Positions 1 through 64,000 of a DNA stretch of 64,000 nt are shown in pieces. The notes under the pieces were generated by a model, which was given only the letters and a program-made list of their open reading frames with translations, was not told the origin of the DNA and did not search any database. A program made the translations under genes and the position numbers. The stretch comes from an uncultured Alphaproteobacteria bacterium (lineage in GTDB: Bacteria > Pseudomonadota > Alphaproteobacteria > HIMB59 > GCA-002718135). The stretch covers positions 1,734 through 65,733 of the forward strand of contig CACOVJ010000004.1 in NCBI GenBank assembly GCA_902630465.1, given 5' to 3'. Within the stretch, counting starts at the first letter, position 1. Each line of letters starts with the position of its first letter.

Positions 1-38208: not shown

Positions 38209-38388
38209 TGTATGCTTATAATTTTAATAGTTATATTTACTTAAGTATATATTTTTCCTAGAATTTCAAAAAAAAACGAGCATTTGAAATATTCTTATTT
38301 AGTAAAAGAAAATTATCTAAATTGTTAATAAAATTGATAAAACAAGGTAAAACTTAATATAAATAATACTAAAAAATCGCTATATTCC

Positions 38389-38417
38389 TTGAATTTTATA
38401 CAGATTAATATTATTCT
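38389..38417 (+). promoter_or_regulatory. putative sigma70 promoter for the ncRNA candidate
   Basis: TTGAAT-N17-TATTCT; places +1 at about G38424, the first G-C pair of the closing stem. Confidence 0.6.
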
Positions 38418-38423
38418 GAAAAA

Positions 38424-38564
38424 GCCGGATAATACTTAATTTCTTTGCTTCGGAGGAACGCCAAGAGATTTTAATCATCTTACCCGCCGTTTGATGATTA
38501 TATGAGTTTCTATTCTAGAGAAGTGTCTGCCAAGGTACTAACTAGTTGAGATATCCGGCTTTTT
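38424..38564 (+). ncRNA. candidate ~140-nt structured small RNA (6S-like or IMES-like; family unassigned)
   Basis: Ends pair (GCCGGAUA/UAUCCGGC, then CUUAAUU/AGUUGAG with G-U pairs that work only on +); internal hairpin UAAUCAUC/GAUGAUUA; 3' U-tract; upstream promoter; GC-richer than its flanks. Confidence 0.72.
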
Positions 38565-39551
38565 CTATTTAAGATTAGAATTGAAAAATAATTCCATCTT
38601 ATCAGCATATTCTTCTGGATATTTTATCATACTATCAACGTGATTTGAATCTTTGGCAAGCCAGTATTGTGCGTTAATTCTATTTTTTGCAGTATAGTTT
38701 TTGTAGTATTCAAAATGTCTAGTTAATACTCTTGTATCATTGTCGCCATGAGTAAAAAAGTATGACTGTGTTTTAGTAAGCTTAAAAGCTGGAGATAATA
38801 AAGTAGGATCGATACCAGTTAAGATTTTCCCAGCAAAACTTACTGCTGGTCCAAATTCAATTGACAATCCATACCTTGCTATTTCATCTGTTAGAGCCAT
38901 ATTGAATTCAGCTATTGGACTATCAGACCATATTGCTAAAATTTCTGGCTCCTCATATGCTGCAAATATAGAAGTACTAGCACCAAGAGATATTCCATGT
39001 AGCCCAATCTGATTACTCTTAAAACCAATATTTTTTAAAAAATCGAAAGCTCCTAGGATATCTTTATAGCTTTTTAAACCTAAATCTTCATATTCAGAAG
39101 TTCTATCACTTTGTCCATAATTTCTTAAATCTATTGTTAAAACATTAAAGTTTTTACTAACTAATAGAGATGTAATTAAATTAGATTCTGATTTGCATTT
39201 ACCATTAGGATTTATACCGTGTGTAACTATTATAATTGGTCTATTTGGAAAATAATTAAATAGCCAACCATTTATTTTTATATCTTTTTCTCTTGATAAA
39301 AAATATACATCTTGCCACTCATCTAAATGATAATTTTTATATGGAAAATTTTCTCTGAGTTTTCTCTGTAAAATATCATCGTATTCGTGTGCATCAATTG
39401 ATGTGCTCCAAGTATTTGGCAGTGATCCTTCGTGCATACCACAAGAAAAATCAATTTTTAAAATTTGGTAAGCTACGTAGAAACCAGCACCATAATAAAT
39501 AAAAATTATGATAATAAATATACTGATTAGATATTTTAATAATTTTTTCAT
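38565..39551 (-). CDS. membrane-anchored alpha/beta hydrolase
   Basis: N-terminal TM helix, THG, GISLG nucleophile elbow, HGDND and a C-terminal His. Confidence 0.85.
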   Translation of the reverse strand: MKKLLKYLISIFIIIIFIYYGAGFYVAYQILKIDFSCGMHEGSLPNTWSTSIDAHEYDDILQRKLRENFPYKNYHLDEWQDVYFLSREKDIKINGWLFNYFPNRPIIIVTHGINPNGKCKSESNLITSLLVSKNFNVLTIDLRNYGQSDRTSEYEDLGLKSYKDILGAFDFLKNIGFKSNQIGLHGISLGASTSIFAAYEEPEILAIWSDSPIAEFNMALTDEIARYGLSIEFGPAVSFAGKILTGIDPTLLSPAFKLTKTQSYFFTHGDNDTRVLTRHFEYYKNYTAKNRINAQYWLAKDSNHVDSMIKYPEEYADKMELFFNSNLK

Positions 39552-40588
39552 TTTGTGGGTTGAACAATTGTCATTTCGTAAAGTCTACTAGCAGTTCTTT
39601 TAAATTCTTCATTTAAACTTTGAATTAAATTTAAAGTAGTAATAGGTTTTGCTGCAAGAATTACTATTGAACATTTATTTTCATAAAGCATATCAATAAG
39701 GCTTATGAATCTCCTACAAGAATCCTTTTTTTGATCATTAAGCTCAGGTACATTTTTAAGAAAAATAATATTAAAATTTTTTGATATGTTTATGTAATCT
39801 TGATGGCTAAAATTCTCCTCACATAATTTTTTAAAGTCTGTCATTAAAATATTTGAACTGCATTTATTAAAGACTATTTCTCTACTTTTTGTTTTTATTG
39901 TAATTGTAGTTAAATGAGTATTGTCGACAAATTTATTAAATAATATTTCGAACTCTTGTTGGGTTTCATTATTTATTGGAGTAAAATATGTTTTTGACTG
40001 ATTTAAAGTTTGCCTCCTATAATCTGTATTATGATTTATATTAATAATTTCAAAATTTTTTTTAATAAGATCAATGAATGGAATAAAATCATTTCTCTGC
40101 AAACCATCTTTATACAAGTCGTCAGGTTTAAAATTTGAAGAAATTATTAAAAAAATCTTTTGTCTGCTTAATAGAAAGAAAATTTTTTTAATTATTAATG
40201 CATCAACAATATTAAATATATGCATTTCATCAATAAATAAAATTTTAAAACTTTTACTAATATTTTTTATATATTCTTCAATTGCCTTATCTTTGTTACT
40301 AGAACGTTGAACAACATCATGAATTTCTATCATAAGGTTATTAAAGTGAATTTTTTTTCCTACTTTAGAGTTCTGATAAAAAAGATTTAATAGAAAAGTT
40401 TTTCCTGTTCCAACTGATCCATACAAATAAACCCCATCCTTTTTTTTTGAATTAACAAATAGACTATTCTTTTTACTTTTGTTCCAAACTGAATTTAATT
40501 TATTAAGAACTTCTAATTGTGCCTCACTGGTTTTTATAAAATTATTTTCAACAAAACTATTATATTGGTCAATAACACTGAATGACAT
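39548..40588 (-). CDS. zapE: AFG1-family ATPase ZapE
   Basis: GVYLYGSVGTGKT, FIDE, DLYKDGLQR, RRFISLID and RTASRLYEM motifs. Confidence 0.92.
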   Translation of the reverse strand: MSFSVIDQYNSFVENNFIKTSEAQLEVLNKLNSVWNKSKKNSLFVNSKKKDGVYLYGSVGTGKTFLLNLFYQNSKVGKKIHFNNLMIEIHDVVQRSSNKDKAIEEYIKNISKSFKILFIDEMHIFNIVDALIIKKIFFLLSRQKIFLIISSNFKPDDLYKDGLQRNDFIPFIDLIKKNFEIININHNTDYRRQTLNQSKTYFTPINNETQQEFEILFNKFVDNTHLTTITIKTKSREIVFNKCSSNILMTDFKKLCEENFSHQDYINISKNFNIIFLKNVPELNDQKKDSCRRFISLIDMLYENKCSIVILAAKPITTLNLIQSLNEEFKRTASRLYEMTIVQPTK

Positions 40589-40728
40589 TATTTTTTTCCT
40601 AAAAATGATGATAATTTCTTCAGTGTTTCAATTTCTGCTTTTGAAATTGTGTTCATTTCTTTTTTCTTTAACAGTCTTTTATATTCTTTTAAAAGAAAAT
40701 TTAAACTTTCAGATATTCCTTTATTCAT
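40588..40728 (-). CDS. small basic hypothetical protein (46 aa)
   Basis: MNKGISESLNFLLKEYKRLLKKKEMNTISKAEIETLKKLSSFLGKK. Its start overlaps the MFS stop and its stop overlaps the zapE start (TAATG). Confidence 0.72.
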   Translation of the reverse strand: MNKGISESLNFLLKEYKRLLKKKEMNTISKAEIETLKKLSSFLGKK

Positions 40729-41911
40729 GATTATCAAAAATAATTGGTAAAAGTGTTGAAGCAACAATCATAATTAAACAAATTATTGAAATTATGCCAA
40801 TCCCAAAACCCCAATCTATTATATAACCAAAAATAACTGGTGAAAGAGCACTGGCTAATACTACAATAGCGTGAAAAAGTGCTTTAACGGTTCCAAGACT
40901 TTCTACACCAAAAAGTTCAGCCCACAATGATCCAGTAAATGGAGCAGAAATTCCTAAATTCAATCCATATAAGGACATGTAAATAATTAAGAAGTAAAAA
41001 TTTTCAAATAACAATAAAACAACAATTCCAATAAATATTGGTAACATTAGATATACAATAGCTTTTTTAGGATTAAGCAAATCAATTAATGGACCCCCTA
41101 AAAGAAGTCCTATTATAGAAAACGCTCCTAAAAAAATAAACCCCGTTCCAAGCATGTCTAGTGTCCAGCCTTTTTGAGTAAATATGAAAATTTGGTGAAA
41201 CATAAGTCCTGTCCCAATAAATGAGAATGACGTAGTTAAAGGAAGGTATATTAAAAATTTTTTATTTTTAATGACTTCTAAAGTGCTCCAAATTTTTTTT
41301 TCGTGTTTAATTGAATCACGAAACTTAGTCTGTCGATCACTTTGGTTGCTAAGAGTATAATATAACACTGGTAAGAATAAAATTATAGATAAAGAGCAAA
41401 ATAACCAAATTTGCTTAAAATCGAAAAACTTATTCAAATATACTATAATAATAGGCAGAAACATTACGCCTAGCATTCCACCTAAGTTACCAAAAGATAT
41501 TGCTTTACCCCTGTTCTCACCAAAGTATCTTGTCATTGATGTTATTCCTGCATGGGTCATTGCACCTTGACCAAAAAAGCGAAGTGCAAATATGATTAAA
41601 AAAAGAAAAAAAATATTTTCTGGAAGAAAATAAATAGCAACACACGGCAATAATAAACCAAGAGTGACTAGAAAAGAATAAATTCTCAAATCAATAAAAT
41701 CAATTAATTTTGCAAAATTAATAAGAAGCAATGAACTAGAGGTAGTTGCTAAGGCATATACCATTCCAAATTGACCATCTGAAAGATTATAAAGGTCTTT
41801 TATATCATCGTTGAATAGTGCAATAAAAAAAGTTTGCCCATAACTTGCAAAAAAAATTATTAAAAATCCATATATTAAAAGTTTTGGATCATACAAAATA
41901 AAATTTTTCAT
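40721..41911 (-). CDS. MFS transporter
   Basis: About 12 hydrophobic segments, with GQTFFIALF and RFFGQG...RGKAIS motifs. Confidence 0.88.
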   Translation of the reverse strand: MKNFILYDPKLLIYGFLIIFFASYGQTFFIALFNDDIKDLYNLSDGQFGMVYALATTSSSLLLINFAKLIDFIDLRIYSFLVTLGLLLPCVAIYFLPENIFFLFLIIFALRFFGQGAMTHAGITSMTRYFGENRGKAISFGNLGGMLGVMFLPIIIVYLNKFFDFKQIWLFCSLSIILFLPVLYYTLSNQSDRQTKFRDSIKHEKKIWSTLEVIKNKKFLIYLPLTTSFSFIGTGLMFHQIFIFTQKGWTLDMLGTGFIFLGAFSIIGLLLGGPLIDLLNPKKAIVYLMLPIFIGIVVLLLFENFYFLIIYMSLYGLNLGISAPFTGSLWAELFGVESLGTVKALFHAIVVLASALSPVIFGYIIDWGFGIGIISIICLIMIVASTLLPIIFDNHE

Positions 41912-42588
41912 TAGTTTTCTAAGTCTCTTTTCACTTTTTTTAACAGTTTAACCATTTTAGATTCATTAATTCTTCCAGTATTTACATTACGAGGACTAGG
42001 ATGATAACTGCCCATCAGTAACTTACTATCTGGAAGTTTGTTTTTACTTCCATGACTAAATACATAATCTTTATTTTTTATATTATAATATTGTTTATAA
42101 TAGTTGATACATGCGTCATGTCCAATTTTACCAAGTGCCAATATAACTGTTATATTCTTTAATGAACTAATCTCTTTACTAAAGAAATTAAAACAAGTTT
42201 TTAATTCATTTGATGTAGGTTTATCTTCTGGAGGTACACATTTTAGGGCAGTCGTAAGATACAAATTATTGAGTTGCAAACCATCATTTTTATTTACTGA
42301 AAGTGGTTGATTAGAAAAACCTGATTCATACAAACATTTGAACAAAAAATCTGCAGATTTATCACCAGTGAACACTCTTCCTGTTCTGTTACCACCATGA
42401 GCCGCAGGGGCTAAACCAACCATCAATAGTTTGGCATTAGGGTCGCCATAACCTGTTATAGGTTTACCCCAATAGTCTTGATCAAAATATTGACGTCTTT
42501 TTTCATTGGCAATCTTTTCTCTAAAATTAACCAATCGATCACATTTTCTGCACTGAATTATTGATTTGTTTAATTTACTTAATGTCAT
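41911..42588 (-). CDS. uracil-DNA glycosylase, family 5 (Fe-S)
   Basis: CRKC, GLAPAAHGGNRTGR.FTGD, KCVPP and SYHPS motifs. Confidence 0.9.
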   Translation of the reverse strand: MTLSKLNKSIIQCRKCDRLVNFREKIANEKRRQYFDQDYWGKPITGYGDPNAKLLMVGLAPAAHGGNRTGRVFTGDKSADFLFKCLYESGFSNQPLSVNKNDGLQLNNLYLTTALKCVPPEDKPTSNELKTCFNFFSKEISSLKNITVILALGKIGHDACINYYKQYYNIKNKDYVFSHGSKNKLPDSKLLMGSYHPSPRNVNTGRINESKMVKLLKKVKRDLEN

Positions 42589-42618
42589 ATGGAAAAGAAT
42601 TATTTATATTACAGCTAT

Positions 42619-43182
42619 ATGATTAATGAAAGAGCTAAAGCAATACTTGATTTTTGTTTTGTTAAAACACCAATGGAACAATGGTTTAAAAAGGATGAGA
42701 AATTTGATGGTCAATTAAGGAAATTGTTTTTAAATGATTATAACAATGCAGTAAGTAATAAATATGATGAATGGCAAGATAATCCTGAAGAGTGTGTAGC
42801 ATTAGTTATTTTGTTAGATCAGCTATCTAGAAATTTTTATAGAAATGATCCAAGAGCTTACCAACAAGATTACAAATGCAGATTAATAGTTAATGAGGCG
42901 GTAGATAGAGGTTTTTTGGAAGAGTTAGACAAAGATAAAATACATTTTCTACTTTTACCACTTATACACAGTGAGGATATTAGTGATCATATTTTTGGTC
43001 ATCAATTAGTAGATACTTATTTAAAAAATCATATTGAATATACAAAGATTAAGAAAGCATGGGATGACCACACAGTGGCAATTAAAAAATTTGGTAGATA
43101 TCCTCACAGAAATAAAATTTTAAAAAGAAATTCAACTTTTAATGAAGAAGAATTTTTAAAGCAACCAGATAGCTCTTGGTAA
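42619..43182 (+). CDS. DUF924 family protein
   Basis: WFKKD..FD, ILLDQLSRN, PLIHSE and FGRYPHRN motifs. Start at ATG 42619 (or 42589). Confidence 0.88.
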   Translation: MINERAKAILDFCFVKTPMEQWFKKDEKFDGQLRKLFLNDYNNAVSNKYDEWQDNPEECVALVILLDQLSRNFYRNDPRAYQQDYKCRLIVNEAVDRGFLEELDKDKIHFLLLPLIHSEDISDHIFGHQLVDTYLKNHIEYTKIKKAWDDHTVAIKKFGRYPHRNKILKRNSTFNEEEFLKQPDSSW

Positions 43183-43232
43183 TTTAAATTTCTTAAAACC
43201 AATTACCTAATATATAATAGTTATTTGAAAAT

Positions 43233-43307
43233 GGTCTCGTGGTGAAATGGATATCACACGTGTCTTCGGAACATGGATTTGGGGTTCGAGTCCCTACGAG
43301 ACCGCCA
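43233..43307 (+). tRNA. tRNA-Arg (anticodon UCG)
   Basis: Cloverleaf: acceptor GGTCTCG/CGAGACC, D-arm GTGA/TCAC with A20, anticodon arm CGTGT-CT-TCG-GA-ACATG, T-arm TGGGG-TTCGAGT-CCCTA, encoded CCA. Confidence 0.93.
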
Positions 43308-43321
43308 ATTGAACTTAATGA

Positions 43322-44365
43322 TTAAATTTTTATGAAATTTGAATATTTACTAACTACCAATTCAGCAATTTGAACAGCATTGAGGGCTGCTCCCTTTCGT
43401 AGGTTGTCAGATACAACCCATAAATTTAAACCATTATCTATTGATTGATCATTCCTAATTCTGCTAATATAGACTTTATCTTCTCCGGCAATTTCTACTG
43501 GAGTCACATACCCTTCATCTTTTCTATGATCTATTACTGAAATACCCTCAGATTTAGATAATATTTCATTCGCTTCTTTTTCATCCAAGGGAGAGTCAAA
43601 TTCTATATTTATTGCCTCTGAGTGTCCTATGAAGACAGCAGTTCTGACACAGGTTGCTGAAACATTAATCCCCTCATCAAGAATCTTTTTTGTTTCATCA
43701 ATCATTTTTTGTTCTTCTTCTGTATTGCCATTCTCTAAGAAAGATCCGATATGAGGAATAGCATTGAATGCAATTTGCTTTGTGAATTTTTCTTTTTTTA
43801 ACTCTTGGTTTGCATAAACATTTTGTGTTTGATTAAATAATTCATCCATACCTGTTTTACCTGCCCCAGATACAGCTTGATATGTAGATACAACAACTCT
43901 ATTAATTAATGCTTTTTCATGAAGAGGCTTTAAAGCAACAACCATTTGTATTGTAGAACAATTAGGATTTGAAATTATATTAACTCTGTTTTCATCATCA
44001 AAAAATTCATCAAGAGCACTTGCATTCACTTCCGGTACAATCAATGGAATATTTTTTTGCATTCGAAAATGTGATGTATTATCTATTACTAAGCATCCTG
44101 CTTTAGATGCTTTTGGGGCATATTCAGCAGAAATTTTTCCTCCAGGTGAAAATAAAGCTATGTTTGCTTTTGAAAAATCAAAATCTGATAATTCTTCTAC
44201 AATAATTTCTTTGTCTCTAAATTCTACTTTTTTTCCTTTTGATTTTGAAGATGCTAGTAGAAATAAATTTTCTATTGGAAAATCTCTTTGTTCTAATATC
44301 TGAACAATTTCAGTTCCTACTGCTCCTGTTGCACCAGCAACTGCTAAATTATATTTTTGTGTCAT
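43322..44365 (-). CDS. asd: aspartate-semialdehyde dehydrogenase
   Basis: GATGAVG, NPNCSTIQ, QAVSGAG and DNLRKGAALN motifs. Confidence 0.97.
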   Translation of the reverse strand: MTQKYNLAVAGATGAVGTEIVQILEQRDFPIENLFLLASSKSKGKKVEFRDKEIIVEELSDFDFSKANIALFSPGGKISAEYAPKASKAGCLVIDNTSHFRMQKNIPLIVPEVNASALDEFFDDENRVNIISNPNCSTIQMVVALKPLHEKALINRVVVSTYQAVSGAGKTGMDELFNQTQNVYANQELKKEKFTKQIAFNAIPHIGSFLENGNTEEEQKMIDETKKILDEGINVSATCVRTAVFIGHSEAINIEFDSPLDEKEANEILSKSEGISVIDHRKDEGYVTPVEIAGEDKVYISRIRNDQSIDNGLNLWVVSDNLRKGAALNAVQIAELVVSKYSNFIKI

Positions 44366-45478
44366 TTAATTTCCTGATAAAATTTTTAATTCTTCTATAA
44401 CAGCATTACCCATTTCTTTAGTAGAAATAATTTTATCTGCACCATCTTTAATATCGGCAGTTCTCAAACCTTTTAATAAAACATTTTGGACTGCTTTTTC
44501 AACTAACTGACTATCTTCCTGCATATCAAAACTATATTTGAGCATCATTGCAAAACTCAAGATCATTGCAAGGGGATTAGCTTTTGATTGACCAGCAATG
44601 TCAGGTGCGCTTCCATGAACTGGTTCATACATAGCAGCTCTAGTACCATTTTCTTTTATGGACCCAAGTGATGCAGATGGTAGCATACCAAGAGAACCAG
44701 TTAACATAGCTGCAGTATCACTTAATAAATCACCAAAAAGATTATCAGTAAGAATCACATCAAATTGTTTTGGATATCGTACTAGTTGCATTGCACAATT
44801 ATCGGCTAAAATATGCTCTAAATCTACTGAGGAGTATTCATTTTTATGTAAGTCAGTAACTGTATTTCTCCAAAATAATCCAGTCTCCATAACATTTGAT
44901 TTTTCAGCTGATGACACTTTATTTCTTCTTAATTTTGCTAAATCAAATGCGACTCTTGAAACTCTCTCAATCTCAGAAGTAGTATAAACTTGAGTATCAA
45001 TTGCCTTACTTTCTATCTCATTAATTTTAGAAACCCCTCTTGGTTGACCGAAATAAACTCCACTTGTCAACTCTCTCACTATTAGAATATCTAATCCCTT
45101 TACTAAATCTGTTTTTAAAGAAGATGCTTCAGCAAGTGCGTCCAAGACAACTGCCGGTCTTAAGTTTGCAAAAAGATCTAAATCCTTTCTTAATCTTAAT
45201 AAAGCAGCTTCTGGTCTTTTTGTTCTTTCAACATTATCCCATTTAGCTCCGCCAACAGCACCAAATAGTACTGCATCTGAGTCTAGTGCTACTTGCATTG
45301 TTTCATCACTTATGGAGTCACCTTCTTTATCATATGCAGTTCCGCCAACTAATCTTTCGGATATATCGAATGACATTGATTTGGTTTTTTCCATCCATTC
45401 TATAATTTTGAAAACTTCAGCCATGACTTCATTCCCGATGCCATCGCCCGGTAGTATAAGAATTTTTTTATTACTCAT
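44366..45478 (-). CDS. leuB: 3-isopropylmalate dehydrogenase
   Basis: [15 protein letters not shown] and [12 protein letters not shown] motifs. Confidence 0.97.
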
Positions 45479-45484
45479 AAAATT

Positions 45485-46084
45485 CTAGACAATCCACGGT
45501 TGGGTATTGTGAATTTTTTCTTCATGAATATCTATTTTTTTATTTTTCTGTAGAGTTAGCCCAATGTCATCCAAGCCCTCAATTAAACATTTTCTTCTAA
45601 AAGCATCTACCTCGAACCTGATTTCTTTATCATTATAAATAATAATTTGGTTTTCTAAATCTACTGAAATTTCTTTTTTATCTTCAGCTTCTTTCATTAA
45701 TATATCTACATTTGGTTGATCTAATTTGATTGGTAATATTCCATTTTTAAAACAGTTATTATAAAATATATCTGCAAAACTCGGTGCTATTATGGATTTG
45801 AATCCAAAATCAAGCAAAGACCAAGGTGCATGTTCACGACTAGATCCACATCCAAAATTAGCACCAGCCACGAGTATTTTTGAAGTTTTGTAGGGATCCC
45901 AATTTAAAACAAAATCATTTTTTATATTTCCTTGAATATCGTATCTTAATTCATGGAATAAATTTTTTCCTAAACCTGACCTTTTAATAGTTTTTAGAAA
46001 CTGCTTAGGGATTATCATATCAGTGTCAATATTAATCATTGGTAATGGCGCGGGTATACTTTTAATTGTTACAAAAGGATCCAT
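45485..46084 (-). CDS. leuD: isopropylmalate isomerase small subunit
   Basis: NIDTDMIIP and [11 protein letters not shown]. Start at MDPF, 46084. Confidence 0.96.
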
Positions 46085-46085
46085 T

Positions 46086-47489
46086 TTATAAGTCCTCAAC
46101 GGTTGTGAAAGATCCTTTAATAGCAGAAGCAGCTGCAATTGCTGGACTAACTAGATGGGTCCTACCTTCTCTACCCTGACGACCTTCAAAATTTCTGTTG
46201 GATGTTGATGCACATCGTTCTTTAGGTTTTAATTGATCAGGGTTCATCGCTAAACACATTGAGCATCCTGGTTCTCTCCAGTCAAAACCTGCATCTATAA
46301 ATATTTTATGAAGTCCTTCACTTTCAGCTTGTTTTTTTACTAATCCAGAACCTGGTACAATCATTGATTCAACTGATACTTTTTTTCCTTTTACTATTTT
46401 TGCAACTTCTCTTAAATCTTCAATCCTGCCATTAGTACATGATCCAATAAATACTTTATCAATTTTAATTTTTTGAATTTCTTGTTCAGGCTCTAAACCC
46501 ATATATTCAAGTGATCGCTCCATAGCTTTTTTTCTATTAGGATTGCTCTCTTCATTAGGGTTTGGAACAATACCATCTATTGCAACTACATCTTGCGGAC
46601 TTGTGCCCCAAGTGATCTGAGGAGTAATATCTTCTGCTTCTATTATAATCTCTTTGTCATATTTTGCTCCATCATCAGATGGTAATGATTTCCAAAACTG
46701 TACGGCTTTATTCCAATCATCTCCAGCTGGTGCATATGGTCTACCTTTAATATATTCAAAAGTAATTTCATCCGGAGCAATTAATCCTGCTCTTGCCCCT
46801 GCTTCAATACTCATATTGCAAATAGTCATTCTACCTTCCATTGAAAGTTTAGAGATAGCTTCTCCTGCATATTCAATTACATAACCTGTTCCTCCAGCAG
46901 TACCTATTTGACCAATTATATGAAGAATTATATCTTTAGAAGTGACCCCAGATTTTAATTCGCCATTAACAAGTATTCTCATGTTTTTTGCAGGTTTCTG
47001 AATTAACGTCTGTGTTGCAAGTACATGTTCAACTTCACTAGTTCCAATTCCAAATGCAAGTGCCCCGAAGGCACCATGGGTGGCAGTATGACTATCGCCA
47101 CAAACTATTGTCATTCCTGGTTGAGTTATTCCTTGCTCTGGCCCAACTATATGGACAATACCTTGTCTGCTGTCTAAGAGAGGAAAAAGAGTCACATCAA
47201 AATCCTTACAATTTTTTTCAAGTGTTTCTACTTGAATTCTACTTTCATTATTTTCAATTCCTTTTGTTCTGTCTGAAGTAGGAACATTATGATCAGCGAC
47301 TGCAAAAGTGCTCTGTGGTCTTCTCACTTTACGATTTGAATTTCTTAAACCTTCAAATGCTTGTGGACTAGTAACCTCATGAACAAGATGTCTATCAATG
47401 TAAATAAGACATGTACCGTCCTCTTGTTGATCAACAAGGTGATGTAACCAAATTTTATCAAATAATGTTTTTGGACTATTTTGATTCAT
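46086..47489 (-). CDS. leuC: isopropylmalate isomerase large subunit
   Basis: [14 protein letters not shown] and CSMC motifs. Likely start [12 protein letters not shown] at 47489 overlaps the end of rplS. Confidence 0.97.
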
Positions 47490-48066
47490 CCGAGTTATCT
47501 TCGGCTTTATGTTTATCTCCAGCTTTAGATCCCTCTTTAGGTTTGACTTCTTCTGCAATATTTTTCTGTTCTGCAGGTTGAGATCCCTCAGCTGAATTTA
47601 CTACCTCAGCATTTGTTTGTTCCTCTATGGATTTTGCTTCTATATCTTGATTATTTTCAATTGGTTTAGTTTCTTCCACAAATTCATATTGATCTGCCTC
47701 ATTACCTCTATCACGATCTGCTATTCTAGCTTTTTTACCAGATAGATCTCTTAAATAATATAGCTTAGCCCTTCTGACATCACCTTTACGTACAACATCA
47801 ATTTTTTCCACAATTGGACTAAATAATGGAAAAACTCTCTCAACACCTTCTCCATGAGAAATTTTTCTAACTGTAAAATTAGAATTAAGTGAGTTGTTTT
47901 TTCTAGCAATACATATACCCTCAAAAGCCTGTAATCTTGATTTACTTCCTTCTGTTATTCTAACTGATACTTTCAAAGTATCTCCAGCTCTAAATGCTGG
48001 AATTCTTTTTTTTGATATTAAACTTTCGATCTGATTCTTCTCATATGTTTCTAATAAATTACTCAT
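47476..48066 (-). CDS. rplS: 50S ribosomal protein L19 with acidic C-terminal extension
   Basis: FRAGDT, RLQAFEG, GVERVFP and RRAKLYYLR motifs. Confidence 0.97.
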
Positions 48067-48067
48067 T

Positions 48068-64000: not shown

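What the first reader, a model, noticed from the sequence alone, without database searches (positions are those of the whole stretch)
38389..38565. Free-standing structured small RNA gene with its own promoter between sdhC and a hydrolase
Seen: a perfect 14-bp inverted repeat (GAAAAAGCCGGATA at 38418-38431, TATCCGGCTTTTTC at 38552-38565) encloses ~120 nt. The stem extends through CUUAAUU/AGUUGAG, whose G-U pairs fix the + strand. The apical hairpin UAAUCAUC-[UUACCCGCCGUUU]-GAUGAUUA can extend with AGAGAUUU/GAGUUUCU, leaving a large central bubble that carries GCCAAG on both sides. A TTGAAT-N17-TATTCT promoter puts +1 at the stem's first G, and a U5 tract follows the 3' arm. It is transcribed opposite to both neighbours, so it is not a leader. 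Inference: closing stem, central bubble and apical stem form a 6S-like open-promoter mimic, but the usual zapA/ygfA context is missing. An alternative multi-hairpin fold would resemble the abundant marine IMES-type RNAs of unknown function. It lacks SRP, tmRNA and RNase P hallmarks. This is the best candidate for an undescribed system here.
Basis: partly seen in the sequence, partly recalled or inferred. Interest (0 to 1): 0.8.

Follow-up and report, generated by a model that had tools for sequence, protein, structure and literature searches.

The report
New abundant structured marine small RNA
This is a real, highly expressed, about 136-base folded non-coding RNA gene found once per genome in one family of small-genome marine Alphaproteobacteria; it matches no described RNA family, does not fold like 6S RNA, and its function is unknown.

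Summary
The 14-bp inverted repeat is exact. It closes a + strand RNA whose fold is supported by covariation: 96-98% of cells paired against 30-44% for slid controls, and 18-25 of 39 pairs changed on both sides. A conserved TTGAAT/A-N17-TAnnnT promoter places the start near G38424, not 38418. Contigs from four marine metatranscriptome studies cover only 38424-38559. Their adapter junctions have one orientation and end at 38559.

The gene is single copy. It lies between sdhC and an S9 hydrolase in 16 of 16 divergent loci. Its two-hairpin core is found in 45 of 47 family genomes (11 of 11 at least 90% complete) and in none of 150 other alphaproteobacterial families.

It has no Rfam match. SRP RNA, tmRNA and RNase P RNA lie elsewhere. 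The 6S-like rod fold fails the covariation test. Hfq, ProQ and CsrA were not found.

Best reading: a new family of stable, shape-dependent, trans-acting RNA, probably protein-bound. The partner and function are inferred, not shown.

The parts
38389..38394 (+). -35 hexamer TTGAAT of the RNA gene's promoter
   Evidence: TTGAAT or TTGAAA at the same distance in all 37 distinct upstream regions printed, except one row where the model misplaced P1. Not listed by the consensus scan (8 of 12 matches).
38412..38417 (+). -10 hexamer TATTCT, spacer 17
   Evidence: A TAnnnT hexamer 17 nt after the -35 in all lineages, ending 6-7 nt before the G of GCCGG/GUCGG/GCUGA.
38424..38559 (+). Inferred mature RNA, about 136 nt, 5'-GCCGGAUA...UAUCCGGC-3'
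   Evidence: The 5' end comes from promoter geometry and from a zero-mismatch RNA contig that starts at 38424. The 3' end at 38559 comes from adapter junctions in runs X4, X6 and X7. Both ends are inferred; they were not mapped by RACE.
38424..38431 (+). P1, 5' arm (GCCGGAUA)
   Evidence: Pairs with 38552-38559. 99-100% of cells paired; 4 of 7 pairs and 7 of 7 pairs changed on both sides, for example GUCGG/CCGAC and GCUGAGU/ACUCAGC.
38434..38437 (+). P2, 5' strand (ACUU; ACUC in most relatives)
   Evidence: Pairs with GAGU at 38504-38507. Found by RNAalifold. 91-100% paired. Part of its apparent covariation comes from alignment shifts.
38441..38467 (+). Hairpin A: outer stem UUCU/AGAG, GC/GC, inner stem UUC/GAA, loop GGAG (38452-38455); GCUUCGGAGGAACGC is invariant
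   Evidence: 99% paired, with compensatory outer stems (UUUUUAU/AUAAAAA, AUAG/CUAU, ACAG/CUGU) in divergent and type-2 forms.
38472..38500 (+). Hairpin B: stem UAAUCAUC/GAUGAUUA, loop UUACCCGCCGUUU with invariant CCGCC (38484-38488)
   Evidence: 7 of 10 pairs and 8 of 8 stem pairs changed on both sides. CCGCCG is invariant in all CM-found sequences.
38504..38507 (+). P2, 3' strand (GAGU)
   Evidence: See the P2 5' strand.
38515..38545 (+). Hairpin C: CUAG/CUAG outer stem, inner stem GUGUCU/AGGUAC with tandem G-U/U-G, loop GCCA
   Evidence: Inner stem is invariant in 37 and 72 distinct sequences. The G-U and U-G pairs would be mismatches on the - strand. The outer stem shows wobble changes and one UUAG/CUAA change.
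38552..38559 (+). P1, 3' arm (UAUCCGGC); RNA 3' end at C38559
   Evidence: Adapter sequence follows 38559 (or its equivalent in relatives) in runs X4, X6 and X7 (table 7).
38560..38564 (+). U5 tract after P1, abutting the hydrolase stop codon (38565-38567, - strand)
   Evidence: A U-rich tract follows P1 in most lineages. In the largest clade 5 other bases (CCUAC) precede it.

Best explanation
This is an independent gene for a stable, abundant, about 136-nt non-coding RNA of a family not yet described.

Shown:
- A conserved sigma-70-type promoter fires divergently from sdhC.
- The transcript folds into a closing helix P1 (GCCGGAU/AUCCGGC). P1 encloses two nested three-way junctions: P2 holds hairpins A and B side by side, and hairpin C follows.
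- The RNA is present in marine metatranscriptomes as a discrete species confined to the gene.
- It is single copy, syntenic and essentially universal in one family.

Inferred:
- Transcription starts at about G38424 and ends at the U-rich tract after P1, or the 3' end is trimmed back to P1. Either way the result is a blunt, nuclease-resistant helix.
- The invariant GGAG loop (held by the UUC/GAA stem) and the invariant CCGCC loop dock on each other: four G-C pairs around a conserved A.G.
- Together with the invariant hairpin C, they form a compact surface that a protein, or less likely a small ligand, recognises.
- The RNA therefore works in trans through its shape, as the RNA part or decoy of a ribonucleoprotein. 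It does not work by long antisense pairing, as a cis leader, or as a 6S-type promoter mimic.
For: Fold and strand:
- Fold z -4.57 on + against -2.92 on -.
- 37 distinct genome sequences: 98.3% of cells paired (shuffles 92.0 +/- 0.4; 0 of 500 reach it). 18 of 39 pairs changed on both sides. Slid controls 29.5-44.2%.
- 73 distinct metagenome sequences: 96.1% paired, 25 of 39 pairs, slid controls 30.8-43.6%.
- Invariant G-U and U-G pairs in hairpin C.

Promoter: the -35 and -10 hexamers are conserved at fixed spacing in all lineages.

Expression:
- Contigs of 4 RNA runs from 4 studies cover only 38417-38559. Single contigs reach word depth 634 and 437 in X4. Flanks are empty or at most about 12.
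- All four adapter junctions before the insert are of one type, and all five rows behind it are of the other type. That is one orientation, with the second mate in + sense. Under the usual dUTP convention (adapter identities recalled by me) this means a + strand RNA.

Distribution:
- Single copy.
- Full model: 60 of 79 family genomes and 0 of 71 of the sister family.
- A-B module model: 45 of 47 family genomes at least 80% complete, counting G000 itself (77% complete); 11 of 11 at least 90% complete; 8 of 8 genera.
- No hit at E<=0.01 in 150 other alphaproteobacterial families.
- 0 viral contigs. At least 117 metagenome contigs.

Not a leader: convergent downstream genes in 16 of 16 type-1 loci and in both type-2 loci.

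Shape rather than pairing:
- Stems A (inner) and C are invariant while other stems covary.
- The complement of loop B (CGGCGGG) occurs once elsewhere in the genome, antisense to an ORF.
- Hfq, ProQ and CsrA each 0 of 5 genomes.
Against: - No partner protein or ligand is identified, so the central mechanistic step is inference.
- The loop-loop contact cannot be tested by covariation, because both loops are invariant and the contact contains an A.G mismatch.
- The contigs come from assemblies. The tool warns that their depth cannot rank genes and that they cannot by themselves show strand or ends. The strand and end arguments rest on adapter-bearing contigs and on recalled adapter sequences.
- Several adapter-bearing contigs begin at the CUC of P2, 11 nt inside the predicted 5' end. 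That may mean processing that removes the 5' arm of P1.
- The metagenome and genome contigs sets were fetched with a pattern that demands the invariant blocks, so their invariance is partly by selection. The CM-found sets are not selected in this way.
- G000 is 77% complete, so a missing target or chaperone gene is not proof of absence.
Confidence: 0.5

Rival explanations
1. A riboswitch-like sensor RNA. The junctions and the GGAG/CCGCC loops form an aptamer for a metabolite or ion. Ligand binding stabilises P1, which sets termination at the U tract or the RNA's stability and its activity in trans.
For: The conservation pattern is aptamer-like: invariant loop and junction bases with covarying stems. 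P1 doubles as the helix before the U tract. The sister family has a different structured element at the same spot in front of dctQ-dctM, which looks like a leader. Linkage to sdhC is constant.
Against: No gene lies downstream in the same orientation in any of three contexts. The convergent neighbour differs between types, so read-through antisense would hit unrelated genes. No homology to the sister-family element was detectable. RNA contigs stop at P1, with none seen running on (weak evidence).
Confidence: 0.15
2. A base-pairing regulator that uses short G+C-rich loops as seeds. GGAGG would pair with CCUCC (the anti-Shine-Dalgarno of 16S rRNA, or cis anti-SD elements in mRNAs). CCGCC would pair with GGCGG in targets, by kissing contacts.
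For: The loops are exposed, invariant and G+C-rich in a 29% G+C genome. GGAGGAA resembles the Shine-Dalgarno motif: TTCCTCC/GGAGGAA occurs 125 times in the genome (I roughly expected about 40).
Against: CGGCGGG has no sense-strand target in the 77%-complete genome. Pairing with the sdhC start region is no better than with shuffled sequence in 12 of 13 species, and it never uses the same RNA region. Hfq, ProQ and CsrA were not found. Invariant stems and junctions are not needed for a seed-type sRNA.
Confidence: 0.12
3. A functional analogue of 6S RNA that binds RNA polymerase holoenzyme.
For: It is free-standing, abundant, has its own sigma-70 promoter and paired termini. 6S (RF00013) was not detected in 5 of 5 genomes of the order, while SRP RNA, tmRNA and RNase P RNA are found.
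Against: The rod-forming helices are poorly conserved (33.6%, 75.9%, 88.1% and 77.7% paired). The branched fold is 99-100% paired with compensatory changes. About 136 nt is short for 6S. There is no RF00013 match even at E<=10. The sister family lacks both this RNA and a detectable 6S. Pelagibacter's listed RNAs also include no 6S (passages of PMC2704228). So a missing 6S need not have been replaced.
Confidence: 0.07
4. Mainly a cis-acting element. The inverted repeat would be a bidirectional terminator or insulator between the convergent hydrolase operon and the sdhCDAB operon, and the transcript would be a by-product.
For: P1 sits exactly at the hydrolase stop codon. In this genome it is flanked by A5 and U5, which would suit both strands.
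Against: The A/U flanks are not conserved. About 60 internal bases are invariant across genera whose sdhC proteins are only 43-69% identical. It has a conserved promoter and an abundant discrete RNA. The consensus scan calls no terminator.
Confidence: 0.05

Closest known systems
IMES-1 to IMES-4 RNAs (abundant marine environmental RNAs of unknown function, in Rfam)
   Same: Multi-hairpin, strongly conserved, abundant in marine metatranscriptomes, no known function, not linked to a downstream gene.
   Different: No covariance-model match even at E<=10. This RNA has an assigned host lineage, a fixed locus and a promoter.
6S RNA (Rfam RF00013)
   Same: Free-standing gene, sigma-70 promoter, abundant stable RNA, 5' and 3' ends paired in a closing stem.
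   Different: Branched fold rather than a rod with a central bubble. About 136 nt. No model match.
Lineage-specific, highly expressed orphan ncRNAs of marine microbes, such as Yfr103 of picocyanobacteria and Tan1 of marine Euryarchaeota
   Same: Found through abundance in metatranscriptomes, conserved secondary structure, restricted to one lineage, function open (passages of PMC5069720).
   Different: Unrelated sequence, host and size. This RNA is single copy, whereas seven Yfr103 paralogues are reported in one Synechococcus strain.
Riboswitch-bearing trans-acting sRNAs (EutX/Rli55, SreA; recalled)
   Same: A free-standing structured RNA that could combine an aptamer-like fold with action in trans.
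   Different: No known aptamer is recognisable. No ligand or target is known.
Tertiary modules with two neighbouring hairpins whose loops pair (tRNA elbow, SRP Alu domain; recalled)
   Same: P2 holds hairpins A and B side by side. Their invariant loops are nearly complementary (GGAGG/CCGCC).
   Different: This is a resemblance of topology only. No match to tRNA, SRP or large-SRP models. The loop contact is untested.

Membership tests
6S RNA | Match to the Rfam covariance model RF00013 | tested here: not met
   No hit in the window at gathering score or at E<=10 on 38200-38650. 0 of 1 and 0 of 5 genomes.
6S RNA | Rod-like fold: closing stem, large central bubble, terminal stem | tested here: not met
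   The helices needed for the rod are 33.6%, 75.9%, 88.1% and 77.7% paired. The competing P2 and hairpin A are 100% and 99.5% paired with compensatory changes.
6S RNA | Binds sigma-70 holoenzyme and templates product RNAs | not testable with these tools
   Needs a gel shift and in vitro transcription.
IMES-1 to IMES-4 | Match to the Rfam models | tested here: not met
   Only five snoRNA-family chance hits (E 0.5-8.9, all far below gathering) in 38200-38650.
Bacterial small SRP RNA, tmRNA, RNase P RNA | Model match at this locus | tested here: not met
   SRP RNA at G000:C1:94447-94543. alpha_tmRNA elsewhere in 5 of 5 genomes. RNase P RNA elsewhere in 4 of 5. ARAGORN finds nothing in 38000-39000.
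Cis-regulatory leader or riboswitch | A gene downstream on the same strand | tested here: not met
   The downstream gene is convergent in 16 of 16 type-1 loci and in both type-2 loci.
Hfq-, ProQ- or CsrA-dependent sRNA | The partner protein is encoded in the genome | tested here: not met
   PF17209, PF04352 and PF02599 each 0 of 5 genomes, four of them 93-99% complete.
Repeat element (MITE) with terminal inverted repeats | Several copies per genome, variable location | tested here: not met
   One full-length copy in G000. One per genome in relatives apart from one contaminated assembly. Fixed synteny.
Small protein gene | Conserved open frame | tested here: not met
   Only two 32-aa - strand ORFs overlap. 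Relatives differ by 1-nt indels inside them. Substitutions are compensatory for RNA pairs.

The most novel reading that the evidence does not exclude
A new class of housekeeping-type ribonucleoprotein or sensor RNA, universal in one family of abundant oligotrophic-ocean Alphaproteobacteria. Its functional core is a pair of hairpins with docking GGAG and CCGCC loops. It exists in two natural architectures: the third domain lies 3' of the core in most genera and 5' of it in two genera. In genomes without Hfq, ProQ, CsrA or a recognisable 6S RNA, it could be the main global riboregulator, possibly tied to respiration because of its unbroken linkage to sdhCDAB.
Probability: 0.3. Interest if true: 0.85.

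Novelty: new member of a known kind. Interest (0 to 1): 0.68.

Why it matters
Record titles of the hits name uncultured marine Alphaproteobacteria, some labelled HIMB59, MarineAlpha5 or Pelagibacteraceae. One listed abstract reports the related AEGEAN169 group at up to 6% of cells in South Pacific Gyre surface water (PMC11366302, abstract start only).

In genomes of 1-1.6 Mb with almost no spare DNA, an RNA that is universal, single copy, promoter-driven, more conserved than its neighbouring proteins and prominent in metatranscriptomes is very likely important to the cell.

It gives a host, a locus and a testable structure for an abundant marine RNA of unknown function. It also offers a marker for this lineage in metatranscriptomes. 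And it opens a way to study how bacteria that appear to lack the usual sRNA chaperones and 6S RNA regulate themselves.

Tried and rejected
Known RNA families. Rfam at gathering score on the whole window gave only a tRNA. Rfam at E<=10 on the locus gave only snoRNA noise.

Other identities.
- SRP, tmRNA and RNase P identity rejected.
- A hand comparison of hairpin A with the genome's own SRP RNA showed no convincing likeness.
- Repeat or mobile element rejected.
- Coding potential rejected.
- 6S-type fold rejected.
- CsrA sponge and Hfq- or ProQ-dependent sRNA rejected for want of the proteins.

Target searches.
- Complements of loops A, B and C in the genome gave nothing usable for B and C. 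For A they gave only ordinary Shine-Dalgarno-like sites.
- A first whole-length duplex calculation with the sdhC leader was uninformative.
- The windowed calculation was no better than shuffled controls.

Homology with the sister family's element. The full model gave only E 0.47-10 hits there, the best-placed on the wrong strand.

Wider relatives. The A-B module model over 150 other alphaproteobacterial families gave one hit at E 0.075, which I take as chance.

Model building. MAFFT misaligned the 3' arm of P1 and the 5' strand of hairpin A in type-2 forms.

Read laying. Parts of the laid stretch without contigs (38229-38416 and 38605-38933) are not evidence of silence.

Literature.
- Three full-text searches.
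- Term searches inside PMC10308909, PMC2704228, PMC5069720, PMC11109978 and PMC8632094.
- None mentioned an RNA at this locus or in this lineage.
- Supplements are closed. The unnamed small-RNA clusters of early marine metatranscriptome papers (recalled, not read) could contain this RNA.
Full report
**1. The observation**

The sequence is as described. GAAAAAGCCGGATA (38418-38431) and TATCCGGCTTTTTC (38552-38565) are perfectly complementary and 120 nt apart (part of inverted repeat I2). The + strand folds to -49.1 kcal/mol (z -4.57; 0 of 200 shuffles as good). The - strand folds to -39.3 kcal/mol (z -2.92; 1 of 200). AT-only inverted repeats of 13-15 nt are frequent in this 29% G+C DNA. The repeat alone would therefore not be convincing.

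**2. Surroundings**

All neighbours are on the - strand:
- sdhA 35716-37509
- sdhD 37502-37942
- sdhC 37837-38208
- an S9/alpha-beta hydrolase 38565-39551
- an AFG1-type ATPase 39548-40588
- an MFS transporter 40721-41911

The element is thus divergent from sdhC and convergent with the hydrolase. The hydrolase stop codon follows the U5 tract directly.

**3. Relatives and distribution**

- The genome (G000; 1.02 Mb, 54 contigs, 77% complete) has one copy.
- blastn finds the element in 21 of 36 other genomes of the genus and in 0 of 24 of a sister family f2.
- A covariance model of the whole RNA (R1) finds one copy in 60 of 79 genomes of family f1. The breakdown by genus is g1 53/69, g3 1/1, g4 1/1, g5 1/1, g6 3/4, g8 1/1, g7 0/1 and g9 0/1. 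It finds the element in 0 of 71 genomes of f2.
All carried titles of uncultured marine Alphaproteobacteria (some labelled HIMB59, MarineAlpha5 or Pelagibacteraceae), apart from one 3.4-kb contig filed under Flavobacteriaceae and one filed under Proteobacteria.
R1 matched 78 of the 80 loci fetched.
- No viral contig carries the pattern.

**4. Two architectures**

The two genera that R1 missed carry a second architecture at the same place upstream of sdhC.
- G072 (g7): L158:2107-2252. It has P1 AGCCAGGAA/UUCCUGGC, a 5' hairpin ending in GUGGAUAAGUU, then a long P2 around hairpin A (UUC-UGGGAG-GAA) and hairpin B (loop UCCGCCG). There is no hairpin C. Fold z is -6.0 on + against -4.4 on -.
- G132 (g9): a longer form, about 215 nt, with the same GUGGAUAAGUU, A and B elements.

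A model of the A-B module alone (R2) gave these results:
- It finds both forms.
- It finds the module in 45 of 47 f1 genomes at least 80% complete, counting G000.
- It finds it in 11 of 11 genomes at least 90% complete and in 8 of 8 genera.
- Over one genome from each of 150 other alphaproteobacterial families, it gave nothing at E<=0.01 (best 0.075).

One of the two f1 genomes without a hit (G021) also lacks a detectable sdhC, so the locus is probably unassembled there.

**5. Structure**

MAFFT plus RNAalifold recovered hairpins A, B and C and a short P2, but misaligned the 3' arm of P1. I therefore built R1 from 13 well-aligned sequences with a hand-written structure and realigned all hits to it.

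| Set | Distinct sequences | Cells paired | Shuffles | Pairs changed on both sides | Slid controls |
|---|---|---|---|---|---|
| Genomes | 37 | 98.3% | 92.0 +/- 0.4; 0 of 500 as high | 18 of 39 (shuffles 8.1 +/- 1.3) | 29.5-44.2% |
| Metagenomes | 73 | 96.1% | 87.5 +/- 0.3 | 25 of 39 | 30.8-43.6% |

These alignments are fitted to the model, which favours it.

Clear compensatory changes:
- P1: GCCGGAU/AUCCGGC against GUCGGAU/GUCCGAC and GCUGAGU/ACUCAGC.
- Hairpin A outer stem: UUCUU/AAGAA against UUUUUAU/AUAAAAA, AUAG/CUAU and ACAG/CUGU.
- Hairpin B: C-G against U-A in about half the sequences, plus others.

Hairpin C's inner stem (GUGUCU/AGGUAC) never varies. It contains adjacent G-U and U-G pairs, which only the + strand can form.

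P2 (ACUC/GAGU) is nearly invariant. Part of its counted covariation is an alignment shift.

CUUAAUU/AGUUGAG is 33.6% and 75.9% paired. AGAGAUUU/GAGUUUCU is 88.1% and 77.7% paired, without real compensation.

The supported fold is therefore branched: P1 > [P2 > (A, B)] + C. It is not a rod with a bubble.

**6. Promoter and ends**

- TTGAAT or TTGAAA, a 17-nt spacer and TAnnnT are kept in every lineage, often behind an A-rich stretch. The -10 ends 6-7 nt before the G of GCCGG, GUCGG or GCUGA. This places +1 at about 38424, the first base of the conserved part of P1, not at 38418.
- The tool's consensus scan does not list this promoter, because it matches 8 of 12 positions. It calls no terminator, because its loop limit is 8 nt.
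- A U-rich tract follows P1 in most lineages. In the largest clade five other bases (CCUAC) come first.

**7. Expression**

Seven RNA runs of four studies share sampled words with the element. I laid the Logan contigs of four runs, one per study, on 37900-39300 at 85% likeness or more.
- All four runs have contigs over 38417-38559. Summed word depth per bin reaches 39, 1181, 63 and 125.
- Nothing lies over 38229-38416 or 38605-38933.
- The few contigs on sdhC/sdhD or the hydrolase gene have summed word depth of at most about 12 per bin (single contigs 2-7).
- The tool warns that contig depth cannot rank genes and that holes prove nothing. I take this only as presence of the RNA in RNA libraries, confined to the gene.

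The loose ends are more telling.
- Contigs run straight into adapter sequence after 38559, or after the equivalent last base of P1 in relatives, in X4 (5 at 38559, plus two relatives), X6 and X7.
- Other contigs begin with adapter sequence followed by CUC(G), the start of P2, in X4 and X7.
- The inserts are therefore short and recurrent.
- All junctions have the same orientation, with second-mate adapter before and first-mate adapter complement behind. In dUTP-type stranded libraries this means a + strand RNA. The adapter identities and this convention are from my memory.

The run that carries the window's own sequence type (X2, 0 mismatches) has a contig starting at 38424.

The start at CUC, 11 nt inside, may be the usual 5' loss of such libraries, or it may be processing. 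I cannot tell which.

The same X2 contig joins 38528 back to 38424 through a shared GCC. A reverse-transcriptase jump from the RNA's 5' end would explain this and would fit +1 at 38424. That is conjecture.

**8. What it is not**

- Rfam 15 has no match.
- SRP RNA, tmRNA (5 of 5 genomes) and RNase P RNA (4 of 5) lie elsewhere.
- ARAGORN finds nothing at the locus.
- It is not a repeat and not on viral contigs.
- It is not coding. Only two 32-aa - strand ORFs overlap, and 1-nt indels in relatives break them.
- It is not a leader. The sdhC | RNA | hydrolase order holds in 16 of 16 divergent loci, one of which has only remnants of the hydrolase. The type-2 forms also face convergent genes, an Atg22-like MFS gene in g7.
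- 6S RNA is the one common stable RNA not detected in the order (0 of 5 genomes). But the sister family lacks this RNA as well. [quoted passage not shown] A replacement is therefore not required.

**9. How it probably works**

The RNA core is far better conserved than its neighbours. About 60 bases are invariant across genera whose SdhC proteins are 43-69% identical and whose hydrolases are 53-66% identical.

Two features survive even in the type-2 architecture:
- the GGAG loop clamped by UUC/GAA
- the CCGCC loop of hairpin B

Both are held together by P2.

Stems A (inner) and C do not covary while the other stems do. This points to recognition of sequence and shape rather than to mere pairing.

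Antisense action is unlikely:
- The complement of loop B occurs once elsewhere in the genome, and on the wrong strand.
- Pairing with the sdhC start region is at chance level.
- Hfq, ProQ and CsrA are not found in 5 of 5 genomes.

I therefore favour a stable RNA that acts in trans through its fold, most likely with a protein. The two loops possibly dock on each other (GGAGG/CCGCC, four G-C pairs around A.G). This last part is inference.

The rivals are a ligand-sensing RNA, a kissing-loop regulator, a 6S analogue and a mere terminator or insulator. They are weighed in their own sections.

**10. Novelty**

I found no description of this RNA.
- Three full-text searches.
- Term searches in the AEGEAN-169 genome paper (0 occurrences of riboswitch, noncoding, sRNA).
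- Term searches in the Red Sea start-site study.
- Term searches in two large surveys of bacterial ncRNA motifs.

Supplements could not be read. The unnamed RNA clusters of early marine metatranscriptome work are not excluded.

I file it as a new family within the known kind of lineage-specific, abundant, structured orphan RNAs.

**11. Seen in passing**

The sister family f2 has, at the same spot, a different structured element of about 95 nt (L159:2024-2118).
- It is closed by GGUCG/CGACC and has an invariant UCUCA-CCCCGCA-UGAGA hairpin.
- It lies in front of dctQ-dctM in 25 of 25 loci and is found in 47 of 61 genomes.
- It shows some covariation and + strand G-U pairs.
- It has no Rfam hit.
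- It looks like an undescribed leader of a TRAP transporter.
- Homology with the present RNA could not be shown.

Noticed in passing
L159:2024-2118 (+), and L161-L185: The sister family f2 has a different structured element of about 95 nt at the same position: sdhC(-) | element(+) | dctQ-dctM(+). It is found in 47 of 61 genomes by blastn, with the same synteny in 25 of 25 loci. Fold z is -5.1. It shows covarying pairs and + strand G-U pairs, has an invariant UCUCA-CCCCGCA-UGAGA hairpin, and gives no Rfam hit at E<=0.1. It is a candidate undescribed leader or riboswitch of a TRAP transporter.
   Followed up: partly
window 38424-38528 (run X2): One RNA contig identical to the window joins 38528 back to 38424 through a shared GCC ('goes back 105'). 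This may be a reverse-transcriptase template switch from the RNA's 5' end. It remains unexplained.
   Followed up: no
window 38244-38269 (- strand): A block upstream of sdhC is conserved across genera (TTGAAATTCT...AAAAATATACTTA in relatives). It is promoter-like and stands back to back with the RNA gene's promoter (seen in the output).
   Followed up: no
L068:3193-3513: In one genome of the genus (G073) the S9 hydrolase next to the RNA is reduced to two short tblastn pieces (53 and 77 aa), while the RNA is intact.
   Followed up: no
G000 and four relatives (whole genomes): No Hfq, ProQ, CsrA or 6S RNA was detectable in 5 of 5 genomes of the order, four of them 93-99% complete. The usual sRNA machinery seems to be missing.
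   Followed up: partly
window 37837-37942: The listed sdhD ORF (TTG at 37942) overlaps sdhC by 106 nt, so its true start is probably further downstream.
   Followed up: no
window 43233-43304 (+): This tRNA gene is the only Rfam match at gathering score in the window.
   Followed up: no
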